Below, piece after piece: positions 1 through 64,000 of a stretch of 64,000 nt of DNA; position 1 is the stretch's first letter, and every line of letters begins with the position of its first letter. Under the pieces are notes generated by a model. The model was given only the letters and a program-made list of their open reading frames with translations. It ran no database searches and was not told where the DNA came from. Origin of the DNA: Octopus sinensis (Eukaryota); assembly GCF_006345805.1 (NCBI RefSeq), contig NC_043011.1:28222464-28286463 (forward strand). The letters are read 5' to 3'. The position numbers and the translations under genes are program-made.

Positions 1-208
1 GTTTTAACTTCTTGATATTGTTTCCCGACATTATCTTTGATAATTAGACCTGTATTCGAATTTACACTCCTAAAACCTATTTGCCGGAATTAGCCTGTGC
101 TAAAGTCAATTCATAAAATCCATGAGTAAATGTATATCACGGTGGATTCCTCTGCTTCTAGGTATGGAATAATCCAATGTATCCATCGATCGACCTTCTC
201 GGGAGAGA

Positions 209-233
209 AATAATAATAATAATAATAATAATA

Positions 234-283
<50 letters not shown>

Positions 284-308
284 TAATAATAATAATAATA
301 ATAATAAT
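209..308. repeat. (AAT)n microsatellite
   Basis: Direct reading; source of the 106..318 poly-Y/I/L pseudo-ORF. Confidence 0.95.
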
Positions 309-310
309 TT

Positions 311-457
311 TGGCCCAAGGTCTGCTAGTTCGGGGAATGAACTTAGTTGATTACATGGATTTTAGCGCTCGACTGGTACTTATGTTATCGACCACGAAAG
401 TATATAAGGCAAATTTGACCCCGGCGCACTTCGAACTCAGAACGCAAAGCATTTTGT
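311..457 (-). mobile_element. SINE family A fragment (diverged)
   Basis: ctggtacttatgttatcgacc...aaggcaaatttgacc...gaactcagaacg matches the reverse complement of the family A core at 24736-25134. Confidence 0.7.
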
Positions 458-1347
458 ACAATTATAAAACCAAACCCTCACAGTAATTGAGATTGAGCAA
501 AGAAAAAAGAACATCGAACTGCACCTAAAACTATCTCATGAAAAAGAAATTTCGCTGGGAGAACAACGCGTTGTGTAAAATATAGAATTTATATCTAAGT
601 TTTATAATTCTTGGATTCCAGGTTACATGTGTAAATGCTTTTAAATGTGACTTAGTTTTTAGTAATGATCGTTGTGGTATTGTAAGATGCGTGGTTTGAT
701 TTTGGCTGGTATCGCTTGTACGAATTGTGCATTTTGTGCTTGGAAAATGGCTGAAGCTACAGTCATTGCGTAAGCATAGTATCTCGCGTTGAGAATAGCG
801 GCATATTTTAGGGTTTCGTGTGTTCATGATTTTACTTTATTTGCAGTTGGCAAGTTTATCATGGCGCTGTGAGGTTATACATTCAGATTGAAGTGGGTAG
901 TTGGGGGGGAAAGAAGAAGAAAGGAGTGGTTCTTCACTAACTGGAGTAGTGGCAGTGGTAATGGTAGTAGCAGTAGAATGGGATGACAATGGTGATGATG
1001 GATCTCTTTTGTTATTCTGAAGAGAATTTGAGTGACTTCACTGGGGAGAGGCTATGGAGACTGTATTGTTTAACAGGTCATCAATTGTTCTAGCATTGAA
1101 GATTGACTGCTAATGCCGGTCATGTTGTTGCTATTGTCTAGTTGTGGTAATGGTAATAGCAGTAGAACATAATGACAATGATGATGATGATGATGGGTAA
1201 CTTGTGGTACTTCGAGAAAATGAGAAAGCGGATAACTACGCAGGGAGACTTTCTTGATTATGGAGTTTAATATTTCATTAATTTTGCTAGTATCGAGGAG
1301 TGGCCTTGTTTTTTTTTGTTTCTTTGTTGTTGTTGTAAAATTGCTGT

Positions 1348-1381
1348 TACACACACACATACATATATATATTTATGTATG

Positions 1382-1472
<91 letters not shown>

Positions 1473-1506
1473 ATGTGTGTGTGTGTGTGTGTATGTATAG
1501 AGAGAG
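1348..1506. repeat. Compound (CA)n-(TA)n-(TG)n microsatellite
   Basis: Direct reading. Confidence 0.95.
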
Positions 1507-1861
1507 ATTAGGAATGGAAACAAAATAATAAATTGAATAATTGAATCAATATATGATAAATTCAATCCAATTTTATTATTTCTATATAAACAAATGACAA
1601 ATCAAGTTACGGCTGTTTCTACCGCATTAACTAGGCTTTCTTTATGATTAAAAATTACCTTTAATAAAAAATATAATGAAGTTCCTTCAGACAGATATAT
1701 ATTCTTAAAATATTATTTTCTTTAAGTATAAATGCATTTAACACGTTATATTAAGAGCGAGCTTAATAATAAATAAGCTAAAATTTCATAAATTCATAAA
1801 TTCAAGTCTACTGGTATCCAGTTCTATGAAGCGATTCTGTTATATAATACCCACACATACA

Positions 1862-1897
<36 letters not shown>

Positions 1898-1936
1898 TAT
1901 ATGTATGTATATATATATATATATAATATATATATA

Positions 1937-1982
<46 letters not shown>

Positions 1983-1990
<8 letters not shown>

Positions 1991-2464
1991 ATATTTCGGA
2001 ATGGTCATATTGCCAGTTTAGCCAATAAAAACACACGCACTATATATTTGGTGTTATTTTGCTTCAGTGATATTTATTTTTTACATTAATCTTAATCTTA
2101 TTTCGGCCAAAGTTCTTTCGTCACACTCCTGTGACCGCATCAGTGGTCCTTTGTTTTCTTCTCACTTACTTGTGTCTCTCCTTACTAACCGTCAGCCATT
2201 TTGTATTTCTATTGTATGTCTTCATTTGCGCATGCTTATATCTCTATGTGCGTTTATGTTAGTAAGGAGAGACACAAGTAAGTGAGAAGAAAACAAAGGA
2301 CCACTGATGCGGTCACAGGAGTGTGACGAAAGAACTTTGGCCGAAATAAGATTAAGATTAATGTAAAAAATAAATATCACTGAAGCAAAATAACACCAAA
2401 TATATAGTGCGTGTGTTTTTATTGGCTAAACTGGCAATATGACCATTCCGAAATATAACAATAT
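1983..2464. repeat. Perfect 207-bp inverted repeat (arms 1983-2189 and 2258-2464, 68-bp spacer), probable Penelope-type fold-back
   Basis: Arms read as exact reverse complements, abut (TA)n, and each carries a hammerhead-like motif. Confidence 0.9.
2301..2340 (+). ncRNA. Minimal hammerhead-ribozyme-like motif, variant core (mirror copy 2107-2146 on -)
   Basis: CCA-CUGAUGC-G-GUCAC(aggagu)GUGAC-GAAAG-aa-CUU-UGG: stems I, II and III pair; A9 position is C. Confidence 0.55.
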
Positions 2465-2525
2465 CTGTTTCAACACACGACTTCACATAAAAAATCTTGC
2501 ACAACAATATTTAAACGTATATATA

Positions 2526-2560
<35 letters not shown>

Positions 2561-2564
<4 letters not shown>

Positions 2565-2659
2565 AATGTAATATGTGACAATTATTCGGTAGCCATGATA
2601 AAACTCCGAGTTGTGGATGCCGAGGTGGAAATCCCCGCCGCCATCTCTTCAGTTACACG

Positions 2660-2660
<1 letters not shown>
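2561..2660 (-). mobile_element. Short PLE-like 3' fragment with a broken hammerhead (second copy 23920-24003)
   Basis: tgtaaatgtaatatgtgac...ggaaatcc.cgccgccatc occurs twice next to (TA)n; minus strand reads GUAA-CUGAAGA-GAUG...CAUC. Confidence 0.55.
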
Positions 2661-2707
<47 letters not shown>

Positions 2708-2837
2708 GTGTGTGTGTGTGTGTATACCAACTCACATACCTAAGTTTACCTATTTATCTACATTTACACTTACATCATACATACATACACAATTCCATAT
2801 ATTCATATATATATATATACGTGTGTGTGTGTGGTGT

Positions 2838-3043
2838 GGAGGCACAATGGCCCAGTGGTTAGGACAGCGGACTCGTGGTTTCGGTGAGTTTTTATTGAGC
2901 GAAAACACCTAAAGCTTCACGAGGCTCCGGCAGGGGGTGGTGGCGATCCCTGCTGTATTCTTTCGCCACAACTTTCTCTCACTCTCTGCGGGGTGGCGTC
3001 ATTTGAAGGCTAAAACAATGTGAAGCGCATTGTGACCAGCGAT
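2838..3043 (+). mobile_element. SINE family C (tRNA-derived head), internally deleted
   Basis: ggaggcacaatggcccagtggttagg...ttattgagcgaaaacacctaaagc; A-box-like TGGCCCAGTGG. Confidence 0.8.
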
Positions 3044-3141
3044 TTATCTATCGTCCAGTCATGCATCCAAGATGGTGCTCCACTCGCCTACTGGCACTAA
3101 AGAGCGAGACGCCTTGACACTGATTTTGTAATAATCATTTC

Positions 3142-3350
3142 ATTTATAGGCACAAGGCCTGAAATTCTGTGGGAGGGAACTAGTTGAATACATCGACACC
3201 AGTGCTAAATTAGTACTTATTTTATCGATCCCGAAAAGATGTAATGCAACGTCGACCCCAGCGGCGTTTGAACTCAGTACGTAACGATGGATTAAATGCC
3301 GCTAAGCGCTTTTTCCCGGCGTGTTGACGACTCTGCCAGCTCGCCACCTT
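3142..3350 (-). mobile_element. SINE family A
   Basis: Reverse-complement match to the family A head and core. Confidence 0.8.
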
Positions 3351-3590
3351 ACTGATCTTTGTAATAATGTAATCCAAAATATATTCTCAAAATATAGGTA
3401 AGCTCTATTGAGGAATCAAAACAATGACCCCACAGAAAGGGCTCCAAGTATTTGTGTTTTTCTCCTCAGTAATTATTGTTCAAAACGAAATAAGAATTTA
3501 CTTCCGCTTCTATTTAGTGTAAAAACAAGAGTAGCTAGGAAAGATGCATTTACAATAGTCCATTGTTAGTAACAATAATTGATTGCTAGT

Positions 3591-3978
3591 GGAGGCGCAA
3601 TGGCCCAGTGGTTAGGGCAGCGGATTCGCGGTCGTATGATCGTGGTTTCGATTCCCAGACCGGGCGTTGTGAGTGTTTATTGAGCGAAAACACCTAAAAG
3701 CTCCACGAGGCTCCGGTAGGGGATGGTGGTGATCCCTGCTGTACTCTTTCACCACAACTTTCTCTCACTCTTACTTCCTGTTTCTGTTGTACCTGTATTT
3801 CAAAGGGCCGGCCTTGTCACTATCTGTGTCACGCTGAATATCCCCGAGAACTACGTTAAGGGTACTCGTGTCTGTGGAGTGCTCAGCCACTTACACGTTA
3901 ATTTCACGAGCAGGCTGTTCCGTTGATCGGATCAACCGGAATCCTCGTCGTAACCGACGGAGTGCTTCCTTCCTTCCT
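3591..3978 (+). mobile_element. SINE family C, near full length, RTE-like tail
   Basis: Pol III A box TGGCCCAGTGG and B box GTTTCGATTCC; ends ctcgtcgtaaccgacggagtg followed by (CTTC)n. Confidence 0.85.
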
Positions 3979-4293
3979 TGATTGCTAGTAAGATGAGAAA
4001 CTATGTTATAATAGTTTCTCCGTGCTTAACACTTTTTGCTTAAGAAATGTTGATTATCATGATTGAGAAATATATGAGTTTATATGTGATGTTGTCTATA
4101 GCCAACTGGATTGATCGACACTTCTGAGATGGAAACTTAAGTAAATTTCAGTTGATTTTGAACTGAATTCGTAATCGGGGAGGGAGAGAATTCACGTTGG
4201 AAAATATTTCTTTCACTAGCACAAATCCTCAAATGCTAGGAGACTGATGATGGCTTCTGAAACATTCCCTGTAAATGCTTTATATCTAGTATA

Positions 4294-4521
4294 CCTATTT
4301 CTTTACTACCCACAACGGGCTAAACACAGAGATGACAAACAAGGACAGACAGATTAAGTCGATTATATCGACCCCAGTGCGTAACTGGTTCTTTTTTAAT
4401 CGAGACCGAAATGATGAAAGGTAAAGTCGACCTCTGCGGAATTTGAACACAGAACGTAATGGCAGACGAAATACGGCTACGCATTTCGCCCGGCGTGCTA
4501 ACGATTCTTCCAGCTCGCCGC
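4294..4521 (-). mobile_element. SINE family A (long-tail subfamily)
   Basis: Head gcggcgagctgg, core cctttcatc...aaccagttacgcactggggtcgat, tail ...tgtgggtagtaaagaaatagg. Confidence 0.85.
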
Positions 4522-5755
4522 AACTCAACCTTCTACTGTCACTTATTCACTCGCAAAATCATGATCATTAATATTAATGATATCTGACATTGGCACAGGC
4601 CACACCATCATACGGATATTTAATATAATTATGCAAATAATAATTCCCCAACCAGCCGAGATTTCAATGCCGGTTGACTCCCGTGTGAAAGCAGTTCCTT
4701 CCCTTAAGCATATAATGCAATTGAGAAAAGGGAACAAATGCGTCATGATGTTGTATTTAACCCCAATAATTCGATTAAATATTTATTCGGTCTAATGCCT
4801 AATCAAAAGAAATCAATCATTGAAAATGTTACATCGAGAAGAATTAGAAAGTTGCGACAATTGACAATTAAATAATTGGCATCAGATTAATTGGAAGGAA
4901 ATTGTAATGTACAATGGAAATCCACAGTATCAAAGAATTGGATTCTATTCATAAGATCTTCGATGATCACAAAAGTTTCTTCCAGGAGTTACCCAAATAC
5001 ATAATTAGTAATAACATTTCTAAATATTTTTATCTTCATTTCACTTTTTCATTGTGATTCTCCACTAAATAATATTGAAATGATTCGCGAAACAGCTGAC
5101 TGATATAGAATACCAAACAAAAATGCTTCATTTTAATTGAACATCAAAACAGTGAAATCTCTATTTCAAATATTTTAGAGAATTTTTTTTTTTTTGCTTT
5201 TTTGTGTATTTGTTTTGTCTACCTATTTTTTTTTTTTAGTTCAAGTCGAGTATAGTTAGCATCTGGTTTTATTTAACCTGATTGAATAAAGTAAAAAATC
5301 ACAAATACTTAGTGATACAATGTGATAAAACCAAAACTTGATACCTCGCAATATTTTTTTATATTGATCCCATTTATGTGAATTTCCTATTTTAGGTAAA
5401 TTTGCACCAAGATACTTGATATAATGCTGTACAGAAGTTCAGAAGGCGACAAAATAACCTCCCACTTGTACAAGTTGAAAGAAATTTCAACAAAAAACTC
5501 AAGGCGTGTACCGGCTCTTATCTTTGTGGTAAATGGAAAGTGACACTAACTTCTCTAAATTACTATGCCATGTCTCGAAACAATAAGTGTTAGACGTATT
5601 TCTGCTGCACACTACTACTTTGGCAAGTTATTCTTGTTACAACAGAGTATATAATTACATGTAATATTGTTAACATAGTATTCATCCCTTTCTGTATTTG
5701 ACTGCACATCGGTACGGTGTTGAACTTTTCCGGTAAAATATTAATATTAATATAA

Positions 5756-6190
5756 AGGCGGCGAGCAGGCAAAATCTTTGTCATCGTGGGTGAAATGTTT
5801 AACGGTATTTCGTCCGTTTTTACGTTCTGAGTTCGAACTCCGCCGCGATCGACCTTGCCTTTCATCTTTTCGAGATCGATAAAATAAGTACCAGTTGATC
5901 AATGGGGTTGATATAACCAAATTACTCCTTCTCCCGAAACTGCTGGCCTTGGGCCAAAAAGTGAAACCAATATTAAGGAGATGAGGTTGTAGACTGATTA
6001 GCACTCCGGGCAAAATACCTTGTGGGTTTCTGTCCGCCTTCGCGTTCTGGCTGAGCTCAAATTCCACCGAGGTTCACTTCACCTGTCATCCCTTCGGAGT
6101 CGTTAAAATAAGTATCAGTTTAACACTGCTGTTCAGGTAATAGAATCCTACAAAACCGCTGGCCTTGTACTAAAATTTCAAAGCAATATT
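5756..6190 (+). mobile_element. Two adjacent SINE family A copies (5756-5974; diverged 5990-6190)
   Basis: aggcggcgagcaggc...ttctgagttcgaactccgcc...gcctttcatc...taagtaccagtt. Confidence 0.8.
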
Positions 6191-6487
6191 AATATGTGAA
6201 ACGTTCTTACACGCCGCTCGGCCCACTCAAAGCTGTATTTCTGGACCATGAATCATTTTGAGTGATCTACAAGGGCCTCCTTGCAGCTGATTCTGTAAGA
6301 TATAGAGAGAGCTGAAAAAGTTAATCTCTCAACGCAGACCGTGCAGAATCGAATTAAATATCACAAGACATTATATCCGAAGTTCTAGCGACTCTGCCAG
6401 TTCGTCACATAAAATGAAGAGAAAAGAATAAGAACACATCACAGCATATTCCCCCTCCTGTTGTGGACGATTATGACTTAGTAATTC

Positions 6488-6690
6488 TTTTATTTCTTTC
6501 GGTCAATTGACTGCGGCCATGCTGGAGCACCGCCTTTTTAATCTAAAACATCGACTCCACGACTTATTCTTTGTAATTCTAGTACTTATTCTACCAGTCT
6601 CTTTGCCGAGCAGCTAAGTTACGGGGACGTAAACACAGCAACATCGGTTGTCAAGCGATGGTGGAGGGACTAACAGAGACACACAAATAC
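6488..6690 (-). mobile_element. SINE family B 3' half
   Basis: gactgcggccatgctggagcaccgcc...ctaagttacggggacgtaaacac, shared with the 20529, 26650 and 39113 copies. Confidence 0.8.
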
Positions 6691-6750
6691 ATACACGTAC
6701 ACAAATACACAAATACACACACACATACACAGACAGACAGACACACACAA

Positions 6751-6796
<46 letters not shown>

Positions 6797-6800
<4 letters not shown>

Positions 6801-8608
6801 AATCCAAACATGAAAACAATGAGAAAACACCACAACGCGAGGACGTGGAACAAGTATAGTTTTATTGGGCGCTCAGGAAAGGAAGAAAGGAGGATTTAAC
6901 GTTTCGAGCGGAGCGCTTCGTCAGAAACATAGAAAAAGGAAAGGTCCAAGGAAGGTAAGACGGAGGGGAAAAATTGCCAACGATACACACGCGGTCACAT
7001 TTTGAATGACCGGAAGGCAATGGGTGAAGAAAAAGTTCTTTCAAAGACAGGAGAGTGCAAGAGAAGGATGTATGTGTGTGTATGTGTGGATATGTGCGTG
7101 TGCGCAGGTCTCTGTGTGCGTATGTGTGTGTGTAATGATAGCACGCGTGTCTGTGTGTATGTATGTGTGTGTGTGGTTGTAGCTGTTAATCTATGTGTGT
7201 GGTTGGGCTTAGTATCGTTTAAGATCATAGGAAGAATGATTGTATGAGTGGCTCTTGTGTCTACCTACCCGTGTGCGTAGAAGAATGGTCAGTGGAAGGT
7301 ACTGGTAGTTTGAAGTATGTGTGTGTGCGTGTATGTATATGAATTGTGTGTGTGTGTTTTGTTTGCAGTGTGTGTGTGTGTTTTGTTTGCAGTGTGTGTG
7401 TGTGTATGTATGTATGTATGTATGTGTTCGTGTGCGTGTGTGCGTGTTTATGTGTGTGCATTTTTGCGTGCGCATGTGTGTGTGTCTGTGTCTAAATGTG
7501 TATACGTATGTGTATGTATGTGTGCGCGTGTATGCATATATTGTGTGTATGTATATGTTCAGGTATGTGAATTTGTGCATGTGTGTGTGCGGTGTGTGTT
7601 GGGGGTTTGTGGGGTTTGTGTAGGTGTAATGTGCGTACCTGTGTGCAAGTGTGTGCGTGTGCTTGAGTGTGTGTGCTTACGTGCATGTGTGCCTGTATGT
7701 GCGTGTGTGTTTGTGCCCATGTGCATATAATTGTGTGCGTGTCTGTATGTGTATTGTTTGTTGGAGGTATATGTGCGAACCTGTGCTAGTATGTATGTGT
7801 ATGTACGTGTGTATATGTGTGTGTGCGTGTGTTATGTGCGTATGTATGTACGTGTGTATATGTGCGTGTATGTTTATGTGCGTGTGTACATGTGTGTATA
7901 TGCGTGCGTGTGTATATGTGTGCGTGAACGTGGAGATGTGTCTCATGTGTGCATTTTGTTGTGTGTACGCGCGTGTGCTTAAGTACATGCGTGTATGTGG
8001 TTGTGTGTACGTTTATATGTGTGTGTGTCTAAAGGTATGTGTGTCTGTGTGCGCGTAGGGTTGTGTGGGATAGGTATCTGTGCATTCCTGTGCGAGTGTA
8101 TGTGTGTGTGTGTATGTGTGTGTACGTGTGTGTGTGTACGCGAATATGTATGTGTGCGCGTCGGTGTATGTGGATGTGTGGGAAGTATATGTGCGTTCGT
8201 GGGAAATTATGCGTGTGTATATATGTGTATGTATGTATGTTGTATGTGTGTGGTGTGTGGGAGCTTATGTGTGGGAGCTTATGTGTGGTCGTGGATACGT
8301 AAGTATGTGTGTGTAAGTGTTCATGTTTCTAGAAATAAAAACAATAATTTATAAAAGCAATGAATTATAAACAATAAAAAACAAAAAAATATAAAAACAA
8401 TAAAATATATAAAATCCAATATAAAAGACGCAATTACAAGTAAGAAATGAAAAAGGAGTAAAGAAATAAAGTTGCTTGGTACGGGAGGTGTAGAGGCAGT
8501 CACTAAGAGGAGGGCGTTGTGTTAACTCCGTGCGGGAGAGTAGTCTGTAATTTGAAGATATAGCGCTGTTTCCAAGCAAAGCCTGGATTGTGCGGATCCA
8601 TAGTGTAG
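6797..8608 (-). mobile_element. 5'-truncated Penelope-like element: GIY-YIG C-terminal remnant, microsatellite-rich 3' UTR, hammerhead
   Basis: Minus strand ~8505-8575 encodes QRYIFKLQTTLPHGVN, resembling the PLE endonuclease C-terminus (E..WI.KL.T..P.GLN). HHR at 6894-6928. 3' end is shared with 12819-13027. Flanked by (TA)n. Confidence 0.7.
6894..6928 (-). ncRNA. Minimal type I hammerhead ribozyme motif
   Basis: GUUU-CUGACGA-A-GcGC(ucc)GCUC-GAAAC-GUU-AAAU; one stem II mismatch relative to the 12921 copy. Confidence 0.75.
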
Positions 8609-8720
8609 TATATATATATATATGTATATAATAATAAATATTAGGGAATGAATCCAAAATTACAGGGAAAAATCAGATTTAGGGTTAAATCCAATTTTAT
8701 AGTAAAATATTATAAATATA

Positions 8721-8864
8721 ATAATTCGAGACAAAACCACTATTTTAAAACCAAACAGGAAAGACTTAATCAATACATAAAATTTTAATATAAATTTATA
8801 TTAAAATTTTATGTATTGATTAAGTATTTCCTTGTTTGGTTTTAAAATAGTGGTTTTGTCTCGA

Positions 8865-8869
<5 letters not shown>
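8721..8869. repeat. ~149-bp loop-less near-perfect palindrome
   Basis: Centre at 8794/8795; arms differ by one indel and one substitution. Confidence 0.9.
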
Positions 8870-8902
<33 letters not shown>

Positions 8903-8906
<4 letters not shown>

Positions 8907-9310
8907 TTTATGAAAATAAACAAAAGACGAAGGCAGGTGGAATACAAACAAACAATTGTATTAGTATGGCGCTCAGGAATATAAATAAAACAAATCTTTT
9001 ACGTTTCGAGCCTACGCTCCTCAACAGAAAGATCCACAGAAAAGAAACACAGAAAGAAACAAGGAGAGAAAAAAAATGCGTGCAGAGGTTAGCGAATCAA
9101 CATGGCGATCTGATTTCGGCCAGAAGCCAAAGATCAAACGTGAGACGCAAGAGCGAAATCAGGGGAGATAACAGGGTTAAATTACCTCGCCCCAACATAA
9201 GAGTGAGTGTGGGTATGAGAGAGTATGTAGTGCGTATGAGAGGTCTGGACGTGTGTATGTATATATGATGTGATGTGTAAAGTCGTATGGTGTAGTGTAG
9301 AGAGAGGAAC
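8903..9310 (-). mobile_element. PLE-like 3' fragment (distinct family) with hammerhead
   Basis: Starts at (TA)n, shares the gcgctcagga motif with the 6797 family, and carries an HHR at 8995-9032. Confidence 0.6.
8995..9032 (-). ncRNA. Minimal hammerhead motif, CUGUUGA core variant
   Basis: UCUUU-CUGUUGA-G-GAGC(guag)GCUC-GAAAC-GUA-AAAGA; 5-bp stem I, palindromic ACGU stem III. Confidence 0.7.
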
Positions 9311-9319
9311 ACATATATA

Positions 9320-9478
9320 TACGACGAGGGTTTTCAGTTTTTGTCTATCAAATTCACGCAAAAATTTCGGGTCAGCACGAGGCTATGCTAGAAGACACTT
9401 GCTCAAGGTGCTACGCAGTGACACTGAATCCGAAGCCATGTGAGTGGGTAACAAGCTTCTTACCTCACAGTCACTCCT
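9320..9478 (-). mobile_element. SINE family B 5' half (diverged)
   Basis: gaagacacttgctcaaggtgctacgcagtg...cttacctcacagtcactcct. Confidence 0.7.
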
Positions 9479-9737
9479 ATACTTTTTCTAATTGTTTTCG
9501 TTGCCTATATAGTCGCGAACAGGTGTCAGTCATACCTCACCCAGCAGAATATAAACGATGTGATAATTTGAAGTTGAACGATAGAGCTGCACCAGCAGCC
9601 GGTTGATGCGAATTAATCTAAATAAACAGGTTGAACGTGGAATGGAGTGCGCTGCTAAAGAGCTCAACACACCGCCTCGTGCACGAATTGAACCAACTAC
9701 TTTATAGTCAAGCGTCAAACAGTAAACCGCGCCATAT

Positions 9738-10140
9738 TCCTTTCTACTCGAAGTACAAAGCCCGAAATGTTTGTGGAGGGTGCCACTCGATTAGAACGAC
9801 CCCAGTATGCAACTGGTACTTAATTTATCGACCGCGAAAGAATGTAAGGCAAAGTCGACCTCGGTGGAATTTGAACTCAGAACATAAAGACAGACGAAAT
9901 ACCTATTTCTTTACTATCCACAACGGGCTACACACAGAGGGAACAAACAAGGACAGACAAACGGATTAAATAAGTCGATTACATCGACCCCAGTGCGTAA
10001 CTGGTACTTGATTTATCGACCCCGAAAGGATGAAAGGCAAAGTCGACCTCGGTGGAATTTGAACTCAGAACGTAACGGCAGACGAAATACGGCTACGCAT
10101 TTCGCCCGGCGTGCTAACGTTTCTGCTAGCTCACCGCTTT
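9738..10140 (-). mobile_element. SINE family A dimer
   Basis: Two cores joined at aaagaaata|ggtatttcgtctg, the same junction as 24736-25134. Confidence 0.85.
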
Positions 10141-11185
10141 TACACCACACCATTTTCGCAAAACCATATTAACGGAAGAAATAATGAATAATTAGATAAT
10201 AACTACATTTACGATGTTTCGATACGTTGGAGTGGTAAACCTTTATTGGCTAAATGCTATCGTACACTATTAACTATATTATAATAGAAGAAAAGAGATT
10301 TCACTCAATGATTGCTTATTCCTTTATCAAAATATTGTTATTAGATTGAATGCTGGGTCCTACTTGACAATATTCTACTGTTCCTTAAAGCTAAATTATC
10401 AGAAATAAGCCAAATGGCATTTTGAATATTCTATTGCGTTCGCTTTAGTGACTGTCTTGTTAATAAACAGTTAGAAGGTTGCCAGAAACTTTACCTAATG
10501 ACAGAGAATTGGTTAAGAATGAAACAAAACAAAGCTCTCAAATATGTAGAAGTGAGTGCGTTAGTGTCTTTGTGCGTGTCTGTGTATGTGTGTGTGTGAG
10601 CGCGCGCGCATCTGTGTATATACAACATTTTCGTTCCAAGAGAAGACTGTTAATTATATGTTGGATCGTTGATTTGGAAAATTGCTGTATGTGTACGCGA
10701 GTAAAAGTTTTAAGGTTCGCATACAAATAAACAGTGCAGAAAGAGACTGGCATAAATTTATATACTGTTATATAAAATCATAAAGAAATGTATTCGTGTA
10801 GATGTATGTGTGTGTGTACGCCTGCTTCATTCTCTTACAGTTTTTCTCCCTCCTCTCTCTCCCTGTCTAATACACACACACATACATATACACACACGCA
10901 CACACATACACATACACACACGCACACACATATATATATACACACACAGTGGCGCGCATATACACATGCATTCAGACACGCATACTTACATACATGCATT
11001 CATACATATATACATATATACATACATATATACACACACAGACCTATATATAAAAGGTTGGCCAAAGGTCCCGCACAAGGTTCAATACACTCCGGAATTA
11101 TCAGACAGGATCCAATGTTTCTAAAATTCAATAAAATAAATAAAGCAAATATAAATATACAAGTAGTTGTACATGATGAACAAAA

Positions 11186-11258
<73 letters not shown>

Positions 11259-11271
11259 TAATAATAATAAT

Positions 11272-11650
11272 AAGTCCAGCAATTTCGGTTGAAATGTTCA
11301 TTGGATTACATCGACCACCAATACTCAACAGGTACTCATTTTATCGACCCTGAAATGATGAAGGGCAAATTCGACTTCGGTGGATTTTGAACTCACAACA
11401 CAAAGACCGACGAAATGCCGTTAAGTTTCTTGCCTGGCGTGCAGACGGTTTTGCCAGTTGGCCGCCTTAAAAAAACCTGCAAAATAATCCTTTCTACTAT
11501 AGGCACAAAGTGTGATATTTCAGGGAGGGGATAGTCGATTACATCAACCCCCATCACATAACCGGTATTTAATTTAAGAACATAAAGACGGACTCAATGC
11601 TGCTAAGCTTTTTGCCCAGCGCGTAACATTTCTACCAGGTCACCGCCTTG
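11272..11650 (-). mobile_element. Two SINE family A copies (11272-11469; 11488-11650)
   Basis: Reverse-complement matches to the family A head and core. Confidence 0.75.
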
Positions 11651-11727
11651 AAATACGCACAAAACAATAGCATGTAAATGTTTGTTTGAAAAGCAGTTTT
11701 GGTAGAAAAGTCGAAGGTACGTAGAGA

Positions 11728-11897
11728 TATGCTTCTTTATTAGCCACACAGGGCTGAACACAGAGGGGACAAATTACAAAGTAGAGCATTTCTTTTGGGG
11801 GAGAAAAAAACAAAGAAGTGGGGTAGGTTTTCGATCAAAAGGGATCGTAAAAAAAAAAAACGATCAATAGGGATCGTGTATCACAGAAATGTCGTGC
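11728..11897 (-). mobile_element. 3' UTR fragment of Tx1/L1-type LINE (same family as 60882-61389)
   Basis: Reverse complement of gacatttctgtgatacacgatccc...aagaaatgctctac...tttgtccc; abuts (GATA)n. Confidence 0.7.
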
Positions 11898-11977
<80 letters not shown>

Positions 11978-12029
11978 GGACAGATGGACAGACAGACAGA
12001 CAGACAGACAGATAGACAGACAGACAGAC

Positions 12030-12103
<74 letters not shown>
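11898..12103. repeat. (GATA)n/(GACA)n microsatellite
   Basis: Direct reading. Confidence 0.95.
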
Positions 12104-12104
<1 letters not shown>

Positions 12105-12248
12105 CACAAATCAAAATCGAAAAAGAGATCATATCCATAACAACCATTCAGTATCTCAATAAATTTCTATAAGAAGTACCAAGCAAAATACCGATAACAG
12201 GATACAGTCCATCAAAATATGACTTAAAATAATAATAATATAGTCGGA

Positions 12249-12474
12249 AGGCGGCGAGTTGGCAGTAACGTTAGCACGCCGTGCGAAATGCTTACCAGTG
12301 TTTCATCTGTCTTTACGTTCTGAGTTCAGATTCCGCCGAGATTGACTTTGCCTTTCATCCTTTCGGGGGTCAATAAATTAAGTACCAGTTGCGTACTGAT
12401 ACTTGCGGACGATCTAATCGACTGGCGCCTCCTCTCCAAAATCTTCGGTCCTTGTGCCTAGAGTAGAAAAGAAT
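12249..12474 (+). mobile_element. SINE family A
   Basis: aggcggcgagttggcag...gcctttcatcctttcggg...taagtaccagttgcgtact. Confidence 0.85.
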
Positions 12475-12732
12475 AATATAATACTACAGTTTGTAATATT
12501 ATGTTGGGCTTAATCTGGTCCAATAATAGCCAAAACTTATTTCAATTCTTTTCTTCTTTTCTTTACATCACTTCTCATAAATAAATCTCAGTCACACAAC
12601 AGAACGTTTGCTATTCTATAAACGTGGCAAAATATGATTATACTTGCCAGGAAAATATTTCATAAGACCAAGTATTAGTAACTGCAACGATTTTCATTGT
12701 AATATCTTCATATATACTTGCATGTGTGTGTG

Positions 12733-12816
<84 letters not shown>

Positions 12817-12818
12817 AC

Positions 12819-13025
12819 AGTTAATCCAAACATGAAAACACAAAGAGAAAATACAACAACGCGAGGAAGTGGAACAAATATAGTATTATTAGACGCTCAG
12901 GAAGGAAGAGAAGAAGGAGGGTTTAACGTTTCGAGCGGAGCTCTTCGTCAGAAACAGAGGAAAAGGAAAGATCCATAGAAGGGAAAACGGAGGAAAAAAA
13001 TCGCCAACGGTACACACGCGGTCAC

Positions 13026-13027
<2 letters not shown>
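12819..13027 (-). mobile_element. PLE 3' end fragment, same family as 6797-7000
   Basis: gttaatccaaacatgaaaaca...acacacgcggtcacat between (TA)n tracts. Confidence 0.75.
12921..12955 (-). ncRNA. Minimal type I hammerhead ribozyme, intact consensus core
   Basis: GUUU-CUGACGA-A-GAGC(ucc)GCUC-GAAAC-GUU-AAAC; loop-less palindromic stem III (ACGU) as in dimer-type PLE hammerheads. Confidence 0.85.
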
Positions 13028-13056
<29 letters not shown>

Positions 13057-13095
13057 GAGGCGCAATGGCCCAGTGGTCAAGGCAGCGGACTCGCG

Positions 13096-13245
13096 GTCGA
13101 AGGATCGCGGTTTCGATTCCCAGACCGGGTGTTGTGTGTGTTTATTGAGCGAAAACACCTAAAAGCTCCACGAGGCTCCGGCAGGGAGTGGTGGCGACCC
13201 ATGTTGTGCTCTTTCGCCACAACTTTCTCTCACTCTCTCTTCCTT
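13096..13245 (+). mobile_element. SINE family C 5' part
   Basis: ggaggcgcaatggcccagtgg...gtttcgattcccagaccggg. Confidence 0.85.
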
Positions 13246-13909
13246 TTTCTTGATGGAGGATAAAACGAAGTACAGAATTAATTGGTCCATAGTAAGGTAT
13301 GCAAAACCATACGATATTATTTCCAGAGATGCCGTCTCTGCTCCGCGGAATCCCTATCTATTCTGTGGACTAGCGAGAAGATAATTACTAGAATTTCTGA
13401 ACTACACTCGATATGCCTACGGGTATATAAATGTACTTTCGCACAATGCAGTGATAATGAATTTTGCGTAACCGTTAACTTAATTTAATTTAAGGTATGG
13501 ATGTAAATAAGATATGGAGTAAATATCTAACTCGCTTTGTGATCATGAGTGCACCAAACCTCATATGTGCATATGCTCACATTTTGGGTGATGCTTGTAT
13601 GAGTGAGTGTACTCACGCCATGCACTTGCTTGAAGGTGTTTATACATCCATATCTGTTAACGGTTATTTTTAATACTTTTCTCGCTGGGTTGCGTGTTCG
13701 TTTCTCTTTTTGTCATCTGTGATTTTAATTTTGATCTATATAAATGAAGATATTTCCTCCTTCTGGTTGTTTTTTCTCTCTACGATACGGAAAGCTATAT
13801 TGCGGAACAGTCATTTTCACGAGCTGTATTTATTTATTTATCACCCGACGAGATACATCTGCACCACCGGATGCTCCTGAACCAGCTGTTGACTGTCCCA
13901 CCCAAGAGG

Positions 13910-13988
13910 AATTGATGATAGACGTGTCGAAACAATTGTGATTAATAATAAATTCTCGTATATTTCATCCTCTGTCTTTCATGTGTTA
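13910..13988 (+). mobile_element. Degenerate PLE-like 3' end with decayed hammerhead
   Basis: UUGAUGA-ua-GAC(gu)GUC-GAAAC-AAUU-GUG, then AATAAA and (TA)n; G at the cleavage position. Confidence 0.4.
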
Positions 13989-14498
13989 TATATACATATA
14001 TATAAAGAGAGAGAGACATATTCATACATGTTTATATGTATATGTATATGTGTGTGTCTGTGTGTGTGTGCGTCTGTGTCTGTGTGTGTTTGTGTAGAGG
14101 TATTCACACAAGTACTCACAAAAAGGTTTATGTGCGTGTTGAATTCAATTGGTATTATTTCCATCGTATGAAGTTCAACAACTAAAATGATGGCAATGTA
14201 CAGCAATACAAATGAAATGATGAACTGATTAAAAAACAAATGGAAACGAATCAATGCTAAATATAACAGTACATGCTAAGCATCGTTTATTTGAATTTTC
14301 TCAGCATGGAATATAATACTAGCCAAATCAACAGGAGCTTATTGAGGAATATAAATAGACTTCCTTTACATATAAACATGCACTTATATTTGTCTATATG
14401 GGGATATCCGTAAACATACATATACACACACACACATTTATACACATGTATATGTATGTATTTGCATGTAAGTATATATATATTTTTTTTTTCGATGT

Positions 14499-14584
<86 letters not shown>

Positions 14585-15157
14585 ATATATATATTGTAGA
14601 TATATTGTGGTAGAGAGTAAAAGAGAAGCAATCTTACGTACATTCGTATACTTTATCAAGAAGCCCTCGGCGATATCTGGCAGTAATTTATACGATGCTT
14701 TGCATTTGTAAGTTATATTGCATTGCGCGTTTGATATGCCTAGAGGTATTTGTTTTACCTTAATAAAAAATAAATCAACAACAAAGAAAAGCAAAACAAA
14801 AAAAAAATGGAAACTAGTAAATGAAAAATTCTTTATTTAAATCATATCAGGTATAGTCGAGGATCTTGCCGTTTCAGTTTGTTTGTGAAGTGTGGTTGCT
14901 GTTTGTTTATCCAAGATGCAGTCAGCCATCAGAGGTTTTGGATCTTAATTTATTCAGCGTAAAACGAAAAGAATACACAAATAAACTCACAGCTGTGGAG
15001 TCGGTAACATAATTTATAGTTAAATAGATTAAATACTATTCTAGAAAACAAAATGAATATTTGATATACAATCAACAGAAAACATTTCTTTTATGTATTG
15101 CCTCAGATGAAGAAATTGGGAATACGAACCTAAGATGTTTAACATGTGTGTGCGTGT

Positions 15158-15234
<77 letters not shown>

Positions 15235-15237
15235 TGT

Positions 15238-15442
15238 GAGCTGGCAGAATCTTTAGCACGCTGGGCAAAATGTTCAACAGTATTTCTTTCCGTCTTTACA
15301 TTCTGAGTTCAAATTCCGCCGCGGTCGTCTTAGCGTTTCATTCTTTTGGAGACGATAAAATAAGTACCAGGCAAGCACTAGAGTCCATGTAATCGACTTA
15401 CCTCCTGCCCCGAAATTGCTAGCCTTGTTCCAAACTTTGAAA

Positions 15443-15443
<1 letters not shown>
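15238..15443 (+). mobile_element. SINE family A
   Basis: gagctggcagaatc...ttctgagttcaaattccgcc...taagtaccag. Confidence 0.8.
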
Positions 15444-15512
<69 letters not shown>

Positions 15513-15544
15513 CATCATTATTATTGTTATTGTTGTTGTTGTTG

Positions 15545-15590
<46 letters not shown>

Positions 15591-15636
15591 CATTATTATT
15601 ATTATTATCATTATTATTATTATTATTATTATCATT

Positions 15637-16190
15637 GAGTGTGAGAGCAGTGCATACCATCATAGTTACTCTGGAGTAAAATATACGAAGCACAGATACC
15701 CACCATGACTACCCGTTTGATAAGGGTACACCAGGCATATGCATCACAACCATATGTGCACGACATGCTGATCTCATATCAAGATAAACAGTGCATGACC
15801 TTGCAAGTGGGTCCAGTTAGAATTTTTTTCTGGTCGAGTACCCCATCCCGCTCAAAAGGTCCCTGAATAAGGATTGTTTAAGGATGTTGAACGAACCAAA
15901 CCATGTTTCCAAAGGTGAATTATCCAAACCTCAAAGAATTCCTTTCAACACACGGCTATGATGCTCCCCCACTACTTCTGCTCATGATCAGAGATGCACA
16001 TATCGTCAGCCACTAAGGGACATGGTCCACTGTTTAAGGTCAAACAACTGACAAGCAAATCTGTGGTATTGAGCAGAATATTTGCTGTAGCCCATCATTT
16101 ATACCAAGACAAAACAATGTACATGATAACACTTCCAATCAATTAAGATCAGAAGCCATGAGAGCCACTGTCTGGTACTGCATCAGGTCA
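15637..16190. mobile_element. ~550-bp non-coding repeat (family E) within (ATT)n, copy 1
   Basis: Co-linear with 16335-16853 (e.g. cccatcccgctcaaaaggtccctgaataagg); flanked by (ATT)n. Confidence 0.75.
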
Positions 16191-16223
16191 TTAATATTAT
16201 TATTATTATTGTTATTGTTGTTA

Positions 16224-16284
<61 letters not shown>

Positions 16285-16334
16285 GTTATTATCATTATTT
16301 TTAGTATTGTCGTTGTTGTTGTTGTTGTTTTTGT

Positions 16335-16853
16335 TGTGACACATCAAAGTGACACCGAAGTACAAATATGCGAAAACCAATATACCCATTATGACTACTC
16401 GTCTGATAAGGGTACACCAAGCACATGCATCAGTCATATGAGCGCAACATGGTTATTTCATATCAAAAGAAACAGCATAGGACATTCAGTTAGAATTTTC
16501 TTCTAGTCAAGTAGCCCATCCCGCTCAAAAGGTCCCTGAATAAGGGCTGTTTAAGGATGTTGAACGAAACACCCATGTTTCCAGAAGTGAATTATTCAAA
16601 CCACACATAATTCCTCTCAACACATGGCTCCCCCACTACTTCTGCTCTTGATCAGGGAATCCCATACTGAGAGCCACCAAGGCACATGCTCAACTGGTTA
16701 CGGTCAAACAACTGACAAATAAATCTGTGGTATTGAGCAGAATAATTTGTTGTAGCCCATGTTTTACACCAAGAGAAAATATGTACATGATAACACTTCC
16801 AATTATTTATGATCAGAAGACATGAGAGTCAGTGACAAATACTGCATCAGGGT
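16335..16853. mobile_element. Family E repeat, copy 2
   Basis: Diverged direct copy of 15637-16190. Confidence 0.75.
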
Positions 16854-16861
16854 GTGTATTA

Positions 16862-16933
<72 letters not shown>

Positions 16934-16941
16934 TTATTATT

Positions 16942-17516
16942 CAGTAGTCTTCTTTTCACGTACTTTCACTACACTACCGAGTGCGGCTCTGTGTGACTTA
17001 GGTATGTGCTGTGGTTTGCTGTGGTTCTCTTATCTTCACTGTATTGAAATTGTTTTACATAGGATGTGCGCGGTGTCTAGTAGTGCTAGTTTTTGTCTCT
17101 TATATATACTTGTAAGTCCTGGTGCTTTAGTTATATACTTGTCTGAATGTTTTTTTTTCTATCATATCTAATACGCCTACTATAATAGCAGTTGTTTCTG
17201 TTTTTAGACTCCACATTCGAGTTGCCTCTATTTCCAGATCTTTGTATTTTGAAAGTTTCGTTTAGGGAAACGTTTTCATCTGTTGGTATTGATACATCGA
17301 TTAAAAATCATTTTATTTCTTGGTTATCTCTGACAACAATATCCGGTGTTTTAGCCTTAATCTGTGTATTAGCATATCCCAGAGTATGGTTGCTTTCTCA
17401 TCTTTTGTGACCTTTTCTCGGGTGTGCCAATACCATTTTTTCTGTTGTTATTCTATAGTGTTGGCATAGTTTCCAATATATATAGGTCCCAACTCTGTTG
17501 TGTCTGTGAATATATT
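16942..17516 (-). mobile_element. 5'-truncated R4/Dong-type non-LTR retrotransposon (restriction-like endonuclease remnant)
   Basis: Frameshifted translation YIHRHNRVGTYIYWKLCQHY...ILWDM...PDIVVRD...IDVSIPTDEN...KYKDLEIEATRMW matches the RH/PD-(D/E) RLE pattern; ends in (TAA)n. Confidence 0.8.
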
Positions 17517-17557
<41 letters not shown>

Positions 17558-17585
17558 TATTATTATTATTATTATTATTATATTA

Positions 17586-17637
<52 letters not shown>

Positions 17638-17640
17638 TTG

Positions 17641-17789
17641 CCCTTACGTTCTGAACTCAAATTCTGGTGAGGTCAACTTTGCCTTTCATCCTTTCAGATT
17701 GAATGAAATAAGTAACAGTCGCGCACTGGAGTTGATATAATCGACTAGCCCCACCAAAAAATATTTCAGGCCTTGTAACTACAGAAGGA

Positions 17790-17790
<1 letters not shown>
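17641..17790 (+). mobile_element. SINE family A, 5'-truncated
   Basis: ttacgttctgaactcaaattc...gcctttcatcctttc. Confidence 0.75.
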
Positions 17791-17856
<66 letters not shown>

Positions 17857-18335
17857 GGCTTTTAATCTGAGTGTTTGATACCATCATTTCCCGGATCACA
17901 CCCTTTGACCAGGACAAGTGAATGATAATAAATGTTGAGATATATAATTGAAAGTTCGGGGGCACTATTATCTCTGCTATCTCCCTGATCATAATGACTA
18001 ATCCTTATTCATTTCGGCCATATTTCTAACTTGCGGACGTTGAATAATCCGAGGAAATTAGTTTTATTGCAGCGTTTAATCATTTTAAGAATTAAACGAA
18101 ATTTTTTTCGCATAGTACATTCAAAGACATTGCTCATATGCCGAGGCACGATCAACACCCTATTTTATATCATAATCCCATTTCTAATATGTATTACCGC
18201 TTAAGTCCCCTGCACCAACATGCAATAAAGACTATGTACACATATCTTAATTCTCACAGAGAATGAATACTTACATATAATGAATGTATGTAAGTATTTA
18301 CGGGTGTATGCATGTATGTATGGATATATTATTGT

Positions 18336-18402
<67 letters not shown>

Positions 18403-18747
18403 GTGTGTGTATATATATATATAAATGTAATACACACACACACATACACACACGCATTCACACAGACGTAGATAAACTTAAGCGTGCGGGCATATGTGGC
18501 CGAAGAAGTTCATCTATGTTTGCTATAGGTTAATGAAAGTCAAACTGGACGAAATCCGCTGAAATCCAAGATTTAATTTAATATCCGGTAAATTAAGCGT
18601 ACAAAATATCACCGTAAACAGACACATAGATAGAGAAGTACGTCTGATGGTGGATGCTTGTGTGTGCTTGTATATATAATACCTATACATAAAACAAATA
18701 TTAAACATACACATGCATATACATTTATATATGCATGTATATATTAT

Positions 18748-18813
<66 letters not shown>

Positions 18814-18888
18814 TGTATGTATATATATATATATAGATATATATATATAATATATATATATATATACACACAAAGGAAGAAAGAAAAG

Positions 18889-18947
<59 letters not shown>

Positions 18948-19527
18948 GTAGGTAGGTAGATAGATACATACATACATACATACATGAAACAAATCAAAAA
19001 TTTACTTATAAATATCCATCCATCCATACGTACATACATACATACATACATGCATACATACATACATACATACATACATACATACATACATACATACATA
19101 CATACAAAAATACCCTGATGTTGAAATTCAAATGAAGAAGCCTTTGATCTAGGTTAGAAACCAGCTCTTTCTCTGTTGGCAAGAAATTTTGAAATAAAAC
19201 TGAACAATGATATACATACATAATACATACATACATACATACATACATACATACATACATAGATTGATACTGCTGCTGCATTGAAAATGTACAGCCAATC
19301 AGAACGTTTATGTTGTAAGATCAAGGCGTTGCTGGAGCACTCTCATTAGTGGCCTTGCAAGACTACCAGATATATGGAAGATCATTGTACAAAATGAAAG
19401 AGAGTATATTTTAGATTAAAAAAGAATTTTGTTTATCTTAATTTTGAAAAATAAACGTATAAAAAAACCGCATCATTTATGGGATGAACCAATAACTACA
19501 ATGATTTTCAAAACTACTCCACAATAC

Positions 19528-19910
19528 AGTGGCTGTGTGGTAAGTAGCTTGCTTACCAACCACATTGTTCTGGGTTCAGTCCCAATGCGTCGCACCTTGG
19601 GCAAGTGTCTTCTACTAATGCTACGGGCGGACCAAAGCCTTGTGAGTGGATTTGGTAGAGGGAAACTGAAAGTAGCCCGTCGTGTATATATATAAGAGTG
19701 TGTGTAAATGTCTGTGTGTCTGTGTTCGTTCCCCCAACATCGTTTCACAACAGATGCTGGTGTGTTTACATGCCCGTAACTTAGCGGATCGGCAAAAGAG
19801 ACAGATAGAATAAGTACTAGGCTTACAAAGAATAAGTACTTGGCTCGACTTGCTCGATTAAAGGCGGTACTCCAGCATGTGAGCAGTCAAATGACTGAAA
19901 CAAGTAAGCA
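19528..19910 (+). mobile_element. SINE family B, full length (tRNA-like head, CORE-like ccttgggcaagt, internal microsatellite, CR1-like tail)
   Basis: agtggctgtgtggtaag...gggttcagtccca...caccttgggcaagtg...ggcggtactccagcatg...cagtcaaatgactgaaac. Confidence 0.85.
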
Positions 19911-19917
19911 AAATGGA

Positions 19918-20332
<415 letters not shown>

Positions 20333-20528
20333 ACATATATATATGCTTGTCCATGAAATAAAATTCCCATTGTCTTCAAAAATAAAAACATTCGACAATG
20401 TAGCTGTTTTCTCCGTTATCAAAAAGACAGGATGATCACAGCTGGAAATAATTTCAAGTATCTTCCCGCTGAAAGCTAGACTTTGACTACAACACAAACA
20501 GTATCAGCAGCTATGTTTTCTTTTCTAT

Positions 20529-20776
20529 CTACTCTTTTACTCTTTTACTTGTTTCAGTCATTTGACTGTGGCCATGCTGGGGCACCGCCTTTAGTCGAGC
20601 AAATCGACCCCAAGATTTATTCTTTGTAAGCCTTGTACTATTGGTCTCTTATTCTATTGGTCTCTTTTGCCGAACCGCTAAGTTACGGGGACGTAAACAC
20701 ACCAACATCGGTTATCAAGCGATTTTGGGGAGACAACCACAGACACACAAACATACACACGCACACACACGCACAT

Positions 20777-20814
<38 letters not shown>

Positions 20815-20987
20815 CCATATATACGACGGGCTTCTTTCAGTTTCCATCTACCAAATCCACTCACAAGGCTTTGGTCGGCCCATGGCTATAGTAGAAGACA
20901 CGTACCCAAGGTGCCACGCAGTGGGACTGAACCCGGAACCATGTGGTTCGTTAGTAAGCTACTTACCACACAGCCACTCCTACGCCT
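20529..20987 (-). mobile_element. SINE family B, full length
   Basis: Reverse complement of 19528-19910 with an internal (CA)/(TA) tract. Confidence 0.9.
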
Positions 20988-21239
20988 ATCTAGTATATCT
21001 AGTATACCAACTGTGTAATACGCGCGCTCACGCACACACACACACACACACACACATAGAAACAAGAAACACGAATACACAAACACGAACATACATCCGT
21101 TACTTTTAATTTATTTCTTCACACTTTATTACTCCATTTTCTCTCCCCACGAGAACTCTACATTATTTAATAATTTAATGAGGAAGTAATATCATGTATA
21201 TCAATATTAAAGAATGGATTAAACAGAACAGGAGGAGAA

Positions 21240-21410
21240 ATGTGAGATGGAAGAGTCGCTGAAAACGTGACGGGTATGTGACGAAAGATTTCCTGACAAT
21301 AGACATAAGATGAAATAAGAACTGTAATAAATGAGTGAAGAACTAATATATAGCGCGTGTGTTTATTTGGCAAGAAAAATACGACCGTCCGAAATATAAC
21401 AAATATTCTA
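21240..21410 (+). mobile_element. Diverged relative of the 2258-2464 PLE-like arm
   Basis: gtgacgaaaga...gcgtgtgtttatttgg...ccgaaatataacaa aligns with 2323-2464; followed by an 18-bp tandem repeat at 21405-21468. Confidence 0.5.
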
Positions 21411-22417
21411 GTAACAGCTGTCATTCTAGAAACAACTGTTATTCTAGAAACAGCTGTCATTCTAGAACGAGTATGGTTTATTATTTTGTATCATGTATTC
21501 GGTAGTGATGTTTTCGTTTTATGTGCCTATGTAACGAAGAGGAGACATGGAACTCTCTCGGCTTCCTCGTCCTTGATCTAGCGAAGCATTCAGAGCATGA
21601 CAGTTGGAGAAGGGGGTTGCTGCCCTAGCATTGTGCTGGCTCTAGTTATAGTTATGTAGACTTGAGCAATATGAAATGAAATCCTTGTTCGTTAACACAA
21701 CATAGTACTCGGACCTGCAATTGTAAACACTAGTCCAACACCGTAACAAATATACTTCCATCCTATCACCATAATTACATAAGTCTGTCACCTCTAGCCT
21801 GCAGCAACACAAAGCATATTTATCTGGATCCTCAAGGTGTTTAAACTCAGAGAAGAAGGCTCGCATTCGAATGTAACACTTATCCACGGAAGGTTTAAAT
21901 AGCATGTACCGCTGGTACGAAGTTTCAGCTGAGTGTACGGGAACAACTTGAAACGAAGTGCTTTGCTTAAATGTTAATGCAACACTTTGTCGGGAGATCG
22001 AATCATCGACCTAACGCTCATGAGCTCAAGACCCCAATCACTATGCCACTCGCTGTCAGAATATGATGCAATGAGTACTAAATTTTTGATGATTAGAGCC
22101 TTAAATCTACTTTCCACTCATGCATACTTATATAGCGCATGTATATATATATACCGGTGTTGTTCAAACGATGAATAGCTTTGCGTAAACTATTGGTTCG
22201 TTTTGTTCTCTTACTTTATTATCTTCTTATAATCATCTCATAATAATGACTTTTATGACTCGTATTACTATCTCAGTCAATCTAAATGTATATATTTGTC
22301 GTTACCTGTCATAAATAGCCTTTTTCTATTTGCAATAGGCATTTTCGTTGATTTTTCATATTTTACCCTTACATTTCCACGTGTATTTTATATTTTCTTT
22401 TCGTAACATATTTCTAC

Positions 22418-22475
<58 letters not shown>

Positions 22476-22781
22476 TGTGCGTGCGTGCGTGTGTACAGAA
22501 GGGCCATAATTCGAAAATGTAGATAGTAAAGTTGTTTGCTAACTTTATTTGGATTATCTTCCAATTATCCAGTACACAGAAACTTCTTAGAGATGCTATG
22601 TTCACCCGGGGTGAGGGGTGACTACTTTTTTTATGCAGTTTCTTGGGTTGACATGTTCCCGGGCATGTCGCTTCTTTTGGTTCGAATTTGTTTTCATTAA
22701 ACCGAAATAGCCTATAGCAAATAAGAAGCCATTTATTATAAACATACCAAACATCCATTCCGCATTTATCCATAAATATTT

Positions 22782-22795
22782 GCACACACGCGCAC

Positions 22796-22826
<31 letters not shown>

Positions 22827-23007
22827 TACACACACATACACACACGCACGCACGCACACACACACAAACACACACACATACACACACGCACGCACGCACA
22901 CACACACACACACACAACACACACACATACACACACGCACGCACGCACACACACAAACACACACACACAAACACACACACATACACGCACGCACGCACAC
23001 ATACACA

Positions 23008-23099
<92 letters not shown>
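22782..23099. repeat. (CA)n-rich compound microsatellite
   Basis: Direct reading. Confidence 0.95.
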
Positions 23100-23419
23100 G
23101 ATACTGAATTTACTGCTTCTTTCGAAAAGTTCCTGACTGCAAGACATTAATTATAGTCTGTAGATTTTGTCTTCATATAAATTTTCTTTTTGTTCATTTA
23201 TTTATCTATTTATTCATTTTACTGAGTAAGCCTCATCCAATTGCCAACACAAGATATCTGTCTGTGTATAATGTTGTTTCATTCATTATTGACCACTACA
23301 GATTCCTCTGCAGCTTCCACATGAATTTTTTTTTCTCAAAAGCACAAAAAAAAAGCCACTCATCTCAATTTTTTACCCAAGGCAAACTTCTACAACACAT
23401 GAACATCATTTCTATATCC

Positions 23420-23420
<1 letters not shown>

Positions 23421-23475
<55 letters not shown>

Positions 23476-23489
23476 GCTACTACTACTAC

Positions 23490-23520
<31 letters not shown>

Positions 23521-23549
23521 GCTACTACTACTACTAATACTACTACTAC

Positions 23550-23585
<36 letters not shown>

Positions 23586-23695
23586 CACTACCACCAGCAC
23601 CACCACCACCTCCACACCACCACCATAACCACCACACCATCACCAGCACCGTCACCACCATCACTACTCCTATTACTACTGCAACTACTACTACA
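23421..23695. repeat. (CTA)n-(AAT)n-(CAC)n trinucleotide tract
   Basis: Direct reading. Confidence 0.95.
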
Positions 23696-24164
23696 TTAAT
23701 GTTACAGAAACATCCAGAATCGACAGCAAGTTAGTGACGAAAGATCTTCATGCGAAGTACTCTAAAGAATCGCTTATGACACATTTTAAACTAAAGAAAT
23801 GCTTTCGAACGCACCTGCTTACACTCGTGAAAAAATGCTCGTCTCGTCGTTTTCCCACTCTCTCTTTTTCCTTTTCTTTCTCATCTACACTTTCTCCTCT
23901 TTGCATATATATATACTCTGTAAATGTAATATGTGACACTTATTCGGTAGCCATAATAAAACTCCGAGTTTCGGATGCCGAGGTGGAAATCCACGCCGCC
24001 ATCGAACATCGAGGTCTGTTTCATTCTATTGTTGTCTTAGAATTTTTATCAATATATATATATCCCCATGCATATATATACATATATATATGTGTGTGTG
24101 TGTGTGTGTGGTGTGTGTGTGCGTGTGCGTGTGAGTATATATAAAAAGTATGCATATGCATGTC

Positions 24165-24463
24165 TAAGTAGTTAGGGCATCGGGCTCACAATCATGAGGT
24201 ATTGTGTTCGATTCCCGGACCGGGCTGTGTGTTGTGTTCTGGAGCAAGATACTTTATTTCACCTTGCTCCAGTTCACCTACACTGTAGAAATGTGTTGCG
24301 ACTGCACTGGTGCCATGCTGCATCGCCCTTTGCCTTTCTCTTGGATAACATCGGTTGCGTGGAGAAGGGAGGCTGGTATGCATGGACGACTGCTGGTCTT
24401 CCACGAACAACCATGCACGGATTTCTCTTTCGGACGGTAACTTTCCAGGTGCAATCCCAGTCA
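24165..24463 (+). mobile_element. SINE family D (tRNA-like head)
   Basis: tagttagggcatcgggctcac...gttcgattcccggaccggg B box, then gagcaagatactttatttcac. Confidence 0.65.
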
Positions 24464-24735
24464 TGAAAATTGTTATGCATGCATATGTGTACTTATGCAT
24501 CAATGTATATGTACATGCGTATATATTTCTGCACACGTACATATTTTCCTGAGATGGGACTGGTACTTGACAGTCTAGAAATCCATTGTCTCCTCACCAA
24601 GATTCGGCCGAGTAGAAACAGCCTCAATACAATAAAGAACTTGCAATCTGGCGGAATAGAATGCAACTTAGAGAATATCGTTCTAGAAACACCAAAATGA
24701 GGAGATAGTCACTGGTGTAATATCTTGAGCATATA

Positions 24736-25134
24736 AGGCGGCGAGCTGGCAGAAACGTTAGCACACCGGGCGAAATGCTTTGTGGTATTTTGTCTGCCGT
24801 TACGTTCCGAGTTCAAATTCCGTCGAGGTCGACTTTGCCTTTCATCCTTTCGGGCTCGATTAAATAAGTACCAGTTACGCACTGGGGTCGATGTAATCGA
24901 CTTAATCCGTTTGTCTGTCCTTGTTTGTCCCCTCTGTGTTTAGCCCCTTGTGGGCAGTAAAGAAATAGGTATTTCGTCTGTCTTTGCTTTCTGAGTTCAA
25001 AACCGCTGAGGTTGACTTTGCATTTCATCCTTTCGGGGTCTATAAATTAAGTACCAGTTGCGTACATGGGTCGATCTAATCGAGTGGCCTCCTTCCCAAA
25101 AATTTTGTGCTTTGTGCCCAGAGTAGAAAAAGAT
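24736..25134 (+). mobile_element. SINE family A dimer (reference copy; core resembles the Meta-type SINE domain)
   Basis: aaggcggcgagctggcagaaacgttagc...gagttcaaattcc...gcctttcatcctttcggg.tcgattaaataagtaccag, repeated twice. The Meta assignment is from memory. Confidence 0.85.
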
Positions 25135-25499
25135 ATTTTGACCATATATTTGCTCGATCGAGCAATGAACAAAGGCAACAAAGTTTGAAATGATTTCGTT
25201 ATATATGTATATATAATTAACAAATTCATACGTTCCGGAATATTCTATATTTTATCAATCACTCTGTGATTTTAGTCATTTTTCTACTGCCATGATGGGG
25301 CACTAACTTTAAAAAATTATCAAGTGGGTATTTATTTCAGTTACTATTATTTTATTCATTCCTATTTATAAAGGCGCGAAATTATGGTATGAGTGAAATA
25401 TGATGAAACTCTATATCTGTAAACAACAGTAAACACACACTCAGACATACAGACACATATACATACATACATACATACATACATACATACATACATACA

Positions 25500-25535
<36 letters not shown>

Positions 25536-25611
25536 TACATACATACATACATATATATGTACATATGTGTGCTTTTATGTATTTTTATAGATATATTCAT
25601 ATATTTCAATG

Positions 25612-25663
<52 letters not shown>

Positions 25664-26649
25664 CAGAGAGAGGGAGAGAGGAAGAGAGAGAAGGAGACAG
25701 CCGAATAATACTCCTTGCATGTTGATAGTAGATATTCAAATAAACATCTATGATTTGCCTTGACACAAAGTAGATGTAATCGAGCGAGACGAATAGAAGT
25801 TTATTTCAAAATCATAGTGGTTTAATGGTGTACTATAGTTTCGAGTTTAGCATCCCAATTAAATAAATTAACTTTTAAAATTAATTTTATTTAAATTGAG
25901 CACGCATTACTCTATTCTGCACCATAATACACATATTTACGAAACATATATACAATTTTAAAACAGAGAGTACTGTGTACCCAACAGTATTTTTCGGTTC
26001 TCTCTCTCTCTCTCTCTCAGTCTCTCGGTAAACGAAAACTATATACATATATATATATATACACACACGGACATATATGTGTGTGTATATATGTGTGTGT
26101 ATATATGTGTGTGTGTGTGTGTTGAAGTTCTAAATATAAGCTATGTGTGTACGCGTGTCTATGTGAACGTGTGAGGAATGTACCAAGTAATAAATTCCTG
26201 CAGAATTACTACGATAGTCTTTCAACAAATTGTCCATCAACAAAGCGCATAGTTATAGGAAGTAAAACTTGATATTTTCTAGCTTGTATGCACTCTGCCC
26301 GACGACACATGTATATGTAGCTATATGTATGTTATATGTTTTATTTAGCGTGTATTATATTTTGTCATCATATAAGATATGTGTGTGCGCGGGCATAAAT
26401 ACGTATTAACATTCTAGTGTCGTCAAAAGCACTATTCATATTTTCTTACCTACAAACTATTCACTTTTATGTTTTACAGTAAAGCATTTCAATGAAATGT
26501 ATATGTGATACTTGTTTTAACCTCTTTGAAACTGTGACATATTTACAGTTTGGATATCCATTGATATAAATTCCTCACAAATTTCTAAAAATGCTATTTT
26601 ATTTATTTATGTATTATTTTTTTTGCACTGCCAGCTTTCTTAGGATCCT

Positions 26650-27516
26650 GTTACTCTTTTACTTGTTTCAGTCACTTGACTGCGGCCATGCTGGAGCACC
26701 GCCTTTTAGTCGAGCAAATCGACCCCAGGACTTATTTTTTGTAAGCCTAGTACTTATTCTAGTCACTTATGCCGAACCGCTAAGTTACGAGGACGTAAAC
26801 ACAGTACCATCGGTTGTCAAGCGTGTTGGGGGGACAAACACAGACACACAAACGTATACACACATATACACATATAAATATATATATATATACTAGCAGT
26901 ATCGCCCGGCGTTGCTCGGGTTTGTAAGGGAAATAACTATATAAGCATTTTTAGAGAGTTACTTCCCTTATAGATGCCAATTCGGGCTTTCTTAGCCATT
27001 TCTGTTTTGGTGTCTTCAAGCCATGAAGTCGTTGTTCTAAAAGAACGCTGGTCTCCTTGACAACGCTTTACGACGTTGATTTCCTTACACTCCCTTCCCC
27101 ACAGCTTCACGAGGGAGGGAAGAAGGGGGAGAAGCAAGCAGGTGCAAGTGTGACCATGGACGCCAACTCCGCCGCCATCGACACACGAAAAATTATGCAT
27201 TAAAATGGAACAAAAAATGATGTTAAATTATTTTTAAAATCGTAGACTCATCGTAGACGCGCGCTAATACTCAGACGGGCTTGATATGAATCACGACTAT
27301 AAGATACCCGAATTTGGTTAAACTGCACCGCAAAATGTGGGAGTAGTTAGGAATCTAAATCCAAGGGGACAGACACTCACACAACTACAGTTTTATATAT
27401 ATAGATATACATATACATACATATGACGGGCTTCCTTTAATTTCTGTCTACCAAATCTACTCACAAGGCTTTGGTCGGCCCGAGGCTATAGTAGAAGACA
27501 CTTGCCCAAGGTGCCA
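26650..27516 (-). mobile_element. SINE family B interrupted by a Helitron
   Basis: 3' half at 26650-26850 and 5' part at 27424-27516 flank the Helitron, which sits in the SINE's internal (TA) tract. Confidence 0.8.
26893..27405 (-). mobile_element. Non-autonomous Helitron
   Basis: Minus strand starts TC(TATATATATAAAA) and ends CCCGagcaacgcCGGG hairpin + 8 nt + CTAG; inserted between A and T with no TSD. Confidence 0.85.
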
Positions 27517-27774
27517 ATTGCTAAACTTTCTGGAAACTTTTCTGGAGGAATCTCGCATCATTCACGACCATGTTGATTTAACTGTCTTTTAACTGCTTAA
27601 TCTTAAAATACTATTTTGCAGGAATAAATATTTGCGAGAGTAGATTATCTACTGTTGATGTTTGGAACATAGAAATCTGAGAAAAGTTGAAAACGCTTGA
27701 TGTTACGGAAACTGATGGTCTAAGAAATCAGAAATTTCGCTATATGAGATTCGTCCACAACTTTTTATTTCTAT

Positions 27775-28065
27775 GTCATCTCATTTTCTTCTTCCACTTA
27801 TTCCTGGAGAGATCATCTGTGTGTGAGAGCGGTGGCTGGTGAGAGTCCTCAAGCATTCCTTCCGTATCAGAAGCAACGATCCCTATTTGTTCGACTGAGT
27901 TCATGGATCTTTTCCAACCCACTTGCTCGTGGCTTACGTCTAGATCTCCTCTTACCTGTAGGATTTTGACTGTGAAATCTGCCGAGCGATTCTTTCTCAA
28001 GGCATTCTTAACCCATATTCATAGTGCCAATGAGATTCCTCAATTCCGAAACTTCCCAAAGAATA
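27775..28065 (-). mobile_element. Old RTE-type LINE C-terminal fragment
   Basis: Degenerate ...LRMP*ERIARQI...PTGKRRSRRKPR resembles the RTE motif GHV.RM...R...I...GKR.RGRP. Confidence 0.5.
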
Positions 28066-29575
28066 CTTTACTAAACTCCATCAATTTAATCGTTAATTAT
28101 ATCATGGGAAACGCTAAATTTCAGTAAATTATGCTTTTTTACAAAGTTAGGTGGAACCGAATTCGAGAGAGAACCAGAAGGCAGATATGCAAACAATTTT
28201 CGTAACAGAAGGTTTAACGTAAACGGGTGTATGTGTGATTGTTTGGGTATGCATGCGTATATACAGACGCAGTATATGTATAGACACACACACATATAAC
28301 ATATACATCCATTAAGATTTATCTGGATATGTCTATATACGTAGTTATTGAAATAAATTATCTCTAACATACCCTTAAATTGTTGCGAGGAAAACACTTA
28401 GTAACAGAGAACGATGATATGAAAATAAATTATCTGTAACATGACTTTAAATTATTGAGGATAAAAAATTAAAACTCAAAAACATGTGAGCAATCCAAAT
28501 TTCAATTTCACTGTGATCTTCTCACAAGGGGTCTTTCATATTTCTAAACAAAAAACAGGGGTCTGATTTGTAATAGATAAATAGAGAGTGCGTATCGTGT
28601 CATTCTTCCAATTTTCCCGGCAAAGGAAGTATTGCATACTTGCAATATACGACAAAGAAGGGTCTCATCGAAAACGAGAAAGAAGGCATACCCGCAATTT
28701 GTTTCTCATTGAAAACCAGAAACATGGGAAGCGGTAATAATTTAAAGGTATTTTAGATATAATTTATTTTAATAACATAATTCTCTATTACTAAATCGTT
28801 TTCTCTTACACAGCTACGCAAGACACGATAGTGGAAAGTTTGGGAATTAGAGGGGTGGGATAAAATATTAAAAAAACATTTCTTTTTTATTGAATATTCG
28901 TATTAATTCCATTGTGAGAACCAAGAATTAAAATAAAAACTAAGAGCAGTGAAAAGTTTTAGAATTAGCGGGTAGGAGTTAATATTAATTTTTTTTTTAA
29001 ATTGGACAATCGTATTAATTCCATTATGCAGAAGACATAATCAAAAAAACAAATTATAAAAATTCTTAAAAATCAAAAGTTATTAGGGTTTTAGTACGTG
29101 CTTCGATCAGAACTGCGTCCAAAATTTATTTCAATTGAAGTTGAGCAGTAAATTTGTGCATGCACACATTAAGAAATAACATAATTCGTAAGAAGTTTTA
29201 CCTAGAGTGAGTGTGTGTGCGTGTGTTACAATCTTAACCATACCTACAAATCGGATGACTCTACCTGAGTTAGAAAGAACTGTATCGGAATAACAAGTAC
29301 TTAGACATGTGACTGTATAATCTAGATGTATATATATATATATATATATATAATCTTGATGTGTATATATATATATATATATACACTCAGATATCCATAC
29401 ATAAATATATAGATACCCCCCCACACACACATATATATATGTGTGTGTGTGTGGTGTGCGTATAATGCGAGTGTGTGTATGTCTGGTTTTGCGTGCATGT
29501 GTATGTATGTGTATATGCACATATGTACCTACTTATATGAGTTTGTGCATATATGTATGAGCGTATGTATATGTA

Positions 29576-29629
<54 letters not shown>

Positions 29630-29882
29630 TTATTTGAGGGAGTAAAATCCAAACTTACGAGGAAAAAAAATTCAATTTAGAAATACTAAATCAAATTTCA
29701 CACAATATAATATATATATACATTTTTATTATTATTTTTGCAATTTACCTAATCTTTACATTTTATTGTTATTTTAATTTTTAATTTTCTATTATATATA
29801 TTTTCTAGATGGTGTAATTTAATTATTCCTTTTGAATTGATAAAAGGTGGGTTTTTTTCTAATTCTCTCTATATATATATAT

Positions 29883-31558
29883 ATCGTAGCAGCAATAAAT
29901 CGTAGCAGCAATAAATGAGGTCAAACATTACTCTGCTGTAGGCCCTGATAGATTTCCCGTTAGTCTCCTGAAGGAATGTAGATACCAACTTGCAGTCCCT
30001 CTGACCAACCTCTGGAGAAATTCGTTAGACGCAGGTTATATACCGAAACAGTTTCTATCCCAGTCGGTCATCCCGGTTTTCAAACAGGGAAACAGATCCC
30101 TCGCACTCAACTATCGCCCAATCTCACTCACCTCCCACATCATTAAAGTGTTTGAAATAGTGTTAAGATCAAGGATAGCTGACTTCCTGGAGACCCCAAA
30201 TCCTAAATGCAAATCAGCATGGCTTTCGCTGTGGCAGGGACAGTCTAACACAGCTCTTACACCACATTGAAGATGTACTCAAAGCCTTGGGAACAGGTTC
30301 GAACTCTGACGTCATATATTGACTTCAGTAAAGCGTTCGACAGGGTAGACCATAACATCCTACTCTCAAAATTGGCAAACGTTGGAATCCGTGGAAAAGT
30401 TCTACACTGGATTAAGTATTTCCTGGCGAATAGAACACAACATGTTGTAGTTGATGGAGTTCACTCAAACCCAGCAAAAGTCACCAGCGGTGTTCCCCAG
30501 GGAACTGTTTTGGGTCCGCTACTCTTCATAATTTACGTAAACGACCTTTCCAGTGTCGTACATTACTGCAAAGTGAAAAATTTGCTGATGACACTAAGCT
30601 CCAGCAAATCGTCAATGAAGAAGCAGACCGAACTCAACTCCAGTCTGATCTATATGCTGTGAGTCAATGGGCAGACAGAAACAAAATGCAACTGAATGAG
30701 GGAAAATTTGAGCTGATGCATTTTGGAAGAAATTCCTCACTAAAAAACCATACTCTCTTCCTTCAGGGGAACCGCTCACAGCCTCTAACAATATCAGAGA
30801 CCTGGGTGTAATTGTTGATGACGATCTCAGTTGGAGTGCACACATCAACAAGAAGGTCGATATAGCTCGTAGGATGAGTTCCTGGATCTTAAGAACTTTC
30901 CGGTCCAGAGAACAAGGTGTCATCATACCACTTTCTTCTCCTTTGTACGGCCACACCTTGAATACTGCTGCCCACTGTGGTCTCCTCACACAAGACAAAA
31001 CATCTCCAGAATTGAGTCACCCCAGAGGGCACTCACTAAACAAATTGAAGGCATGGCTGCTCTCGATTATTGGGATCGCCTTAAAGCCTTGAAACTTTAC
31101 TCCCTCCAGCGTCGCCGTGAGCGGTACATCATTTGTACGATGTGGAAAATATACGCCAACTTTGCCCAGATGACCTAAACATTAGCTTCAAGGTTCATCC
31201 AAGACTTGGACCACGGGCTATACGTCCCCTGCCCCATTCAAGATCACAACATACATGTACACTGCAACATAATTCTTTTCCCAACAGGCCCTGCCCTATT
31301 TAACATTGTCCCGAGAGAGATCAAAGAGGAAAAGGATCCCATCAACTTTAAACAGTCTGGATAGATTCCTTCAAAGAATACCAGATAAGCCACCCAAAAT
31401 TGGATACAACTCACCCAACAAGAACTCACTACTTGAACAAAACTTGACTTAAAGAAAATTTGAGTTAAACAGGATTCGAATAATCCTATCAGGTGGTGCT
31501 ATTAAGTTAGACATGGCCTGGACCAATCTTTGGTCGAAACATATCTAAGTTTATCTAA

Positions 31559-31560
<2 letters not shown>
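29883..31560 (+). mobile_element. 5'-truncated CR1-group LINE (RT pseudogene plus 3' UTR)
   Basis: [43 protein letters not shown] and LYSLQRRRERY across several frameshifts; tail atctaagt x2; flanked by (TA)n. Confidence 0.92.
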
Positions 31561-31607
<47 letters not shown>

Positions 31608-31815
31608 TATATGTATATGTAAGTGTGTGTGAGAGTGTATGTACATATGTTAGAGTCTGTATACGCACGAACACGAAAATACTTGTCTAAATATTAATCT
31701 TCCCTTCACCTTCTACTTTCTTTTTCCTCTAAGCAGTTATGACAGCGAAAGCTGATTACATCATTTTATCTTAACTGTAACGTATGCTGTCCACGTTCAT
31801 ATTTGAAATTTTTGC

Positions 31816-31835
31816 GCTTTATACATACATACATA

Positions 31836-31929
<94 letters not shown>

Positions 31930-31950
31930 TGCATATATATATATATATAT
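31816..31950. repeat. (TACA)/(TA)n microsatellite
   Basis: Direct reading. Confidence 0.95.
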
Positions 31951-32488
31951 CCTTTTACACAGTCTGAATGTGTAATTCTGTTTATATGTTATCTACCTAT
32001 ATACGCATTTTGTGTACATGTGTCTGCATATGTATGTGTGATACTCTGCAAAGCTATTACTACAAAACATTATATAACTGAAAAATGTCTTTCTCTTTTA
32101 GTTTTTTCAAGCTTCTAATGTGTTTAATTTAATATATGCATAACCGAAGTAAAGAGAAAAGGATGCCATCTGCTTTGCAATTAAAAATCAACGAATTCTT
32201 TGCACACGTATTGCAAGATACCTGCTTTAATTTAGTCTTTCTTGAATTAACTAGAGATAGTTATTTATTGTGTTATTTTTTCCAAAGCATTTTCCCCCTT
32301 CAATATGATTTTATTCCTCTCATTAATAAACGCCCTCATTGTATTTTCTATAGTAATAAGGAGATCGATATGCATTCCAGAATTGAAATTAAAATATGCT
32401 TACTCGAGAACAAGACATATACGCACTCCACTGGGTACATCATTATAAGTATTCCTGACGTACTTTTTACCGCAATTGCTCGAGAAAA

Positions 32489-32872
32489 TCTTTATATATA
32501 AAACTGTAGTTGTGTGAATGCCTGTCCCCTTCGATTTAGATTCCTAACTACTCCCACATGCAGTTTAACCAAAACCGGGTATCTTATAGTCGTGATTCAT
32601 ATCGAGCCCTTCTGGGTATTAGCGCTTGTCTACGATGAGTCTACGATTTTAAAAATAATTTACCTTCATTTTTTTCCATTTACATGCATATTTTTTAAAG
32701 GGAAGTAACTCTCTAAAAATGTCTACGATGAATCAACGATTTAAAAAAAATTTACCATCATATTTTTTTCATTTTTAATGCATTTTTTTGCTATCTTTTG
32801 GCTATAACTCTCTAAAAATGCTGTATAGTTATTTCCCTTACAAACCCGAGCAACGCCGGGCGATACTGCTAT
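32489..32872 (+). mobile_element. Non-autonomous Helitron, same family as 26893-27405
   Basis: A|TCTTTATATATAAAACTGTAG...cccgagcaacgccgggcgatactgCTAT|T; terminal CTAG mutated. Confidence 0.85.
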
Positions 32873-33368
32873 TCTTTATAAATTAACAGTCATTTGAAGC
32901 GTAACATAAAGTTTTAGCTGTAGAAGAATAAATGACGTTATATTCCATACATGTTATAATGGGTATATGCGTGATCTTCATAGCAAATATTCCGCTTTCT
33001 ATGTCGAAAATTGTTCCTCTCATCAGCCAGTGTAAAAATAGACAACCATTTCTCTATTTGCCAGGCTGTCTAAATTTTGCGTAAGTGATCGGGTACATCC
33101 TGTATCTTAGTGATACTGACATTTATTAAGGTATTACTTAGTTATGAGAGGTAATGGTGTCATTGAGACCCAAAGGTGTTAGTTAATGCTGAATAAGTGC
33201 TATAGATAGATGCTATACATAGACCATAGTTAAGTTCCAAGTTCGGTGATTTTGCGAATAAGGGGTTCAACGTTGGTCATATGTCAACGTGTGTATATAA
33301 AATTTTTTTTTCGAAATGACATAAAAAAAACAAGGCTGAATAGATTTTAGAACATTTATAGATAGAAG

Positions 33369-33416
33369 GTCTTACAGCTGTTTCCAGGATATTTATTATA
33401 TCCCTTCAACGGAGAC
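33369..33416 (-). ncRNA. Hammerhead-like motif with decayed core (CCGUUGA) in a PLE-like fragment
   Basis: GUCU-CCGUUGA-A-GGGAUAU(aauaa)AUAUCCU-G-GAAAC-AGCU-GUA-AGAC; all three stems pair. Confidence 0.6.
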
Positions 33417-34269
33417 GATGTGAGAGGAGAGTTAAGAAATAGTTAATTTAGATATGATACAAAATAGAGAGTAAGGTGGAGGAAGGAAAATAGATATGAG
33501 ATATGTAGGGATATTGAATTTGTAGATCCATTTTTTAGGCAAAATAGTATATATGTAATATTCCAATACTTTATGAGTAAAATCCAACAGTATTTAAAAT
33601 TGGTCATTCCAAATATCGAGTGTTACTTAGTTATAAATAACAGTTATTTTTGCAATTATATTGAACTCTCAAAGGAGACGCTTTGCAGTTTATTCTATGT
33701 AGTCGCCCGACAAGCTAACAATAACAATAGCAGCCAAATGTCGCTTAAATCACACCCTGATCCCTTGAAAAACATGTTACCTAAGACTAAATTGAGAAGT
33801 GTAATGTTAGCTACAGGATGGCTGAAACAGAAAAAAAGCAAGTTTTAGGTTGAGCCGCCGCTAAACAATAACAAAGAAATCTATTTAACTAACTAATGTT
33901 TGATGAGCGATTAGATCAATCAGTTGTGTTTGCCAGTGACTTTTCACCCTCATCCATGACCTCTTCATGAACATGCTCTCTCTACATCAGGTCAGGTTCA
34001 ACAATCGATTATTTAGTTAAATAGCTAGCCACTTGACGAATAATCGAGAAATGAAATTTAAATAGTGCGTATATTTATTATTGGTATAACATCCCTCCCA
34101 TGATATAACGATCTTTATTTTTTATGCAGGATTCCGGCGTGCAATCCCTCGGCCATGTGGGTTAAGTGTTAGTATAGGAAAGGAAACAATGATTAATCTG
34201 TATTTCTTCATTCGAACGGATCTTGACGAAATATAAATATTGATATAAAAACAAATGTTTTACGCCAGA

Positions 34270-34485
34270 GCATATTGTGGGTCAGATAAAACAGTCATTT
34301 TTATCAGCCACAGTACTTTATTGCTTGCATTATATTATCGATCCTCTAACAAAAATAGAGTAAATAATAGTCGAAGTCAACCTCAGCAGGATTTCAAATC
34401 CCGAACATAAAGAGATGTAATTAAATAGATGAAATACCGCAAGGCATTTAGTTCGAGGCTTTACAAACTCGGTCGCCCACCGACC
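34270..34485 (-). mobile_element. Old SINE family A copy
   Basis: gaagtcaacctcagcaggatttcaaatcccgaacataaaga...gaaataccgcaaggcattt. Confidence 0.5.
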
Positions 34486-36338
34486 TCATCCTGCCAAAAG
34501 CATGCTGATTGTAGAAATGGCAAAAAGCTTCTATAAAACACCGACAAATCTCGAACCAAATCAGCTCTCTTGTCAATATCAAAAACAGTTATCATTTTTT
34601 TCTCTCAGCAAATTATTCGGTAATTGCAAGATAAGAATCAATCTTCAGTTTCAACAAGTACAACACACAAAAACGCACATACACACATATACCCATCTTC
34701 GCTCGCGCACGCACCAACACACACATACACACACAAAAACACACACACACACACACACAAACGCGCGCACATGCACATTTACCCACGTGTGCATACGCAC
34801 ACATACTCCTACCTAATCCCACCTTTCCATACTTTTCAACCCCTACCACACAAATCAGAATAATTGTTTTCGATTAATATCACTATGGAACCATTAATGA
34901 AGGATGTTTACCAGTAATTGTTGATCGAAACGATTGAAACGTCTCAACGTCCCTCAGGTCACTGAATGTATTTCATCTTTTGTTGTCTGCTCGTTACCCA
35001 CAAGTCACACAATATCTTCCTTCTCCCTCTCTCTTTCTCTCCTTCTCTCTCTTTCTCTCCTTCTCTCTCTCTCTCTATTCCTCTCACTGTCTCTTCTCTC
35101 ACCTTCTCCAAACGCTTTCTTTCTAGGTTCATAATCAATCGCCAAAAGGTAAATTATCGTAAACATGTTTTCTCATGATTTAAATGATAAAAAAAAAACT
35201 GAATAGAAAATTAAAATATTAGAAAGGGATTAATGCGTTACTTCTTGAGGCGGGACTGATGATGATGATGGTGATGGTGGTGGTGGAGGTGATGTCGGTG
35301 GCGATGGTGTTGGTGGTGGTAGTAGTGGTGATGGAAATGACGGAGGCCGCAGTTACTACAGAATCGACGACCACCACGACGGTACAATGACAGCGATGAA
35401 GACGACAAAGATGATATTAAAGAAGGCGGAGGATAACAATGATATTAATTATACTGCTGGTGTTTATCGATGTAGTTGTTATTGGTTTTATTGTTTTTGC
35501 TATTTAGCTCCTGGTTGGCTGTGATTGACATGTCTACGATCAAAATTTCTCACCTGTTCCTATTCCATGTTTTTTAAAATTTTAATATATATATATCGAG
35601 ATGTACACAATACAATATTTCTCTCTAAATCTAAGATACTAGCTGGTGATATGACAAAGATTTGGCTATTATTTCAAATGGTTCGATCGATATCGAAAGT
35701 TGGGTGAGCCTAAAAAATAACAATGTTAAAAATGTTGACATTGTCAGCTTCAAGATGTTTGTTGCAAATTGTAAAGAAAGTATCCAAGTTTACGCTATTA
35801 CTGTTAGTAATCAGATACATCAGCGTCGTATCTCAAGAAATTTAATCGGTTGATTGATTGGTCTCACTTGTGATACTTATTTCATATATAATAAAGGATA
35901 TTAATGACTACGATGGAAGGAACCTGCTCTAAAATTTTCCACTTCTCTTTGACATAGGTATCTACTTAATATTTTATATCTGGTATAGCTAGCTACATAT
36001 CAACCAGCCTTGTCGTTGGCAAACCCTCTAAGATTCTTGCCTTTATGAAAGTGGAGAATGACACACATGTCTAAAAAAGTTCATTATTAACTACTAAAGA
36101 GTGTAAAGCTCCAATAAATTTAGGTTAGACCAACGATAGCTAAACTTTTGGAATACGCAAGGTAGAGCCGCCATGTAACCACTCGAACTCCAAAAAACAA
36201 CAGTTCAATCACACTTAAATTATAAAACTGAGACACATTAGATGATACCGGCCTCAGTACTGTATAGCTCAGGTGAACACGCATTACACTGACTAAGAAC
36301 ACCGTTCATCATACGTCTATTTCATCAAAGCTGATCTA

Positions 36339-37588
36339 TCAGGTCATCCCATAACTTCTGTCCGATTTTACCTTTTTTTAAATTGAATGAAATTTAATAT
36401 TATTTTACAATGACTAAATTATTTTTATACATTTGTGTACATTTCAACTAATTAAATATTATTTTACAGAATAATAGAATTAAACTTTCTTTGATTAAAA
36501 CCCTTTCTAATATAAAAATATCCAAAGAGCATTTGAGGCACATAATGCTTTATGAGTACCAAAAAGGAAAGTCTGCAGCCGAAGTGACTCAAAACATGCA
36601 CTCAGTTTATGGGGAAGAATACTTGAATGAAAGAACTTGCAGAAGATGGTTTGCAAAATTCAAAAGCGGAGATATCAGCCTTGAAGAGGAAGGCCGAACA
36701 GGACGTTCAGTTGAGTTTGATGGTAAACTCCTTGAGGCATTACTTGAAGAAAATCTTGCATTATCAGTTGAAGTATTGGTACTACAGCTTAATTCAAACC
36801 ATACGACCGTTCATCGTCATCTTCAACAACTTGGAAATGTTCCTAAACTTTGAAAACGGATGCCTCAGGAAATTTCCGAAAGCAAGCACAAATCCCGAGT
36901 TGACATCTGCTCTTCTCTCCATTCTCGCGAACTGATTTCACCTTTCTGGATAGGCTTGTAACTGGTGACGAAAAATTGATCTTCTATCGAAATGTTACAC
37001 GTCGGAAACAGTGGCTGGCTAAAAGGCAAAAAGCTCAACCACAACCGAGAAGGGAACTTCATGGGAAAAAAGTTTTTCTCTCTATCTGGTGGGATCGCAA
37101 AGTAGTAATTCACTTCGAATTGTTACCATCTAATGCAACAATCAATGCCCAAGTCTACTGTCAGAAATTAAAGGGTTTGAACCAAACTTTGAAGAAAAAA
37201 AGATCCGCTTTAGTGAATCGAAAAGGAGTGGTGTTTCATCAGGACAATGCGTGATCCCACACTGCAAAGATCACATTTCAGAAGATCGGAAAGCTTGGTT
37301 GCAAGACATTTCCTCATCCACCTTATTCTCCCGACCTTGCTCCTTCAGACTACCATTTGTTTCGTAGTTTACAGAATCATTTGGGGGACATAACTTTCGC
37401 AAGCCAGGAGGAGGTCGAACCTGACATTTCAGTGTTCTTCGTTTGAAACCAAAAGAGTTTTACATTGACGGAAGGAAGTCATAGATAATCAAGGAAAGTA
37501 CATTGATGATTAAATTTCAATTAAATATAACATTTGATCACTTGTTTTCTTTATTCAAAATTCGGACAGAATTTATGGGATGACCTGA
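36339..37588 (+). mobile_element. Full-length mariner (Tc1/mariner) DNA transposon, 1250 bp
   Basis: TIRs tcaggtcatcccataacttctgtccga / tcggacagaatttatgggatgacctga; TA TSD on both sides. Confidence 0.95.
36512..37513 (+). pseudogene. mariner transposase pseudogene
   Basis: HLRHIMLYEY...RRWFAKFKSGD HTH; catalytic motifs VTGDEK, HQDNA, YSPDLAPSDYHLF; in-frame stops at ~36851 and ~37252. Confidence 0.93.
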
Positions 37589-39112
37589 TAGGTTTAAGCA
37601 ACTAACTGAAAACCAGTGAATCATGCAGCTTGACATAGCCACGATACGTATCAATAATATTACCTCCTTATTGGTACAAGCATTGGGTTGTACTTAATAA
37701 TTCCTGAACAACTTGATGGACAGAAATTCTTTTCATAAAACGTCTTGTTATTAGAGTGACAGTAAAATTTCAAAATCAGCAGAGCTTTAAAGTAATCTTC
37801 GGTGGGAATGCTTTCTTAGGAAGAGCCGAAGTATAAGAAGTTTAGGAAGTAAGATTTATTTATTGACGTATATTTAATCATAATGTGGAATATCTACTTA
37901 AATTTTCTAAGCCGTTATTTTAAAAAATCTTGTATTGCACGCTCAGACTGTTTAGAGACATAATGAAAAGCAAGTGCTTTTAAAAAAGCTCAGTTCAACT
38001 AATTTGACAGTTTCTAACGTAGGTGGATAGGAACTAACGATTTTTAACTGGCTGGAGTGTAATTACAATAATTTTGTCCAAATTGAGAGAGTCCCCCAGG
38101 ATTATCCTAATCAATTAATTTTAACTGTAAAGCAGCATCCACCAAGCGTCATTGACGGCACTTATCCCTATATACTTGATTCCGTACAACTGTGTAAGAT
38201 ATTCTGCATATGCGACGTTACTTAAAACCAAATCAGTCTTTAGCAAGCTGTTCTTTAATCAGAAGTATACTATCTATGATCATCCCTTTTTTTTTCTTCG
38301 TTCGAACATAGTGTAGCCTATTATATTTCCCAATATGTCCTTCAAGATGACGTCCTATGATTTGAATGACATGCACCTGGTATTTCCAGTAGAGAAAAGG
38401 AACACTAAAAGGCTCCCTTTTGAATCATTGCTTGTGTGGTTCATTCAATTCATCATACATTAACAACTGAGGTATCACTTCAAGATCTAAAAGCCTTGCT
38501 TGGCATTTGTCTTGAAATGAGGAACAAAAGGGTAAGGGCTAGGTATGAAGCCGATAACATTACTACAGCAAGTTTAGAAGGAGATGTTGAACTGAAAGAA
38601 TGTCAGATTGTGAAAGGAATGAAGATTAATTACACTGAATCATTAGGCTAGCATGTAACTATTTAAAGTAAGCTCCAAGAGAGTATTTGTTACAGCTTTT
38701 GTTATTGCTCATGATTAAGTCTATTCAAATATCAAATATCAATCAGTGTAGGAATATGAAGAATCTGACAATAGAAATTAGGAATTTCGCTTGAAAATAC
38801 ACTGCTTCCAAAGTGCAATATCACATAGAACACTTTGATTGATTTATGTTTGCTTCTCTTTGCAAAACATTAAGCTACATCTTGAGAGCAAAACTAATCA
38901 GATCACTCTTTATGACGGTGTTCTCTTAACCCCGTTTTGCAATGTAGGTTAAATAGCTGACACACTGTCATCCGTAGAGATGTTTTGGTGAGAAATTGCT
39001 TGAAATGTACGCAATTCTTTGTTATTGAGTGGTTAGTGAACGAGGAGGGTACGAAAAAAGTTTATGACATTCAAAGGCGTTCAGTCTTCTATTAACTAGA
39101 AAATAAATTCAC

Positions 39113-39329
39113 ATACTCATTTACTCATTTACTTGTTTCAGTCATTTGACTGTGGCCATGCTGGAGCACCGCCTTTAGTCGAGCAAATCGACCCCAGGAC
39201 TTATTCTTGGTAAGCCTAGTATTTATTCTATAGGGCTCTTTTGCCAAACCGCTAAGTTACGGGGATGTAAAAACACCAGCATCGGTTTGTCAAGCGATGC
39301 TGGGAGGACAAACACAGACGTATACACAA

Positions 39330-39398
<69 letters not shown>

Positions 39399-39568
39399 CA
39401 TATATACGACGGGCTTCTTTCAGTTTCCGTCTACCAAATCCACTCACAAGGCTTTGGTCGGCCCGAGGCTATAGTAGAAGACACTTTCCCAAGGTGCCAC
39501 ACAGTGGGACTGAACCCGGAACCATGTGGTTTATAAGCAAGCTACTTACCACACAGCTACTCCTGCGC
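39113..39568 (-). mobile_element. SINE family B, full length
   Basis: Near-identical to 20529-20987. Confidence 0.9.
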
Positions 39569-40192
39569 CATGTTTATTTTCAAATAATAAATGTAATTAG
39601 TGAAAGGCAAGAGTAATTAAATTTTACATTTGTCCATAAATGAAACCGCAAACATTTTTTTTAATGAATGTTTATTTGTCACTACTTCTACGTGAAGTAA
39701 ATAATTAACACAAAAGCTTATCAAATGTATTAGGATTTTTATTGCTGCTGGATCAGAGAATTTAGATGCAGTTAAAGAATTATAACATGAACCTTGCACC
39801 CTTATATAACTCATTTAAACGGTTGCGCTCTGAATTAATTGAATTTCAATTTCCAGGAAGAAACCTCTATCTTGCTCTGAATTCAGATTATGACCGAAAC
39901 CTCAAAGCATGCTGCTTTCATTTTGAACACGTCTATGTAGTTTAGTTATAGATCTTTGAAATGTTCTACTTGTATTTTCATTGAACTCTATTTCTGTTAA
40001 TCACATGTAGGTCTTCCATGATTTTCATTCTTTTATGCCTTTTGAAAAAGATCGATACAGAATATTCTTCCATTAGTCTACTTAAAATGAAATACAATAT
40101 ATAAGTGAACTCGTGTTGTGCACTTCAGAGATAAGCTTACAAGTCGTTGCTGCAAATGTTCCATTTCCACATCCCCACCATTTCATGACCTT

Positions 40193-40230
<38 letters not shown>

Positions 40231-41251
40231 CCCTTCTCTCTCTCTCTCTTTCTCCCTCTTTCTCTCTCCTCTTAAGAACTGTGGATTGAACGCCACACAC
40301 CCACGTTTCTTACACTTAACTTTTTTTAATGGGTTTGTAAGATATGGATTACTTATATTATCTAGTATTCATAAATCCACGTTCAAATCTTATTTTCAGT
40401 GCAATATTTCATTAGGTGAATGTGATAATATACGAAAGAACTACGAAGTAGGGCCTTTGTATTTTGTACTTTTTGCATGGTCAAACTGCCTATATCCAAA
40501 AGAGAACAGGTAAAATTGACCTACTAATAAGAAAATTAATATCAAATACGACCTGGTAGCTGAAATGTTCCTCGTTTTGGGTAAACGAAAATAGAGGAGC
40601 ATGAGTTAATTGTGATTTTATTGAACATATTACCCTCTCAGATTCACACACTTAATGCAGCAGTCCTTCAGTTTTTTTTAAACTCTGTAAAAGAACTCGG
40701 GTTCCAATCAGATTTTTCGCTATATCATTAAAGCCAGAAAATGTTCAGCTCCCCCTTGTATGTAAGCATTTTCTGTGCTTACTATAACAATATGCATGTC
40801 TATATTTTATGAAATAACAATGTGCTTCTGAGACACTGTGCTAATTGAAATGAGGCAGCGTCTATATTTTGAGATAAACAGCAATAATGTCGGTGGTGAT
40901 ATTTAATTTTGTACAGAGTGAAATATCAGCAAATACTGAATGATTTGTAGTCCATTTCGCAGATGATAATGAAGATAAAGATAAATTTATATCTTAGAAC
41001 TAGGGAGCATATTAATAAGAAAATTTCTCACAGTCGAAAGTCTTGGGAAATGCAAAGGTGTATCTCACGCCTCCTTTCAAGTATGTATATTGCATAAACA
41101 AACATTCAACGGGTAACTTCTTAACGATGGACACGATTAAACTTCTAAATTCTGCTGCTATAATTGAGGACATTTCCTCGTTGGCATAAGCTTCAAAAAC
41201 ATCCATTTATCTACTACTTACCTACATACCTACCTAAATACTTACCTGTGC

Positions 41252-41323
<72 letters not shown>

Positions 41324-41737
41324 GTTTGTATGTATATATGCATGCATGTATGTATGAATGTATGTATGAATGAATGAATGAATAAATTAATTAATTAATT
41401 GAAGGAATTACTGAACGTGTTCCTTTGAAATTGGACTAGTGAATGTACTGTAGGTTTTATGAAATCTTACGTATTAAGTGTAATATACTAAGTTTGCTTG
41501 TTATAATTGAGAGTTTATAAGTTACCACTCATCCTGGCCTCCTTTTTAGGCATCGGGACATTGTTATAATACTATAGGCTTTGTTATAGTTTGGCCTGTA
41601 AGTCAAGCAACATGGTTAAAATTTCAAATGTGTTGTTTTGTTGTACTTGTTTTGGAAGCGGGTTATTTATTTTCTTAACTCATATCCCACCATCTAACAA
41701 AGATGGTGGATAACGTCTATCAATCAGTATATAAGTA

Positions 41738-41783
<46 letters not shown>

Positions 41784-41790
41784 ATATATA

Positions 41791-41876
<86 letters not shown>

Positions 41877-41939
41877 GTGTGTGTGTGTGTGTTGTGTGTG
41901 TGTGTGTGTGTATACATATATATACATATATATATTTTT

Positions 41940-42211
41940 ACCGAGCAGGCTACAAGATGCTGCTACACATCGCTGGTCACAATGCGCTTCGCATTGTTTT
42001 AGCTTTCAAATGACGCCGCCCCACTGGCTAAGCGAGCAGGCCAACAGAAGAAAGAGTGAGAGAAAGTTGTGGCGAAAGAGTACTGCAGGGATCGCCACCA
42101 CACCCTGCCGGAGCCTCATGGAGCTTTAGATGTTTTCGCTCAATAAACACTCACAACCTTCGGTCTGGGAATCGAAAACGTGATCCTACGATCGCGAATC
42201 CGCTGTCCTAA

Positions 42212-42214
<3 letters not shown>
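41940..42214 (-). mobile_element. SINE family C, alternative tail
   Basis: Co-linear with 20046-20332. Confidence 0.85.
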
Positions 42215-42248
<34 letters not shown>

Positions 42249-44054
42249 ATATAATTCTTCATATGTTTAGGGTAAATAAAAACAATATATATTCTTGTGC
42301 ATTTCAGATGGCATGTAAAAATATTGCTACAAACTGTGAAATTGTGATAAGCAAAATAATATGTGAAGCATACAAAGAGTCCACAAGCATCGGCATTATT
42401 ATTCTATCATTAAACAACATTAAATTAAGCCAAAAATATCTAACCCAACATGTGTAAAATACAGTTAAAGAAATTGCTTTTCGACACGTTGTTAAAACCC
42501 ATTCTAAAATATATTAAGAGATTTATTGGAGAAGATCAACCTTCCAAAAACGATCACAAGAAACACCCATAGTAGCTTTTGCTAGAGTGAAATTTTACAC
42601 AAAATCCTTACGATTATGGGATAGAAGCATTAACACTCTTGTTTTGAAGTTATGTAGAAAAATTAATAAAACATACAGTCAAGGTCTAGTCAAGTAATCA
42701 TGTTCAGTGTAAGTTCAACACGTATGATTTTACATTAGTTTGTATTGATTTTGTATTTCTTAATACATATCGTCTTTTATCAATGGATAAAACAAGCATT
42801 CAATAATATTCAGCATCTATTACTATCATTGCACTGCTTTCATCTGCTCCTTTAATTGCTCTAATTGTTAATGCGTTATGAATTTTCTATTGAATTATGT
42901 TTTCCGATTTAATATTGCTGATTATTTTAGTTAATTTTTTGAATATCTATGATATTATATGGAAAATTCAAACTATGGTAGCGGAAATCCTAAGTGATTT
43001 ATTCCTATCTTTGGGTAAAGAATAATTGCTTTTGTTCCGAACAAGCATATCATCATCGTTATTCTTAGCAAATAATTCTTCTGGGAGTCATGATTTTTAA
43101 TAAAATTCTAAAATATCTTCTTTAATTTCATTGTAATTAGGTCTCCGGTGAATTGGGATTCATTTTAGTCCTTTTGCCATAATATCGATTTATTACACTG
43201 ATAATTGATGAAATGATAAATTTATTACTTTTGGGCATTCCGACATTTATCTCAATTCCTCTTGACAGGATCTAAAAGAGATTTCATTTGTTTCAGTTGT
43301 TAGTATTTGTAACACTATTAATGTTATTCGTTGAGTGATAGAGCTGTCTAAGATTATTAAATATACTTACTGCTTTCATGTATATTACATGAGATTCAAA
43401 TATATTTCGTTGATTGAAATACATTTGAAAGTAAAATAGAAGCACACGAAAAATACGCCAAATTGGCCAACATCCGAGTCAAAGTTCATGCTATAATGGT
43501 TCGACCCAGACGTTCTGTGGCCAAATCTGCTTACAATCACACGAAATAACGCTCAATATCCGGGGGAAACAGGATCAAAGCCCTAAAGGCTATATCAGAC
43601 GCAGCAGAGAGGTGTTCCATCTTGATCTGGTCGAGGATGAACGAGAACGATCTCCATACTGGTTGAGGGCAATATGTGGTATTTTCATGTACGCTTAGAG
43701 AAGTAACACTGCATGAATCATGATGTAGATTTGGCGGCAGCGTTCGTTGACATTGTGGACACTTCACCTCTGCTATGACAACGAAAGGTATTTTATTTCT
43801 GAACTCACGGAATGTAAGTTTGAAAGCAGAGGCCATAGACAGGAGTCCCAAGTAGATCTTGTCAGCAAAATCTCCTTATGGTTTAAATACACATCAAATC
43901 TATGATATTCAAAAGGCTCAAAATTGCCAGCATAAGGGCATCCAGGAGTCATATCTGAAGCTCTGACCCGAAACATTTTTCCGAAGAGGATTTCTTCTCT
44001 AATTATCTGTTGTTCAGAGGTCCCAAAAGTTTCTTGCCAGTTTCTTCTTGCATG

Positions 44055-44498
44055 AAAAAAAGTTGATACTTATGTTTTGAATATTACTTGTTCATTTCTA
44101 ATTTATAACTCGTTCTTATTTCTGCTTCAAAGTCGACTTGCTATGAAAAACTCAGAGTTTATCATGTTTTGTTTTATTGCTTTGAACGCTTACAAGACGG
44201 AAAATCGTGAAATTGAAGAAATAACCTGGATGGAAAACGATCATTGGACCACCAATAACGATGCAGATTTTTGAAAATGTACACAGATTTGGTTTTCTAA
44301 TTTTGAGTATTTAAAATTGAAAGCCTTTTCAGAAACGATAAGTGACTTATGAGATCAAATTGTAAGCGTTCACAGCATTAAAACAAAACATGATCAACTC
44401 TGAGTTTCATAGCAAATCGTCTTTGAAGCAGAAATAAGTACGAGTTATAAATTAGAAATGAAAAAGTAATTTTCAAAACATGAGCATCAAATTTTCTC
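44055..44498. mobile_element. MITE-like element with ~140-bp imperfect terminal inverted repeats
   Basis: 44055-44195 (catttctaatttataactcg...gaacgcttacaa) is the reverse complement of 44360-44498. Confidence 0.7.
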
Positions 44499-45026
44499 CA
44501 ACGGTACTTAGGAAACACCGTTGTAATAATTCCAGAAATTCCAGGATGGACTTGGCGTGTATATTAAAGATAAAAAGGGATGACAGAATTTACCAGCAAG
44601 AAAATTTATATAACCACAACAATTGTTTCACCTTCAAGATACATTGCTCCCTTATGGGCGTAGAACGATGCAATAACACCAAATGCAATGCACAGTGTAT
44701 AGAAGACTTCTCAGGTGGCATAATAAGGTTTAAGACGGGAGATTTACATTTGACTTTCGCTATACTGAGAAATTTTAACAGACAGACGCACAGACAAACA
44801 GACGGTCACATTCTTACATTTAAATCAATTCAAAAACATGAACATTCAGATACAGGAATCATTTTTTTTTCTGTCGATGGTTTATGTGCCCCTTTATTAG
44901 ACTATTTTCCATAGAAATTGCACGGTGATTTCCATAAGCTTTAAGCTTATATAAATATTATTATTATCATTTACAGGATTGTAAAACACGGCACCGTATA
45001 ACAAAACCATCCGCACCGAAAATATG

Positions 45027-45153
<127 letters not shown>

Positions 45154-47239
45154 TGTGTAATTATATAATTATCATTATATATCATTGGCATTATTCCATA
45201 TTATAAGGCATATCTTATATATTTATGGTTATATAACACTCATTTCGATGCTAATGCTGGTAGTTTTTTGTGATTCTCCCAGAAGAGGTGTATTCGTTCT
45301 CCATGTTGAGTTAGTGGATGGGTTTGGATTCTGATCCTAATGCATTCATTTATTCGGTGACTTTTCTGAGGATCCGATCTTGTGTTTGGGGAGCGTTTTT
45401 CTTTTAAATTTTTTTATTGTTTCTCGCTGCATCGCATCTGTTTCGCTGCAGTCACTGTAGTTTCACTGTAGTCATACATTTTAATCAACCGTTCCTCTTT
45501 TATAATTCTGGCCATTCCTACTAAATTTGTGATGGAATTTGCAAACGAATTATACAACCAAATCCATTTAATCCGTAATTAATTGATCATAAACCTTTGG
45601 TGAATATCCTTTATAGAATTTGAGCACTCACTACATAAAATATGTAAATCAAGAGTATATGAAAAACTGAGTGTGCTAAATGTTGGAGCAATGTCGAAAC
45701 ACCATTATCGTGTATATATCGAATATAGTTTCCCAAAACACTACTTTGTTCATGTTATCGCTACTAGTGAAAATTGCAAACACCTCACAACTCTAGAATA
45801 ACAGGTAAATGTAATCGATATGGACTACCAACTACGAATAAATTAATAAAACGAAGATCGATTCAGGCAAAAAAAAAATATCTTAAGAATTATTTTGAGC
45901 GTCTGAACTAGTTGGAAGCACCAGTCAAATCTTCCAGGAATTATACTCTGCTGTCTCATAATAAAAGAATATATTGCATAATTTACTCCATAAAATAGAT
46001 AGGCAATGTCCAAGGGAAGAGTGGTCATTGGCCGGATTGTATTTTGATATCTTTCGCGTCATATCGAACTAATATCGATGTAAGAAACAATCAAATAAAT
46101 TAAAAGGAACCAATGGTATGCTGCTCAATTCAGTCAGATGACAAAGACATCTTTCTATTTATCCCAATAATGCGAGATCGTTCAATTTATTATTAGAAAA
46201 TTCAACTAAACGTAAATAGCTAATTATTGAGAAATTACTCTTTGGTTAATTTATAATTATTATTTATAACAACATTTTTTCTTTTTTTTTCTTCTTAAAC
46301 AGGCAAACTTGTAATACTTCGACGCCTTGAGTTAGACAGATAATTATCATGTGAGATTGTGAGATTGTTACTGACTCGGTACCGTTATACTGGCGCGTAA
46401 TATAGTGCTGAATATGCAATGTTTAATATAGAATCAACCAAAAAAAAAATGTTAGTTTTAGGCTAGAAAAACAGCATTTTGAAACGTGTATTATTAAATA
46501 GAACTGATTAAGAAGACGCATAATGATAGTGAAAAATGTTGAGCAAGTGTTTGCAATAAAAACGAACACACTTCAATAAAGAGATATCACGTGAACGCTT
46601 ATTATTGCCTAAAAACACGATACAGTAGTGACTCTAATTGACTAGTCTACAAAAACAGTAAGTATTGGTTATTGCGCTTCTCTTGAAATTTTCAATCAAA
46701 CGTTTAAATTACCATTTTGATAAATTGTCAATATAATATTATTCGCACCCAAAAGTAATTCTCGGCTAAGTGAAATATATTGAATCATATGTGAGGCACA
46801 AAATATCCACTGTTTAGTATGTAAATCAAATTGATTGAATCATACACGCTATATAATTGGCACTTATTTTATCGCTTCCAGGATGAGCGATCATGGCAGA
46901 ACTCAATGACATTCCAGACCATAAAAAGAAAAGTAACAGAAAACGGCACGCTAACGTTCCAGTCCCACAGACGCTTTTCTATATTATTTAAATCATAGTC
47001 GTCTGTACTTTTTTTCTTTTTAATATATATATATATGCAGATTTAATTAAAAAAGAAATATGAAAAGCCATAACATTGTCGCTTTCTGCTAATACTATTT
47101 TTTCACTTAGTCTGTGACTATACTTATCTAGCTAACTAGGTATCTAGCTGACTCTCCCTCACTCTCTTCCTATCTATCTACCTATCTATCTATTTATCTA
47201 TTCTTCTATCTAGCTATCTCTTTTGCTCGCTCTCTCTCT

Positions 47240-47273
<34 letters not shown>

Positions 47274-47274
47274 C

Positions 47275-47625
47275 TAAAGGAGATCTCTGTCGTTTACGAT
47301 GACGAGGATCACAGACAATACGATCAACGGAACAATTTGCTCGTGAATTTAAGGTGCAAGTGGCTTAGCAGGGAGATTCAGCGTGACACAGACTGTGAAA
47401 AAAGGTAGGTTCTTTGCAATACAAGTACTACTCAGTTTTGCCAGCTGAGTGGACTGGGGCAACGGAAAATAAAATGACTTGCGAAGTAAAGTGGAAATAA
47501 AGGGAAATAAGCGAAATTAAAAGTGGAAATAAAGCGAAATAAAGTGACAACACGTCCCCGGGAATTGAACTCACGACCTTAAGATCGTGAGCTGAATGCC
47601 CTCACAACTAACTCACGCACCTTCA
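47275..47625 (-). mobile_element. SINE (family D-like head, RTE-like tail)
   Basis: Minus strand: gtcgtgagttcaattcccggg B box ...aattcacgagcaaattgttccgttgatcg...ctcgtcatcgtaaacgac; tail shared with 3900-3965. Confidence 0.65.
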
Positions 47626-47649
47626 CACACACACACACACAACATATAT

Positions 47650-47882
47650 ATTTCTTTATTGCCCACAAGGGGCTAAACATAGAGACGACAAAGAAGGACA
47701 GACAAAGGGATTAAGTCGATTATATCGACCCCAGTGCGAAACTGGTACTTTTATTTATCGACCCCGAAAGGATGAAAGGCAAAGTTGACCTCGGCGGAAT
47801 TTGAACTCAGAACGCAACGACAGAAGAAATGCCGTTAAGCATTCCGCCCGGCGCGCTAACGTGTCTGCCAGTTCGCCGCCTT
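47650..47882 (-). mobile_element. SINE family A (long-tail subfamily)
   Basis: Near-consensus copy, reverse complement. Confidence 0.88.
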
Positions 47883-48284
47883 ACACACACACAACATATA
47901 TCAGTCTCTGTAGCACTTCCACTTCAATTGTCTGGTGCTTGTAATAAGTTTAAGTTTGTACGCATCAGTGCTTGGCGTTTATATTCCGTATGTTATTACG
48001 GCCAAGCTGCCGGTTAGTTCCACCGGTCTTTGTACGCTGACTGGAATACAATAAGAGATCAATTTCTTGTCTGTCATTAGTGCCCCTCCTTTCCAGTATG
48101 TGAACGTCATGCATTCATCAGTCTGGCGAGCAGGCGCTTCGAACTGACTTGGTGTGCTTAAACCTATTTGCCAACAGAGAAAAATTTTCTTTCTGACAAA
48201 ATACAGAAATGGTTTTCTTACCGGTTCAAAATGCCTGACGCATTTTGAGCTGGTAACATATATATATATATAACATATATATAT

Positions 48285-48316
<32 letters not shown>

Positions 48317-48329
48317 ATATATTATTATA

Positions 48330-48777
48330 TATATGAAAAAAGGTTTGAAAATGCAATTTAAACGATGTTTATTACTTAACCGGTTCACTCTTTGGTAAAA
48401 GATTGTCAAAAGACTTCCTGTCAGGTGTCCCAGATGAACCAACTTCACGGCAGGAGGGGCAGATGAGGGCAGCTGCATCGAAACTCTCTCATGCCCAAAT
48501 GGCAGTTGCTAGAAAGCTTTCGTGAAGTGAAACCAAGTAGCAACACCAAATGGCGGTGCCCCAGCATGGCCACAGCTCATAAGCTGAAACTCGAACCAAT
48601 CAATCAATCAATCATATACATATATACAATATTATATATACCTATATACATATATTATATATATATATATACTATATATATATACATATATACATATATT
48701 ACATATATACATATATATATATCATATATACATATATATATACATATATACTATATATATATACATAATACATATAC

Positions 48778-48831
<54 letters not shown>

Positions 48832-49305
48832 GTTAGTTGTGGGGTATCGCGCGAGTGGATTATATATGAAAAAAGGTTTGAAAATGCAATTTAAACGATG
48901 TTTATTTACTTAACCGGTTTCACTCTTTGGTAAAAGATTGTCAAAAGACTTCCTGTCAGGTGTCCAGATGAACCACTTCACGGCAGGAGGGGCAGATGAG
49001 GGCAGCTGCATCGAACTCTCTCATGCACCAAATGGCAGTTGCTAGAAAGCTTTCGTGAAGTGAAACCAAGTAGCAACACCAAATGGCGGTGCCCCAGCAT
49101 GGCCACAGCTCATAAGCTGAAACTCGAACCAATCAATCAATCAATCATATACATATATACAATATATATATATACATATATACATATATATATACATATA
49201 TACATATATATATATACATATATACATATATATACATATATACATATATATATATACATATATACATATATATATCATATATACATATATATATACATAA
49301 TTACT

Positions 49306-49364
<59 letters not shown>

Positions 49365-49400
49365 GTTGAGTTGTGGGGTATCGCGCGAGTGGGATTATAT
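48330..49400 (-). repeat. Two tandem 534-bp units: PLE terminus with HHR + (TA)-rich tract + inverted copy of LINE 3' end
   Basis: HHR starts at 48375, 48909 and 49443 (period 534); 48413-48612 and 48948-49146 are reverse complements of 57903-58103. Confidence 0.88.
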
Positions 49401-49442
49401 ATGAAAAAAGGTTTGAAAATGCAATTTAAACGATGTTTATTA

Positions 49443-49481
49443 CTTAACCGGTTTCACTCTTTGGTAAAAGATTGTCAAAAG
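49443..49481 (-). ncRNA. pLTR hammerhead, U3-A8 core variant (also 48375-48412, 48909-48947, 55230-55268 on -; 57576-57614 on +)
   Basis: CUU-UUGACAA-UCUUU(uacc)AAAGA-gu-GAAAC-CG-GUU-AAG; palindromic ACCGGU stem III. Confidence 0.7.
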
Positions 49482-51510
49482 AAACTTTGAATATTATGGG
49501 TTCAAAAAAAGTTTTTTACATAATTGTCACATTGAATATTATGAATTCAAAAATGTTTTTTTATACATAATTGTCACATTACATGTATAAACATAGTATA
49601 AAAAAGTTCAATAGTATGATGAGAATATTTGGAAAATTGGCAGAAAAGAATAAAAAAATATATTATTGGAAATTTGGTTGCGTTAATTATTGGTTGTCGC
49701 CAATTGTCACATTACATGTATATATATACAGTCTTTGGTAGAAAGGACATGTTAAAGACATAAGGAAGTGTAATAGTTTGGTGAGAAAGCTTGTAATATT
49801 GACAGAGAAAATTAAAATGGATATTTTAGACATCTCAGAATATTTTGAATCGAAGGCGAGAATTTGTTTTTTACTGACCTGTTTGTTTTAGCAGAAAAGT
49901 TGGATTGAGAGAAAAAAAGATATGTACCCAGTTTGGTTTATACTTCCCCTTCAAGCATCAGTGATTTTGGGGTTATTGGGAGGTGAGTATGCGGGTGTGA
50001 ATAGATGTGTCCGTGTGCCTGCTGGTCAGACAGCGTCTGTTTGTCACACACATATATACACACACACACAACAACAATACACACACACACATAGTATACA
50101 CACACACACCACATACACACAACACACACACACAGAAACACACCACACACAACGCACCCACATATATAATATATACACACAGCACACAAATATAACATGT
50201 ATTTATATATAATATACACACATATATACACATACACCACACACACACACACACACAACACACGCACACATATATACATAATATAAATATCACACAAATA
50301 CACCTAGCATATATATACACATACATACACATCACAGCATGTATATAATACACATACACAATATATGTATGCAATATACATACGCAATACATACATATAA
50401 TATATATATATATAGACAATGCATATACATATATACATATATACATATAAATAGTGTTTACATACACATACATAGATATACCACATATACACACAATATA
50501 CATACATACAATGCATACACATACACGTACGCATACATATAATATATATAGACACACACACACATAGCATACATACACAATGCATACATATATATACACG
50601 CAACGTATATACATGTATTCATGTATATATAGCACACTTACAATATACATATATACAATGCACACATACACACATATATACACTTAATTGTACACATACA
50701 TATACAGTACACATACATACAATATACATATACACAATGCGCATGCAAATAATGCACATGTTTATACACACATATACATGAAGATATATATACACACACA
50801 CACATACACACACACATATATACATATACACATATATATATATATATACATATATACATACATACATGCACATACATATATTTTTTCACACACATACACA
50901 CACATATATATATAAATTCACACACACCACCCACACACACAAAATACAAACCTATAGCGTACACACTCAAATATATCTCTACATACCGCACACACACACA
51001 AACAATGTACTCACATATACACACATACCATGCATATACACACATACATGCATATACACATACTGCACACACACAGCACACACACATATATATGTATAAA
51101 AACAAATACACATGTAAATACATACACACGTACACAATGCTCACACACACACACCACATACACACACACACGCACACAGTGCAACACACACACACATATA
51201 TACACACGTGTACACCACACACACACAACGCGCGCACACACACACATACACAACACGACACACACACACACATACATATACACACGCGCACACACACAAC
51301 GTGCACACTCACACACACACACAACACCACACACATACACATAACCTACATATATATAATGCATGCGTGTGCGTGCCACGTATGTGTGCGGTCAATGCCC
51401 GCTAGTGTGTCCTATGCGTGCCGATGCGCGCATGTGCCCGCCCGCACGATATGCTGTGAGTGTGCGCGTGCCCCTGTGTGCCTGCTCTGGATGTGTGCCC
51501 AGGGGGCATG

Positions 51511-51910
51511 TTATAGTATGTTTAGTTGTGGTCTGTATTTTTGAATAAGATTACATTCCTTATTTATTCGTGTTTGGTCTGTGGTGTTGTCCGAGCATTG
51601 GTATAGTGGGAAGACTAAGAATTTGGGGGACTTATTGTGTGCACAAAGGTCTAAGTGTCCACTTAGTGGTATCTGTCTTGTGGAGGGGTCCCTCAGTTGT
51701 TGTCGGTGAACTGTCATTCTTTCTCTGAGGGTAAGGCTCGTTTGCCCTATGTAGTCTTCGTGGCATCCTTCACACCTTATGACGTAGAGTAAATTTTTTG
51801 ATGCGCACGTGAAATTATTTTTTATGATGAATGTGTGTCCCGAGTGGAACTTGTACGACGATCCCTCAATGAGGTGGATGCAGGTCTTGCAATTGGGGCG
51901 ACCACATTTT
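51511..51910 (-). CDS. PLE GIY-YIG endonuclease domain with upstream Cys-rich linker
   Basis: CGRPNCKTCIHL...NFTCASKNLLYVIRCEGCHEDYIGQTSLTLRERMTVH...HLDLC...KYRPQLNIL*. Confidence 0.9.
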
Positions 51911-53808
51911 TGATGGTGGGCGGTGGGTTTGTGTTGTGTAATTTTGCGTTGGTGAGGAGGTTTTTTAGGGATTTAGGTTGTCTCTTACTTTTTATTATTT
52001 TATGAGCTGCCAGTATTTTTTTCAGGCGTGGGTCTTGATTTAGTTGTGGAATGTTGTTGTATATAATAGTGTAAGCTTCTGCATTCCTTGGGTTGTGTGT
52101 TGAGAGATAGGGGAGGCTATTTACTGTACTGTGGATGTGTTTGGGTTTTCGTAGGTCTTGAATGTTGATTGATTTGGCCCGTTCTATTCCGTTGTCTACT
52201 AGTGATGCCGGGTAATGTCTTTCGAGAAGAATTGCCCTTAGTTCCCGGAGTCTTCTATTTCGTGTTGTGTCATTTGAGACAATAGTGCAGATTCTTCTCG
52301 CTAGGTTGAAGGGATATTTGTCTTTGTGTGTTTTGGGTGATTGGAGGTGAATAGAAGGTATTGTTTAGAGTCAGTGGGTTTGTAATGGATGTCAGTTTCA
52401 ATGTTGACGCCTTTTTTAATGATTAGGATGTCAAGAAAAGGGTGTTGGTCCTGACTATATTCCATTGTGAATTGAATGTTGTTATTAACACTGTTGATAA
52501 GGTTTTTGAAGTCTTTAAGTTGGTCGAGTGTGTGGGACCATAGGATGAGGCAATCATCTAAGTAGCGTTTCCAGTTCTCCAACAGGTATTTGTGGAAAGA
52601 CTGGCCGTACTTATATTTGGATTTTTCATAGATATGTGATTCCAGGTAGGCCATCACCAGGTTTGCATAGGTAGGTGCAACTTTCGTACCCATTGCAGTT
52701 CCTGAGACCTGTCTGTAAGTGTTGTTGTGGAAATACATGAAGTTGTTTTGCAGAATAAATTTGAGGCCCTCAATTATGAATTCTTTTTTAATTCTTTCCG
52801 GGATCTCATTGGGATATTTATCCAGCCAGAATTTAATGGCTTCCAGTCCATATTCATGTGGGATTGTGGTGTAAAGATTAATAACATCAAAAGAAACGAT
52901 TAAGGTGTCTTTATCGGCATGTTTGGGGAGATGATTTAATAGGTCCAGGTCATCTCTTACAATACTTGGAATGTGTTTCAGTATTGGCTTTAAGATGATA
53001 TCTATAAAGTTGCTAAGTCTGTGTGTTTCACAACTTGGGCCTGCCACTATTGGTCTCAGTTTGAGATCAGTGGGATGTGGTATAGTGATGCAGGTTGAAG
53101 TGGACTTTTTGCAAGCTTCTGTGATAATTTGACTCTTGTGTATTTTTGGAAGCCCATAGAGTGTGCTGGTTTTGCAATTAAATTTAGTAATGTAGTCGCA
53201 TTCCTTTGCTGTCAAGTCATTCCGGTGTTGGTAAATGAGTGCCTTCAGTTTGGTCATTGTTTTGGATTGCTGGTAGTCGACTACTCTCTCATAGTATGTG
53301 GTATCCTCTAAAAGGAGAGATACAGAGTTTTTATATTGCTCAGTATTCATAACAACGACCGTACTACCCTTATCAGCTTCCTTTATTGTGACGTTATGAT
53401 TGTCTCGTAGCGTATGGATGATTTCCCATTCTCTTTTACTGGTGTGGGTTTGAGTTTAGGTTGTGGGAGTTCACCATAAGGGAAGTTTGAGATGTAATCG
53501 CAAAATTGTCTAAGGTTTTGTTTTTGCCTTTTATGGGATTATAGTTGCTTTTGTTACGGACCATTGATTCGTCGTTATTATTAGTTTTCCTGTCAAAAAA
53601 TTCCTCTGTGAGGCGTAATTTTCTGCAAAAGTGTGAGATGTCATCCTGTATTTCCCTCAGGTTAGGGTATTGCGGAGTTGGGGTGAATTTTAGTCCTCTT
53701 GAAAGGATTTTTATTTGTGGTTGTCGACAGGTTTAGGTTAGAGAGATTCACTATTTTTGGTTTTTCGGGGTTGCTACCATCTGGTGTCGTGGAAACTGAT
53801 GCCCTTGC
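51911..53808 (-). CDS. PLE reverse transcriptase (broken by single-base indels; core ORF 52301-53350)
   Basis: IVNLS, LSRGLKFTPTP, IKEADKG, LYGLPKIHK, LRPIV, SFDVINLYT, GTAMGTKVAPTYANL, RYLDD, PFLDI, YKPT. Confidence 0.93.
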
Positions 53809-55110
53809 CTAAAAAAGGAATCCTGGGGGTTCTTCTATCTGTGGTATTTTGCTGTATGTGATTCTGTCCCCCGTTGATATGTTGTCTGTTGAAGAGGTTT
53901 TGGTGTTGTGATTCTGTCCCCCGTTGATATATTGTCTGTTGAAGAGGTTTTGGTTGTTCCAGGGTCTGGGTGTTGGTGTGGCCTCCTGGAAGAGTTTTGG
54001 TTATTCCAGGGTCTGGGTTGTTTGTCCTGGGTGTAATGTTTTCCTTAGAGTGGGTTGGAAATTACATTCATGGTTTAGAAGTGAATTCCTATATGTTGGG
54101 GGAGAACTCTGAGTTAGGAGCGGTTTGGGTTGGAATCTACAATCATAGTTCAGAGATGGGTTCTAAGTGATGGGTAGGATCTCCGAATCTGGAACGGTTC
54201 TTGTGTGGGTTGGGGTTTACGTTGTCTGGTAAAGTTTTGTCTTGTGATGATGGGTGTCTCGGTTCTTTTGATGGGATTGTAGTGCTGTCTGTAAGTTCTG
54301 TTGTTGTTGTTGTGTGTGTTGTCGGTGTTGTGTGGGTTGGTGTGTGTTGGTTTTCTGTTTGTTTTTTGGCGAGGGGTGTGAGTTGAAGTAGATATTTTAA
54401 AATATGGGTTGCTTGAAAGGTGTTCCTTTGTGAACTCTGTTTCATAATTGGCGAAACAGCTGTTTTTTCCATTCGCTGGAGGGATGTTAGTTCTTCATCC
54501 TCGCAGTTTTTTCTCCACAGTTTGGTGGTTTCATCAAGGAGTGCTCCTTCACAGTGTTTTGAGATTTCAATCTGCATTTCATTGTCAAGGGTCTTGAATT
54601 TTTCTTCACTGGCGTTGGCTCTGAGCCGCAAGAGTTCTACTTCCGTTTGGAATTTTTCAAAAGCTAGTTTTCTCCTGAGGTTTTTTGGTTTTCTGGTTCA
54701 TTTTGGATGGGTTTTATTTGTAGTTTTCTGGGTAGGATGATAGGGGTGGAGTTGAGCACCTTTTCATAAATGTCAGCTTTGTTGCTATTTTTTATGAAAT
54801 TCAGAAGGCAAACTTACGCGCTTTGAGATTTTTACTCCAGGTGTTTTAAGAGAGCTTTTAACTGAGAAGCAGTCTTTAGTTTGCTCCTGCTTTGGGAGCA
54901 CTGCCGTCTCTATGGATTTCATTAGGTTTTGCAGTGTTGGGATGATGTCAGGGATTTGATTGGTTGTTTTGGCCTCCATGAGTCCATTTAGGTATAAGTG
55001 CGATTGTTCGACTTTGTTTATTATGGTTGAAAGTTTCGAGGAGATTTCTTGTAATTCTTTTAGGATATTTTGGTTCATTAAAGATTCTGCTGTTGTGATT
55101 TGGGTGGCAT
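53774..55110 (-). CDS. Upstream ORF1-like region of the PLE (helical/coiled-coil-like, N/Q-rich tail), frameshifted
   Basis: ORF pieces 54785-55078 and 54143-54631; ~50-bp tandem repeat at 53858-53955; ends ...PRIPFLGKGISFHDTRW*. Confidence 0.55.
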
Positions 55111-55588
55111 TTTCGGGACTCGTGTGATGGTTATATATATATAAAAAAGTTGAGTTGTGGGGTATCGCACGAGTGGGATTATATATGAAAAAAAGGTTTG
55201 AAAATGCAATTTTAAACGATGTTTATTTACTTAACCGGTTTCACTCTTTGGTAAAAGATTGTCAAAAGAACTTTGAATATTATGGGTTCAAAAAAAGTTT
55301 TTTACATAATTGTCACATTGAATATTATGAATTCAAAAATGTTTTTTTATACATAATTGTCACATTACATGTATAAACATAGTATAAAAAAGTCAATAGT
55401 ATGATGAGAATTTGGAAAAATTGGCAGAAAAGAATAAAATAAATATATTATTGGAAATTTGGTTGCGTTAATTATTGGTTGTCGCCAATTGTCACATTAC
55501 ATGTATATATATACAGTCTTTGGTAGAAAGGACATGTTAAAGACATAAGGAAGTGTAATAGTTTGGTGAGAAAGCTTGTAATATTGAC

Positions 55589-57699
55589 CTCACAGCATAT
55601 CGTGCGGGCGGGCACATGCGCGCATCGGCACGCATAGGACACACTAGCGGGCATTGACCGCACACATACGTGGCACGCACACGCATGCATTATATATATG
55701 TAGGTTATGTGTATGTGTGTGGGTGTTGTTGTGTGTGTGTGTGAGTGTGCACGTTGTGTGTGTGCGCGTGTGTATATGTATGTGTGTGTGTGTGTGCGTG
55801 TGTGTATGTGTGTGTGTGTGCGCGCGTTGTGTGTGTGTGTGTACACGTGTGTATATATGTGTATGTGTGTGTGCACTGTGTGCGTGTGTGTGTGTATGTG
55901 TGTGTGTGTGTGTGAGCATTGTGTACGTGTGTATGTATTTACATGTGTATTTGTTTTTATACATATATATATGTGTGTGTGCTGTGTGTGTATATGCATG
56001 GTATGTGTGTATATGCATGGTATGTGTGTATATGCATGGTATGTGTGTATATGTGAGTACATTGTTTGTGTGTGTGTGCGGTATGTAGAGATATATTGAG
56101 TGTGTACGCTATAGGTTTGTATTTTGTGTGTGTGGATGTGGTGTGGAATTTTATATATATATGTGTGTTATGTGTGTGAAAAAATATATGTATGTGCATG
56201 TATGTATGTATGTATATGTATATATATATATATATATGTGTATGTAATATATGTGTGTGTGTATGTGTGTGTGTATATATATTTTCATATATATGTGTGT
56301 ATAAACATGTGCATTATTTGCATGCGCATTGTGTATATGTATATTGTATGTATGTGTACTGTATGTATGTGTACAATTAAGTGTATATATGTGTGTATGT
56401 GTGCATTGTATATATGTATATTGTAAGTGTGCTATATATACATGAATACATGTATATACGTTGCGTGTATATATATGTATGCATTGTGTATGTATGCTAT
56501 GTGTGTGTGTGTCTATATTATTATATGTATGCGTACGTGTATGTGTATGCATTGTATGTATGTATATTGTGTGTATATGTGGTATATCTATGTATGTGTA
56601 TGTAAACACTATTTATATGTATATATGTATATATGTATATGCATTGTCTATATATATATATATTATATGTATGTATTGCGTATGTATATGCATACATATA
56701 TTGTGTATGTGTATTATATACATGCTGTGTATGTGTATGTATGTGTATATATATGCTAGGTGTATTTGTGTGATATTTATATTATGTATATATGTGTGCG
56801 TGTGTTGTGTGGGTGTGGTGTGTATGTGCTATATATGTGTGTATATTATATATAAATACATGTTATATTTGTGTGCTGTGTGTATATATTATATATGTGG
56901 GTGCGTTGTGTGTGTGTGGTGTCTGTGTGTGGTGTTGTGTGTATGTGGTGTGTGTGGTATACTATGTGTGTGTGTGTATTGTTGTTGTGTTGTGGGTGTA
57001 TATAGGTGTGTGACAAACAGGACGCTGTCTGACCAGCAGGCACACGGACACATCTATTCACACCCGCATACTCACCTCCCAATAACCCCAAAATCACTGA
57101 TGCTTGAAGGGGAAGTATAAACCAAACTGGGTACATATCTTTTTTTCTCTCAATCCAACTTTTCTGCTAAAACAAACAGGTCAGTAAAAAAACAAATTCT
57201 CGCCTTCGATTCAAAATATTCTGAGATGTCTAAAATATCCATTTTAATTTTCTCTGTCAATATTACAAGCTTTCTCACCAAACTATTACACTTCCTTATG
57301 TCTTTAACATGTCCTTTCTACCAAAGACTGTATATATATACATGTAATGTGACAATTGGCGACAACCAATAATTAACGCAACCAAAATTTCCAATAATAT
57401 ATTTATTTTATTCTTCTGCCAATTTTTCCAAATATTCTCATCATACTATTGAACTTTTTATACTATGTTATACATGTAATGTGACAATTATGTATAAAAA
57501 AACATTTTTGAATTCATAATATTCAATGTGACAATTATGTAAAAAACTTTTTTGAACCCATAATATTCAAAGTTTCTTTTGACAATCTTTTACCAAAGAG
57601 TGAAACCGGTTAAGTAAATAAAACATCGTTTAAATTGCATTTTCAAACCTTTTTTCATATATAATCCCACTCGCGCGATACCCCACAACTCAACTTTTT

Positions 57700-57731
<32 letters not shown>

Positions 57732-58103
57732 ATATATATATATGTATATGTATATGTTATATATATATGTATATATGTATATATATATGTATATATGTAT
57801 ATATATATATGTATATATGTATATATGTATATATGTATATATATATATGTATATATGTATATATATATGTATATATGTATATATATATATTGTATATAGG
57901 TATGATTGATGATTGATTGGTTCGAGTTTCAGCTTATGAGCTGTGGCCATGCTGGGGCACCGCCATTTGGTGTTGCTACTTGGTTTCACTTCACGAAAGC
58001 TTTCTAGCAACTGCCATTTGGTGCATGAGAGAGTTCGATGCAGCTGCCCTCATCTGCCCCTCCTGCCGTGAAGTTGGTTCATCTGGGACACCTGACAGGA
58101 AGT
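55589..58103 (+). repeat. Right arm of 2.5-kb inverted repeat (left arm 48948-51460)
   Basis: PLE 3' UTR, pLTR, (TA)-rich tract and LINE tail are all mirrored with high identity. Confidence 0.92.
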
Positions 58104-58981
58104 GATCCAGCTTCATTTTAAAGACATCTGCATCCACCCCATGCAGGTCTCTCAGTTCTTCGGGAGGATATTGAAGAGCTGTGGGTCTCGGAAGCCCAGG
58201 CTATCACAGAATCTTGTCCTACATCTTGATGGCAAGTTTGGAGTCCTAGGCACCACGCAGTGGCGCCCAGTTCTGGCATTTGCGTAACTCTCGATGCCAA
58301 AGTTTGGGACACGTCCTCCAGGATCTTCCAGATGTATTATGGCATATCTTTCCCGCCTACGCTCCAGGGAATATAGTTTTAATCTCTTGAGTCTTTCCCA
58401 GTAGCTTACATTCTGCATAGAGGCTATCTTCTTCGTGTAGCTACGTTGGATCGCCTCGAGCTCTGTGATCAACTTGACACTGGATGGTGACCATAACTGA
58501 GAGCAGTAGTCAAAGTGGCTTAGGATAAGTGTCCTCCAGAGGACCATCATGGTTTCTTGTTCTTTTGTTCTAAAGGTTCTGAGGATCCATCTGGCCAGTC
58601 GTCTACATTTCATTGCCAATTTAGCAACATGTACACGAAAGGTCGCGTCATCACTCATGTAAATACCTAGGTCACGCACTTATTGTGCCTCTGGGATTGC
58701 TATTCCTCTGGGTCCAGTGTATTCATTGGGTATTGCATTTAGTTTTGCATGCTGATAGTATAGAGCTTGAAACTTTTCAGCATTGAACTGCATGCTATTC
58801 TTTTCAGCCCACTTGTATATTTTGTCCAGCTCACATTGCAGGGTTCTGTATTGCCTGTGAAACTTTTGTATCATCTGCATAACTTGTGATCGTGGCTCTC
58901 TCCGTGGCTGAGGGCATGTCTGAGAGGGCCATTATGAACAGTAGTGGTCCCAGAACAGTGCCCTGCGGAACACCGCTCACT
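57903..58981 (-). mobile_element. 5'-truncated CR1-group LINE (second family)
   Basis: [48 protein letters not shown]; tail (CAAT)n. Confidence 0.92.
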
Positions 58982-59028
58982 ATTTGCGTGTTAATGGAAA
59001 TATATATATATATAGTATATATATATAT

Positions 59029-59080
<52 letters not shown>

Positions 59081-59091
59081 CCTATATATAT

Positions 59092-59122
<31 letters not shown>

Positions 59123-60301
59123 GTGTATGTACATATATTATATATATGTATGTATGTATGTACATATACACATGTATACATATATATATGTGTGTGTGTA
59201 TACACATATATACATACATATATACATGGGATATATGTACGCATGTGTGTATGTCTATGTATGTGTGTGAGCGTATGTGCGCGCGTGTGAGTGTGCAAGA
59301 TAGGATAGATAAATAGATAGATATAAAATATGAAAAGCAAATGCTGAAGTTCCACCTTTAAAAGCATGACTGGACCTTCTCTGCACAGCCTCTGAATGGC
59401 CAGCTGTATGTCGATTTAGGAAGAAAGAGGCAGTTTCTAGGGCTCGTGGTACCAAAAAACGATCTATCGAAAACAATTGATCATTCATTCTAAATTACCA
59501 AAATTTTTTATCCATGTTGGAAATCACAGTGCTAAGCCAGCGAGAAGTGAATGCGTAGTGTAGCAGAAACTAGTGGAGAATTACCACAAAAGAAACTGGT
59601 AAAGCTTACTATCAGTTTATTTTTGAAGGCTATAGAAGCATTTCAGAAGTGTTACTCAGCAAAGTTCTCTTCCGCTTCGGATTTTCGGGGGCGATTAAAG
59701 AAAATTCGACATTGGCGAAATTTTAACTCAGAGCGTAAAGTCACAGAACAAATAACGAGATACCCTTTGCTTGACGCTGCAACGAATCCTAGAATTATTA
59801 TTCTTTCATTAATAGAATTGACCTGTGGCTAAGAAACTTGATGTTGGTAATATGTCTTATGAAATTTAACGGTTTCCATAATAAATATTTGCTTAATATC
59901 ACTTCAACTGAAACAAATATCATCATAGCAAGCAATATCCTATACATAAGAAGAAACCAATAATGTGAATTAATATAAATTGAATAAATTTTGATTCAAT
60001 ACGAATATCAGAGCCCGTAGTTAATATTCAAATTCTGTTTCAGCCCCACCCTCTAATCAAAATATACATTTAGCTGATATAAAGTTTCATAAATTCTTTG
60101 TGAAGCGGGTCAAAAATGAAAGTGATATTAACTGTAAGGATATTTGTTATGAGAAGTAAATGGAATATTCATTATGCCGTATTTGTTCTAGCAGAAAGTA
60201 TGAATGTATGTGTAATGAATACAGATATTACTGAAGAAAAAAAAATCATAAGATGATAACAACAACGGCAACATTATTATTGTTATTATTATTATTATTA
60301 T

Positions 60302-60349
<48 letters not shown>

Positions 60350-60399
60350 CAGCAGCAGTGGTGGTGGTGGTTTTAGGTGTTAAGGTAGCAGTAGTAGTG

Positions 60400-60605
60400 C
60401 AGCGAGCTGACAAAACCGAGATAGCGTTGGAAAAGCTTACCTTGCGATATTTGATTCGGCTACTTACATTTTGAATACAAATCTTGCCGAGATAGAACAT
60501 ACCCCTTTTATCCTCTGCGGGTCGATAGAAATAAAGTAACAGTCAAATACTGGAGTTGATGTAATCGACTGAGCCATTCCTACTAAAAATTGCTGGCTGT
60601 GGGTC
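60400..60605 (+). mobile_element. Old SINE family A copy
   Basis: gcgagctgacaaaacc...tttatcctctgcgggtcgatagaaataaagtaacag...gatgtaatcgact. Confidence 0.55.
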
Positions 60606-60771
60606 AATATTTAATTAATTATTGCTGTTGATGTATCTATTTTTTGCTCTCGTTTTATTTTCTTAGTGAACTATTTCAATTTCCTTTGTATAAAGGGAAG
60701 TATATCCAAGTTTTATCGAGAGTGATCTTCGAAAGGATATACGTAATAAAAGCACAAACACACCCACTAAC

Positions 60772-60876
<105 letters not shown>

Positions 60877-60881
60877 ATCTA

Positions 60882-61389
60882 TTTGTATGGTGGACGCATC
60901 TGAAAGGTCTAGAGACAAACACTTTCCTCTCTGGTCAATCTCTCATCAACTTCTCCAAGTATCACTTGAAGAGGAAGGTGAGAGTAAAGAGGGAAGTTTT
61001 GTCTAGTGAATGTTTCAAAAAAAGATGGGTGAATGTAGCAAGGGTGGCACGTGTGAATGACGGAGCCAGCTTGAGCATAATCCTATGAACCAAAAAAAAA
61101 ACGAAAGGAAAAAAGAGAGCCGCTTACTGTAATGTGTTTTCTTTTTGCATGACACTATTGCCCAAGGTTCCCGTCGTCTTTTCCCTAGGCTTTTCTATCC
61201 ACGGACAAACATAATCTGGTTTCGCTTTTTCCATTGACATTTCTGTGATACACGATCCCCATTGATCGTCCCCACTTTTTTTTTTTCATGATCCCTTTTG
61301 ATCGGAATTCGACCCTTTTTTTTTTCCTTCTCTTCTTCCCAAAAAGAAATGCTCTACCTTGTATTTTGTCCCTTTGGCCAATAGAGAAA
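60882..61389 (+). mobile_element. 3' end of Tx1/L1-type LINE embedded in (TATC)n
   Basis: Open frame 60882-61088 VWWTHLKGL...LINFSKYHLKRKVRVKREVLSSECFKKRW resembles a Tx1 ORF2 C-terminus; T-rich 3' UTR; (TATC)n on both sides. Confidence 0.65.
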
Positions 61390-61422
61390 TCTATCTATCT
61401 ATTTATCTGTCTATCTATCTAC

Positions 61423-61489
<67 letters not shown>

Positions 61490-62543
61490 CCGATTTATTT
61501 GATCTATCGACCTATTTACCTATTTATTTCGTCTATCTAACCCTAACCCTACCTATTTTATCTGTCTTTCTATCTATGTACCTTCCTTTCTACCTACCAA
61601 TGTATCTATCTATAGGACTGTATGTATGTGTATGTAAAGATTATTCTTCTAATTATCTTGCTGTAACGTAGAATTCCGTAACGAAGTTTCGTTGATTTCC
61701 ATAATGTAAATTGACACATGTCTCACTGAAAATTTTGCAGGCAACTAAACAATTAATTTTATGCATTAAACGACAAAATTTTTTTAAAATATAGAATAGA
61801 ATGTCTTTATAAAAAAAAACAAAACTCATTTGTAGAGTTTATAGCAATACAGTTATATCCTTCTCAGGCACGTACTTATCACATAAAATGTTTACTAATG
61901 TGTGGCAGGGATGAGTTACTATGGCAATTATTGGAGAGAAGAAATATATTTAATAGAAGTTTCTTGAAGTTTATAGCACACCATCTCTTTGTACTGCTGA
62001 GTGTTATTACACTGAGCGATACAATGTTCCTTCTGAACTTCTCTTGTAATTTTCACGTTAGAATCGTAGTAACAAAGACTTGAAACCTTTCCTCTTTGAG
62101 CTCCAGGTTTTATATTTTTTGGTTTCTTTGTTTTCCATTGCACCTCAGTCTTGTTCTAACAGCTTCAGCTCCTCAATAGACAATTTTTTTATTACGGGAC
62201 TTTAGCAAATCGAACATGTTCTCTTTTAAGACATCTTCAACCTTTGCAAATGTTGAAATGTTTTGCTGAATTTTATGCAGATATTGTGACGGCAGTAAGT
62301 AACCCTGTAAATTAACGGAGAAACATTGATCAGGGCTATTTTCTCAAACACCATTCATAGCTGAGAGTTACACTTAATCCCACAATCTGATTATGCTAGC
62401 CATGTCCATGAATCATAATTTTGAAATATTCCAAAAGTGTCTTACTGCTGACTTATTTTTCTTATCTATTGCTTTCATGCGATGTTTTAAATATGTTGTC
62501 TCTGATATTCATATAGTCAGAGAAAGTGTGTGTGTGTGTGTGT

Positions 62544-62591
<48 letters not shown>

Positions 62592-63285
62592 TGCGCCTGT
62601 GCGCGCGCACATTTGCTTATACAAATCTGTCAATAAAATCTATTTCGCTGATACGAATTTATATTTTTCGCGTATTCATGTATCTACTTATATAAATATC
62701 TATAGGGTGTATTTAAGTGTTAGATCTCAGAGTTTCACTCATGGGAGAACCTCATTACATTCTCTAATTTAGACTAATGACACAATTTCTCCGCATGGAT
62801 ACTCACATGTAGAGAGAACCACTAAGTATCAACAGAAAGCTAATCACTCGATTAATAAACGCGGAAGTGTACATAAACACCCAGACACACATATACATGA
62901 ATACACACACACACACATATATATATACACAAATATATGTCTACATATATATGTTCGTACATACATGTGTGTGTGTGTGTTTATGTTTGTAGTATGCATA
63001 TGACTTCAATTTGTATAGGTGAATTTAAAATTATCAAAAAGATGTATCTAAAATTTACGGTATAAATGAAATGCAGAATATTTACTACAAGTTATATCGC
63101 AAGTATTAAATGCTTCGGTGACTATCACGTCCTCAAGCACTGTTGAGCAAAAGTTAGTAACTCCCTTTCCCCACCACCACCACCTATTCCTCTCAATATA
63201 CATCCATTCTCGACATAAGTATTTGTTGGTGTATAAATCTATTATAAACAGATACAGAAATATGGCGGTCATTATATATATATAT

Positions 63286-63879
63286 TGTTTGGCATCCTTT
63301 CTGTCTCGGGAGACAATGGAGCTGCGCATTTTTTTTTTTTTTTCTAGGTCTAGTCCGGCTGTTATATTTTATTTCCTGTTACATTTCTTGCTGTGGCTGT
63401 GTAGTCCTATCCTGGACAAACACTCCCTCTGGCATGTACATTCCAGGACACATGGTCCTGACATTCCAGCTTGCCAACTGCAGAACTGGTGTTTTCTTGA
63501 ATTTTAGTTGCTTGCCTGGTGCAGAGGTTGCAGGCCGCTTTTCGAGTCGTACTCTTAGCTCCAAGCACCCAATGGAACAGGCGGCTTGTGGCGGGTCAGC
63601 ACCTTATTAACTGGGGGCTGCCCAGCTTGAGGTGGGCAGTAGCTAACCAATAGGACACGGAAGTCCCTCCCACCGCAGAGGTAACCCGTAGCGTCCATAT
63701 TTTACGCCAATCTGAATGGACTTATCACTCGTAACTGTTACCTCTCCGTGTTGTTTCTGCAGCTTTTTACAGCAGCACTGAAGTGTCCTCTCCAGTTTTG
63801 CGCAGGCCTGGGCTATAGATAAGAAAGTCCTGGGTAGCCCAATCGTCAGGTTTCCTCTCTCGACCTTGCTGATGTAGTC
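63286..63879 (-). mobile_element. Internally deleted RTE-type LINE (5' UTR + endonuclease start fused to C-terminal Zn motif + tail)
   Basis: LQLASWNVRTM abuts CTCQRECLSRIGLHSHSKKC; tail attgtctcccgagacagaaaggatgcc; candidate TSD cattatatatatatat at 63270 and 63880. Confidence 0.75.
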
Positions 63880-63880
63880 C

Positions 63881-63917
<37 letters not shown>

Positions 63918-63920
<3 letters not shown>

Positions 63921-64000
63921 AGTGGCTGTGTGGTAAGTAGCTTGCTAACCAGCCACATGGTTCCGGGTTCAGTCCCACTGCGTGGCATCTTGGGCAAGTG
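63918..64000 (+). mobile_element. SINE family B 5' end (cut by window edge)
   Basis: ggagtggctgtgtggtaagtagcttgc...ttgggcaagtg. Confidence 0.85.

Follow-up and report, generated by a model that had tools for sequence, protein, structure and literature searches.

How did one locus of the Octopus sinensis genome come to carry three hammerhead-like motifs in a row, about 534 bp apart? The locus lies in a 64,000-nucleotide stretch of DNA—hereafter called the “window”—on contig C15 of this microsatellite-rich, 2.7-Gb genome. The first-pass annotation took the repeats for a possible nascent retrozyme-like RNA, processed by its own hammerheads. Our analysis points to a different origin: with a probability of roughly 0.6, one young Penelope-like (PLE) insertion has had its left end rearranged, and the 534-base repeats are that end. 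Probably, they arose as a by-product at this locus and do not represent a mobile ribozyme RNA. The annotation was mostly right in what it observed and mostly not in how it interpreted it, and the structure that it described appears to be an uncommon rearrangement at one end of a young PLE insertion.

The insertion occupies 48328–57700 (9.4 kb), and its Neptune-like assignment rests on the linker motif and the target. The coding region (51511–55131, minus strand) runs through several reading frames, interrupted by indels, and encodes a reverse transcriptase (RT; Pfam RVT_1, E = 2.8e-8, 52304–53455) with a C-terminal GIY-YIG domain (Pfam, E = 5.5e-5, 51514–51972); both matches exceed the curated Pfam cut-offs. 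A C-x4-C-x2-C linker is present in the 51511–51972 frame, and a PDB search with the PLE RT gave no match. To the right of the coding region are the 5′ pLTR (55132–55588, 457 nt, minus strand), whose tail carries the base usual for the family, and an inverted, 5′-truncated arm (55589–57700, plus strand), which forms the outer right end of the insertion and bears a tail. To the left is the PLE 3′ UTR/3′ pLTR with its tail (49361–51460, minus strand), which is an inverted repeat of 55589–57700 and contains the native hammerhead-like motif (motif 1, predicted cut at 49445). This arrangement is that of the EN+ PLEs of the Neptune clade, which are described as having an RT followed by GIY-YIG, a CX2-5CxxC linker, a partial tandem with a 5′ pLTR, an inverted 5′-truncated arm, a 30–40-bp tail at one end, a microsatellite target and a pLTR hammerhead (PMC8557442). 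The locus departs from that description in its left end, which contains, in two copies, the right junction and its flank in inverted form.

The tail of the PLE pairs with the start of the ORF as a hairpin over a (TA)6 loop (minus strand, 55090–55185; z = −4.1), resembling the stem-loop where the anole element begins reverse transcription; the tail has been tied to two RT start sites (PMC11167929). On the left, the target flank is a (TA)n tract (48258–48327, no strand assigned). On the right, the flank consists of a TA-rich tract and a LINE (57701–58980, minus strand), the 3′ end of which lies near 57915 and the body of which runs on past 58103. An RVT_1 piece of this LINE (58834–58980, E = 1.4e-6) scores slightly under the curated cut-off, and a likeness of motifs suggests that the element may be CR1-like. 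The LINE is 5′-truncated into another long TA/CA microsatellite (58980–59350). Elsewhere in the window, a 96-bp inverted repeat is also found at 44053–44500.

The repeats begin directly beside the (TA)n tract. The outer left PLE end is an 85-nt pLTR piece without a tail (48328–48412, minus strand), which contains motif 3 (predicted cut at 48377, helix I of 3 bp). At the first chimeric junction (48412/48413), this piece gives way to a LINE 3′ end (48413–48615, plus strand) that is a copy of the right flank at 57902–58103, followed by a TA-rich tract (48616–48829, no strand assigned) copied from the right-flank tract. The next pLTR end (48830–48947, minus strand) has a tail of ~35 nt with a locus-specific base, and contains motif 2 (predicted cut at 48911, helix I of 3 bp). 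The second junction (48947/48948) leads into another copy of the right-flank LINE 3′ end and TA-rich tract (48948–49360, plus strand). The annotation's unit order (hammerhead, pLTR end, TA-rich tract, antisense LINE 3′ end) is confirmed, with the pLTR end carrying a tail, and so is its junction sequence. The assembly does hold two complete units of ~534 bp and three motifs, all on the minus strand; the third copy, however, marks no boundary of a free element, but is the native 3′ pLTR of the full-length PLE. The “exact” period was likewise correct in part: the spacing is 534 + 534 bp at the predicted cut sites, but 535 + 534 and 533 + 535 bp at other marks (families D12 and D11). Aligned to each other, the two units show 18 gap columns and 1 clean substitution, and the exactness is partly the luck of indel noise.

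Where does the LINE piece come from? It matches the local right flank with 0 mismatches over 188 nt, as compared to 3–10 mismatches with each of 18 other genome copies, picked as the best matches. The LINE continues normally beyond 58103 only at the right flank, and loose contig ends show the same continuation. In addition, one tail base is common to the three tail ends (48850, 49385 and 57674); neither the 5′ pLTR nor any of 15 siblings has it. Genome-wide, the 20-mer with this base occurs exactly at these three places and in one unrelated older copy with a different flank. The copy L121 was rejected as the donor of the base, as it is 92% identical and its flank differs. Since the LINE piece has no mismatches and the tail base is shared, the units read as copies of the insertion's own right junction with about 400 bp of its flank. 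In a self-comparison of the window, 48948–51460 is a 96% inverted copy of 55589–58103 (2 clean substitutions over 2,473 nt of alignment), and 49347–49803 is repeated in direct orientation at 55132–55588. The “captured LINE tail” is local target flank, and its capture as a cis signal is unsupported. Its 3′ hairpin folds weakly (z = −2.2; 6 of 200 shuffles as good) and does so on the plus strand, which is free of ribozymes; the joint action of ribozyme and hairpin is unsupported, as the two lie on opposite strands.

The junction itself needs a different description. It had been placed at the 5′ edge of stem I, but falls inside helix I and removes the outer 5′ arm, 36 nt upstream of the predicted cut. 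The ACTT-type microhomology is 2 nt out of register, and the in-register microhomology is 1 nt. A genome-wide search for dispersed copies of the chimeric junction—the check that the annotation proposed, naming a junction unique to this locus as an argument against itself—found none. The junction 20-mer occurs exactly at two places, both in the window; three of its six one-mismatch matches were examined and are unrelated sequence. Moreover, a full-length unit match exists at this locus only, among the best 40 of 618 candidates scored. A truncation hotspot at the junction site was rejected for G or C two bases upstream of the helix I core, where two of two exact 19-nt matches are this locus and no other copy was found; A at this position is a subfamily variant (first 100 of 167 matches), and the test is blind to T.

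Are the motifs hammerheads? Each combines a UUGACAA core, a stem II of 5 bp that closes with U-U, GAAA, a palindromic helix III and a U-H cut site. Across the 139 motifs of the family loci examined, window copies included, the UUGACAA core is found in 137, with the cut context GAAACCGGU-H. Minimal type I PLE hammerheads have a C3-G8 or U3-A8 core, a palindromic helix III and a U-H cut, all of which the motif shows in the U3-A8 form; it also shares with the published examples the covariant core, the short helix I and the location in a pLTR (PMC4209133). It differs from them in two ways. Helix II is closed by U-U, family-wide, in place of the conserved G10.1-C11.1, and helix I, 4–6 bp in the minimal type, has only 3 bp in both chimeric copies. 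In the native window copy, helix I consists of 3 bp, U-U, and then 2–3 bp, while the contiguous pairs number 4–7 in 124 of the 139 motifs and 2–3 in the other 15. The helix I duplex energy is +0.9 kcal/mol in both chimeric copies and 0.0 in the native window copy, as compared to −3.1 in an intact sibling. Because helix I is shortened to 3 bp, a transcript of the chimeric motifs is predicted to cleave poorly.

Rfam returned no hammerhead match at the gathering score or at E ≤ 10, and only TA-driven microRNA matches. The descriptor YTGANRA-N8-22-GAAACCGGTH, on the other hand, matches the genome 10,965 times versus 217 for the reversed control (50-fold); the first 100 of these matches have many unrelated stem II sequences and are nearly all U3-A8. 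The exact 34-nt ribozyme stretch occurs 334 times. This family-level evidence supports the motif, and the annotation's PLE-type hammerheads in tandem are borne out. The roughly 11,000 minimal hammerhead-like motifs in the genome represent many families, in which stem II differs and the palindromic helix III is constant.

How do the ends of the insertion compare with those of its relatives? Family copies end at ...CATATATA followed by (TA)n, or ~35 nt further on, past the tail, and sibling ends adjoin (TA)n. In siblings carrying both arms, one end is tailed and the other is not—hereafter called the “one-tail rule”—at 10 of 10 loci, which were drawn from 28 other loci selected by a tail-bearing match. 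The outermost ends in the window follow this rule, with no tail at 48328 and a tail at about 57700. Therefore, 48328–57700 is one insertion, and the repeat units lie inside it.

A second locus with a like design belongs to another subfamily (L124; G000:C2:38319200-38324700; L074/L075). Its tail is followed by TA72, by 6 nt from the far flank, by a return through 2-nt microhomology and by the no-tail end; the return point is 18 nt upstream of the ribozyme, and the ribozymes are 217 bp apart. The first 100 of 154 exact tail matches yielded 99 distinct ends, with at least 1.4 kb downstream scanned; after 5 flagged as 5′ pLTRs were set aside, the design was seen in 1 of the remaining 94 outer tail ends, which is this same locus on C2, and one more end has an unrelated older copy nearby. 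As for the mirror-image design, a second end on the same strand accompanied 1 of 36 no-tail ends, and this is a plain tandem duplication: at L247:697-3170, a truncated PLE copy without a tail has been duplicated directly over 1.2 kb, which has produced two tandem hammerheads. Among 14 of the 15 distinct loci with short arms preceded by (TA)n, an upstream tail was present only at the C2 locus. Two-tail candidates on C4 and C10 were rejected as ordinary 5′ pLTRs. From these comparisons, the copying of the far junction appears to be rare, and specific to its locus each time. Some siblings have internal deletions with a breakpoint in the ribozyme, from the stem II loop to the tail in L059, in the 5′ arm of helix I in L030, and from stem II to beyond the cut in L230.

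How, then, was the right end copied to the left? The outer ends are usual for the family and lie in a (TA)n target, and the right end is reproduced base for base; for the route, we infer a strand switch. At somewhat better than even odds, such a switch placed the right junction and its flank, inverted, in the left end, and one tandem duplication followed. The strand under synthesis through the left 3′ UTR would fold onto the inverted right arm; alternatively, the replicated right end may have been fused in, as at L1 breaks. The strand would then pass through the tail into the flank up to 58103, and rejoin the left arm within helix I by 1-nt microhomology, so that direct repeats of 85 bp would stand ~534 bp from each other. 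The second unit could then come from unequal exchange or from a repeat round of the same switch, and the hammerheads would be passengers. Since the copies show near-zero substitution, the event probably took place at or soon after integration. The annotation had supposed that the repeats may record a template jump, and in this it is supported. A further precedent is Pen1_Av of Adineta vaga, in which, as in our locus, host DNA separates the body from a terminal 3′ pLTR piece; the spacers there differ per copy, measure 0.9–1.5 kb and are described as a rule of the family, whereas the spacer in our locus comes from the insertion's own far flank, and the design is rare (1/94) (PMC3846280). Foldbacks and templated insertions at LINE-1 breaks are similar, in that local DNA is copied inverted at a retrotransposon-made break (PMC11702581), although they were described for human L1 in cultured cells, whereas a PLE with two primed ends is involved here. 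Counting against the switch, no intermediate was seen, the design is rare, and the window copies carry more indels than their siblings. In the literature searched, we found no description of a PLE end copying the far junction.

Could the structure be an artefact of assembly or reads, in which reads of the inverted arm and flank were stitched to the left end, or one unit was written twice? The unit copies differ almost solely by indels, and per 100 nt the window copies have 0.66–2.3 gap openings, about twice the 0.29–0.73 of the siblings; assemblies are also reported to be troubled by inverted and tandem PLE structures (PMC8557442). We nevertheless consider this explanation unlikely: the window contains no N, both junction copies are identical over 47 nt, the outer ends keep the one-tail rule, and the design recurs at the second locus, there with that locus's own flank. 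A read check covered contigs from three runs, all of the same sample, together with 3% of one raw run, which gave 2 reads; among the 24 pieces listed on 48330–48620 (beside 10,046 that fell outside the listing), none spans 48412/48413, and any spanning contig would be short.

A strand switch in DNA, a fusion of sister ends and an RNA read-through predict much the same sequence. In the last case, a transcript from a PLE copy at this locus, comprising the element, tail, TA tract and 200 nt of antisense LINE, would be reverse-transcribed into its own place again, and the RT would jump, on two occasions, from the ribozyme region to the RNA's 3′ end. The identical entry and exit points were used twice. 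Moreover, in both known cases the return point lies no more than 18 nt from the 5′ side of the ribozyme (n = 2), which a random DNA switch does not predict, and which thereby keeps this route in consideration. Read-through with template jumps was proposed for rotifer PLE inserts (PMC3846280), and PAc is reported to be able to nick its own pLTR (PMC11167929). For the RNA-mediated route, however, the source copy would have to suffer a large deletion and priming would have to occur at the RNA 3′ end, while PAc is described as starting for the most part at internal sites (PMC11167929). A cleaved template would end at the cut, but the exit point lies 36 nt away from it, and no promoter or RNA end is known at 58103. 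We therefore judge it rather improbable.

Might the locus be a retrozyme all the same, at its birth? PLE integration would occasionally copy the far junction and flank into the near end, giving locus-specific, hammerhead-bounded tandem units, and the locus, a non-LTR retrozyme at birth, would be transcribed from the intact upstream PLE and cut into a 534-nt RNA or circle by the native core, which would act on the neighbouring motifs with protein help. We regard this as very doubtful. Like non-LTR retrozymes, the locus consists of non-coding, pLTR-derived tandem units of low GC (30% in the monomer), each with a type I hammerhead-like motif (PMC7229834; bioRxiv 10.64898/2026.07.22.740005), and PLE pLTRs have been proposed as non-LTR retrozyme sources (bioRxiv 10.64898/2026.07.22.740005). 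The description “tandem units, a hammerhead in each, no protein” applies loosely, with two of the three motifs truncated. Retrozymes are characterized as abundant 170–400-nt RNAs with mostly canonical motifs (PMC7229834), while the locus is single, with two units, no dispersed family, and a minimal U3-A8 motif with a shortened helix I. The retrozyme-like period of 534 nt compares with ~170–400 nt in one account (PMC7229834) and with 51–972 bp in another (bioRxiv 10.64898/2026.07.22.740005), in which 8 of 9 predicted dimers did not cleave and 1 did. The fold of the monomer (z = −11.7) was rejected as evidence, since the TA tract drives it. Mobilisation of the monomer is unlikely, because the units are without the ORF-start half of the tail hairpin, and PAc is reported to need the first 172 nt of the ORF (PMC11167929). 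The locus looks like a retrozyme in layout, which does not imply membership.

Least credible is the annotation's own proposal, in which hammerhead cleavage releases a 534-nt monomer that is circularised and copied as a multimer: for all the tandem hammerheads and the hint from sibling insertions that intact family ribozymes cut, the junction lies 36 nt upstream of the cut and could not have arisen from a cleaved template or from a circle closed at that cut, and an origin by ribozyme processing or circle copying is unsupported, the weakened helix I and the lack of dispersed copies also standing against it.

Do the ribozymes of the family cleave at all? Several sibling arms start at the predicted cut, which is +36 when counted from the helix I core. 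In L165 (G000:C4:77365557-77365622), both arms begin exactly at +36, with a 13-nt filler, and in L218 (C18:25220551) and L219/L240 (C19:12393492), one arm each begins at +36 after unlike sequence. L151, L162 and L220 begin at +34 to +36, which microhomology explains equally well. Offsets from +29 to +47 gave 26 matches, classified by eye as 14 intact variants, 2 chance matches, 1 internal deletion and 9 truncated arms; 5 of these 9 (4 loci) begin at +34 to +36. Rfam gave no match on three truncation loci. The same 8 letters precede the cut-site start in L165/L226 and L219/L240, two independent insertions, and resemble the reverse of part of the tail. These truncations are suggestive of intact family ribozymes, with full helix I, cutting in vivo; for the anole element, the published RNA-seq is described as giving no sign of in vivo hammerhead cleavage (PMC11167929). 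They raise the case for a retrozyme at birth slightly, although they concern motifs with full helix I.

PLE integration is poorly understood, and an end that copies the opposite junction and flank, at two loci, traces the joining of the primed ends. The locus also shows one concrete path from a pLTR hammerhead to a short tandem unit, even if the unit itself is probably inert; for the birth of animal retrozymes, this step had been suggested but not seen. The cut-site starts would constitute evidence from the genome for in vivo cleavage by a minimal PLE hammerhead, and they may matter more than the repeats.
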